Origin: a virus
Lineage: Duplodnaviria; Caudoviricetes
IMG/VR virus record: IMGVR_UViG_3300005573_000176
Span: 1 to 37,649 of that record
Strand: one strand, 5' to 3'
Length of the DNA stretch: 37,649 nt
Shown: piece by piece, positions 1 through 37,649 of the stretch
Numbering within the stretch: position 1 is the stretch's first letter
Layout: each line of letters starts with the position of its first letter
Made by a program: the position numbers and the translations under genes
Notes under the pieces: model-generated
What the model saw: only the letters and a program-made list of their open reading frames with translations
Database searches by the model: none
What the model was told of the DNA's origin: nothing

Positions 1-805
1 GTCTCAGCATATGCGGTGTCAACCCATCAACCCCAGCCACCCTGCCATACTCTCCCACCCTCCGTTGAATAAGTCTTGTACTCACACCATCCCCATGCTT
101 TCCGCAAAACAGATAAATGCCATCATTCCCCCGCACCTCCAACCATGCCTTCAAAGCCTGCCTCGCCTCCCTCCCCAGCGGAACCTCTCTTTTTTTCTCC
201 CCTTTTCCACACCACACAATCACCTTCCCCGATCGCTCCCCCAGCATCACATCCTCAACCCGCAACCCTGCCACCTCCGCCTCACGCAGCCCGCAATACA
301 ACATCAAACCGATCATCGCCCAATCTCGGACAGCTTGCACCTTCCAGTTATCTGATTTCGCCCCATTTACTGCAATCTCAACTTGCCTGAGCAATCTGCT
401 CAACTCCGCTGCCTCTAACCACCTTGGCGCCTGTTCAACCTCCTCCCAGCGCTCGATCCCCTGAAATGGGTCATAAGAAATATATCCATTTTCAAAAGAC
501 CATCTCACCAGCCTGCGCAGGCTCTCTCGATATCGATTCCATGTTGCTGGCGAATAATGATTTGCCATTATCCAAGATCGATACTCACGCAAATCTATAC
601 TCGTAATCAATGATGGATCAAATTCCTGTTTATTTACATTCTTGAACCATTTGATAAATTTATTAATATCTTCCAGATAAGATTTTATAGATTTGTTAGA
701 TAACCCATCCTCCAATAACTCTTGATGAAACGCCTGCATCCAATCCACCAATTGGAAAGGCACTTCAGCCACTCGCCATGAATTAATAACTTGACTCTTA
801 TTCAT
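1..805 (-). CDS. XerC/D-like tyrosine recombinase, 3'-truncated by window edge (diverged copy of 35975..36919)
   Basis: Position 1 aligns with 36112; ATG at 805 (MNKSQVINSWR vs MNKNQNVINSWR); GLRE, GKGEK and HMLR motifs retained. Confidence 0.88.
   Translation of the reverse strand, partial: MNKSQVINSWRVAEVPFQLVDWMQAFHQELLEDGLSNKSIKSYLEDINKFIKWFKNVNKQEFDPSLITSIDLREYRSWIMANHYSPATWNRYRESLRRLVRWSFENGYISYDPFQGIERWEEVEQAPRWLEAAELSRLLRQVEIAVNGAKSDNWKVQAVRDWAMIGLMLYCGLREAEVAGLRVEDVMLGERSGKVIVWCGKGEKKREVPLGREARQALKAWLEVRGNDGIYLFCGKHGDGVSTRLIQRRVGEYGRVAGVDGLTPHMLR
1..805. repeat. Imperfect direct repeat, copy 1 (matches 36112..36919)
   Basis: Near-identical with scattered substitutions and one codon indel near the gene start. 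Confidence 0.95.
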
Positions 806-806
806 T

Positions 807-1265
807 TTATGATTCCTTTCTTCCAATCATTTCATCCTGAACTTCTTTTACAATTCTTTCCAAATCCTCTAACTTCGCACCCCCTAATTTCGCCACCCAA
901 TCTGGCAAATCCCTCCGATCAATTTCCGTCAGCAAATAGGATGCGGCCAGATGAGCGATAATACAAAATGATTTACTCAAATTACCTCCCCAAATCTGAT
1001 AATATAAAGCATTCAAATATTCAGACAATGCATTTATTTCTCGACGCTTTAAATTAATATTCTTTCCTGATTTATCTTCTTCCAATCCAATTGCTGGCAT
1101 ATAATTTTCAACTTGAGAAGGAATATAAATAATCCCTGATCCTCTACATGTCAGACATGGATATGAAATCGTAATTGATACATTCAAACACTTTTGATCT
1201 CCATCAACCCAAAGCGGAGTTGAAACCAATCCTGTTCCATGGCATACCGGACATTTCTGATACAT
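807..1265 (-). CDS. Hypothetical protein with N-terminal DnaJ-like Zn-finger (CPVCHGTG / CLTCRGSG)
   Basis: GGAGG RBS before ATG 1265; two CxxCxGxG motifs; C-terminal domain duplicated at 37404+. Confidence 0.75.
   Translation of the reverse strand: MYQKCPVCHGTGLVSTPLWVDGDQKCLNVSITISYPCLTCRGSGIIYIPSQVENYMPAIGLEEDKSGKNINLKRREINALSEYLNALYYQIWGGNLSKSFCIIAHLAASYLLTEIDRRDLPDWVAKLGGAKLEDLERIVKEVQDEMIGRKES
831..1055. repeat. Near-perfect direct repeat, copy 1 (matches 37425..37649)
   Basis: 225 bp identical except a few substitutions (EI vs EY codon; aatgcatt vs aatacatt). Confidence 0.95.
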
Positions 1266-1287
1266 ATCACCTCCCGAAAAAAAATAA

Positions 1288-1392
1288 CTAATCCCAATCA
1301 TCATGATCGCCCATATGCCAGATAACCCAGCCCAATAAAATCAAAGCTAGAATTGCCAGCATTGGCGTAAAACAAGCATACATTTCACTCAT
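1288..1392 (-). CDS. Small single-pass membrane peptide (34 aa, MSEMYACFTPMLAILALILLGWVIWHMGDHDDWD)
   Basis: Manual translation; GAGGGG RBS; hydrophobic stretch; fills the gap in the operon. Confidence 0.5.
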   Translation of the reverse strand: MSEMYACFTPMLAILALILLGWVIWHMGDHDDWD

Positions 1393-1571
1393 AATCCCCC
1401 TCACTGAAAAATTTGACAATAACAATAAAAATAAATAAAACAACTGGTAAAGCCAACCTTGGAAAACCTAAGCTAATACATATCATCCCCCCAATCAACG
1501 AGATCCAAAATAACTTCTCATACATACAGACCTCCAGCTATCAAAACTGTTAAGAAAAAAAAAGCACAGAA

Positions 1572-1757
1572 TTAGGACTTTGCTTTATCCTTATTCTGTG
1601 CAACATCAACTAACTTTCCGTTACCGAACCGCTTTTCATACTCCTTGCGCACGATCCATGCAATTTCCATTGATATGGATCGCTTATCTAAATCAGCAAG
1701 GCGCTTTAGCATCTGTTTTATTTCAACATCGCTGGTTCTGATGTAATAATCTGCCAT
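1572..1757 (-). CDS. Arc/ribbon-helix-helix DNA-binding protein (Cro-position regulator)
   Basis: YYIR...LKRLADLDKRSISMEIAWIV Arc-like pattern; divergent from repressor. Confidence 0.75.
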   Translation of the reverse strand: MADYYIRTSDVEIKQMLKRLADLDKRSISMEIAWIVRKEYEKRFGNGKLVDVAQNKDKAKS

Positions 1758-1792
1758 TATTTAACCTAATCTTCGGAAAAATTTACCGTAAC

Positions 1793-1840
1793 TGCGGATA
1801 TTATAACAAAGTATAAATAAAATGTCAATACATGCGGATA
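1793..1840 (-). promoter_or_regulatory. Leftward consensus sigma70 promoter (TTGACA 1828-1823, 17 bp, TATAAT 1805-1800) flanked by TGCGGATA repeats (1793-1800, 1833-1840)
   Basis: Exact consensus hexamers with 17-bp spacer in the cI/cro intergenic region; repeats are candidate operators. Confidence 0.8.
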
Positions 1841-1886
1841 AAATTACAAGAATTACATAAATATTTTATGAAATAATAAAACGAGT

Positions 1887-2252
1887 ATGGATAAATTTTC
1901 CGAATGGCTTGTAATTCAATTACGTGAAAAAAATTGGTCACAATCTGAATTGGCGCGCAAAGCGAAAATATCACCACAAGTCATTTCAGATTACATCAAT
2001 GGAAAACGCAAAAAGCCCGATGAAACCATTCTTCGCAGAATTGCGAAAGCTTTCAATGTTAGTCCAGAAACAATTTTTGAAATAGTTGGTTATCTTCCAC
2101 CAAAAGAACAAGAAACCAAAACATTAGCCGAAATCAATTATTTAATTTCCACATTACCCCCAGAACAACAAGATCAAGTTTATACCTTCGTGCGTTTTCT
2201 TTGTGAAACCAAAGGAGGATATAATGCAAAAGCAAAATATTCAACCAAGTGA
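1887..2252 (+). CDS. XRE-family HTH repressor (cI-like)
   Basis: WSQSELARKAKISPQVISDYINGKRKKP HTH_3 motif; position in the genetic switch. Confidence 0.9.
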   Translation: MDKFSEWLVIQLREKNWSQSELARKAKISPQVISDYINGKRKKPDETILRRIAKAFNVSPETIFEIVGYLPPKEQETKTLAEINYLISTLPPEQQDQVYTFVRFLCETKGGYNAKAKYSTK

Positions 2253-2466
2253 GTGGCATCTGCTTTCCCCGTGGCAGCGCAAGACCATAAAATATTATTG
2301 CTACCTCCTCATCATTTACAACCAAACCAAATTGCCCCCCGAAATCAACCTGTCACTCAAAACAACCTATCTCTCATTCCTTCTCTTGCTCATCCTGCCT
2401 CATCATCCATTAGCCATCCCAACTGCCTTTGGCGCAGCCCTATCTTTTTCTATCCTAACCTATTAA
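2224..2466 (+). CDS. Small membrane protein
   Basis: AGGAGG RBS before ATG 2224; hydrophobic C-terminal segments. Confidence 0.55.
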   Translation: MQKQNIQPSEWHLLSPWQRKTIKYYCYLLIIYNQTKLPPEINLSLKTTYLSFLLLLILPHHPLAIPTAFGAALSFSILTY

Positions 2467-2470
2467 TCCC

Positions 2471-3010
2471 ATGAAAAAATATATCCTCCCCATTCTCTCC
2501 ATCATCATCTTTATCATACTCATCTCCATCACCTGCTTCGCCCTTGGCGCCATCTTTGCCAACCAGAAATCCAAACAGCCCATAATAACCCAAAATATCG
2601 TTACACAGAATGTCATCACCCAAATTATCATCACCAAAATATCCCCCACCAAATACCCAACCTATACCATCGTCCCCCCTGAACTAATCATCGTAACCGC
2701 CACACCCATACCATCCACCTCAACCCCTATCATCCCTGCTGCATCACAAACATCCTCAGCGCCAACCCAGCCACCCCTCACTGCTGATCACAATCCTGGC
2801 ATCTACCTTGTCAATGTCGATATTGCCCCTGGCGTATGGCGTAATAATGGCACAGAAAAAGGTTGCTATTGGGAAATAACAGATCGTCAAGGAAAAATAA
2901 TACAAAACTTTTTTGGACAAGCTGGAGGAACAATTTATATTCCCCAGAATGCCTTCCAAATTACTTTAGAAGAAAGATGTGGCACATGGACATACCTTGG
3001 TCCACCCTAA
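2471..3010 (+). CDS. Membrane-anchored exported protein with Pro/Thr-rich linker (possible superinfection exclusion)
   Basis: N-terminal TM/signal, TATPIP linker, C-terminal GIYLVNVDIAPGVW..CYWE domain; in the lysogeny module. Confidence 0.7.
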   Translation: MKKYILPILSIIIFIILISITCFALGAIFANQKSKQPIITQNIVTQNVITQIIITKISPTKYPTYTIVPPELIIVTATPIPSTSTPIIPAASQTSSAPTQPPLTADHNPGIYLVNVDIAPGVWRNNGTEKGCYWEITDRQGKIIQNFFGQAGGTIYIPQNAFQITLEERCGTWTYLGPP

Positions 3011-3117
3011 AAAACCAACTGACTCCCCCAAAAACAACTTCCAAAAAATGTCGTATAACCCGAAAAACAGCGTAATATGCGACAAAAAAGCCTTAAAAAA
3101 GCCATCCCATTTCCCAC

Positions 3118-3161
3118 GACTCTTAATCAGTTGGTTGCAGGTTCGAGTCCTGCACGGGTCA
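3118..3161 (+). other. attP-like core: 3' half of tRNA-Lys(CTT)
   Basis: Anticodon loop CT-CTT-AA (3120-3126), T-arm GCAGG-TTCGAGT-CCTGC, acceptor 3' strand ACGGGTC-A; no D-arm or 5' acceptor strand upstream; next to integrase. Confidence 0.88.
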
Positions 3162-3235
3162 CTGATGTCCATACCCCCATATATCCACCCTCTCCTTCCT
3201 CCCCAATCCCCCATATCTGCCTTATACCCCGTTTT

Positions 3236-3263
3236 TTGTCGCATAATATACCAAATGCGACAA
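3236..3263. promoter_or_regulatory. 11-6-11 inverted repeat TTGTCGCATAA-TATACC-AAATGCGACAA (recombinase-binding / dif-like site)
   Basis: Directly visible; related half-sites at ~3048-3058 and 3076-3086 on the other side of the att core. Confidence 0.6.
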
Positions 3264-3286
3264 ATCTTTACCCCCAGGAGCATAAA

Positions 3287-4192
3287 ATGAACCTTCCAAA
3301 CAACCAACTGATCCCCCTCGAAATCCTCGCCTTCATCACCGACCGCCAGGCTCGCCATCTCTCCAACAACACCATCAAATACTACACCGACGAACTCAAT
3401 AAATTCAGTTCCTTCCTCTCCTCCCTCGGCATCACCGCCATCCCCCAAATCACCCCCGATTCCATCCGCCAATACCTCATCCAACTATCCTCAACTCGCA
3501 ACCCCGGTGGCATCCATGCCGCTTACCGCGCCATCAAAGCCTTCCTCCGCTGGTATTCCGTCGAACTCGATGATCCTTCCATCGAGCGCCTCATCCGCAA
3601 AATCAAACCTCCCAAAATAAATCCCAAACCCTTACCCGGCATCACCCTCTCCCAAATCCAACAACTCATCCAGACCTGCGATAAATCCTTCAACGGTGCC
3701 CGTGACCGTGCCATCTTTTACACCCTCCTCGATACCGGCCTCCGCCGTGCCGAATTCACCGCCCTCAATATCCAAGATGTCAATTTCAAAACCGGCGCCA
3801 TCCAAATCCTTCACGGCAAAGGTGACAAACCTCGCACCGTCTTCATCTCTCCCTCCACCCGCCGCGAAATCCTTCGCTACCTGCGCCTCCATCCCAGCCC
3901 CCAGCCATCCTCTCCCCTCTGGGTCACTTCAAAAGGTACCCGCCTCACCATGACCGGCTTGCGTGAAATCCTCCGCCGCCGCTCCCAAAAGGCTGGCATC
4001 CCCGAACCTCAAATCCACGACTTCCGCCGTGCCTTCGCCATCGAAAGCCTCCGCAATAATGGCGATCTCGCCCGTCTATCTTATTTCCTTGGCCATTCCG
4101 ATATTAAAACTACTCAACGTTATCTTCACATCACTGATGAAGACCTCGCCGAATTTCATGACCTCACTTCCCCCGTTCAAAACCTCCCCTGA
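3287..4192 (+). CDS. int: Tyrosine integrase
   Basis: AGGAG RBS before ATG 3287; catalytic R (GLRRAE), K (GKGDK), HDFRR, LGH and Y (TQRY); adjacent to tRNA-derived att. Confidence 0.93.
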   Translation: MNLPNNQLIPLEILAFITDRQARHLSNNTIKYYTDELNKFSSFLSSLGITAIPQITPDSIRQYLIQLSSTRNPGGIHAAYRAIKAFLRWYSVELDDPSIERLIRKIKPPKINPKPLPGITLSQIQQLIQTCDKSFNGARDRAIFYTLLDTGLRRAEFTALNIQDVNFKTGAIQILHGKGDKPRTVFISPSTRREILRYLRLHPSPQPSSPLWVTSKGTRLTMTGLREILRRRSQKAGIPEPQIHDFRRAFAIESLRNNGDLARLSYFLGHSDIKTTQRYLHITDEDLAEFHDLTSPVQNLP

Positions 4193-4211
4193 AGTTGCCG
4201 TTTTCTGTGCC

Positions 4212-4490
4212 TTACGGCATCTCAATATTCGGCATCTCTACCCATTCCTGCCATCCTTCCCTTTCGACAACTTCCATCGTTTTTGTGTCAACGTAGAATC
4301 TACCTTTTCCTTCTTTGTCTCGTTTGCCTTGACTTTCGAGGAGTGCAACCCGCACCGCCCGATAGGTTTCATCATCCTCTGGAATTTCGCCAATTTCCAG
4401 GGGGATGTTGGTGGAATGGGTGAAATAGGGATAGTCAATGTCTTTGACTGCATAATAAATCTCTCCTTTTTGGTCGTAAAAGATTTTCAT
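4212..4490 (-). CDS. Small protein after tail spike (possible fibre chaperone)
   Basis: GGAGG RBS; last gene of the late operon. Confidence 0.65.
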   Translation of the reverse strand: MKIFYDQKGEIYYAVKDIDYPYFTHSTNIPLEIGEIPEDDETYRAVRVALLESQGKRDKEGKGRFYVDTKTMEVVEREGWQEWVEMPNIEMP

Positions 4491-4499
4491 TAATCCTCC

Positions 4500-5813
4500 T
4501 TATCCATAATAAGCATAACTTGCTGCGTCAGCATAGTAATTGGTTGTACATCCAGAATAATAAAGATAACTAGTTGCTTGTACTTGTGCGCCCCTTGTCA
4601 GGTATATCCCATAAGTACAATTGGTGATGCGGTGTTTCATGCCATAACCATTGTTGAATGATAAGTTACCATTATCAAACCCCCATATTCCATAGCTAAA
4701 CCCATTTACCGCCATAGCAGTACCATAGGTATCCAATTTCCCACTATTCATTACTCTTATTCCGGTGGGTGTTCCTGAGACTGCGTTCCAATAAGAATTA
4801 CAAATCTGACTAATAATAGATTCATCAACCTCTGTCACTGAATACACACTAGCATCAGCATATACATAAGTATATGATATAGTGGCTTGGGCATAATTTT
4901 GCAGAGAAATACGTGGACCAGTATTAGTCCTGACTTTGCAGTGTCTTATGCTGCAATTACGCGCATTTTGGAATCTCAAAGAAACATCGTTTGCATAAAA
5001 ACATTGAAACCACACATTATCCGAATAAGACAATGCCTGAGAAGATAATGTTGTTGCTTGCGATTTAATATATAATGTTCCAGATGGTGTTACACTTGAA
5101 TTTCCTACAACTGTTAATGTATCACTTGTATTGCTCATTATTACACTGTATTGACTATTCCAATTCGCTAAATATCCTACCCATTGATTAGTTGTCCATC
5201 CTGCTCCCGATACGGTTATTGTGCAATAATTTTCTGCGCTTCCAGTTGTTCCAGATGTAATTGTCCCAGTATAATCCGTTTGCAATGTGCCATTGATATA
5301 GATATAATAATTCCCAGTGGGATACTTGCCTTGTACCGTAAATCCACTATACGTACCACTGGCAATATTAATATAGACATCCCCACTATATTGTCCGGGT
5401 ATCTGATTGACCGCGTATTGTATTGTTGCAAACGCATTCGCCCCCGTCCCATATCCCTTGTTTTGATTATCTGTACCACTTGCACCATCCACATATAATG
5501 TCATATTGCCAAGACTTATTATCGGCGTCCAAGATGACCCATTATACATCATCAGCACTTTCCGCCCTGTCGGTGTGTGTAAAAACCACTGACCCGCTAC
5601 CGGCGAACTCGGCAGCGTTGTCCCCGATGTCACCGCGCTCGCCGCCAGCCTTGCCGCCACACTCGCATAACTCCCCCGCGGATTCGTCCCCAGCTCTGTC
5701 TCAATCGCGCTGATCTCCGCCTGCACATCATTGATATGCTCTGCCTTTACATCATCTACCCCATTCACTTTCGTCGTAAAACTCTTGATTGAATTTGGAT
5801 AACTTGCCGTCAT
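4500..5813 (-). CDS. Tail spike / receptor-binding protein with probable beta-helix domain
   Basis: N-terminal virion anchor (AEHINDVQAEISAIETELG), LYVDGASGTD..FATIQYAV motif, Asn/Ser/Tyr/Gly-rich C-terminus. Confidence 0.75.
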   Translation of the reverse strand: MTASYPNSIKSFTTKVNGVDDVKAEHINDVQAEISAIETELGTNPRGSYASVAARLAASAVTSGTTLPSSPVAGQWFLHTPTGRKVLMMYNGSSWTPIISLGNMTLYVDGASGTDNQNKGYGTGANAFATIQYAVNQIPGQYSGDVYINIASGTYSGFTVQGKYPTGNYYIYINGTLQTDYTGTITSGTTGSAENYCTITVSGAGWTTNQWVGYLANWNSQYSVIMSNTSDTLTVVGNSSVTPSGTLYIKSQATTLSSQALSYSDNVWFQCFYANDVSLRFQNARNCSIRHCKVRTNTGPRISLQNYAQATISYTYVYADASVYSVTEVDESIISQICNSYWNAVSGTPTGIRVMNSGKLDTYGTAMAVNGFSYGIWGFDNGNLSFNNGYGMKHRITNCTYGIYLTRGAQVQATSYLYYSGCTTNYYADAASYAYYG

Positions 5814-5822
5814 TCTTCCTCC

Positions 5823-6554
5823 TTAACTGATCCTCATGATATACATCACCGCCTTATAGGGTGGCAAATTACTGCTTGCATCCGTCGTCGGATTTGTATG
5901 GCTGTGCGCACTCCCCGCATTTGTCGTCGGATTCGTATGGCTGTGCGCACTCCCCGCTCCGCTGGTAATATTGTAATTATGTGTATGGTAAGAATCTGGA
6001 TAATCCTTCCAACTACCCATTACCATTTCTCTATTATAACTGGTAGCACTTGTTGTTCCGGAAATGCTGTGTGTATGGCTCGACTCACTCCCCGTATTCC
6101 CTTGTGTGTGCGTATGGCTCGCTTCACTTCCCGTACTCCCTTGTGTGTGGGTGTGTGTACTCGCTCCGCCCGTCGCCCCCACCGCATAAATTCCTCCCGC
6201 CCCCACAATGAATTTATCCCGCAAATCCGGCGTCCCATTCGTCCCATCGCACAGTGCAAACCCGCTTGGAATAGTATTCGTATCTCCATACCATAAAATA
6301 ATTCCTCCAATCGGTATCCCGGCAGAAATATATTTCAACCCAAAACTTTCGCTTGCTAATGAACTTAAAATCTGCTCATTACTACCCACAGTGAATGACC
6401 CTGCCGCATCCGCTCCGCCCGCCACTACAATCTGCCCCTTCGCCGTGAAAATATCCGGTATTCCCGCCGCAAAATTGTCCCGGATATACGTATTATGGTC
6501 TGCCGCCGTCCATAAATTCCCGGTTTGCACCGTCCTAACTATCGTATAGCTCAT
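5823..6554 (-). CDS. Tail fibre protein with collar domain and HxH repeats (paralog 2)
   Basis: IPIGGIILWYG..IPSGFALCDGTNGTPDLRDKFIVGAG collar; HTH/HSH repeats; NLPPY C-terminus. Confidence 0.85.
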   Translation of the reverse strand: MSYTIVRTVQTGNLWTAADHNTYIRDNFAAGIPDIFTAKGQIVVAGGADAAGSFTVGSNEQILSSLASESFGLKYISAGIPIGGIILWYGDTNTIPSGFALCDGTNGTPDLRDKFIVGAGGIYAVGATGGASTHTHTQGSTGSEASHTHTQGNTGSESSHTHSISGTTSATSYNREMVMGSWKDYPDSYHTHNYNITSGAGSAHSHTNPTTNAGSAHSHTNPTTDASSNLPPYKAVMYIMRIS

Positions 6555-7282
6555 GAAACCCTCATGATATAAGCCAGCGCATAATAAGGCGGCAAATTAC
6601 TGCTTGCATCCGTTGTCGGGTTGGTATGCTTATGTGCGCTTCCCGCATTTGTCGTCGGATTGGTATGGCTGTGTGCACTCCCCGCTCCTGTAGTCCCTGA
6701 AAAAGTATGGGTATGAGTATCACTTGCAATTAATGCACCTGATCCTGATGCTAATGATGTAGTTTGCGAAGCCCCTCCCGTCGTTCCTGAATAACTGTGC
6801 GTGTGGCTCGACTCACTTCCCGTATTTCCCTGTGTGTGCGTGTGACTCGATTCAAGCCCCGTATCGCCCTGCGTATGCGTGTGTGTACTTGCTCCGCCCG
6901 TTGCCCCCACCGCATAACTTCCTCCTGCCCCTACAATAAATTTATCCCGCAAATCCGGCGTCCCACTCGTCCCATCACACAGCGCAAACCCATTAGGAAT
7001 ATTCCCCACACTCCCACTCCAGATAATGATCCCTCCAATCGGTATTCCCGCCCAGGCATACTTCAATCCCAAACTCTGGCTCGAATCCGCCATCAGCACC
7101 TGTCCGTCACTGCCCGGATTCAGCACTCCCGCCGCATTCTCCCCGCTCGCCACCGCAATCTGCCCCTTCGCCGTGAAAATATCCGGCACCCCCGCCGCAA
7201 AATTGTCCCGAATATAAGTATTGTGGTTAGCCGCCGTCCATAAATCGCCTGTCGTCACCGTCGGCACCGGGTTATAAGCCAT
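6551..7282 (-). CDS. Tail fibre protein with collar domain and HxH repeats (paralog 1)
   Basis: Same architecture and length (243 aa) as 5823..6554. Confidence 0.85.
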   Translation of the reverse strand: MAYNPVPTVTTGDLWTAANHNTYIRDNFAAGVPDIFTAKGQIAVASGENAAGVLNPGSDGQVLMADSSQSLGLKYAWAGIPIGGIIIWSGSVGNIPNGFALCDGTSGTPDLRDKFIVGAGGSYAVGATGGASTHTHTQGDTGLESSHTHTQGNTGSESSHTHSYSGTTGGASQTTSLASGSGALIASDTHTHTFSGTTGAGSAHSHTNPTTNAGSAHKHTNPTTDASSNLPPYYALAYIMRVS

Positions 7283-7769
7283 CTTTCCCCTCCTTAATTA
7301 TCCTGTTCTCCTTCTCCAATTTCTCCCGCTTCTCCCCCGGCATCCATGACCGTTGTAACCGCCCCACCATCACCTTCGCCGTCATCGCCCGCTGAAACAC
7401 ATTTCCCCCTCTTTCCTCCACCGGTCTCTCCAATAATAATTCCTCAATCCTCTCCCGATCCTTCGGAAAAATCACCCTCCTTGCCTTTCCCCCAATCTCC
7501 CTATTCCCGCAGCTCAAACAGAAGAAAATCCCATCCTCTACATCCACATATTCCGCCCCTCCGCAATCCGGACAATCCGCAATCCATCTCCCGTAATCAA
7601 TCCTCGCCTCCACCGCATCTGCCTCATCCTCTATCACTGTTTCTCCATCCCACGCCTTCTCGATCAATCCCTTCCTCGCCAATTGCTCGCTCCGCTTCTG
7701 CATCCATTCCCGATAAGTCCTCATCCCGTCTCTCGCCGCGATATCTTTTCCATTCAATATCTTACCCAT
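7272..7769 (-). CDS. Hypothetical Zn-ribbon protein in tail module
   Basis: CPDC / CLSC motifs; in operon. Confidence 0.7.
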   Translation of the reverse strand: MGKILNGKDIAARDGMRTYREWMQKRSEQLARKGLIEKAWDGETVIEDEADAVEARIDYGRWIADCPDCGGAEYVDVEDGIFFCLSCGNREIGGKARRVIFPKDRERIEELLLERPVEERGGNVFQRAMTAKVMVGRLQRSWMPGEKREKLEKENRIIKEGKDGL

Positions 7770-7777
7770 TCCGACTC

Positions 7778-9292
7778 CTAATATGCAAACACACTGCTGA
7801 TCCCAATCTGGGTCGTGAACATCCAGTATCCGCTGAAATCTTCCGTTGGCTCCAAAATAAATCTCGTCCGCACCGCATTCCCGCCCTCATCCATCCAGTT
7901 ATGCTCTACATAGGCAATGTCATAATCACCGTCAATCGCCTTCGCGCTCACCGTCAATGTCACCGTGTCGAACAAATCCAGCGCAAACTGGATATTCGCC
8001 CTTCCCTCCACTTCAATCATCGGATATTTGATTGGACTGCTTAGCTTATTTCTCAAAAATCCCGCAAAATCAATCGCCATATTTGTATCTTGGATCATCT
8101 CATTATCCAGCCGCATCGTCCGTATCTGATATAAATTCTGGCTGCTCGTATCCTCCCTTAATATCGTCGTTGTATTGATACTGCTCAGCGCATTTCCCCT
8201 CAGCCTCAAAAAAGTAATATACCCGCTATTGCTCCCATTATTCGTCACCGTCAGTTTTGCCGCCGCGCTGAATGCCGTCATCGTCACACTGAATGAACTC
8301 GTTAAATCCGCGCCCGTCCCATCACTGGCACTGTTCGCCAGATAATCCGTCGTTGCGGCTGGTGTTATCACATCGCTCGCCGGTACCGATTCATTATTAT
8401 AGGTATAATTCGCCCATATCTCCATGCTGTCCCCCGCTCCCAAATACACCACATCCTGCATCCGCCAGATTTCCACACCATCATATCGTTTCCTCGGTCT
8501 GGCTGTCACATAAATTCGATTCCGCACCACCTCCCACGGCTGTGGTATCACAATTTCCTTCAATAATTTATCCTGCGTCAGCGTCATCTCCGGCGTGCCA
8601 ATATGATGTCGGCTGTAAAACCGCAGCTTTCCATCCACATCCACAAACGCCCTTCCCAAAAACGCATTGCATAATTCATCGATTGCCTGCCATCCCTTCT
8701 TATCCATCGTCCACCAGTATGGCAGCGTATCCTTATTATCTTCAATCACACTTCCCCCATCCCATCCACACGAACTCAAAATCATTGCAATCGCATCTGC
8801 CACCAGCAAATTCTCATACAATACATCCTGAATATCCTGCTGGCTTAAAATCGTGATTCCATCCACAATCTCCATCCGCACTTGCTCATCTATCCCGCCC
8901 TTCGGCTGAATGTCATTGATATACCCGTAAAAAACGTTATATCGCGTCCAGTCTAAATCATCCTGTACCCATAAATAACATTTCACCCCCGGCCGCACGT
9001 ACGGATAAATCGGCGATCCGCTGTTATAGGGGTCATACCTCCCATCAGAGTTATCCAAGATAATCGTTACCGTCCCAGCCCGCACATCCTCGAACCCACT
9101 TCCATCCGATCTCACATAATTTTCCCTCCCCCTCCTTAATGACAATGATTTCATCCGCTCTGCCTCATTGTCGCCGCTAAAAATTCCATCATTATCCCAA
9201 TCCACCTGCAAAGCCCAGGATAACGTGTTTTGAGCCGCTCTCTGCCCGTATTTCGTCCCATCGCCATACTTAAAATGATTATATCTAGCCAT
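7778..9292 (-). CDS. Tail tip / hub (minor tail) protein
   Basis: 504 aa directly after tape measure; LDNSDGRYDP and FVDVDGKLRF motifs typical of minor tail proteins. Confidence 0.75.
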   Translation of the reverse strand: MARYNHFKYGDGTKYGQRAAQNTLSWALQVDWDNDGIFSGDNEAERMKSLSLRRGRENYVRSDGSGFEDVRAGTVTIILDNSDGRYDPYNSGSPIYPYVRPGVKCYLWVQDDLDWTRYNVFYGYINDIQPKGGIDEQVRMEIVDGITILSQQDIQDVLYENLLVADAIAMILSSCGWDGGSVIEDNKDTLPYWWTMDKKGWQAIDELCNAFLGRAFVDVDGKLRFYSRHHIGTPEMTLTQDKLLKEIVIPQPWEVVRNRIYVTARPRKRYDGVEIWRMQDVVYLGAGDSMEIWANYTYNNESVPASDVITPAATTDYLANSASDGTGADLTSSFSVTMTAFSAAAKLTVTNNGSNSGYITFLRLRGNALSSINTTTILREDTSSQNLYQIRTMRLDNEMIQDTNMAIDFAGFLRNKLSSPIKYPMIEVEGRANIQFALDLFDTVTLTVSAKAIDGDYDIAYVEHNWMDEGGNAVRTRFILEPTEDFSGYWMFTTQIGISSVFAY

Positions 9293-11039
9293 TCCGCATT
9301 ACCTTCTCGATAATCGGCTTCAAGCGCGTCTCCAATTCCCACCGATCCACCGTCGAGATCATCGGCGCATAATTCACCACAAACATCGCCCCGCCTTTAG
9401 CTCCATTTCCTCCGCTCGTCTCTACGAACCCCCCGCCTGTCTTCCCCACATCTTCCTTCGGTATCACAATCACCCGCTCTCCCGAACTGACATTAATGGG
9501 AAACGTATCATTTGGAAACCCCGGTGGCACAATGAAATCCGCCCCTTCAGCATACATATTTGGATTGTAATATTGTGGCAGAATTCCAGCCGCCTCCAAA
9601 TCTTCCAGCGTCCACCCATTGATCGTCGCCGTGATATTAACTTTTTTCTCATTCGGTATCCCATTCACCGCATCCCATAATCCTTGCGCATCGATTTTCG
9701 CCCCTTGCAAACTCCCAATATAATCCTGTATCCTCTGCCATGCCTGATAAGTCGGCTGGTCGATCAACCCCCAATTCTTCGCCACATCACCCAGCGCTTC
9801 AGCCTCCGCCGTTGTCAATCCGTCCACCGCCAGCTGCTGTTGCAATAAATTAAATAATACCGATTTCGTCTGCTTGTCCCACTCGTCTTTCACATCCTTA
9901 ATCTTCTGCTGAATCTCATCCTGCTTTTGAATTGTCGTCTCCAATTCCTGCTTTTGCTCATCCGTTAGCGTTTTTTGCTGATTTAATTCCAGAATTTTCT
10001 GTTTATTCTTCTCATATTCCTTCGTCAAATCATCTACCTTCTTGCTGTATTCCTCCGTCGTCTTCCCCAAATCTCCTCGCATGAAAATCGACAATTCATT
10101 CATCATCCCCTTCACGCGTTCTTGTTCTGCATTCATATCCTCCAATTCACCCGTCGTTCCATCCACGCTCTTCCCCAGTTCATCCATCGCCGTTCCCAAA
10201 TTATTCGTCGCCCCCATCAAATCTTCCGACTTGCTCACCCCCGTCTCGTACATATTCACCATCTTGTCGCGTGCATCGAACCAGATATTCATGAACGATT
10301 CTTTGTATTCCCGCGCCAGATCCGCAAAACTATGAATCTCACCTAATTTTCCATAGAATTTGATCAATTCCGTGATCTTCGGAATGAGCCCAATCCCAAT
10401 TTCCGTCTTGATCCCATTGATCTGATCCCCTAAATCATCCATTGCGATTTCATATTCCCGCGTTTTCCGGATTGCCTCTCTGTCCAGCACCAGTCCCAAT
10501 TCTTCCGCCGAATCCCCCATTGCCTTAATTCCCGCCGCCCCCCGCTCCATCAGCGGCCCTAACGCCGCTCCGCTCCTTCCAAAATTGTCCATCAAAAATT
10601 TCGACCGTTCGATTGGATCCTGTATCTTTAAATAGCTATCCGCCAGTTTTCCAATTCCGTCTATCGTCGGACTGATCCCCTTCCGTATTGCCACCTGCAG
10701 CGCCGTCGAAAGTGTATCATAGCTGATATTCACATCATCCGCCGCCTGGATTAATTTACTGGCTTCTTCTGGTGTCGCTCCAATCAACCGGCTTAAATTC
10801 CTTACCTCTCCAGCATATTCCACCGTCCCCCCTATCACATCATCATATACTCCCTTTAATGTCTGGAATGCCTGGCTGGCTACATTCACCATCGAAGATA
10901 ATTCAACCCATGAGCTTTTGAATGAATTCAATAGCCCGGTTTGTTTTGAGACACTCCCTTCAATTTTTCCGGCTACATTCTTCAATTCCTCACTGGCTTT
11001 ATCATTCGCCGTGATCAATATCTCGATTTTGTCAGCCAT
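9285..11039 (-). CDS. Tape measure protein
   Basis: IEILITANDKAS N-terminus, helical/coiled-coil body, follows the chaperone genes. Confidence 0.85.
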   Translation of the reverse strand: MADKIEILITANDKASEELKNVAGKIEGSVSKQTGLLNSFKSSWVELSSMVNVASQAFQTLKGVYDDVIGGTVEYAGEVRNLSRLIGATPEEASKLIQAADDVNISYDTLSTALQVAIRKGISPTIDGIGKLADSYLKIQDPIERSKFLMDNFGRSGAALGPLMERGAAGIKAMGDSAEELGLVLDREAIRKTREYEIAMDDLGDQINGIKTEIGIGLIPKITELIKFYGKLGEIHSFADLAREYKESFMNIWFDARDKMVNMYETGVSKSEDLMGATNNLGTAMDELGKSVDGTTGELEDMNAEQERVKGMMNELSIFMRGDLGKTTEEYSKKVDDLTKEYEKNKQKILELNQQKTLTDEQKQELETTIQKQDEIQQKIKDVKDEWDKQTKSVLFNLLQQQLAVDGLTTAEAEALGDVAKNWGLIDQPTYQAWQRIQDYIGSLQGAKIDAQGLWDAVNGIPNEKKVNITATINGWTLEDLEAAGILPQYYNPNMYAEGADFIVPPGFPNDTFPINVSSGERVIVIPKEDVGKTGGGFVETSGGNGAKGGAMFVVNYAPMISTVDRWELETRLKPIIEKVMRNG

Positions 11040-11226
11040 CATTCACCTTCTTCGCCTTCTGCTCCAGATAAAAACTCCATCTCATCAGCCAGATTACCTT
11101 GCTCCCTTTCATGATCTCCCACGGCGGACATTTCCATGCTTCTGCTGCCATCAGCACCACCAGCCATATCGGCCCCTCTCCTCCATAATGGATCGCCGTT
11201 ATTGCCCGCCGTCTATCGTAGGGTTT
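11032..11226 (-). CDS. -1 frameshift extension of chaperone (gpGT-like)
   Basis: Slippery A-AAC-CCT at 11226-11220; -1 frame open to TGA at 11032 encoding ...LMAAEAWKCPPWEIM... Confidence 0.75.
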   Translation of the reverse strand, partial: KPYDRRRAITAIHYGGEGPIWLVVLMAAEAWKCPPWEIMKGSKVIWLMRWSFYLEQKAKKVNDG

Positions 11227-11462
11227 ATCGCCGCCTCCTTCAGCGCTTGCTTGAACCTGTCATTCAATTCCAGCGCTTCCCGCAATTTCAATTTGTTCAA
11301 TATCTCCCGCGCCGTCTCCACCGCCAGCGCCTTTCCATTCTCATCCGCCAGATAGCGCGCCAGAACTTCCCGCGTCCCCTTCGCCCGCCCTTCTTCTAAC
11401 AAAATTAACTCCTCGAATGTCAATTCCTGCGCAATCTTTTCGATATTCAATATAAATTTCAT
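11199..11462 (-). CDS. Tail assembly chaperone (gpG-like)
   Basis: Between major tail and tape measure genes; ATG 11462; ends INPTIDGGQ with slippery site. Confidence 0.8.
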   Translation of the reverse strand: MKFILNIEKIAQELTFEELILLEEGRAKGTREVLARYLADENGKALAVETAREILNKLKLREALELNDRFKQALKEAAINPTIDGGQ

Positions 11463-11470
11463 CCTCACTC

Positions 11471-12472
11471 CTAAGGCAATGTCGTCAATTCGTTCACCAC
11501 AGTGATCTCGCAATATTTTGCCGCCGTGCTGTTGTATCTCGGCCGAAACGTTACTTTCAAAATATCATTGCCGTCTTGTTCATCCAATTTTCCAACTTTC
11601 TCAATTTTCGATGCCATATCGATCCGCAATGTCTTTTTCTGAAATTGCGTTCCGCCAGTCGCAACACTCGATCCCTCGAATTGCATCCGAATTAACCTCG
11701 CCGTGTTCGTTCCCCAATCCGTCTTTCTTGCCACACCCACCGCATCATGTTCAAAAGTGATCTCACAGGTGATTTCCGGCGCCGTCATCTTGTGAAAAGT
11801 GAAATAAAGATTTCCATCTCCCGTGAATACCGGTATCCATCCCGTTTTCACCGTGAAATTCATCCCCAAAAATGTACTGCTTTGCAGTGTCGTCCCAATT
11901 GTCCCCCCAATCGCATCGATATATAGCTTACCTTTATTGAACAATATCTCTTCCACCGTTGGCACTGCCAGTGCAGCAGTGAAGGTCGTACTGCTCACCT
12001 GCCTTCCAGTCCAGCTCGCACTCATCATCACCGCTTCTCCTGCTTTTCCGCTCAGGTTGAAGCTCTCTACAAAACTATATTCCATCTTTTCCGCTGCCTG
12101 ATTGTCTCCCCCTTCAATAGTATAGGTCTTGATGGAATTTAGAGTCGTCGTTGGGAAGGTGTAGGTATAAATCTTGTCCGTCCCAGATCCATCCGCTGCC
12201 CCCGTTACCACATCTTTCACCCCCGCCGCCAGGATATACGGCAGCTGCTCGAAAGTTGCCGGTACCGCTTCCATCTCCAGCCCGCCCTGCACCGACGGCG
12301 TATATACCCGGTCCACCCCGCCTACAACCCCGATATCCTCGTCCGGAAAAATAACTTTTCGCTTGTCTTCTAGTGTTCCAATCCCCCTCCATATCGTCGT
12401 CGCCGCCACCGCCGTTCCTGGCGCACTTTCCAATCCCAGTTGTATTTTCCGCAAACTCCTAATTCCTGGCAT
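11471..12472 (-). CDS. Major tail tube protein
   Basis: KIQLGLESAPGTAV N-terminus, YTYTF, YTIEGG, ITVVN C-terminus; synteny; AAGGAGG RBS. Confidence 0.8.
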   Translation of the reverse strand: MPGIRSLRKIQLGLESAPGTAVAATTIWRGIGTLEDKRKVIFPDEDIGVVGGVDRVYTPSVQGGLEMEAVPATFEQLPYILAAGVKDVVTGAADGSGTDKIYTYTFPTTTLNSIKTYTIEGGDNQAAEKMEYSFVESFNLSGKAGEAVMMSASWTGRQVSSTTFTAALAVPTVEEILFNKGKLYIDAIGGTIGTTLQSSTFLGMNFTVKTGWIPVFTGDGNLYFTFHKMTAPEITCEITFEHDAVGVARKTDWGTNTARLIRMQFEGSSVATGGTQFQKKTLRIDMASKIEKVGKLDEQDGNDILKVTFRPRYNSTAAKYCEITVVNELTTLP

Positions 12473-12656
12473 GATCATCCTCCTTCATCATAGATTTATT
12501 TTCATAACGCACCTTCATCGCCTTTTCCTCGCCTTTTTCATATAATCCTGTCGCAATCAATTCTTCCTCCCCTCCATATTTCTCCACTTCCTCATCGCTT
12601 AAATCCCGCGCCGGGATTCCAATAATGGCTTTTCCTTTTCCAATATACCTCAACAT
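12459..12656 (-). CDS. Small hypothetical virion-module protein
   Basis: GAGGAGG RBS; YIGKG..IIGIPARDL motif. Confidence 0.65.
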   Translation of the reverse strand: MLRYIGKGKAIIGIPARDLSDEEVEKYGGEEELIATGLYEKGEEKAMKVRYENKSMMKEDDHARN

Positions 12657-12667
12657 CATTATCCTCC

Positions 12668-13069
12668 TCACGATTGTAATATTTTCACATCTACCTCGAA
12701 CCGCACCCCAATATGTTCTTCCCCCGCCCAGCTCAGCCTCCCAAATTCATACCGCACCGCATTCACTGCCGTCACCGACCCGCTCAACGTCGGATCGGCA
12801 ATCAATAACCCCGCAAAACTTTCAATATACGGTATCGCCTGTGCCACCGCCCTCGGCAGCATAATCCTTGCCATATGTATCTCGCAAATCAATGTGTGCA
12901 AATAAGTCCCAAATCCCGCACTCTCCAGCCGAAAAGCTCCGCTCTTCGGATATGCCACCGCAAACGGAAATTGCCCCATTTCTTCCGGTGGCTCACTCGG
13001 CGCCGCCTTGATCTCGCTCAATGTCAGCACCTTCGTCTGCAGCGCGCTAATCGCCGCGCTCACCGTCAT
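12668..13069 (-). CDS. Tail terminator / completion protein
   Basis: Size, synteny, ADPTLSG motif. Confidence 0.65.
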   Translation of the reverse strand: MTVSAAISALQTKVLTLSEIKAAPSEPPEEMGQFPFAVAYPKSGAFRLESAGFGTYLHTLICEIHMARIMLPRAVAQAIPYIESFAGLLIADPTLSGSVTAVNAVRYEFGRLSWAGEEHIGVRFEVDVKILQS

Positions 13070-13671
13070 ATCCCAATCCTCCGCAAATACATGATCATCT
13101 CAGCCACATCCGGATCGAGCCCCTGCACATATTTCAATTGTCCCAGCTCCGCCACCGCTCCCGTATCTTCGAAGCCCTGCTGTCCCCGCTTAAACCACCG
13201 CACCGCCTGGATAATTGTCGCCATCTTGATAATTTCCGGCACCGCTGTCGCATATCCAAACTTCCCAACTATCTTCACCGCCTTTGGAAATGCCGGAAAA
13301 ATCGTCTTATTTCCCAGCGGGTTGATATCCAGCCTCAAATATGGTTCTCCATTCAGCGCTGCGTTATACGGCCACAAAATAATATCCGTCGCTTCCCACG
13401 TCGTATAATTCCCATCACCCGCTTCATCCACCGCAACGCTCGTTGGTGCCGCCGCCAGCTCTCCCACCCATAACGAACTTCTTCCTTCTCCATCGAAATA
13501 ACGTGTTTCATCACTGCTTGCCGCAAAAGCATTCGGCTGCCTTCCCAAAAATAAATCAATCGCCCGGCTCGCTCGCGTTGCTAATGTCGCCAAAAGTATG
13601 TCATAACTGCTTCCCCAGTTTCCATCCGGCAGCGCCGCTTTGATCTCTGTATTCGTGCAGTAATCCGCCAT
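13066..13671 (-). CDS. Head-tail connector / adaptor protein
   Basis: YCT..EIK, ASRAID, GKFGY..VPEIIKMA motifs. Confidence 0.8.
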   Translation of the reverse strand: MADYCTNTEIKAALPDGNWGSSYDILLATLATRASRAIDLFLGRQPNAFAASSDETRYFDGEGRSSLWVGELAAAPTSVAVDEAGDGNYTTWEATDIILWPYNAALNGEPYLRLDINPLGNKTIFPAFPKAVKIVGKFGYATAVPEIIKMATIIQAVRWFKRGQQGFEDTGAVAELGQLKYVQGLDPDVAEMIMYLRRIGI

Positions 13672-13685
13672 CCAGCCATCCTTTC

Positions 13686-13715
13686 CGGCGGGAGCAGAGT
13701 TCTCCACTCCCGCCG
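13686..13715 (-). terminator. GC-rich hairpin after capsid genes (CGGCGGGAG...CTCCCGCCG); terminator or mRNA stabiliser
   Basis: 9-bp inverted repeat; no clear U-tract. Confidence 0.4.
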
Positions 13716-13731
13716 TCCACCGCTAAATCCC

Positions 13732-14097
13732 TTATACTGTTCGGCTTATTCCGATCAGATAAGTTCCAAAGGTAAAGCTAGGGGTAGTTCCAGCAATGGT
13801 TGCCACCGCCCGCACATACCGCTTGCTCGTCTGAAAATGGATTTCCTGATTTCCAGTTGTGGTCAATTGCGTGAATGCCGCCCCGCTGATGTCAGCATAT
13901 CCCGATCCAGAAGAATCGCTCTCCTGAATCTTCACATCCAGCGTCGGACTTGTCCCGCTTGCCGCTCCACAGTCCAGGATCGCCTTGAATTCCAGCGCAC
14001 CCGGATTGGCAAACTCTTCCAGGTCAACCCCGGTCCCATTCGCACTGCTCGTTCGCGCCGCCGACGCAAACAAAACACTATAGGTTAATTCTCTCAT
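13732..14097 (-). CDS. Capsid decoration / cement-like protein
   Basis: GGAGG RBS; beta-rich, SPTLDVKIQES and KRYVRAV motifs; directly after capsid gene. Confidence 0.7.
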   Translation of the reverse strand: MRELTYSVLFASAARTSSANGTGVDLEEFANPGALEFKAILDCGAASGTSPTLDVKIQESDSSGSGYADISGAAFTQLTTTGNQEIHFQTSKRYVRAVATIAGTTPSFTFGTYLIGISRTV

Positions 14098-14107
14098 CTC
14101 ATCCTCC

Positions 14108-15436
14108 TTATGTAGAAACCTTCTGAACCTTGATCCGCCATGGCTCCACCACTTGCCCACCAACTCGTTTCTTCGCCAGCAAAAGCGTAATATTCGTCTC
14201 CGCATATAGCTCGCTCAACCGTTGCAGGCTGAACCCAACCCGGTCAACGATCATATAGCCCATCAAATCTCCAAAGATGATCGGATAGGCATTGGCAGCA
14301 ATCGCTGGCACGAATTCATCCTTGACGACTGGATACCCCAGCAATTCCTCTCCAGCAGCGCCAAAGCCGCCTACCTGCGCCGAAATCGGCCATAAATAAG
14401 CGTTGGTCGTGGCTTCTTTCAATTGCCGGATCGCCTTTGCCGTGCTTTTTGCCATATACCATTTCGCATTGCGCTCATACTGCGCTGGCAATGCATAAGC
14501 CAGGTCAATTAAACCATCTGCGGTCAATGCGCTCGCTGATCCGCTCACCACCTTCGCTGGCCCATCTGTCTCATCGATATCCTGCAAAATCCCTTTCGGC
14601 CGCGAACTCCCCGTTCCATTCACAAAAACATCATCCTCGCCCAGCGCAAACGCCTCCGCCAGCAAATCGCTCGAAATCCCCATCACATCAAAGGCGCTGT
14701 CCTCGATGAGATTGTTGGATAACGGTAAACTTGCCATCGCCGTATGCACCGGGATAGAATGCAGCCCGAACACCGGATCCGTCACGCGGTGCGCCGTGGA
14801 ACTTGCCGGTATCTCGCCCGTCCAGGTCAATCGTACTCCAGATGTATATTTATCATCGGATGTGTAATTAACCCTCGGCCACTGCGCCATATCCCGGCTG
14901 GTCGTCACTACTCGCGCATTCGGTCGGATCGCTGCATTGGTTGCGATCTTTTTGATCAGCTCCACATGGTAGTCTTCCGGAACCAGAAATCCTCCTGCCG
15001 TGTCCACTCCATCCGAAAGCGTTTTCTTATCGTTCGGCCCCAGCTTATCAATCCCCTTCCGTAGATATCCCTCGAATGCGCTGGCATATCCTTTCTTCTG
15101 CACCGCTTCCGGCACATAATATCGCACGCGCACCATCCCCACCTTTTCTTCTCGCCATGCCTGCGGGTCGAATTCCACTTCCCCTTCGCCTGGCGCAGCC
15201 TCGCGCCAGCCCAGATGTGCCGCCTTCGTCCCCGCCGGTTCTTCCATATACCCGTTGGCTTCCTCACTGCGCTTTGCCAGTTCCATCAAAGCCTTATACT
15301 CATCAAACTTCCCCAGATGACCCGCAATGGCATCTGCCACCTCTTTCGTCATCTCTGCCCCGGCTTTTTCCTTCAGCGCCTTTATCGCCTCCAGCTCAGC
15401 CGTCATCTTCTTCTTCAATTCTTCAATCGATAACAT
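14108..15436 (-). CDS. Major capsid protein, HK97 family
   Basis: Coiled-coil delta domain, GGFLVPE, F.NGTG...PKGI, LLGYPV, FGD, RVGG motifs. Confidence 0.95.
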   Translation of the reverse strand: MLSIEELKKKMTAELEAIKALKEKAGAEMTKEVADAIAGHLGKFDEYKALMELAKRSEEANGYMEEPAGTKAAHLGWREAAPGEGEVEFDPQAWREEKVGMVRVRYYVPEAVQKKGYASAFEGYLRKGIDKLGPNDKKTLSDGVDTAGGFLVPEDYHVELIKKIATNAAIRPNARVVTTSRDMAQWPRVNYTSDDKYTSGVRLTWTGEIPASSTAHRVTDPVFGLHSIPVHTAMASLPLSNNLIEDSAFDVMGISSDLLAEAFALGEDDVFVNGTGSSRPKGILQDIDETDGPAKVVSGSASALTADGLIDLAYALPAQYERNAKWYMAKSTAKAIRQLKEATTNAYLWPISAQVGGFGAAGEELLGYPVVKDEFVPAIAANAYPIIFGDLMGYMIVDRVGFSLQRLSELYAETNITLLLAKKRVGGQVVEPWRIKVQKVST

Positions 15437-15517
15437 CATTACCTCCTTCAATTAGTTTTTTCAATCTGTCACCTGCAATCTCCAATCTCCTTGTGAGTGC
15501 TTCCCGCGGCTCGGCAA

Positions 15518-16573
15518 TTAGATCAAAGATAGCTCTCTTTCCGCTATCTGTGCCTCCCAAAGCAGCCGTTCAATCATCTTCGCATTTTCCTCATCATCTT
15601 CAGGCGGCACAGCCGCTAACAAAATTTCATTCAGCACGCTCAAAGCTTGTTGCAGCTTCTCCAGATTGCGCGCTGATAACACCCTTCCCGCCTTCCATTC
15701 TTCCACCTTCGCCACCAATCCCCCCAGCTCCACCGTCTTGAAATCCGGTGGCTCTTTTCCAAAATCTGCATAATGCTTCGCTAAATGCTCATACACCGCC
15801 CGCCGGTCTCCTTCCGGTATATCTACTCCACCTCTCGCTCCGCTCACCAGCGCATTCATCGCCGCCAACACCCCCCGCCATACCAGCGTATATTCTCCAT
15901 CCGCTTTGTGATGTGGCAGCTTATAGGAGGTCTTGATATCCGGATTTTCCTCGTCATACCAGGCGCACATCATCTTCAAATCTTCCACATCCGCCTTCGC
16001 CACCTCCGCCGGTCCATTCCAGGTCTCTCCTTCATCCGCTTTCGGTGTCTTTTTATATGGGATCGCCGCCTTCACTACTCTCGCCGCTTCATTCATCCCC
16101 CAGTTCACCGGCGATATATCCCACAATCTCAGTTCCCGCAGATTCCGCACCCCGTTATCCTCAAAATCGAATTTTCCCGGTATCGGATCATATCCAATCG
16201 AATTTTCTCGGATCGCCCCCTCCTTAATCCCCACCAGCACCTCTTCCCCTCTTTGTGTCGGCAGATATTTGATCTCTCCCATTAATCCCCCCGTTGCATC
16301 CGGATATTTCATCCGCACCTCTTCCGGCAGCTCCATTCTCCCCACCTCTCGAATAGATAATGGCACCCCAATCGGTGGCTCAAAAGCATCATGCTGCCAT
16401 AGCACCCGTATCCTGTCCCCTCGTTCTGCCAGCGTCTTCGCAAATGCTCCCGGCCAGATTCGATCGCCTCCCGCATCCACATTTCCGAATACCGCAAATA
16501 TCGACTTCACCACCCGGTCATCACCAATCTCCTTGCTCAATATCGGAAAATTCTTGAATTCTCGCTTGCTCAT
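15518..16573 (-). CDS. HK97-family prohead protease with C-terminal extension
   Basis: FGNVDAGGDRIWPGAF, LWQH, SIGY, LWDISPVNWGMN. Confidence 0.92.
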   Translation of the reverse strand: MSKREFKNFPILSKEIGDDRVVKSIFAVFGNVDAGGDRIWPGAFAKTLAERGDRIRVLWQHDAFEPPIGVPLSIREVGRMELPEEVRMKYPDATGGLMGEIKYLPTQRGEEVLVGIKEGAIRENSIGYDPIPGKFDFEDNGVRNLRELRLWDISPVNWGMNEAARVVKAAIPYKKTPKADEGETWNGPAEVAKADVEDLKMMCAWYDEENPDIKTSYKLPHHKADGEYTLVWRGVLAAMNALVSGARGGVDIPEGDRRAVYEHLAKHYADFGKEPPDFKTVELGGLVAKVEEWKAGRVLSARNLEKLQQALSVLNEILLAAVPPEDDEENAKMIERLLWEAQIAERELSLI

Positions 16574-16986
16574 AATTCCTTCCCGATCCTCCTTTCAAAT
16601 ATTTCTATAATCTTTTCCCTCGCATCTTCCACCACTTTTTGCAGTGTCCACCATCTCCCTTTATGGATAGCTTTTTGCGTCCCCTCTCCAATCACCAGCG
16701 GTGCATATCCAATCGCTGTCCCAATCACGCCCACCGCATTACCTCCTAACATTTCCACTCTCGAAAGCGCCCCTTCCGCTTTCCCGCTCAATGCCGTCAC
16801 GCTTTGCCCCAGCTTTCCCGTCCTCCGATACCGGCTGTTTGGCAGCGCTGGCGGATACCCCGGCATCTGGCTGTGCACATATAACACCGCCTCAAACATG
16901 GCATCCTGCTCCACAACCCGCACCCTCTCTCCCCGCTTCACCAGATTCTGCGCCGTTTCCTTCACCCCGCGCCATTCAATATTCAT
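16570..16986 (-). CDS. HK97 gp10-like / virion morphogenesis protein
   Basis: RTGKLGQS and IGTAIGYAPLV motifs. Confidence 0.65.
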   Translation of the reverse strand: MNIEWRGVKETAQNLVKRGERVRVVEQDAMFEAVLYVHSQMPGYPPALPNSRYRRTGKLGQSVTALSGKAEGALSRVEMLGGNAVGVIGTAIGYAPLVIGEGTQKAIHKGRWWTLQKVVEDAREKIIEIFERRIGKEL

Positions 16987-17549
16987 TCCGTTTCTCCCTT
17001 CAGCACCGGAATGCTGTTGCAGCGGCAGTTCACGTGCAGCGGCGGTGCATTCTCCATGTCATCTAATCCAAATGTCTGCCCATTATTCGCCGAACAGATC
17101 GGACAAACCAGCTCGTCTTCCGCCGTCATAAATCGAAACCGTTCCACCATCTCCGAGCTTTTCCAGCTCGCCACCTTCCCTTGATGGTAAACCCGCGTCG
17201 TCTCCGTCATCGCAATCATCTGCGCCCGCACCTCCCCAAACATCCCCGATTGTGCGATCTGATCCACCAGCACATCCAAATGCTCTCCCGATTGCATCCA
17301 TTTCGGGATCGCATCCTGTAAAAATTCCCGGCTGGTCTGGTTTATCCCCTTCACCAATTCATAAGTGTAAGTTTCAGCATATTCATTCGCCATTTGATTT
17401 ACCATCTCTCGGTCGAATGCCACCCCAATCCCCGTGTATCCCGCTATCATCCCATCTGCCAGGATAGCCATCACAAACGGTAATATCGTCTTCTTAAATC
17501 GCTCCCCCTCTAAATCCCAGAATTCTTCATCATCCCATAAATCCGCCAT
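16983..17549 (-). CDS. Minor head protein (SPP1 gp7 / MuF-like)
   Basis: RAQMIAMTE, TAEDELVCPIC, PPLHVNCRC. Confidence 0.88.
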   Translation of the reverse strand: MADLWDDEEFWDLEGERFKKTILPFVMAILADGMIAGYTGIGVAFDREMVNQMANEYAETYTYELVKGINQTSREFLQDAIPKWMQSGEHLDVLVDQIAQSGMFGEVRAQMIAMTETTRVYHQGKVASWKSSEMVERFRFMTAEDELVCPICSANNGQTFGLDDMENAPPLHVNCRCNSIPVLKGETE

Positions 17550-18885
17550 AATCCTTCTCCAGCCGTTTGCGTATCCTGCCATCCAATCCTTTGAAATATT
17601 TTCGCAGCGCCTCCTCGAAATCTCCCTCCACGCTTGGTCTCTCGAACGCCTTCTTCTCCATTTCCGTGTTCATTTCCTTGCTTCCCCCAACGCCGATCTC
17701 CACCTGCGCCACGCTCAATACATACATCTCTCCCCGCGCCCCTAGATCGCTCAATCCCACTATCTTCCGAAATTCATTCCTCGTGATCAGCGAACTCCGA
17801 AATGCCTCGATCGCCCGATTCCATACCGCCGTTCGATCATCCTGCAGCGCAGGCACTGCATCATAATCCCATCTCAGCTTCACCTCCCCAAATTCACTCG
17901 CTAGCTGGTTCTCCAGCGTGTCCAGTAAATCCTCATAAATTGGTATCAACACATCCTGCCACCAGCTCGATCTTGCCTCCTTATAATTAGAGAACGTCGA
18001 TCGATCCAGCCCAACTTTCGCATTCACAATAATCGGCGGCACGCCCAGCACCGCACAAATCCGTGATTCACTTCGCGCATCCAGATCGCCGAACGCCATC
18101 TCCTCGAATGAATTTCCCACCCGCATCACATCTGCATCCTGATCCAACACTGCTGGTTTCACCCACTTCTCACTCCCTCCATATTTCGCCGCCCAGCGTG
18201 CCTGCAGCTCACTTGCCGTCGCTTCTGTCAACTTTTGCTTCGTCTTGATGTAATATGCAGGCATCCCCCCCTTCTCCCAAAATAGCCTGATGAAATCCGT
18301 CGCCGCATTGTCCACATCCCCCACCCGCGCCGCCACCGCTACCGGCGGCCATCCATGATAATTATCCAATGGATCGAATAATCGAAAATCTACCACATCC
18401 CTCGCATCCAAATCCTTCGCTTCCATCCCCGGCACCGCATACCGATATCCCCTCACCACGCTTTCCGATGATGGGATCACCTGTACCCAGTCCGGTCGCA
18501 GCGGCCATAATCGCACCACTTTTCCGCTTCGATTGCGCTCCTTTTCGAAGATCGCCCTCCCCGCTAGATGCTGATAAATGATAATTGCCTTCCAAAAATC
18601 GCTTTCCGTCATATACGGATTTGGCGAGTGAATCAATTTCGCCAGCGGATGATTGAAATCTTCCTCCCCATTCGCCCCTAGTACCATTAAATGCACCTGG
18701 CTTGCCGTGCTTGCTTTCCGGTTCACGCACGCGTAAATCAATTCGTTCTTCCGCCATCCATATCGCACCAGATTCTCGAAATTCACCGTTGGATAGGTTG
18801 GCTGCCCTTCCTTCCATGATGGTACCAGATTCGCCACGGTTTTTTCCTGCCGAAATATTGTCCAGATCCGCTCGAATATGCTCAT
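17530..18885 (-). CDS. Portal protein (HK97 family)
   Basis: PNPYM, LWPLRPD, ICAVLGVPP, TFSN, ITRNEFR. Confidence 0.93.
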   Translation of the reverse strand: MSIFERIWTIFRQEKTVANLVPSWKEGQPTYPTVNFENLVRYGWRKNELIYACVNRKASTASQVHLMVLGANGEEDFNHPLAKLIHSPNPYMTESDFWKAIIIYQHLAGRAIFEKERNRSGKVVRLWPLRPDWVQVIPSSESVVRGYRYAVPGMEAKDLDARDVVDFRLFDPLDNYHGWPPVAVAARVGDVDNAATDFIRLFWEKGGMPAYYIKTKQKLTEATASELQARWAAKYGGSEKWVKPAVLDQDADVMRVGNSFEEMAFGDLDARSESRICAVLGVPPIIVNAKVGLDRSTFSNYKEARSSWWQDVLIPIYEDLLDTLENQLASEFGEVKLRWDYDAVPALQDDRTAVWNRAIEAFRSSLITRNEFRKIVGLSDLGARGEMYVLSVAQVEIGVGGSKEMNTEMEKKAFERPSVEGDFEEALRKYFKGLDGRIRKRLEKDYGGFMG

Positions 18886-20420
18886 AGATAAATCCCCATT
18901 CCTCCGGCAAAAGCCAATTTCGCAAAGGCGCCGCTCGCCGCATCCACCTGGTCATCATGTCCCTTCGGAAATGCCGCATGTTCTTCGATGAAATCCGCGT
19001 TCCATCCCGCCTTCACCAGCCGCACGTTCCCCGCCGCACACATCGTCGCCCATGGACCGGCTCGCACCTCTTTCGACCCGCTCACCGTCTCATACATTGC
19101 ATATGCCCCTGCCTCTGCTAGTCTCCGGTTTGTCGCCATCGCACTGTCCATCCCCGCCGAACCCGGGTCTTGTTGGTGCCACACTTCCACCATCACTCCC
19201 GGCCTCGCTAGATCAACCTTCGCTGTCTCTACAATTAATTCATCTCTCAATGCCGCTCCAATCTGCTCTCGCACCACATGCTCCACCCAGTAAACCCCAT
19301 CTTTCGTAACGCTCATCAGCACTCCCGCCGTATAATCTCCTCCTCCACTCGTCCCCGCCTTGTCCCAATATCTCACCCGCCTCACAATCTGTTCAATTGC
19401 CGGTGGCTGCTCCACTATCACAAACCATTCCCGTTTGAAGAAATCTCCTGCCCTCGAATATGGCAGCTGTTGATATAATGCCGCCCATTCATACGGACCC
19501 AGATTCGCCTTGATATGCTCCAAATCATCCTCATTATATTTTTCTGGCCAAAGCGCCTCTCCCTCTTTTCGTCCCAGCAAATCTTCCTGTTTAGGTGGCA
19601 GTCCCTCCATCAGCCTTTCTGCATTGCTTTTTGGATCATCATCTCGCTCCCATATCGCTGGCAATGTCAATATCGTCCATTGATCCGCTAATTTATCTAT
19701 CGCCATCGCCTTCAATAACCGTCCCGCCAGATCGTCCGGATGCCAGCGTGTGTGCATCACCACAATCGCCCCGCCATCCTCCAGCCTCGTATAAGCCGAT
19801 GAACGATACCATTCATAAATCGATTCTCGCCTGCTCTTCGATTCCGCTTCCTCCCGATTCTTGATCGGGTCATCGATAATCAGACAATGCGCTCCCGATC
19901 CAGTCAGTCCTCCGCCCACGCCCGCCGCCACAACTCCCCCGCGGTGCGGCGCCGCCAGATCCCATGCCGTCACCGATCGGCTGTCCGAGCTCAGCGCTAC
20001 CGCCGTCTCCACACTCCCCAGCTCTCCAAATACCGTCCGATAACGCTCCGAATTAAGGATATCTCTTGCTCCTTTGCTGTACTCCCCCGCCTTATCCGCA
20101 TTATATGCGGTCAAAATGATCCTCGCATCCGGTAGCTTCCCTAACAGCCACGCCGGAAATAATTTGCTCACCAGCTGCGTCTTTCCATGCCGCGGCGGCC
20201 AGAATATCATCAACCTTCCAATTCCCTCCTTACCCCTTGTCCGGATGAAAAGCTCCACCTGTTCGAGATATTTCGCTGTCACTGCCTGATGTCGTGCCGG
20301 GATGTACCACGGCGCCACATAGCGTGCGAAATCCATTAAATTACGCCGCGCCAGCTCTCGCTGCGCCAATTCCCGTTTCGCCGTCTGTGGGTTAATCCGT
20401 GTCGCCGTCGCCAGCATCAT
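18882..20420 (-). CDS. terL: Terminase large subunit
   Basis: PPRHGKT Walker A, LIIDDP Walker B, TRWHPDDLAG, WD.A..GDY, HDDQVDA nuclease. Confidence 0.95.
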   Translation of the reverse strand: MMLATATRINPQTAKRELAQRELARRNLMDFARYVAPWYIPARHQAVTAKYLEQVELFIRTRGKEGIGRLMIFWPPRHGKTQLVSKLFPAWLLGKLPDARIILTAYNADKAGEYSKGARDILNSERYRTVFGELGSVETAVALSSDSRSVTAWDLAAPHRGGVVAAGVGGGLTGSGAHCLIIDDPIKNREEAESKSRRESIYEWYRSSAYTRLEDGGAIVVMHTRWHPDDLAGRLLKAMAIDKLADQWTILTLPAIWERDDDPKSNAERLMEGLPPKQEDLLGRKEGEALWPEKYNEDDLEHIKANLGPYEWAALYQQLPYSRAGDFFKREWFVIVEQPPAIEQIVRRVRYWDKAGTSGGGDYTAGVLMSVTKDGVYWVEHVVREQIGAALRDELIVETAKVDLARPGVMVEVWHQQDPGSAGMDSAMATNRRLAEAGAYAMYETVSGSKEVRAGPWATMCAAGNVRLVKAGWNADFIEEHAAFPKGHDDQVDAASGAFAKLAFAGGMGIYL

Positions 20421-21024
20421 CCTCTTCCTTATTCTCTATTTCCTGCCCCAGCCAGGCTCTCAATTCTTCATCCGACATATTCTCCAGCGCATCCTTCGCT
20501 GCGCTTCCAATCCGTAGCTCACTCTTCTTCACCAGATCACCTGTCATCGTAAAGAATAACTCTCGATCCTGATGCCCCTTATAATCCGGCATCTTCGCCA
20601 CCTCAGCCAGCGCCTCGAATACCTCCCGCCGGTGTTCCCACAACGGCGCGCTCTGCATCAGCGCAACCACACTGTCAATCGTCGGATATTTCTTCCGCCA
20701 TGTATAAATTACCCGCGTACCTGTCAGCCCCAGCACATCCGTCGCCAGCTTTTGCAGCGTCTCCGGCCATCTCCCCGTCTTCGGCGAGCTTGCCCACGCG
20801 ATATAACACGCCACTCGCCACGGCCAGCTCTTCTCGATTAAATCCAGATAATCCTTGAACCATTCGCAATCCCGTTCCCGCATCAAATCCTTCAGCGCAT
20901 AAAACGCCGCCTCGCTGATTTGACGCGCCTCCGCATAACTGATCGCCCGCTCCTGCGCATCGAACTCCACCTCGTCCAGGTCGAGATCGAACTCTAACTG
21001 CAGATCATTCCATTTCTCAACCAT
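20392..21024 (-). CDS. Putative terminase small subunit
   Basis: Immediately upstream of terL; HTH-like segment; MSDEEL C-terminal motif. Confidence 0.7.
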   Translation of the reverse strand: MVEKWNDLQLEFDLDLDEVEFDAQERAISYAEARQISEAAFYALKDLMRERDCEWFKDYLDLIEKSWPWRVACYIAWASSPKTGRWPETLQKLATDVLGLTGTRVIYTWRKKYPTIDSVVALMQSAPLWEHRREVFEALAEVAKMPDYKGHQDRELFFTMTGDLVKKSELRIGSAAKDALENMSDEELRAWLGQEIENKEEDDAGDGDTD

Positions 21025-21703
21025 GTTTCACCAGATATCCTCTGTGTATCCACAGCTTCACTCCCACCCAGTTTCCCCTCACCTCCACAACTTCCACCGC
21101 AACGCCCGGTATCAAATCCCCTAAATCCGCCACTCCCACACTCGTTGGTTGCGGTCGGATATTCACATAATCATATTTCGGATTCAATTCCACCATATCT
21201 CCCGTCTTGAGTTCTCCCTCACTAGTTACTTCCTCATTTTGATTATTGGCGGTTCTATCGTTCTTTTCCATCGCCACCAAAAATGGACTTGGATCCCGTT
21301 CATCATGCTTATATCCGCTCTCCCCAAATCCCGGCACCCGCAGCTCGAAATGCAGATGCGGCCCCGTCGAAAAACCGCTATTTCCAGATAACCCAATCCC
21401 ATCCCCCTGCACGATCTCCGCCCCGCTCCCTACTAAAACCTTGCTCAAATGCCCATATAAAGTCTGATATCCTCCATGATCCAGGAGGATATAATTTCCA
21501 TATCCTTTTTCATCATATCCGATCCGCACCGCTTTTCCGCTTGCCGCCGCCAGCACCATCGTCCCCTTCGAGATCCCAAAATCAATTCCATTATGCCCTG
21601 GCAGCCCAAACTGGCTGTAAATCTGCGGATTTTCCCCAAATCCCTGTGTGATCACCACCGGATTTACCGGATAAATCAATCGAATGGTATCGAGAATACT
21701 CAT
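21017..21703 (-). CDS. Endolysin, M23 peptidase with SH3b-like C-terminal domain
   Basis: HNGID, YGHL, GNSGFSTGPHLHFE; VNIRPQP. Confidence 0.9.
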   Translation of the reverse strand: MSILDTIRLIYPVNPVVITQGFGENPQIYSQFGLPGHNGIDFGISKGTMVLAAASGKAVRIGYDEKGYGNYILLDHGGYQTLYGHLSKVLVGSGAEIVQGDGIGLSGNSGFSTGPHLHFELRVPGFGESGYKHDERDPSPFLVAMEKNDRTANNQNEEVTSEGELKTGDMVELNPKYDYVNIRPQPTSVGVADLGDLIPGVAVEVVEVRGNWVGVKLWIHRGYLVKHG

Positions 21704-22050
21704 TTCATCACCACAATCAACTGACCTGTCGCTAACCCAATCAGCACCGCTCCCAACACCACCGTGAATAATCCCAATATCCATTTCAAAATTCGGTTTG
21801 TATTGGCAAGCTCATTGACGACTTTCGAAAGGTCTTTGATATTGTTCTCGTGCTCATCTACCTTTCGCCAAACCGCGTCCACTCTCGTATTCAAAAGCGG
21901 AATGCTCGCCGCTTCCTGCTTCTCCAATTCGCGCATCCGCTCATCTAATGCTGTGATCGTCTCATTGATTTGATCCAACTTCTTCTCTATTCGTAATGCC
22001 AGGTCATCCAGCTGCCGCTGGACGACCCTTACCGGTACACTCTCTGTCAT
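21700..22050 (-). CDS. Coiled-coil protein with C-terminal TM (holin accessory / XhlA-like)
   Basis: Heptad coiled coil plus one TM helix; in lysis cassette. Confidence 0.65.
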   Translation of the reverse strand: MTESVPVRVVQRQLDDLALRIEKKLDQINETITALDERMRELEKQEAASIPLLNTRVDAVWRKVDEHENNIKDLSKVVNELANTNRILKWILGLFTVVLGAVLIGLATGQLIVVMK

Positions 22051-22346
22051 TATGATTTTGGACTGATGGTATAAATCGTCTGATTAGCCATCACAGCCAG
22101 AATAAAAACTTTCAAAAGTTCCACTGCGCCGCTCTTGTCGCAGGTTACCGCCACGCCCAAATCCTGCCCCACTCCCGCACATGCCAGCGCATAAGACCCT
22201 CCCGCTACAATCACCAGCAATGCCAGCATGATCAACCGCTTATGCACACCATCCAGCTTCCCAAACCATTCGTTCAATCCAGGCACGTACGAAAACAACA
22301 ATGAAAGCACCGCCGAAGCTACAAGAGACAAAGTCTCAGCCGACAT
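22050..22346 (-). CDS. Putative holin
   Basis: 98 aa, 2-3 TM segments, AAGGAGG RBS, first gene of late operon. Confidence 0.7.
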   Translation of the reverse strand: MSAETLSLVASAVLSLLFSYVPGLNEWFGKLDGVHKRLIMLALLVIVAGGSYALACAGVGQDLGVAVTCDKSGAVELLKVFILAVMANQTIYTISPKS

Positions 22347-22372
22347 ATCACACCTCCTTTGTTAAAATATTT

Positions 22373-22403
22373 CGCCCGAAGCTGTTCCAAACAACTTCGG
22401 GCG
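22373..22403 (-). terminator. Strong hairpin in late-operon leader (attenuator-like)
   Basis: CGCCCGAAG(TTGTT)-TGG-(AACAG)CTTCGGGCG, ~14-bp stem followed by AAATATTTT. Confidence 0.55.
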
Positions 22404-22518
22404 CTCAACTCCGATCTTACCCGTCCAATCGCCGGGCTTGCTAAATTTTCATCAGTTCAGCGGGGGGTGGGGAAACCTGGTGGGGGTCAGGCGGGAGCCC
22501 CCCGCCTCGCTTATCTGC

Positions 22519-22547
22519 ATTATAGCGAATCCTCTATTCATTGTCAA
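22519..22547 (-). promoter_or_regulatory. Consensus sigma70 promoter for late operon leader
   Basis: TTGACA (22547-22542), 17 bp, TATAAT (22524-22519). Confidence 0.8.
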
Positions 22548-22658
22548 CATCCAGTATAACAATGAATAAACATTAAATCGGATAATTAATACATCTCCCA
22601 CTTGATTATCAAGATCAAAGATGAAACATTAATGTTTTATGAGAATCTCAAAATCCCC

Positions 22659-22687
22659 TTGACATTATATATAACGTTATATATAAT
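22659..22687 (+). promoter_or_regulatory. Consensus sigma70 promoter overlapped by 24-bp perfect palindrome (operator)
   Basis: TTGACA 22659-22664, 17 bp, TATAAT 22682-22687; ATTATATATAACGTTATATATAAT at 22664-22687. Confidence 0.85.
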
Positions 22688-22714
22688 ATAAGCAAGATTA
22701 GAAAGGAGAACGAA

Positions 22715-23164
22715 ATGGCTAAATATACTGTAAATTATTCTTGCGGACATGGCTCACACACGGTGGAATTATTTGGACCCGGCAAAGAAAGAGAACGGAA
22801 AATTGCTTGGTATGAAAAGAACATAGTTTGCCCAGAATGCTATAAAGCATCTAAAAAATCTGAACAATATCAAGCCGAAGTAATCAATAATATGTTCTCT
22901 GGCGGTGCATATATCGTTATAACAAATGGCGATACTTATTCAATCAAAGAGCAACTAAAAGAGCATGGTTTTTCTTGGCGTGAATATTATAGCAATAACG
23001 ATATATTTGGCACACATCCTCACAAAGCCTGGATGATTAACATCCCTGATAACGATAATGCTCTAAATGAGTTATTATCATATTTATCTACTCTGGGCAT
23101 CTCCGATATTGATTTCAAGACAAATCCAATTACACAATCTTTACTGGCTAAAACAAATCAATAA
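22715..23164 (+). CDS. Hypothetical early protein (CGH...CPEC Zn-binding N-terminus)
   Basis: AAGGAG RBS; C-terminal GDTYSIKEQLKEHGFSW motif. Confidence 0.8.
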   Translation: MAKYTVNYSCGHGSHTVELFGPGKERERKIAWYEKNIVCPECYKASKKSEQYQAEVINNMFSGGAYIVITNGDTYSIKEQLKEHGFSWREYYSNNDIFGTHPHKAWMINIPDNDNALNELLSYLSTLGISDIDFKTNPITQSLLAKTNQ

Positions 23165-23170
23165 TTTATC

Positions 23171-23214
23171 GCCCCGCCCGTCGGGCAATAGGCGGGCAAG
23201 TAGAAAATAAAATG
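23171..23214 (+). repeat. Intergenic hairpin repeat, copy 1 (CGGGCAATAGGCGGGCAA...AAAATAAAATG)
   Basis: 18 bp (23182-23199) identical to 23970-23987. Confidence 0.85.
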
Positions 23215-23928
23215 GAGAAAACTGTAACAATCAATCTTGATGAACGTAGTCAATCGCCTTATGGGGGACGATATGGGGCATATCGAAAGGTATACGCCAG
23301 TCGACCGGGACTAGCAACGTACAGCGTGAAATTAGTTGGCGAAATATTAGAAGCTACTTTGGTATGGGATACTGATAATTTCCGCGAGGATGATTATCTT
23401 ATCGTCCATACCCAGCGTAATCCCGGTTTAGTAGCTGGGTCAAGCCATAAAGAAGGGTATGATCTTCTGGAAGGAAATATGCCAGTATGGGCAGATTTCC
23501 CAGGTTTATACCACGATTTCGTATTTAGGTATTATGATGATGCTCGTGAAATATTTTGGGATTTAGCTGATAAGCTAGCTGCTAAAAATCCTCAAATGCA
23601 ATCACTCGCTGAAACGATACAGTGGGCATGCAGAAAGCATTCCAAAAATAGAATTGCTTCTGCATGGGAAGTGGTGGCAAAGGAATTACATGAGCAAGGT
23701 CTACTAAACTATGTGCCAGAACGGCATAACTATACATGGACTGCTATAAGAGCCCAACCATTAAGATTGCTCCGTGCCATAAAACGGGAAACATGGAGCA
23801 TGGCAGGGATTAAGAGGCCTGGATTTTTATCAGATTGGCCTAGGTATCAGGCGATTCCACAAAATATTTATGTTGTGGTATCACCCTCCAAATCAGAACA
23901 ATATATCACGTTGGGAGGTGGTAAATAG
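23212..23928 (+). CDS. Hypothetical protein
   Basis: 238-aa ORF in the rightward operon. Confidence 0.8.
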   Translation: MEKTVTINLDERSQSPYGGRYGAYRKVYASRPGLATYSVKLVGEILEATLVWDTDNFREDDYLIVHTQRNPGLVAGSSHKEGYDLLEGNMPVWADFPGLYHDFVFRYYDDAREIFWDLADKLAAKNPQMQSLAETIQWACRKHSKNRIASAWEVVAKELHEQGLLNYVPERHNYTWTAIRAQPLRLLRAIKRETWSMAGIKRPGFLSDWPRYQAIPQNIYVVVSPSKSEQYITLGGGK

Positions 23929-23961
23929 CAATACATAATATCAGCTATGATAACAGTTATC

Positions 23962-24015
23962 TTGCCAGCCGGGCAATAGGCGGGCAAATATACTAAAGAA
24001 AGGAAAAATAAAATG
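23962..24015 (+). repeat. Intergenic hairpin repeat, copy 2
   Basis: TTGCCAGCC-GGGCAATA-GGCGGGCAA then AAAATAAAATG. Confidence 0.85.
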
Positions 24016-24471
24016 AACAAGTTTGAAGTAAGGAGCTATGAACCAAAGTATATATACGGCGAAGACCTCACAGATGCCATAATGCGCCAGCGAGTCTTCA
24101 GGACAGAAAAAGGAACTAGACGAGTTGATACAGCGCCCGGATTTCCGGAATACTTCGAAGGACGTTATATATTTGAAAGTTATGGGGGCGAAGAGCGTAA
24201 AGTAAAAAATGTTATCGAAACTTTTATTCCTGAAAACATCACCACTCTCGATGGGAAACAATTTTGGCGCGCTATCTGCGAATTGGAAAATGGTAAAATT
24301 ATACAAATAGACGCCATATTAGTGGAGGAACGCGGACGTCCTACTATTTACGACAAAAAAATGCGCCAGACTGCCATCTGGCTACCAGAAGAACAGCTAG
24401 AATGGCTACGACAACAGGGCAACATCTCGGAGACTATCCGCGCGCTCATTGCCAAAGCGATGTCCGAATAA
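24013..24471 (+). CDS. Unknown N-terminal domain fused to C-terminal ribbon-helix-helix regulator
   Basis: RGRP...MRQTAIWLPEEQLEWLRQQGNISETIRALI RHH pattern. Confidence 0.8.
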   Translation: MNKFEVRSYEPKYIYGEDLTDAIMRQRVFRTEKGTRRVDTAPGFPEYFEGRYIFESYGGEERKVKNVIETFIPENITTLDGKQFWRAICELENGKIIQIDAILVEERGRPTIYDKKMRQTAIWLPEEQLEWLRQQGNISETIRALIAKAMSE

Positions 24472-24502
24472 TCATCAAATTAATCATCATATGTACTTTG
24501 AT

Positions 24503-24530
24503 AAGCCGCCAAATATCGGCGGCTTTTTTT
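24503..24530 (+). terminator. Intrinsic terminator between convergent operons
   Basis: AAGCCGCC-AAATATC-GGCGGCTT followed by T-run. Confidence 0.85.
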
Positions 24531-25311
24531 ATATATATGCCCTTACTTCCGGAAATTCCGCCGCAAATTCATTGAATAAATCCGGATACATTCGCTTCAA
24601 AAACACCAGTCTTCCATACCTCATGGATCTCGTTCCAAACATCGCCCCATTACGCGCCAGTTCCCTTCCCTCCGGCGCCATATCATATAATTCGTTATAG
24701 GGGAGATTTGCGCTGACAATATATGCCCAAATATCCTTGCCATTCCATCTTGCCAGTGGACAGCACACCCATTGCTCCCTTACGCTGGCAAAATAAATCT
24801 CTCCTCTCATCGCAAATAACCTGCTTCGGATGTAACTCTCCTCCGATCTCATTCCAATAAACGTCCCATCAAATCCTCTTTTCTTTGCCTCCCTATCTAA
24901 TACTTTCCCAAGTGATTCGGCATATTCCCGCTGAGCAATCCTCGCTTCTCTAGTCATTTCCTCATCCTGTATATATAATCCAACTTTTTGATAATATTCC
25001 CAGATTGACGGCCCCTCTAATTCAATGAACTCCATTCCAGCATGTCTCTCCAAAAATATCTCTTTTACCCGCACCGTATCCGGCCATTCATCATATTTTC
25101 CGCAATTTACATACATCACCGGCGTACTTGGATACCTATTGAGAATAATATCTGCCATTACCAAACTATCTTTACCAAAAGACATGCTGATATATGGCTT
25201 TTCCATATAATCAAATCCTTTTGCTATATTCCGTTCCGCCTGCTCTATCTTTCGACTAAATCGATCTAATTTTGCCCATAACAAATATTGATTTCGTTCC
25301 GTTTCATCCAT
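24529..25311 (-). CDS. cysH: CysH / PAPS-reductase-like protein (type IV-B accessory)
   Basis: PP-loop SMSFGKDS, GMRSEES..R, PLARW...DIWAYI....LPYNELYD. Confidence 0.9.
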   Translation of the reverse strand: MDETERNQYLLWAKLDRFSRKIEQAERNIAKGFDYMEKPYISMSFGKDSLVMADIILNRYPSTPVMYVNCGKYDEWPDTVRVKEIFLERHAGMEFIELEGPSIWEYYQKVGLYIQDEEMTREARIAQREYAESLGKVLDREAKKRGFDGTFIGMRSEESYIRSRLFAMRGEIYFASVREQWVCCPLARWNGKDIWAYIVSANLPYNELYDMAPEGRELARNGAMFGTRSMRYGRLVFLKRMYPDLFNEFAAEFPEVRAYI

Positions 25312-25811
25312 TTTTCCAATCTCTTCCTCACCAGCTGACGATGACAATTAATCCGATGTAATGATAATCCAAGCTCCATCGCAATCCCTGCTGTCGTATC
25401 TCCATTACAAATCCTCGTCAATATTTCCACATCCCTTTCAATATATGCTTTCAATCTTCCATTTTTACTCACTGCAGATATTATTTTTCTGATTTCATCC
25501 TCCAAATCCACTATGTTTTGCTCTTCCTGCAGTATATCCGCTGTCTTTTCATAATTATCAATACTTACCGGCGCTGATATTCTCATACCCCTTATCTTAT
25601 CCCACTTAGCCCCATATATCCACCAGATCAGCCAGTTTTTTGCCCTGATTTTCCCGCTTCCTAACCTGTATTTCTCACTTTTTCTTCTCGTCTCCCAAAT
25701 AGCTAGATAAGCCTCTTGGATCATATCCGCGAGATCATCATCGCAAACGGGATAACCAATCCTGCCAGCCACTGTCTTAGCAGCACAAATCGCCAGTTGA
25801 TAATCATCCAT
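25266..25811 (-). CDS. Sigma70/ECF-like factor (region 2-like plus C-terminal HTH)
   Basis: DDLADMIQEAYLAIWE resembles sigma region 2; GDTTAGIAMELGLSLHRINCHRQLVRKRL resembles region 4 / LuxR HTH. Confidence 0.65.
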   Translation of the reverse strand: MDDYQLAICAAKTVAGRIGYPVCDDDLADMIQEAYLAIWETRRKSEKYRLGSGKIRAKNWLIWWIYGAKWDKIRGMRISAPVSIDNYEKTADILQEEQNIVDLEDEIRKIISAVSKNGRLKAYIERDVEILTRICNGDTTAGIAMELGLSLHRINCHRQLVRKRLEKWMKRNEINICYGQN

Positions 25812-26490
25812 ATGGCATAACCAGCTCCATCTGATTTCGTTTATCCCAATAAGGCGGCCGGATCCCATAATTCATCATCTTTGGCAATCCTTTCTCCCTT
25901 GGCCAATGATAGATTGGTATCCCCCGCATTAATCTGTCGCCATTCCAGATCGATTTATCCTCCGCCATCTCCTCTATCTCCCATTTCCTCACCTTTCCCC
26001 ATCCCTGCACAACCTTCTTACCGAGATGGGTAATCATTTGCAATATACTCTCCAACCACTCTCTTTCTGCGACAAGATACCACTCGACCCATAATGTTGA
26101 CCGATAATAGACAGGCATCCGATATCCCTTATATTGCCCGGCGCTCGTGTCAATCTTTCCGCGCCGGGCTCGGAAATCAATCAAATAAGCCAGTGACTGA
26201 TCCAACCGCTTGCTCCAGGCATCCTGACCATCCACATACGGTCCCCATTGCGCCCAAGAGGCTCGATAATACCAGTCTTTCGCATGCACAATCTCAATCG
26301 GCATCCTTCCGCCCCTCATCTCCTCCCCATGCGGAGCGGCAAGCCAAGACACTCCAGGCAGCGTACTGGCTCGCACTCCCATATCCATCCTGCACCACTG
26401 ATACAACAAAACGCCATCCAGTGGTAGATATTGATCTGCCACTATCGGCGTGCTCATCCATGCTCTCACCCGCAAATTACTGTAACCCAT
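25804..26490 (-). CDS. csf3: Type IV CRISPR-associated Csf3 (Cas5-group RAMP)
   Basis: LPLDGVL, Y.AS, G.YK.YR.P, G-rich loop HLGKKVVQGWGKV, GIRPPYW; follows csf2. Confidence 0.85.
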   Translation of the reverse strand: MGYSNLRVRAWMSTPIVADQYLPLDGVLLYQWCRMDMGVRASTLPGVSWLAAPHGEEMRGGRMPIEIVHAKDWYYRASWAQWGPYVDGQDAWSKRLDQSLAYLIDFRARRGKIDTSAGQYKGYRMPVYYRSTLWVEWYLVAEREWLESILQMITHLGKKVVQGWGKVRKWEIEEMAEDKSIWNGDRLMRGIPIYHWPREKGLPKMMNYGIRPPYWDKRNQMELVMPYG

Positions 26491-27454
26491 CCAACATCTC
26501 CTTGATTTTGTCTCCATGCTCCTGCAAATGTTGAAGATAATGCGTCCCCAAAGCAAAATCAATCTCTTTTCCGCTTGGCGCAGTACGTGGGTTGATCTCC
26601 ATCCATTTGTCAAATCGGATTGCAACCTTCCCATGTCCAACCCCACTTTTTCCCCCAATATAAGGCCACTTTGAAAACTCCGCTAGCGTCACACAAAACG
26701 CATCGAATTCCACATCCGTCACATCATCCAGCGCCACATCCCAATATAACCTCGTTCCCGCTGCAATTGTCTCGACATAATATCGCATCTGTTGAGATTG
26801 CCCGGTCTCTCCAGCCACATCTTCATCCGTTCCTCGCCTCGACCGCTTCGCCGCTGCGCTTTCCTCCAGCAAATTTCGGATATCCGGTGCTATTAATTGC
26901 CTTAATTGCTCATTCTTTTCATCATCCCGTCTGGTATAGGCTTCTTCCTGGATCATATCCCAGATTGATTTTTCATCTCCGCTCACAAACCGCTCCGGCA
27001 CAATATGTGCCGTCTCTTTGCATATCGGTATTACTTTCCCAATCTTGGCATTTCCAGGCATAATTTGATTTCCCATCGCCCCGCCGAATAATGCCACCAG
27101 TGGTATTGTCTTTCGCCATCGCCTTGCCTCATCCACATCGAGATTAGAATTTCCACTCACTTTCGTCAATGATCCCCCCGAAAAGAGAAAATAAAATGCC
27201 GCCAGGCTCAAACCCTGAATTTCTCCAGTCTCCTCATTGATGCCATATCCCAGCACTTTTAGCATATGCAGCATTCCCCTGTCGCGTAATATTCCCCGTA
27301 TCGAATTTCCACTGATAACCGGTACTTCTTCAAATGTCCCATCAGGCTGGATAATTTTCTCTCTTCGCAGCTTTGCATTAATCCCAAAAGTATCCCCAAT
27401 GTGGCTGATTGATGTTAGCGCAGTCATCTCTCCCTCAAATACATAGGTTTTCAT
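26477..27454 (-). CDS. csf2: Type IV CRISPR-associated Csf2 (Cas7-group backbone RAMP)
   Basis: ALTSISH, VPVISGNSIRGILRD, LFSGGSL, PLVALFGG, G-rich loop IGGKSGVGHGKV. Confidence 0.9.
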   Translation of the reverse strand: MKTYVFEGEMTALTSISHIGDTFGINAKLRREKIIQPDGTFEEVPVISGNSIRGILRDRGMLHMLKVLGYGINEETGEIQGLSLAAFYFLFSGGSLTKVSGNSNLDVDEARRWRKTIPLVALFGGAMGNQIMPGNAKIGKVIPICKETAHIVPERFVSGDEKSIWDMIQEEAYTRRDDEKNEQLRQLIAPDIRNLLEESAAAKRSRRGTDEDVAGETGQSQQMRYYVETIAAGTRLYWDVALDDVTDVEFDAFCVTLAEFSKWPYIGGKSGVGHGKVAIRFDKWMEINPRTAPSGKEIDFALGTHYLQHLQEHGDKIKEMLDGLQ

Positions 27455-27819
27455 TCCTCAATCTCCTTTTCTAATTTTTGTTTTTCATTCCATGCCGATT
27501 TTCTCTCTTCGTTATCCACTCGTACCATCAAAACAAGTAATGTTGTCTCTTCCCGCAGCATTTTCAACATCTCCTTATCATTCGCTTCCCGGATAATTTG
27601 ATTGAATAATGACCTCTCCGCTTCCGTCCTTCCCGGCTGGCTGCGCAATTTTGAACAGAGAGTATTGATAAACTTCGGCAGGCTGCTGGTGTAAGCCGCC
27701 GATTTTATCTCGTTCTCGAATTGCTCCCAGATCGTCATTCGATATCGGCTTTTGTAATCCGCCGATATCCCCTGCCATATCATCCGCAGCATGGTTGCTG
27801 TCATTTCCTTCGTTTCCAT
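27451..27819 (-). CDS. cas11: Type IV-B small subunit (Cas11-like)
   Basis: ~122-aa all-helical protein between csf1 and csf2; AAGGAG RBS; IW..F...IKSAA, F...LC.KL. Confidence 0.75.
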   Translation of the reverse strand: METKEMTATMLRMIWQGISADYKSRYRMTIWEQFENEIKSAAYTSSLPKFINTLCSKLRSQPGRTEAERSLFNQIIREANDKEMLKMLREETTLLVLMVRVDNEERKSAWNEKQKLEKEIEE

Positions 27820-28429
27820 CTTCACTCCTTTGCGCCAAAAATAGCGCCAATTGAAATAATCCTTTTCCTCTCTCTTTCTTTATTTCATTCTCCAGCCTCT
27901 CCCATCGTTCGAATCCAAATTTGATAATTCGATGGGCAGCATACTTTCCGCTTTCAATTTCTGACTTGCTGAATGTCGTATATAAATTTTCTACTTTATC
28001 AATTAACCTCCTCAATATTTCTGAATCAACCCAGATAGATTGTTCTTCGAATTGCACCCATCCGCAATGTTGTCCTATTGGATTCCGCCGCGCCCGGAAT
28101 GCGAGATGTTTTTGTCCGCTTACAGCGATCACCGCCATCTCCGGGAATTCTCCCTCTATCAATAGTCTTTTCATTTCATTTTTATTTCCCTTGCCAACTG
28201 GAATCCATTCTCCTTTCACGACAAAGTGGCTGTAATTTTGCATTTTCTGTGGGATTTCTTTGCCCATCTTCCTCTGCAATTCTGCCGAAGATTGATCGAA
28301 CCAAAATAAACAATCATCACAAATAACATCACCATCCCCCACTAACAAATCGTAATTCGTAAACGTATCTTTTACCCATTTATTGAATTCAACACCCTCT
28401 TTTTCCTGCCCACAAATTTTACATTTCAT
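27578..28429 (-). CDS. csf1: Type IV large subunit Csf1 (Cas8-like, Zn-finger)
   Basis: CKICG...FTNYDLL...ICDDC, SGQKH, FSKSEI..G.Y; GAGG RBS before ATG 28429. Confidence 0.82.
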   Translation of the reverse strand: MKCKICGQEKEGVEFNKWVKDTFTNYDLLVGDGDVICDDCLFWFDQSSAELQRKMGKEIPQKMQNYSHFVVKGEWIPVGKGNKNEMKRLLIEGEFPEMAVIAVSGQKHLAFRARRNPIGQHCGWVQFEEQSIWVDSEILRRLIDKVENLYTTFSKSEIESGKYAAHRIIKFGFERWERLENEIKKERGKGLFQLALFLAQRSEDGNEGNDSNHAADDMAGDIGGLQKPISNDDLGAIRERDKIGGLHQQPAEVYQYSLFKIAQPAGKDGSGEVIIQSNYPGSE

Positions 28430-28836
28430 CCCCTCACCTCCACCAACTTTTGTCTGCTCTCCGCCATCACCACTCGATAGCACCTCCCCTGCCCGTCAAT
28501 CAGAACCTCATTCGCATCGAACACATTCATCCGCAGCATATTCCGCACCTCTTCCTCCGTAAATTGCGCCTTCACCCATCCCCATTCCTCCCGCGGCTTC
28601 ATCGTGAATTTCTTTTCTCTGTCTTTATATTTCTTTTTGATTCGCGTCTCTTTGAGCTCTTGCCATTTTTTCCTCGCCCTTTCCCGCTCCACTTCCCTTC
28701 GGCAATTCTCGCAATACATACTTCGCCCAGCTAACAACTTCGTCACATAATAAATCCCCCCGCATCGAACACACTTCCGCTCCACCTTTTCTAATGCCTT
28801 GTTCGTCCCTCTCACCCGCGCTTCCTGAGAATACAT
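28426..28836 (-). CDS. Hypothetical Zn-finger protein
   Basis: CVRCG / YCENC; 4-bp overlap with csf1 start. Confidence 0.7.
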   Translation of the reverse strand: MYSQEARVRGTNKALEKVERKCVRCGGIYYVTKLLAGRSMYCENCRREVERERARKKWQELKETRIKKKYKDREKKFTMKPREEWGWVKAQFTEEEVRNMLRMNVFDANEVLIDGQGRCYRVVMAESRQKLVEVRG

Positions 28837-28837
28837 T

Positions 28838-29098
28838 TCACCCTCCCTTCTTCGTTCTTTCCAGTAATGCTCTCAGTGCCTCCTCGCCCGGCACCCACGT
28901 CCGCGTCTGCCCACAAATCGAACAGCGCACATTCGCTACATATCCCTCCACAATCGCCATCACATCCACCTCATCCAGCATTTCCTTCTCGTCAATCGCA
29001 TTTCGATATAACAATAACTGCCGGATCCCGCTCCCATTCCGTTGCACCTGCCCCAGCACATGCCCATTGATACATCTCCACGGCTTGATTTCGCTCAT
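28838..29098 (-). CDS. Hypothetical Zn-ribbon protein
   Basis: WRC..GH.LG / CSICG. Confidence 0.7.
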   Translation of the reverse strand: MSEIKPWRCINGHVLGQVQRNGSGIRQLLLYRNAIDEKEMLDEVDVMAIVEGYVANVRCSICGQTRTWVPGEEALRALLERTKKGG

Positions 29099-29304
29099 CC
29101 TTCCTCCATTCTCGTCGCTCCAATCAATCCCTTCGGCATCTTTTCCCATTTTCGTATCTTCACTCCCGCAATAATTTCATTTGGGAGTTCTTCATTTATT
29201 AGGATAACGTTGGCTTCTTTTCCATTACTTCTTTCATATCCCTTCATCGCCGCCGTGATCGCCTGCAAAATATCTTTATCTTTCGTTACAGCAAAAAATT
29301 CCAT
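29095..29304 (-). CDS. Hypothetical protein
   Basis: Tightly packed ORF with RBS. Confidence 0.6.
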   Translation of the reverse strand: MEFFAVTKDKDILQAITAAMKGYERSNGKEANVILINEELPNEIIAGVKIRKWEKMPKGLIGATRMEEG

Positions 29305-29305
29305 C

Positions 29306-29506
29306 TCATTCCTCTTTCCAATAAATCCGTAAATGCCAGATCATCAATTCTTCTTCCTCATATTCGAGCCATGCCTTCACATCTTCTTTAGCGATCCCAT
29401 ATTTCTCCAGCATTGCAAAGATATCCATTCTCTCTCCCGCCTGCACCAGATGCAGTCTTTTCAATCCCTTTTCCGAAACATCATTCCGCACCACAAATTC
29501 ACTCAT
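29306..29506 (-). CDS. Hypothetical protein
   Basis: Tightly packed ORF. Confidence 0.6.
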   Translation of the reverse strand: MSEFVVRNDVSEKGLKRLHLVQAGERMDIFAMLEKYGIAKEDVKAWLEYEEEELMIWHLRIYWKEE

Positions 29507-29958
29507 CGCACGCCTCGCCGAATATCTTTTTCCGCTTTCTCGACTGCCTCATCCGTCACATCTCGAAATTCGCGCAACAAATAATTGACCGTCGTCGCTA
29601 TACAGAAAACAACCACCTGGATATCCGTTAATTCCTTCCAAATTCGTAATAACCGCTCTTCCTCGAAAATTCCATCCATCCATCTTCCGTGATCAAATTG
29701 ATATTTCGCTTCATCAGCTGCATATTGCAGCCGCGTTTGCAATTCTTCCGGCAGCTCATATCCCATTTCAGCCGCCATCTCCCCTAATTCCTCCATCAAC
29801 TTTGCCACCTGCCTCGCCAGGAATTGATTGGCAGTCCATCCGTTCAAATAGCCTCGCTTGTTCACCGCCTCGAATACTCGGTATTGAGCTTTATCCTCTT
29901 CCTTTATCCCAGCTTCCACAATCTTCCCGCATTCCTTACAAAATCCGTAATACTTCAT
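29503..29958 (-). CDS. MazG-like nucleotide pyrophosphohydrolase
   Basis: KLMEELGE ... ELTD (ExxE / ExxD all-alpha NTPase motif). Confidence 0.65.
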   Translation of the reverse strand: MKYYGFCKECGKIVEAGIKEEDKAQYRVFEAVNKRGYLNGWTANQFLARQVAKLMEELGEMAAEMGYELPEELQTRLQYAADEAKYQFDHGRWMDGIFEEERLLRIWKELTDIQVVVFCIATTVNYLLREFRDVTDEAVEKAEKDIRRGVR

Positions 29959-30287
29959 CTCTCCTCCATTTCAACCCGATTTTCAAATGACCACAATATT
30001 TCTTCATCGGACATATCCGATAATTTTCGATATCGTCTCCGCCTCATCTTTGATGGACACCGTTTGGACACATGCACCACACCGCAATAAGGACATACCG
30101 GCGCCATAGCCAGAGCAGGCAGGCCCAGCACCATCCGTATTTCCACCTCCTTTGGCTCATATCCCTCATTCACAATCCGCCATGCCATCCCTTCACTGAT
30201 ACCAAATTCATCTCCCACTTTTCGCCAGTTTTTCAGCTCTTTGTACGCATCTTCCAAATCATGACGTATCATATCTATTGTGTTCAT
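29955..30287 (-). CDS. HTH plus Zn-ribbon protein
   Basis: WRKVGDEFGISEGMAWRIV HTH; CPYCGVVH. Confidence 0.65.
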   Translation of the reverse strand: MNTIDMIRHDLEDAYKELKNWRKVGDEFGISEGMAWRIVNEGYEPKEVEIRMVLGLPALAMAPVCPYCGVVHVSKRCPSKMRRRRYRKLSDMSDEEILWSFENRVEMEER

Positions 30288-30357
30288 TTCGCCTCTCTCC
30301 ATTCTGTTACAATTCGTAACAAGCCTATTTTTGCCCATCAATGAAATTGCTATTTGA

Positions 30358-30465
30358 TTATTTACCACCATCATCATCCGCAGCATGACATAATCCAAGA
30401 ATGAATAAAGCTGCGAAAATGATGTAAATCAGAATAATTGGAATGAACAGAATTAACCTTTCCAT
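30358..30465 (-). CDS. Small membrane peptide (35 aa, MERLILFIPIILIYIIFAALFILGLCHAADDDGGK)
   Basis: Manual translation; AAGGAG RBS; fills operon gap. Confidence 0.5.
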   Translation of the reverse strand: MERLILFIPIILIYIIFAALFILGLCHAADDDGGK

Positions 30466-30469
30466 AGTC

Positions 30470-30745
30470 TTACTCCTTATTTTTAGATTTCTCCGAAATG
30501 ATTTCTGATAATTTCATTGTGTTTTTCCAGATTGTGAATTCACTTGCATTTTTTGCTGGATACATCCTGATCGCAATTTCAAATAATTCCAATGACTTTG
30601 CCTTTTCAAAAATATATTTCCATGATGCCCATGCAAGATTACGATAATCATCATTGGTCATCATATTTTCCCCTTCATAAATTCTTTCTAACCGTATATT
30701 CCACTCTGTTCTTAATTCATTGAGTTTTCTATGACTTAATGGCAT
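30470..30745 (-). CDS. Hypothetical protein
   Basis: ORF in operon. Confidence 0.6.
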   Translation of the reverse strand: MPLSHRKLNELRTEWNIRLERIYEGENMMTNDDYRNLAWASWKYIFEKAKSLELFEIAIRMYPAKNASEFTIWKNTMKLSEIISEKSKNKE

Positions 30746-31016
30746 TTCTTTTTTCCCTTTCTAATCTATGAGCCCTGTGATATTCCTTATCCCAATTCAA
30801 ATGGCATCTCTGACACAATGCCCTCAAATTCTCCCGGCGGTTATCATGCGTATCATGATTCAAATGCGCCACCGTCAAAACCACTTTTGATCCCGTTATC
30901 GGATTTGGCTTCCCATTTTCTGCACCGCAGAATTCGCATCTCCAGCCAGCTTCTTCCCTCACCGCCAAACTGATTTCTTCCCAATTGCTAGGATAATTCT
31001 CTCTTTTCATTGGCAT
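30729..31016 (-). CDS. HNH endonuclease-like protein
   Basis: CEFCG, LTVAHLNHD..N...NL..LCQRCHL. Confidence 0.85.
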   Translation of the reverse strand: MPMKRENYPSNWEEISLAVREEAGWRCEFCGAENGKPNPITGSKVVLTVAHLNHDTHDNRRENLRALCQRCHLNWDKEYHRAHRLEREKRNAIKS

Positions 31017-31528
31017 TTTGTTTCCTCCAAATCTTTTGGCCTTTCCATCCCGCAGGTTGGACATTCCATTGTTTCAACATATTTCTCTAGCAAAAAATTG
31101 AAATGTGGCTCCCACCAACTAGGATCACTATGCCTTCCGTTATTCGGACAATTCTCTTCCGCCCATTTCGTCCCCTTCAATGCCGTCCACCAGTAATCCG
31201 CCAGTCGATGTCCATCATGTTCTGCATCACAATTTTCAAATGTTTTTTCCCAAAATTCTTCTTGCTTCCGAAAAATATGTTCTGGAATATTTTCCCGTGC
31301 GATTTCCTTCAGCCATAAACCTTCTTTCCATTTTTTTCGGGATAATTCCGCCATTTTATTTTTCCATATCTCCGCCCGTTCTCTCTGTCTCAATATCCGC
31401 TCTTTTTCCGTTTCTGCTGTTGTCGCAAATTGCTCCGCAAACAGCGGATATCGCTTTGCCATCTTGTTATTTTTTCTCTTCGCCGCTCTCGCCGCTACCT
31501 TTTCAATTTCCATAACTTTCTCCTTCAC
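31007..31528 (-). CDS. Hypothetical protein
   Basis: 173-aa ORF; YPLFAEQ motif; C-terminal CPTCG. Confidence 0.65.
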   Translation of the reverse strand: MKEKVMEIEKVAARAAKRKNNKMAKRYPLFAEQFATTAETEKERILRQRERAEIWKNKMAELSRKKWKEGLWLKEIARENIPEHIFRKQEEFWEKTFENCDAEHDGHRLADYWWTALKGTKWAEENCPNNGRHSDPSWWEPHFNFLLEKYVETMECPTCGMERPKDLEETKCQ

Positions 31529-31559
31529 AATTTCTAATAAATTGTTTTCTTTTCATTTT

Positions 31560-31960
31560 TTCCAATTGTTAACGGTTTTTACAATATTAACAATCGTTAA
31601 TAATTGCCTGTTTGTAAACCGTTTTTCTATTAACAAACGTTAATAAAAGGTGAACTTGGTGAACTTGGGTGAAAATTTTTTTTTAGCAAGTTCACCTTTC
31701 TTATATTTCGTTAACATTCCATAGCATCATCATCACCGTTAAAGCTCATATAAGTTCACCAAAGTTCACAAGTTCATCATTTTTGCCTATTTTTAAGCCA
31801 TAGCATTGCAGATTTATGATTGCTCCTCCAAAATAATTGCATTTTTCTGTTTTAATCCTGCGCGGTGAACTTGGTGAACTTACTTTTCCTTTCCAGAGCA
31901 AAAAAAAATATTTTTTTATTTTTGCACTTTTTCCCCCAACAAAGTTCACCAAGTTCACCA
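31560..31960. repeat. Probable replication origin: AAGTTCACC iterons in both orientations plus AT-rich palindromes
   Basis: GGTGAACTT at 31649, 31658, 31864, 31873; AAGTTCACC at 31688, 31752, 31942, 31951; variants at 31762, 31770; directly downstream of primase. Confidence 0.8.
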
Positions 31961-32007
31961 TTTGTCTGACAAATAAAACTCGCCCGTCTATAAAATCAAT
32001 CCTCTTT

Positions 32008-34647
32008 TCATAATCCATATTTCACCTTCAATGCCGCTAGTCTTACATCATCATAAATAACGATGTATCCATTTTTCGTCTTCTTCGATGCTAGTTGTAA
32101 TGTCTGTCGGATGATCTTCCCCACCGTATGGCTGGTCGTTCCCTTCGTTTTTCGCTTTTTCGTCCCACCGTCTTCCTCATCCTCTTCCGTTTCCTCATTC
32201 ATTTCATCAATAATGTCATTCGCCACCTTCGCCACATGTTTGACTTGCGTATAATACACCATCCCATGACCATTCAAACTTCCATAAAACAAATAATGCT
32301 CATAATTCTTATCTTCCCGGATTGCCACCAGCGCTTCCATCACTCTCGCATCCAATCCCATACTCCGCTCTAATACTAGTTCCTCATTCAACGCTCTTAC
32401 AAAGGTCGTGATATCTTTCATCAATTCCGGGTCATCCTTCGCCAGCGCCTTCAGCGGCATCGTCACCTGGTTCAACCTTGCCGGTACTTCTAAATCCATC
32501 AAATCATCCGTCAATGCAATTTCAGGCTGCCATTTTTCCAGCCTCCATCGCAGCAGGAGGTTTCGGATCGCTAATGCCTGGTTGTAAAATGCCTGATCCA
32601 ATTGCAGCTTGATCCCCCTCATCTTCAATTCCAATGTTTCTTTTCCCATCAATTTGATTGTCAGGCAGCGGCTCATCGTCGCCTTGTCTCGAAATTCTCC
32701 CCGCATGGCAATGAGCTTCGGCCCATACACATTATTGGCGATCGGTTCATAAGCCCTCGTCCCATCCGCCCGCACCACCTGCTCCATCCGGATCACCGGG
32801 CTGTTTGCCATTGCCCCAATATTCAAAATCTTGATGATATCGTTCGTCATATCTCCCCCATCATTTAAATCCAGTTCATCCAGAAATGCTGTCCCCCGGT
32901 ATTCATGCAGCATCCGGAATAAACTCGCCGAAGTCATCGCCGATCCCATCTTGATCAATCGATAACAAATCGGACCAATCCGTTCCATCAACTGACTCTT
33001 GCCGGATCCATAATCTCCAGTCGCCCGCAAATATGGGATTGCCGCGAAGCAGTCATAAACCCAAGTCAACAAAACATAATACGCCGCCAAGCGCCCAAAA
33101 TTCTTGTCATCCAGCAGATAATGTTGATGGATAAACGCCTCGATAATCGCCACTAACTCGCTGGTTGCCTTCTTGTCCCCTAGCTTGCTCGGAAACATCA
33201 CCCCCTTCGATTTGATCAGCGAATTCGGCTCCAATGGTATATACCGTTTCCCCTCAATATCCAGATAATTCGCCGTGTCAATTTTGCCCTCCGGCGATCG
33301 ATATGCGAATAATGCCGTCTCGCTCTCCTCATCATACAAATACTCAATCAGATAATTGCCAATATATCCCCCGAGCGTCTCCACAATCTCCAGCGGCTTT
33401 TCTTCCTTTTCCTCTTCTTTCCCCTGCGCTTTCCTCAGCATATTATTGAATTGCCGCAGGCTTATCCCCATTAAATTGGAGAGATTATCCTTATACTTTT
33501 CAATCAATAATGGCTTGACTTTTCCCAATATCTCGAAAACTCGCTCGAAAGCCTCATCTTGCTCCGATCCCTTCATTTCCCCCGCCCATTTCGCCATCAA
33601 AACACAGACCGGAGTAGCAGTTTTCAGCAATTCGTCAAACCCCTCTTTTATTTCATCAGCATTCTTATTTTCGTATAGCCATTTTTGAAGCAGATCATTG
33701 GCATCTTTTTCACCCCAGCGAATTACCCGTATCATTCCCCCTAATATATCCGCCAGCGGCCATTTTCCATTTCCTTTCAGAACAGAAAAACCAGCCTCAT
33801 CCGAATCAACCCCAACATATAAATGAGGATGCCGTTTCGATAATTCCTCTAATAATCCCTGATGATCTTTATATGATGTCCCCGCCAGCGCCACTGCCGG
33901 GATCCCGTACTGCGCCAGAGTAACCGCATCCGCCTGCCCTTCCACGATCACACAGATTTTTTCGTTCGCCCCATACACGAAATTAAAATAAACCTGCCTG
34001 TTTCCGATTAAGTCAACTGGCAAGTTATAGTGCAACTTCCCTTCAATCGATCGGCATGAGAGATAACGCACCCTTCCACCCACCACATGCGGATAAATAA
34101 GCATATCCGCTGGTATTCCTAAAATCGCTCTTCTGGCTGGGTGTCCCTTATCAATCCCGTGCATGTCCAATTCCCCCTCCAAATCTTTTCGCTCCATCCC
34201 GCCAGAAAACCCCAGCCCAGCCTTCTGAACCGTCTCATCCGTCCACCCCCTGCCTCGGCAGTAATCCCGAGCAGCAGCAGAATCCCGCAGCCGTTTAACA
34301 AACCATCTTGCCGCAACCGTCAGCGCATCCTCCCTTATCCGTGCAGCGATCCTCACCTCATTGTCCTGTTTTCCCCACTCCGGCGCGGGTAATTTTGCCC
34401 GCTTCGCCAGCCACTCAGCAGCAGTCTTGAAATCCCAACCCCTGCGCTTCTCTAACCATGTAAAAATATCCCCAGATTCATTCTTCGAATTCCAAAAATA
34501 ACACTGTTCAACTGTATCAACCACAATCGAGTCGTGTTCTTTCCCTCGAATATATCTTCCCCTCTTTCGTTCGAGAGAAACCCCCGTCTCTTCTATGACG
34601 TCTTCTATGCGATTAGCCTGTTTTATTTGCTCAATAATGTCATCCAC
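32008..34647 (-). CDS. DnaG-type primase fused to P-loop NTPase (primase-helicase)
   Basis: N-terminal ZBD-like region (GDIFTW), TOPRIM VEGQADA / DSDEAG / DAND, Walker A GDYGSGKS, Walker B FLDE. Confidence 0.88.
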   Translation of the reverse strand: MDDIIEQIKQANRIEDVIEETGVSLERKRGRYIRGKEHDSIVVDTVEQCYFWNSKNESGDIFTWLEKRRGWDFKTAAEWLAKRAKLPAPEWGKQDNEVRIAARIREDALTVAARWFVKRLRDSAAARDYCRGRGWTDETVQKAGLGFSGGMERKDLEGELDMHGIDKGHPARRAILGIPADMLIYPHVVGGRVRYLSCRSIEGKLHYNLPVDLIGNRQVYFNFVYGANEKICVIVEGQADAVTLAQYGIPAVALAGTSYKDHQGLLEELSKRHPHLYVGVDSDEAGFSVLKGNGKWPLADILGGMIRVIRWGEKDANDLLQKWLYENKNADEIKEGFDELLKTATPVCVLMAKWAGEMKGSEQDEAFERVFEILGKVKPLLIEKYKDNLSNLMGISLRQFNNMLRKAQGKEEEKEEKPLEIVETLGGYIGNYLIEYLYDEESETALFAYRSPEGKIDTANYLDIEGKRYIPLEPNSLIKSKGVMFPSKLGDKKATSELVAIIEAFIHQHYLLDDKNFGRLAAYYVLLTWVYDCFAAIPYLRATGDYGSGKSQLMERIGPICYRLIKMGSAMTSASLFRMLHEYRGTAFLDELDLNDGGDMTNDIIKILNIGAMANSPVIRMEQVVRADGTRAYEPIANNVYGPKLIAMRGEFRDKATMSRCLTIKLMGKETLELKMRGIKLQLDQAFYNQALAIRNLLLRWRLEKWQPEIALTDDLMDLEVPARLNQVTMPLKALAKDDPELMKDITTFVRALNEELVLERSMGLDARVMEALVAIREDKNYEHYLFYGSLNGHGMVYYTQVKHVAKVANDIIDEMNEETEEDEEDGGTKKRKTKGTTSHTVGKIIRQTLQLASKKTKNGYIVIYDDVRLAALKVKYGL

Positions 34648-34828
34648 AAAGATTCTCCAACAAAAACCGTTTTACAAATCTAGCTCAGAATATCTGCGCC
34701 ACTAACATCACAGCCCTTAAAAAATTTAGAAATGATCACCCCCCTTCCCCCCTCTCGCATTATGCGACAAAAAACAACCACATAACACATGGTCATGTGG
34801 TTGCAAAATGGGCTTAAAAAGCATTCTT

Positions 34829-34856
34829 TTGTCGCATAATGCTTATTATGCGACAT
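34829..34856. promoter_or_regulatory. dif-like 28-bp site TTGTCGCATAA-TGCTTA-TTATGCGACAT
   Basis: 11-6-11 near-perfect inverted repeat with the CGCATAA-N6-TTATG core of dif sites; extra half-site TTATGCGACAA at ~34760. Confidence 0.7.
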
Positions 34857-34957
34857 CTGCCCAGCCCTTTTCTGCGCCCCGCCCAGCCATGCGTGCCCTG
34901 CCCAGAAATTCGCGAGTTTAACTGCTACTGAACAAAAGTCCATCACCGCCCACTACC

Positions 34958-35209
34958 TTATTCCCAAAGCATCTGCCGAAGTATTCCGCTCTTATGCGCT
35001 AAATAAATTCCAAATAATTCCAATCCTGCAAGCATTCCAATCCCATTTTTTCTTCCATACTTTCGATATAACTTGACAATTTCATCTACTGCATTAGCGC
35101 ATGCCTCTTGTTCACTATCTGGCAAATTCCGATACCATTCCAGCATCGCTTCACCAAATGGAGACAGATATTCCCCTTCTTTGTTCAATAAATCATCTCG
35201 CGTTGACAT
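34958..35209 (-). CDS. Hypothetical protein
   Basis: ORF in operon. Confidence 0.6.
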   Translation of the reverse strand: MSTRDDLLNKEGEYLSPFGEAMLEWYRNLPDSEQEACANAVDEIVKLYRKYGRKNGIGMLAGLELFGIYLAHKSGILRQMLWE

Positions 35210-35376
35210 CCTATTCTCTCCAAAATTCGCCGATGATAAGCAATTGCTCCAGACGCCTTTTTGAATTTTCTGCGGCTTAAACGCACTTTGAACCCATCCA
35301 CAGACAGAATGGCTCGATAATATTTCTCGCCACCATTCTCATAACGGACATATTCGTTTCTATTTTGATACAGCAT
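35185..35376 (-). CDS. Hypothetical basic protein
   Basis: GGAGG upstream of ATG 35376. Confidence 0.5.
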   Translation of the reverse strand: MLYQNRNEYVRYENGGEKYYRAILSVDGFKVRLSRRKFKKASGAIAYHRRILERIGCQREMIY

Positions 35377-35635
35377 CCCGCCAATTCCTCCTCTGGCCTT
35401 CTCGCCAGATAATCCCGAATCTTTCAAATTTTTGATCTAGTATTATCTCTATTGTTTCCAGCAATTCATCCGCTGGATCCAATACATCTCTCACCATAGT
35501 TGATCTTTGCTCTGCCTGCCTTATCCGCAAAGAGACTTCTTTCAAATCCCTCCGCATATCTGCGAGAAGAAACAACACCCCTTCAACCTCATCTCTGACT
35601 TCCTCGCCTTTTAATCTCAACCTCCCCCTGCTCAT
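35360..35635 (-). CDS. Hypothetical coiled-coil protein
   Basis: ORF with ATGA overlap. Confidence 0.6.
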   Translation of the reverse strand: MSRGRLRLKGEEVRDEVEGVLFLLADMRRDLKEVSLRIRQAEQRSTMVRDVLDPADELLETIEIILDQKFERFGIIWREGQRRNWRDAVSK

Positions 35636-35988
35636 TTCTTCTTCTCCTCTAGCAATTCCTTGAATTCCGATTCTCTAGCCAATCTAATCAATAATCGATC
35701 TAATCCATAAACAATAATCACCGCTGCGCCAGAAAATGCCACTACAATCCAAAAGGCTGCCAAAGAAATCAAATAAGCCTTCTCGCCATTATCAAAAAAC
35801 AATAGTAGGAGGAGGATTGTCAGCGGCAGACCAAACCCAAGCACTCCTCCAACATACGCTCCCAATCTCGGCATCTCCCGCCTCAATGCCAATTGCCATG
35901 GGAAATAATGCAGTCCAAACTGCACCAAAGCCGCAATCAAACCTGTAACCAAAATCGCTGCAACCATATCCGCCTCACTCCACTGCAT
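35632..35988 (-). CDS. Three-TM membrane protein
   Basis: Three hydrophobic segments; overlaps recombinase stop. Confidence 0.7.
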   Translation of the reverse strand: MQWSEADMVAAILVTGLIAALVQFGLHYFPWQLALRREMPRLGAYVGGVLGFGLPLTILLLLLFFDNGEKAYLISLAAFWIVVAFSGAAVIIVYGLDRLLIRLARESEFKELLEEKKK

Positions 35989-36919
35989 CCTCTAAATCAC
36001 TCCATCCTGGTACAACATACCTGGCTGTCGTATCCAATCGCTTATGCCCCAATAAACGGCTTACCACCGTCAACGGCTCGCCCTTATCCAATAATCGTTT
36101 GGCAAATGTATGTCTCAGCATATGCGGTGTCAACCCATCAATCCCAGCCAACCTGCCATACTCTCCCACCCTCCGTTGAATAAGTCTTGTACTCACACCA
36201 TCCCCATGCTTTCCGCAAAACAGATAAATGCCATCATTCCCTCGCACATCCAACCACGCCTTCAAAGCCTGCCTCGCCTCCCTTCCCAGCGGCACCTCTC
36301 TTTTTTTCTCCCCTTTTCCGCACCACACAATCACCTTCCCCGATCGCTCCCCCAGCATCACATCCTCAACCCGCAACCCTGCCACCTCCGCCTCACGCAG
36401 CCCGCTATACAACATCAAACCGATCATCGCCCAATCTCGGACAGCTTGTATCTTCCAGCTATCTGATTTCGCCCCATTTACAGCAATCTCAACTTGCCTG
36501 AGTAATCTACTCAACTCCGCTGCCTCTAACCACCTCGGCGCCTGTTCAACCTCCTCCCAGCGCTCGACCCCCTGAAATGGGTCATAAGAAATATATCCAT
36601 TTTCAAAAGCCCATCTCACCAGCCTGCGCAGGCTCTCTCGATATCGATTCCATGTCGCTGGCGAATAATGATTTGCCATTATCCAAGATCGATACTCACG
36701 CAAATCTATACTCGTAATCAATGAGGGATCAAATTCCTGCTTATTTACATTCTTGAACCATTTGATAAATTTATTAATATCTTCCAAATAAGACTTTATC
36801 GACTTGATGGATAACCCATCCTCCAATAACTCTTGATGAAACGCCTGCATCCAATCCACCAATTGGAAAGGCACTTCAGCCACTCGCCATGAATTAATTA
36901 CATTTTGATTTTTATTCAT
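35975..36919 (-). CDS. XerC/D-like tyrosine recombinase
   Basis: SAM-like N-terminus, GLREAE, GKGEK, TPHMLRHTFA, LLGH, TARY. Confidence 0.93.
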   Translation of the reverse strand: MNKNQNVINSWRVAEVPFQLVDWMQAFHQELLEDGLSIKSIKSYLEDINKFIKWFKNVNKQEFDPSLITSIDLREYRSWIMANHYSPATWNRYRESLRRLVRWAFENGYISYDPFQGVERWEEVEQAPRWLEAAELSRLLRQVEIAVNGAKSDSWKIQAVRDWAMIGLMLYSGLREAEVAGLRVEDVMLGERSGKVIVWCGKGEKKREVPLGREARQALKAWLDVRGNDGIYLFCGKHGDGVSTRLIQRRVGEYGRLAGIDGLTPHMLRHTFAKRLLDKGEPLTVVSRLLGHKRLDTTARYVVPGWSDLEDAVE

Positions 36920-36934
36920 CTCATCATTCCTTCT

Positions 36935-37381
36935 CTATTTTTTTATTAATTCAGATTGTATATCTCCAAATATTTCTTCCAAAGAAATAAATTGTGAATT
37001 TGCAATCGCGATAATCCAATATGGCAATACATCTGGATCGAACTCCATTATTAAATCCCGGGCAGCCAGATAAGCGATAGTTAAAAATAATGATTTATTT
37101 CTCGCTGGTTCTTCAAAATAGATAAAACGCTTTAAAGCATCAATGTAATTTTGTATTGTTCTGTTTTTTTCTTCATCAGATTTGAATTTTTGTATTCGTT
37201 TTGTGATTGGATTTTTAATATTCACTTTATATTGATTTTCAATAATAGGACGGGCCGATGATAAACGACAAGGAATACTGTTTAGATAAATAAGATCATC
37301 ATCTGGATAACATGGCCCGACATCCTCAAGATTTCCAATTAATACTTCGCCTTCTAATGTATCAATTAAAAATTTGAACAT
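36935..37381 (-). CDS. Hypothetical protein, distant paralog of neighbour's C-terminal domain
   Basis: AAGGAG RBS; KSLFLTIAYLAA..L.....DVLPYW matches KSFCIIAHLAA..L.....DLPDW. Confidence 0.75.
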   Translation of the reverse strand: MFKFLIDTLEGEVLIGNLEDVGPCYPDDDLIYLNSIPCRLSSARPIIENQYKVNIKNPITKRIQKFKSDEEKNRTIQNYIDALKRFIYFEEPARNKSLFLTIAYLAARDLIMEFDPDVLPYWIIAIANSQFISLEEIFGDIQSELIKK

Positions 37382-37403
37382 AAAATTCTCCTTTTATTCA
37401 CTA

Positions 37404-37649
37404 TCAACATTTTTTTCCTTGTAATTCATCCTGAACTTCTTTTACAATTCTTTCCAAATCCTCTAACTTCGCACCCCCTAATTTCGCCACCCAATCTGGC
37501 AAATCCCTCCGATCATATTCCGTCAGCAAATAGGATGCGGCCAGATGAGCGATAATACAAAATGATTTACTCAAATTACCTCCCCAAATCTGATAATATA
37601 AAGCATTCAAATATTCAGACAATACATTTATTTCTCGACGCTTTAAATT
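37404..37649 (-). CDS. 3' part of homolog of 807..1265 (5'-truncated by window edge)
   Basis: Near-identical to 831..1055 with a different C-terminal tail. Confidence 0.8.
   Translation of the reverse strand, partial: NLKRREINVLSEYLNALYYQIWGGNLSKSFCIIAHLAASYLLTEYDRRDLPDWVAKLGGAKLEDLERIVKEVQDELQGKKC

Follow-up and report, generated by a model that had tools for sequence, protein, structure and literature searches.

What does a complete set of Cas effector genes do in a phage that has no array to supply a guide, and where in the cell does it act? Published ideas about subtype IV-B systems comprise a crRNA sponge, a crRNA scavenger and nucleic-acid modification, none of which says where the complex acts. 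The question is raised here by an operon in a 37,649-nucleotide stretch of viral DNA (hereafter the window), whose carrier is a temperate phage of the HK97 type encoding terminase, portal, prohead protease, capsid, tape measure, integrases, and a repressor-like HTH protein; the host is likely a member of the Anaerolineae. Gene order confirms the placing of the operon, in an initial annotation made from the sequence, at the end of a leftward run of early and middle genes, with the lysis and head genes coming after it.

All ORFs of the operon are intact, overlapping and on the minus strand. The first gene, csf1 (27578..28429), encodes a Cas8-like large subunit of 283 aa with a folded core (aa 1-200) and CxxC pairs at aa 3 and aa 37, and matches the PADLOC profile Csf1_0_IV (E 4e-26); its AF2 model found chains of type IV-A Csf complexes as its best Foldseek matches (7xg1_A, E 1.9e-3, prob 1.00; 8rc3_G, E 0.011). 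The small-subunit gene cas11 (27451..27819; 122 aa; Cas11_1_IV, 8e-33) lies between csf1 and csf2, as in subtype IV-B, and has its own AAGGAG ribosome-binding site placed within csf1. The Cas7-like backbone is encoded by csf2 (26477..27454; 325 aa; Csf2_0_IV, 2e-85), and a profile of its family, run against solved structures, placed the IV-B Csf2 of 7JHY first (E 7e-33), followed at lower rank by a 'Cas7c' entry (7e-24) and IV-A Csf2 (1e-7). Next come the Cas5-like csf3 (25804..26490; 228 aa; Csf3_0_IV, 4e-48), an ECF-sigma-like ORF (25266..25811; 181 aa) with region 2-like helices and a C-terminal HTH, and a cysH-like gene (24529..25311; 260 aa) for a PP-loop enzyme with the signature SFGKDS (PAPS_reduct, 4e-16). 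A hairpin with a T-tract on the plus strand only (24503..24525, plus strand) separates cysH from a convergent plus-strand cassette. The NCBIfam csf1, csf2, and csf3 models (TIGR03115 for Csf2) matched under their cut-offs. Among 54 scanned ORFs there was no DinG or RecD helicase or Cas10-HD protein, the signatures of IV-A, IV-C, and IV-D (of which IV-A and IV-D also come with an array), and no Cas1, Cas2, or Cas6. Backed by profile, structure and synteny tests, the operon is a complete, array-less member of subtype IV-B. The csf1-cas11-csf2-csf3-cysH operon of the initial annotation is confirmed by these intact ORFs, and the profile and structure checks proposed there gave PADLOC, Foldseek, and PAPS_reduct matches; its count of five genes overlooked the sigma-70/ECF-like ORF and becomes six. 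The translational coupling that it described holds as overlapping ORFs, but not as simple coupling of csf1 to cas11, which share 242 nt in different frames.

The IV-B Csf complex of Mycobacterium sp. JS623 (PDB 7JHY) is encoded in the same csf1-cas11-csf2-csf3 order and likewise lacks an array, Cas6, and adaptation genes (PMC7937560). Window Csf2 is about 31% identical to that of the JS623 operon on pMYCSM03, from which the phage operon differs in its carrier, a tailed temperate phage, in having the sigma-like gene and cysH within the operon, and in a Csf1 with an 83-aa overprinted tail and clamp-type motif, absent in pMYCSM03. Without that tail, the operon is ordinary subtype IV-B. Its novelty had been overrated, since IV-B systems on viruses have been published (PMC10848311; PMC7038947) and viral contigs contain many close relatives. 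A viral operon with a CysH-like gene is shared with the 'Fuxiviridae' of Bathyarchaeia (PMC10848311), prophage IV-B (PMC7038947), and Skermania phage SPI1 (KR011061). The Fuxivirus, as here, is matched by a host spacer against cas7 but, unlike the present phage, has a mini-array and an archaeal host, and the Csf1 of SPI1, unlike that of the window, is without the tail motif.

The Csf1 tail (aa 201-283; 27578..27829, minus strand) is predicted to be disordered (AF2 pLDDT <50 at aa 204-228, 237-274, and 276-280), and 242 nt of it are overprinted on cas11 in a shifted frame. In types I-C and I-D, cas11 is also translated from a ribosome-binding site within the large-subunit gene (cas8c or cas10d). 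In those types the two proteins share a reading frame, whereas here Cas11 is out of frame and the overlap encodes two different sequences. At aa 255-259 (27653..27667, minus strand), 24 aa from the C-terminus, the tail reads QYSLF, a predicted variant of the motif that binds the beta sliding clamp; relatives have QLDLF, QLSLF, QLTLF, or QLALF at the site. That motif is defined as Q-aliphatic-x-[L/M]-[F/L] or a hexameric form, and known copies sit in tails and loops (PMC11139829). QYSLF agrees at positions 1, 4, and 5, while the aromatic Tyr at position 2 departs from the aliphatic pattern. The same Q-x-x-L/M-F/L in a disordered, mostly acidic C-terminus is seen in Pol II, Pol IV, Pol III alpha, Hda, and MutL, whose review mentions no Cas protein ('CRISPR' occurs 0 times) and whose motifs differ from the window copy with its Tyr at position 2 (PMC11139829). 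A literature search found no clamp-type Csf1 tail in print.

Of 30 loci, 23 keep the csf1 frame open across the motif site, where resampling of Cas11 codons would give 1.1, and stops in that frame number 12 in 1155 codons of the overlap vs 93 in 1326 of the 3' part of cas11 (21 loci). A wide clamp-type motif occupies the site in 21/23 read-through loci (1.9 expected), the review's pattern, with position 2 taken as L, I, V, M, A, or P, in 14/23 (0.5 expected), and the strict form QLx[LM]F in 9/23 (0.2 expected); loci whose Csf1 stops early keep the motif in only one of seven cases. The Csf2 tree has a star-like shape and long terminal branches, so the loci are not near-copies. The overprinted csf1 frame is under selection. 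Variation at the site follows what clamp motifs tolerate, with Q fixed at position 1, L/M at 4, F/L at 5 and position 3 free (cf. PMC11139829). The tail motif is predicted to bind the host beta clamp (DnaN), which we consider probable. The 242-nt dual-coding overlap, with its measurable selection, is a clear example of how overprinting in a Cas operon can give rise to a putatively functional motif. A programmed frameshift fusing Csf1 to Cas11 is not favored, given that cas11 has its own ribosome-binding site and that the csf1 frame reaches a conserved motif.

The motif recurs well beyond these loci. Among 150 representatives of Csf1 clusters, the end of the core could be resolved in 127, and 35 of the 61 with tails of at least 30 aa carry the motif against 1.2 expected by shuffling (strict form, 27/61 against 0.04), in a sample that favors tail-bearing matches because the search profile contained the tail, and in which some representatives are the same proteins as the loci. 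In 21 motif-bearing tails the score against the overprinted linker is below 15 bits, and occurrences of the motif are spread across the tree. The motif also ends Cas11 in Rhodovastum (QLELF) and lies within the Cas11 tail (QQDLF) of locus L048, where Csf1 is tailless. The tail is an accessory feature of IV-B: 64 of 66 short-tailed representatives are without the motif, as are all seven Csf1 proteins examined from plasmids (including JS623), phage SPI1, and haloarchaea, so clamp tethering is not a universal IV-B mechanism. Two haloarchaeal operons gave 0 matches to the archaeal PIP-box, and scans of viral sequences found no DNA context for the distant tails P0015, P0132, and P0099. The clamp pattern is not highly specific: in 8 of 31 cases its hexameric form also fits the conserved end of Csf3.

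What a clamp-bound complex might carry is suggested by cysH. The PP-loop signature SxGKDS is kept in 30/30 CysH proteins and the C-terminal catalytic Cys motif is absent in 30/30; the NCBIfam cysH model gives 43 bits against a cut-off of 165, and no PDB sequence matched at E<=0.001. Judged by the missing Cys motif, the operon enzyme would not be a bona fide PAPS/APS reductase, and a cysH-like gene with a PP-loop and no catalytic C-terminal Cys has been described as a IV-B feature (PMC8175902). Window CysH is 62-63% identical to four relatives and 26-37% to the remaining 24, and the CysH and Csf2 trees disagree. Where cysH was not found, its place is taken by a radical-SAM gene (L014) or by a methyltransferase-like gene whose best Pfam match is an rRNA dimethylase (L048); the enzyme is swapped between relatives or replaced. 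Of the functions put forward in the initial annotation, that of CysH as a nucleotide-modifying effector, an idea proposed earlier (PMC8175902), would fit best with the conserved PP-loop and the missing Cys.

We tentatively prefer a reading in which a clamp-tethered ribonucleoprotein delivers a nucleotide-modifying enzyme to replicating DNA. The Csf proteins would form an RNA-bound Csf2/Cas11 filament, by analogy with the JS623 homolog, for which such assembly has been demonstrated (PMC7937560); the Csf1 tail is predicted to tether this filament to the host beta sliding clamp; and the swappable CysH-like enzyme may carry out an ATP-dependent modification of nucleic acid on DNA that has just been replicated, most likely that of the phage itself, which could be protected in this way against host defenses. 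The substrate, the modification and its benefit are the weakest part of this proposal; RNA binding by the JS623 complex and its similarity to type III complexes (PMC7937560) favor RNA over DNA. With the predicted motif come a host partner (DnaN) and a location (replicating DNA) that can be tested, and nature supplies controls: operons that have or lack the tail, and operons whose partner enzyme is CysH, a methyltransferase, or a radical-SAM protein. A wider version, which we regard as speculative and improbable, holds that a large viral branch of IV-B has repeatedly gained a clamp hook, by overprinting on cas11 or on a Cas11 tail, making CRISPR-derived, replisome-riding ribonucleoprotein platforms that would write interchangeable chemical marks on fresh DNA, with the phage's own sigma factor here coupling late transcription to replication. 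If this were true, a Cas effector would be targeted by the replication machinery and not by a guide RNA.

The initial annotation had also proposed an inter-virus weapon and a complex guided by a non-CRISPR RNA. Repeat and tRNA searches of the window found no array, mini-array, VIPR-type repeat, or tRNA; runs of four or more GGY-NN units, as in VIPR, number 0; and the single Rfam match (E 0.46) was treated as chance. All-against-all blastn of the masked flanks of 32 loci gave short pairwise matches only, with no element common across loci, and the proposed non-CRISPR guide was not found in this comparison. A 152-nt structured stretch (22362-22513, z -2.4) without a blastn match in 21 relatives is for that reason read as a late leader with its terminator and was set aside as a guide RNA. 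A hairpin motif from an intergenic site had eight exact matches in viral contigs, none of which carried a homolog of the window proteins queried. As a weapon, the complex would be a clamp-tethered ribonucleoprotein guided by a putative or host-derived RNA, binding the DNA of a competing element or of the host and stalling or sequestering the replisome, much as type IV-A silences without a nuclease. The modeled resemblance of the Csf1 core to type IV-A large subunits, the suppression of elements by IV-A without a nuclease (PMC12669027), and a clamp motif suited to a replication target speak for it, as do Cas6 genes in two tail-bearing relatives (L025 and L052) and VIPR-like GGY-NN arrays in two related phages, which mean that inter-virus conflict modules occur in the group. 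It is nonetheless unlikely: searches of the window and of the surroundings of 31 related operons turned up neither an array or repeat unit nor a conserved non-coding RNA, there is no helicase, and a near-universal, swapped modifying enzyme is left unexplained.

The sigma-like gene points in another direction. Its matches (TIGR02937, E 2.5e-7, below cut-off; GerE, 1.7e-5; Sigma70_r2, 0.018) all point to the sigma-70 family at sub-cut-off strength, and the top 11 Foldseek matches of its model (pTM 0.43) are sigma-factor entries, none at E<=0.001. Group 4 (ECF) sigma factors, the nearest type, consist of regions 2 and 4 alone and measure about 180 aa. The gene most likely encodes a phage transcription regulator in a variable operon slot. 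A clamp-bound complex might recruit this protein, or another HTH protein of the slot, to late genes and so couple late transcription to replication, a reading we consider decidedly unlikely. In 9 of 32 loci, csf3 and cysH are separated by a sigma or HTH gene, and both other sigma-like relatives with DNA context (L001 and L008) carry it at this position, next to CysH of another subfamily, but in most loci the slot is empty or enzyme-bearing, and the HTH proteins that fill it come from three unrelated families. Lysis and head genes follow the operon, with a perfect sigma-70 promoter (22547-22519) and then a terminator-like hairpin (22403-22373) upstream of a holin-like gene; the end of an early operon is, however, the usual position of late regulators in any case. 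MuC of phage Mu, which acts in clamp-dependent late transcription, offers a precedent as a phage protein with a clamp motif outside DNA synthesis, but it is a single DNA-binding activator (10.1101/2025.01.04.631326), whereas in the present operon a Cas8-like subunit bears the motif and none was seen by eye in the sigma-like protein. CysH, too, would be unexplained.

Host spacers bear on the crRNA sponge, in which a Csf filament would soak up host crRNAs, an idea in print (PMC7038947; PMC8175902). One protospacer lies in cysH (24757..24790, minus strand), with CRISPR-repeat letters on both sides of the spacer in a contig from run X3 and TTT on the 5' side; two likely ones lie in the sigma-like gene (25710..25744, minus strand; repeat joined on one side, far end inferred) and in csf2 (27055..27089, plus strand; repeat joined on one side, TTC upstream if it is 35 nt). 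The adjoining repeat, which we take to be type I-C-like, has only a sub-threshold Rfam match (CRISPR-DR9), and its best match in the window covers 19 of 33 letters. In a close strain, three repeat-joined sites within 13.25 kb are targets of host CRISPR spacers, all of them inside the 3.9-kb operon, and the metagenome-assembled genome G004 carries a related operon and encodes Cas8c; in genome G343, 0 of 57 spacers match the window or the loci and no Cas8c was seen. The clustering is weak (p about 0.026), however, and priming alone would cluster spacers. No crRNA enrichment was seen in the JS623 complex (PMC7937560), and a sponge requires neither the clamp motif nor the swapped modifying enzymes; it is the weakest of the three functions initially proposed and very improbable. 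Least probable of all is that the tail was selected for another reason, such as subunit contact or translational coupling, or that the enzyme works on RNA at sites other than forks, with an incidental likeness to a clamp motif: the absence of the tail from about half of Csf1 representatives and JS623, the non-canonical window motif, and the rRNA dimethylase match in L048 agree with it, but the same five-residue pattern ends unrelated-looking linkers and occurs on Cas11, and site variation follows positions tolerated in clamp motifs (PMC11139829).

Composition fits a long residence of the operon in the phage, without proving it. The operon (G3 0.27-0.44, C3 0.08-0.14) matches the early genes, so that the G-richness noted initially is indeed shared, but as a genome-wide strand skew and not a gene-level codon bias: plus-strand genes are C-rich (e.g., the integrase at 3290-4192, C3 0.62), and the plus-strand cassette adjoining the operon is without its G-rich skew. 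The absence of cas1, cas2, cas6, and an array was upheld, but that of any nuclease was not, as a small phage-type HNH ORF (30729-31064; phrog_1571, 3e-25) lies elsewhere in the genome, outside the operon.

The minus-strand operon at 28429-24529 consists of six intact ORFs, each overlapping its neighbor, and is a true member of subtype IV-B, as the initial annotation had proposed. HMM and structure searches returned matches for all five of the proteins named there: PADLOC type IV models were matched by Csf1 (4e-26), Cas11 (8e-33), Csf2 (2e-85), and Csf3 (4e-48), and PAPS_reduct by the CysH-like product of the last gene (4e-16). A profile built from 16 Csf2 sequences had as its top PDB match the IV-B Csf2 of the Mycobacterium sp. 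JS623 complex (7JHY; 7e-33), while the best Foldseek matches of the Csf1 AF2 model (mean pLDDT 76.6) were chains from two type IV-A complexes. Matches to NCBIfam csf models fell under the cut-off, as expected of a divergent branch. The earlier count of five genes overlooked a sigma-like ORF within the operon. No Cas1, Cas2, or Cas6 was found among the 54 window ORFs and repeat searches found no CRISPR array in the window, in agreement with that annotation, but its statement that nucleases are lacking goes too far, as 2.3 kb upstream of the operon there is an HNH ORF of phage type. The subtype, its absence of arrays and its link to CysH have been published (PMC7038947; PMC8175902; PMC12669027), viral IV-B systems and IV-B prophages are likewise in print (PMC10848311; PMC7038947), and supplementary locus tables may already list these operons. 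New relative to known IV-B systems are the internal sigma-like gene and an overprinted Csf1 tail carrying a motif predicted to bind the beta sliding clamp (DnaN). The system itself is known and common in viruses; the tail makes a long-open question directly testable.

The Csf1 core ends at about residue 200 (FLAQ at 197), where cas11 begins with its own AAGGAG site, and csf1 continues for 242 nt past the cas11 start in a shifted frame, encoding a tail predicted by AF2 to be disordered. In relatives the tail finishes at or shortly past QLDLF, QLSLF, QLTLF, QLALF, and similar sequences; the window has QYSLF at residues 255-259. Bacterial clamp motifs take the form Q-aliphatic-x-[L/M]-[F/L], or a hexameric form, are sited in tails and loops, and tolerate variation at position 2 (PMC11139829). 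Whether Cas11 coding forces the motif was tested by resampling synonymous Cas11 codons in the window and 29 related loci, leaving out near-copies (L020, L021, and L043) and contigs lacking csf1 (L024 and L027). Csf1 reads through the motif site in 23 of 30 loci against 1.1 expected, and among these 23 a wide clamp pattern was present in 21 (1.9 expected), the published pattern with L, I, V, M, A, or P at position 2 in 14 (0.5 expected), and the strict QLx[LM]F in nine (0.2 expected). Csf1 terminates early in the other seven loci, of which a single one, L010, retains the motif. The tail is under selection: Csf1-frame stop codons number 12/1155 in the overlap versus 93/1326 farther down cas11. 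The Csf2 tree is star-like, and thus recent common ancestry does not explain conservation of the motif.

The motif also recurs outside these loci. A wider search gave 1068 Csf1 matches (E<=0.001), reduced at 50% clustering to 150 representatives, 127 with a resolvable core end; with a search profile biased to tail-bearers, the motif was present in 35 of 61 tails of at least 30 residues (1.2 expected), 27 in the strict form (0.04 expected), and in only two of 66 short tails. It is dispersed over a FastTree tree of the representatives. Compared with the overprinted linker, 21 motif-bearing tails score below 15 bits; judged by eye, roughly half of these look unrelated to it, and the remainder may be distant overprints. 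Other subunits can carry similar sequences. Of nine Cas11 proteins examined, one, encoded on a Rhodovastum plasmid, has the motif at its end (QLELF; L058 2477-2947, NZ_OW485605.1), and in L048, where Csf1 is tail-less, QQDLF is present in the Cas11 tail. At the Csf3 C-terminus (window 25804-25840, minus strand), a conserved NQMxL, perhaps no more than a structural strand, fits the hexameric pattern, itself a loose one, in 8 of 31 proteins. This match, like the bias of the search profile, speaks against generality of the trait, as does its absence from all seven Csf1 proteins examined from JS623, other plasmids, Skermania phage SPI1, and haloarchaea. No report of type IV proteins with a clamp motif was found in the literature searched, which comprised main texts, few of them from subscription journals.

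The enzyme encoded at the end of the operon is exchanged among relatives. SxGKDS is kept in 30/30 CysH-like proteins and the C-terminal Cys motif is absent from all 30, consistent with the reading of IV-B CysH as an ATP pyrophosphatase (PMC8175902). The window CysH shares 62-63% identity with four relatives and 26-37% with the other 24, and the supported Csf2 clades L009+L012 and L003+L006+L023+L024 are divided among CysH clades, indicating exchange. No cysH was found in the fetched DNA of L014, which has a radical-SAM gene, or of L048, which has a methyltransferase-like gene. In two tail-bearing operons a Cas6 gene is added after csf2 (L025 6975-7694; L052 6975-7622), and no array was found in the fetched DNA of either.

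The sigma-like ORF (25811-25266, minus strand) gives a weak sigma-70 ECF match under the cut-off (2.5e-7) and resembles viral sigma-like clusters in Atlas; its predicted fold is closest to sigma factors, with no match at E<=0.001. Its family comprises 10 proteins, and the other members with DNA context both lie between csf3 and cysH. In 9 of 32 loci this slot is occupied by a sigma or HTH gene, drawn from three families, and in L007 and L011, judged by eye, by enzyme-like genes; most other loci have nothing notable there. The simplest reading is a passenger late regulator, although it may also be functionally coupled.

By analogy with JS623 (PMC7937560), Csf2 and Cas11 would form a filament on RNA. 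The Csf1 tail is predicted, with good confidence, to dock in the clamp pocket, so that the complex would place an exchangeable enzyme that uses ATP at replicating DNA, where this enzyme would mark the DNA or associated RNA to the benefit of the phage. Taken from filament to phage benefit, the entire chain is put forward tentatively, at somewhat under even chances. A weapon tethered to the clamp, which shares the docking step, is an unlikely alternative. Somewhat more doubtful is clamp-coupled late transcription; a phage transcription factor is known to use the clamp (10.1101/2025.01.04.631326), and a sigma or HTH gene occupies the csf3-cysH slot in a minority of loci. A crRNA sponge is less probable again, and an incidental likeness to the clamp motif is the least likely. 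In the close relative L019 (6411-7500; Cas11 89% identical), and also in L020, csf2 is broken off at about codon 169 and an unrelated ORF replaces csf3 and cysH, indicating that some lineages can do without the operon.

Host CRISPR systems appear to have sampled the operon. Contigs from sample S3 that belong to a 95-99% similar strain run from CRISPR-repeat letters into phage DNA at three sites, one each in cysH, the sigma-like gene, and csf2. If spacers are 34-35 nt, these sites are flanked 5' by TTT, TTG, or TTC. All three such sites in 13.25 kb fall within the operon (p ~0.026), a clustering that priming could cause. Allowing one mismatch, the repeat occurs 58 times in one of 401 genomes of the class to which genome G002 belongs. 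Terminase relatives (34-52%) were found in 8/301 genomes of that class, one sigma-like relative is labelled as from a Chloroflexi MAG, and four of six Csf2 loci in GTDB are labelled Chloroflexota MAGs; an Anaerolineae host is therefore likely. Csf2 searches further gave 21 viral loci (54-81% identity) and, via an alignment, seven more, and the best DNA matches are hot-spring metagenomes, perhaps with the sample of origin among them. Two IV-B-carrying phages have GGY-NN arrays that are long and of the kind that characterizes VIPR RNAs (L015 2156-2850; L002 2436-2660 and 3901-4026), and a 194-aa ORF between those of L002 (2759-3343) may encode a Vipr protein; a term search of the VIPR paper gave no mention of type IV (10.64898/2026.04.26.720920). 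L011 has a CRISPR mini-array of four ~37-nt repeats (934-1200) about 8 kb upstream of its IV-B operon; neither the window nor the fetched loci contain a match to the spacers of this mini-array.

The window is an HK97-type tailed temperate phage. Its terminal repeats (1-1055 and 36112-37649) indicate a near-complete genome; at 95.5% and 98.7% they fall short of identity and the right copy has an additional ORF (36935-37381), so two strain variants may be merged in this contig, or the integrase region may be duplicated. A 243-aa tail-fibre-like gene containing 39-nt repeats is tandemly duplicated at 5823-7282 (minus strand; copies 76% identical in DNA), and clustered 9-nt direct and inverted repeats adjoining a primase-like gene (31645-31963) are likely replication origin iterons. 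At 22659-24471 (plus strand) lies a three-gene cassette with a perfect sigma-70 promoter (22659-22687), free of the genome strand skew, in which a 16-nt motif within GC-rich hairpin-like stretches occurs twice between genes, near 23180 and near 23970. Related contigs omit 23193-23970 or run into different genes past this repeat, suggesting a variable gene-cassette locus. On the minus strand at 22547-22373, a perfect sigma-70 promoter is followed by a structured leader (~150 nt; z -2.4) and then by a 14-bp hairpin immediately ahead of a holin-like gene, an arrangement resembling an antitermination-controlled late promoter.

What the first reader, a model, noticed from the sequence alone, without database searches (positions are those of the whole stretch)
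25266..25811. Sigma-factor-like gene wedged between csf3 and cysH: possible RNA-guided transcription control
Seen: a 181-aa ORF overlapping both csf3 (8 bp) and cysH (46 bp), with a region-2-like D..DMIQEAYLAIWE motif and a C-terminal HTH. Known: canonical IV-B loci have no such subunit. Inference: a nuclease-free Cascade-like complex co-expressed with an atypical sigma could recruit RNA polymerase to guide-specified sites, or the sigma could drive expression of the missing guide or of late genes. It may instead be an ordinary phage late activator that landed here.
Basis: inference. Interest (0 to 1): 0.8.

Follow-up and report, generated by a model that had tools for sequence, protein, structure and literature searches.

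The report
Sigma factor riding phage IV-B cassette
A bacterial virus carries a CRISPR-derived gene cassette of unknown purpose (type IV-B) that includes a sigma-factor-like gene; this gene sits in the same place in the cassettes of unrelated viruses but is missing from most such cassettes, so it is likely an optional, guide-independent transcription regulator rather than an RNA-guided one.

Summary
The 181-aa ORF overlaps csf3 by 8 bp and cysH by 46 bp. It has a sigma-2-like domain plus an HTH, scores below curated sigma cut-offs, and shows purifying selection (pN/pS 0.14). It is not a one-off. Homologues at 34-44% identity fill the same csf3-cysH slot in two other phages that share only the cassette with the window, and the tails of two more homologues appear to overlap a cysH gene. 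All fall in one weakly supported subclade; seven more distant relatives with context have no csf genes. The gene is optional: 3 of 23 cassettes carry it, 12 have an empty slot, 6 carry a separate small HTH family, and 24 of 26 Csf2-bearing virus records lack it. No guide RNA, no C-terminal extension like that of the dCas12f sigma, and no co-phylogeny were found. Best reading (0.5): a cassette-borne, guide-independent ECF-like sigma acting on host or cassette promoters. A backbone late activator is less likely (0.2). An RNA-guided Csf-sigma complex is not excluded (0.08). An earlier scan note reported an ECF-like gene in this slot in another phage. I found no paper on the link.

The parts
25266..25811 (-). 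ECF-like sigma gene, 181 aa (P0001)
25608..25811 (-). sigma-2-like three-helix domain, residues 1-68, with the D-x-x-Q-E motif (residues 29-33) and the subfamily motif W-x-x-W-W-x-Y-G (residues 60-67)
25314..25439 (-). sigma-4/LuxR-type HTH, residues 125-166
   Evidence: Pfam GerE E 1.7e-5; VIA Z 6.4-7.5 to sigma-4 and LuxR-type domains
27578..28429 (-). csf1; its tail, read over cas11 in another frame, holds QYSLF
   Evidence: TIGR03114 E 4.3e-5
27451..27825 (-). cas11-like small subunit, named by size, position and homologues in related cassettes; no cas family profile hit
26477..27454 (-). csf2 (Cas7-like)
   Evidence: TIGR03115 E 7.9e-21; Pfam RAMPs
25804..26490 (-). csf3 (Cas5-like); its stop overlaps the sigma start by 8 bp
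   Evidence: TIGR03116 E 6.6e-15
24529..25311 (-). cysH-like gene, last gene of the operon; overlaps the sigma end by 46 bp; belongs to a different CysH clade than in the two other sigma cassettes
   Evidence: PF01507 E 4.2e-16
24503..24525 (.). terminator-like hairpin between cysH and the convergent + strand genes
   Evidence: scored on the + strand
22519..22547 (-). perfect TTGACA-17-TATAAT site ahead of the lysis/packaging operon; bears on the late-activator rival

Best explanation
The gene encodes a divergent ECF-like sigma protein that sits inside a mobile type IV-B cassette, and it likely works as an optional, guide-independent regulator that would load on host core RNA polymerase and read promoters with its own HTH. 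Shown: the two-domain architecture, tight overlaps with csf3 and cysH, purifying selection, the same slot in three phages whose backbones are unrelated, and absence from most cassettes. Inferred: it is made together with Csf3 and CysH at the end of the replication operon, and it binds core polymerase through the conserved D29/Q32/E33 face (residue roles recalled from sigma-70 region 2.2, not tested). Its target is likely portable, in the host genome or in the cassette, and not the late promoter of any one phage backbone. The target promoter was not found.
For: Sigma-like: TIGR02937 E 1.8e-7 over residues 25-167. The family profile hits Fusobacterium SigH almost end to end, E 3.9e-5. The top 15 Foldseek rows are all sigma factors or their complexes, best E 4.7e-3. 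Cassette-borne: the window shares only csf1, csf2, csf3, sigma and cysH with G804 (37 ORFs compared) and G805 (66 ORFs compared) at E<=1e-3; cas11 was dropped by my overlap filter. The three loci fall in one 7-row Csf3 clade (95/94). The sigma stayed in place while the window's CysH was exchanged. Optional and replaceable: 3 of 23 cassettes (window plus 22 loci). A separate small HTH family fills the slot in 6 of them. That family matched 6 of 28 virus records and none of the 3 sigma-bearing ones. Self-sufficient design: the protein ends a few residues after the HTH, and distant relatives of the same architecture occur without csf genes.
Against: Sigma membership rests on sub-threshold scores. 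For the isolated N-domain, sigma-2 matches (Z 6.3-6.7) rank with or below unrelated helical bundles (best Z 7.6), and Foldseek gives E>=1.4. No shared promoter was found upstream of csf1, and csf1 overlaps or abuts its upstream gene in the window and G805, which leaves little room for a cassette promoter. Long retention between two coupled genes could be hitch-hiking. Only three loci have direct DNA context. The 12-row sigma clade has modest support (91/75). One strain contig carries a nonsense change.
Confidence: 0.5

Rival explanations
1. It is a phage late- or middle-gene activator that hitch-hikes in the cassette's cargo slot.
For: In the window and G805 the cassette ends the replication operon, and in G804 it follows the replication genes. 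A distant relative in phage record G779 lies in the middle region ahead of holin, terminase and portal with no csf2. Atlas neighbours include mostly viral clusters of the same size.
Against: The three backbones are unrelated, so one cognate late promoter cannot travel with the gene. The window's late operon has a perfect housekeeping-type promoter. The related provirus G799 has no sigma match and has a similar promoter and hairpin leader before its holin. In G805 the late genes start far away on the other strand. 0 of 6 near-complete Csf2 virus records carry the family.
Confidence: 0.2
2. The sigma-like protein and the small HTH family are interchangeable DNA-binding adaptors that address the Csf/CysH machinery to DNA sites by protein-DNA recognition, with little role for RNA polymerase.
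For: Both families fill the same slot and never co-occurred in 28 records. They share only an HTH (32 columns, probability 66%). A clamp-binding-like Q-x-x-L/M-F/L/Y motif ends Csf1 in 19 of 26 sequences, which points the cassette at DNA (motif meaning recalled).
Against: 12 of 23 cassettes have neither gene. The D-x-x-Q-E motif is conserved, which an adaptor would not need.
Confidence: 0.15
3. A Csf ribonucleoprotein binds this sigma and recruits RNA polymerase to guide-specified sites, a class 1 counterpart of dCas12f-sigmaE.
For: A whole subclade appears tied to the cassette: 3 shown, 2 more inferred from tails that score as CysH starts in another frame, 1 weak. It is translationally coupled on both sides. 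A precedent exists, with HTH genes nearby as well (PMC12259090). Type IV-B has no nuclease (PMC12669027).
Against: Absent from 20 of 23 cassettes and from 24 of 26 Csf2 virus records. No C-terminal extension. The window-G804 pair is closest in Csf1, Csf2 and Csf3 but most distant in sigma. No array and no Rfam match in the window. The solved IV-B complex resembles type III-A and assembled on heterogeneous RNA (PMC8175902 passages).
Confidence: 0.08
4. It is a dispensable passenger with a core-polymerase decoy effect at most.
For: A nonsense allele in one contig. Frequent loss within the Csf3 clade (4 of 7 rows lack it).
Against: pN/pS 0.14. Conserved motifs in both domains at 34-44% identity.
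Confidence: 0.07

Closest known systems
Type IV-B CRISPR-Cas (csf1-cas11-csf2-csf3 plus cysH-like; PMC8175902, 10.1101/780106, PMC10848311)
   Same: Same gene set, no array, no dinG or cas6 in the cassette, carried by a mobile element.
   Different: A sigma-like gene lies between csf3 and cysH. The word 'sigma' does not occur in the main text of these three papers or of the 2025 classification.
dCas12f-gRNA-sigmaE RNA-guided transcription (PMC12259090; 10.1101/2025.06.10.658880)
   Same: A nuclease-free CRISPR-derived effector in an operon with an ECF-like sigma that has no anti-sigma gene beside it; HTH genes recur nearby.
   Different: There the linkage is strong, the pair co-evolves, a guide is known, and a unique C-terminal domain binds the effector. 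Here the sigma is in 3 of 23 cassettes, has no such extension and has no known guide.
Group 4 (ECF) sigma-70 factors, e.g. Fusobacterium SigH (3mzy), M. tuberculosis SigL (6dv9), E. coli sigmaE (1or7)
   Same: About 180 aa, sigma-2-like domain, flexible linker, sigma-4-like HTH, D-x-x-Q-E motif.
   Different: Below curated cut-offs. The HTH scores better as LuxR/GerE. The end of region 2 carries an aromatic W-x-x-W-W-x-Y-G motif.
Accessory phage-encoded sigma factors (PMC9429907, abstract only)
   Same: A phage sigma that may be non-essential and may act on host genes.
   Different: Those are sporulation-like sigmas of phages of spore-forming Bacillota; this family is tied to a CRISPR-derived cassette of likely Anaerolineae phages.

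Membership tests
ECF (group 4) sigma factor | Compact two-domain build: helical N-domain, linker, C-terminal HTH, about 180 aa | tested here: met
   AF2 model pLDDT 83 with a low-confidence linker; top 15 Foldseek rows all sigma, best E 4.7e-3; profile hit to SigH 3mzy E 3.9e-5
ECF (group 4) sigma factor | N-domain has the sigma-2 fold | tested here: inconclusive
   Sigma70_r2 matches 6 of 14 family members at E 0.005-0.1, below cut-off for the window protein; VIA Z 6.3-7.1 to sigma-2 domains, tied with unrelated bundles
ECF (group 4) sigma factor | Region 2.2 core-binding motif D-x-x-Q-E (residue roles recalled) | tested here: met
   D29 nearly invariant; Q and E in the consensus of 23 sequences
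ECF (group 4) sigma factor | Binds core RNA polymerase and directs promoter-specific initiation | not testable with these tools
   needs a holoenzyme assay
Type IV-B CRISPR-Cas (the cassette) | csf1, cas11, csf2, csf3 and a cysH-like gene | tested here: met
   (csf profiles below cut-off); cas11 by position and homologues
Type IV-B CRISPR-Cas (the cassette) | No CRISPR array, no dinG, no cas6 at the locus | tested here: met
   no array-like repeat family and no Rfam match; no such gene among the ORFs scanned around the cassette; the record is rated 73% complete
dCas12f-sigmaE type RNA-guided transcription | Sigma nearly always linked to the effector | tested here: not met
   3 of 23 cassettes; 2 of 26 virus records
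dCas12f-sigmaE type RNA-guided transcription | Co-evolution of sigma and effector | tested here: inconclusive
   only three loci; identity ranks disagree; shared Csf3 clade but not a resolved Csf2 clade
dCas12f-sigmaE type RNA-guided transcription | C-terminal extension on sigma that binds the effector | tested here: not met
   linked members end within about 15 residues of the last helix, and those tails are the cysH overlap; feature
dCas12f-sigmaE type RNA-guided transcription | Dedicated guide RNA | tested here: inconclusive
   no array or Rfam match; an unknown RNA is not excluded, e.g. the structured leader at 22345-22513
dCas12f-sigmaE type RNA-guided transcription | Physical effector-sigma complex that recruits RNA polymerase | not testable with these tools
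   needs pull-down and ChIP-seq

The most novel reading that the evidence does not exclude
One lineage of phage type IV-B cassettes has domesticated an ECF-like sigma as a subunit, so that a nuclease-free class 1 Csf complex places RNA polymerase at RNA-specified sites. This would be the first class 1 RNA-guided activator and the first function assigned to type IV-B.
Probability: 0.08. Interest if true: 0.9.

Novelty: new variant of a known kind. Interest (0 to 1): 0.45.

Why it matters
Type IV-B is the CRISPR subtype with no known function. A sigma-like subfamily that stays inside the cassette across unrelated phages, and alternates there with a small HTH family, links some IV-B cassettes to transcription control and gives a simple test: ChIP-seq and RNA-seq of the sigma with and without csf genes. 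The value is limited because the slot takes many kinds of cargo, so this gene is unlikely to explain IV-B as a whole.

Tried and rejected
Complex prediction of the sigma (residues 1-174) with Csf1 (1-205), Csf3 and CysH gave no verdict: score 0.00, controls not folded; Csf2, Cas11 and RNA polymerase were not included. No fused longer form was found among 7998 candidates (weak evidence). No match for P0001 in the phage collection or for P0005 in plasmids. The A3 profile found nothing in 401 genomes of the order of G002, and A4 nothing in 401 genomes of the phylum of G003; neither search had a positive control. Viral scans with P0001 and A7 found no loci; scans with A1, A5 and a W-x-x-W-W-x-Y-G-A pattern returned only the same two records. 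The hunt for a shared bipartite promoter was uninformative: 523 shared words against 294-390 in crude shuffles that do not keep local AT content. No conserved element upstream of csf1 in 7 loci. The N-domain profile against PDB sequences hit only calmodulin by chance. No RNA holder listed. No contig joint skipping the sigma gene in the runs laid. GC content does not single the gene out in the window. I rejected 'one-off insertion' (recurrence shown) and 'core IV-B subunit' (absent from most cassettes).

Full report
Observation. The ORF, both overlaps, the motif and the HTH are as described. The window is a virus record rated 73% complete, with integrase, primase, terminase, portal and major head genes. 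The minus-strand order is csf1, cas11, csf2, csf3, sigma-like, cysH, then a terminator-like hairpin. The host is inferred to be Chloroflexota: 4 of 6 genome loci with this Csf2 clade are titled Chloroflexi or Anaerolineae groups, the other two Brevinema and Syntrophomonadaceae. Near-identical DNA lies in hot-spring, sediment and mat runs; the best run may be the window's own source. Among 26 variant alleles (30 rows, less two in the cysH overlap and two outside the ORF), 17 are synonymous and 9 are not, pN/pS 0.14; one is a nonsense change in a single contig.

Is it a sigma? The evidence is consistent but sub-threshold. TIGR02937 covers residues 25-167 (E 1.8e-7, below cut-off). A 23-sequence profile hits Fusobacterium SigH almost end to end (E 3.9e-5), although its best hits are LuxR-type HTH domains. 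The AF2 model has a three-helix N-domain, a low-confidence linker and an HTH domain. The top 15 Foldseek rows are sigma factors, none at E<=0.001. The isolated N-domain matches sigma-2 domains at Z 6.3-6.7, level with unrelated helical bundles. D29 is nearly invariant, with Q32 and E33 in the consensus. I call it ECF-like, not a filed ECF member.

Recurrence. Csf2 scans gave 34 loci (28 viral, 6 genomic). Three were near-duplicates, and nine had another gene order, no cysH in the locus or a truncation. That left 22 with csf3 followed by cysH. The slot held this sigma family in 2, a separate small HTH family in 6, a kinase in 1, an unnamed 253-aa ORF in 1 and nothing in 12. With the window, that is 3 of 23. 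The sigma family matched 2 of 26 Csf2-bearing virus records and 0 of the 6 near-complete ones. The HTH family matched 6 of 28 records and none of the 3 sigma-bearing ones.

The sigma travels with the cassette. The window shares only csf1, csf2, csf3, sigma and cysH with G804 and G805; those two also share DnaB (34%) and a small terminase (32%). The three sigmas are 34-44% identical, Csf3 56-60% and Csf2 72-76%; the window's CysH is 34-36% to the other two, which share 64%. The three loci lie in one 7-row Csf3 clade (95/94, bootstrap not fully settled) with two HTH loci and two empty ones; the Csf2 tree does not group all three.

Homologues without contigs. I scored protein tails for a CysH N-terminus in another frame. 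The known overlaps scored 11.1 and 15.4; the third known neighbour scored -5.1 because its overlap is too short. P0004 scored 11.2 and P0006 10.7. Only 1 of 191 control tails scored as high, and that one is a cas6 that truly overlaps cysH. P0007 scored 7.6, reached by 6 of 191. P0004 is 62% identical to the window protein, so its tail is not independent. All six fall in one 12-row clade (91/75); the other six members have no context.

Unlinked relatives. Six distant full-length members in five Anaerolineae-class genomes (L079 twice, L080, L081, L082, L084) and one in phage record G779 have no csf genes in their loci. They lie beside integrases, Tn7-like genes or a phage late module. Four of these genomes and G779 had no Csf2 match. 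In what appears to be the same 401-genome draw, Csf3 matched 5 genomes, none of them among the 7 with a sigma-family match; two of those 7 were partial or HTH-only hits. So the family is a general mobile-element regulator, and one subclade was captured by the cassette (inference).

Mechanism. A late-gene sigma needs cognate promoters in its backbone, yet this gene moves between unrelated backbones. The window's lysis/packaging operon has a perfect TTGACA-17-TATAAT site, the sigma-less relative G799 has a similar arrangement, and in G804 and G805 the gene after cysH has a housekeeping-like promoter by eye. An effector-bound sigma should be near-obligate and carry a docking element. In the known case the linkage is strong, the pair co-evolves and a unique C-terminal domain binds dCas12f; none of this is seen here. 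The remaining reading is a portable, guide-independent sigma whose target lies in the host or the cassette. No target was found. Confidence: 0.5 for this, 0.2 late activator, 0.15 DNA-binding adaptor, 0.08 RNA-guided, 0.07 passenger.

Literature. Full-text searches for 'type IV-B + CRISPR + cysH + sigma factor' and 'Csf3 + sigma factor + type IV CRISPR' returned 0 papers. One search listed two works: the Bathyarchaeia virus paper, whose journal version has no 'sigma' in its main text, and PMC11519345 (listing only). Seen: passages of PMC10848311, PMC8175902, PMC12669027, 10.1101/780106 and 10.1101/2025.06.10.658880; abstract and one section of PMC12259090; abstract of PMC9429907; listing of PMC7937560. 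I read no supplements, and gene-neighbourhood tables there could list such genes. Most subscription papers are not in the library. Earlier scan notes (unchecked) report an ECF-like gene in this slot in another phage and many other cargo genes there; a search with this protein found no look-alike in the scan.

Verdict. A real, selected, recurrent but optional accessory gene of one phage IV-B lineage. New variant of a known kind; interest 0.45.

Noticed in passing
window 27578-27820 (csf1 tail over cas11); alignment A10: Csf1 continues out of frame across cas11 and carries Q-x-x-L/M-F/L/Y near its end in 19 of 26 sequences (QYSLF in the window), like a sliding-clamp binding motif (meaning recalled).
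   Followed up: partly
L031:8654-8989, L033:8654-8974, L035:5854-6222, L010:3173-3499, L056:3494-3850, L005:3037-3591, L036:5921-6409: An unnamed small HTH family (single or doubled) sits at csf3-cysH in 7 loci, after cysH in L036; each of its 6 matches in 28 virus records was at the cassette.
   Followed up: partly
window 22345-22547 (-): Perfect housekeeping-type promoter, then a structured leader of about 160 nt (z -2.5) with a 14-bp hairpin before the holin: a possible antitermination leader or small RNA.
   Followed up: partly
L054:7975-8622, L058:7919-8638: IV-B cassettes with cas6 between csf2 and cysH (Pfam CRISPR_Cas6); arrays not looked for.
   Followed up: no
window 24757-24790, 25980, 26315, 26972, 27089: Contigs of runs X3 and X6 continue from matches in cysH, csf3 and csf2 into one shared repeat that looks like a CRISPR repeat, suggesting host spacers against the cassette.
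   Followed up: no
window 1-1055 and 36112-37649: The start of the record repeats part of its end at 96-97% identity, including integrase sequence: terminal redundancy, duplication or an assembly effect.
   Followed up: no
window 3073-3264 and 34757-34855: A repeated inverted motif around TTTTGTCGCATAAT, operator-like.
   Followed up: no
window 31645-31963: Repeated inverted AAGTTCACC units just downstream of the primase gene, possibly a replication origin.
   Followed up: no
L052:6372-7967 (G799): A related provirus (Cas11 88%, Csf2 81%) has csf2 cut at residue 164 and lacks csf3, sigma and cysH at this locus, where a 192-aa ORF stands instead.
   Followed up: partly
L079:5081-7462, L080:407-1255, L084:2290-3060: Distant sigma-family members occur as a tandem pair near an integrase, and divergently from Tn7-like transposition genes.
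   Followed up: no
window 5823-7282: Two tandem 243-aa paralogues, 79-85% alike in DNA.
   Followed up: no
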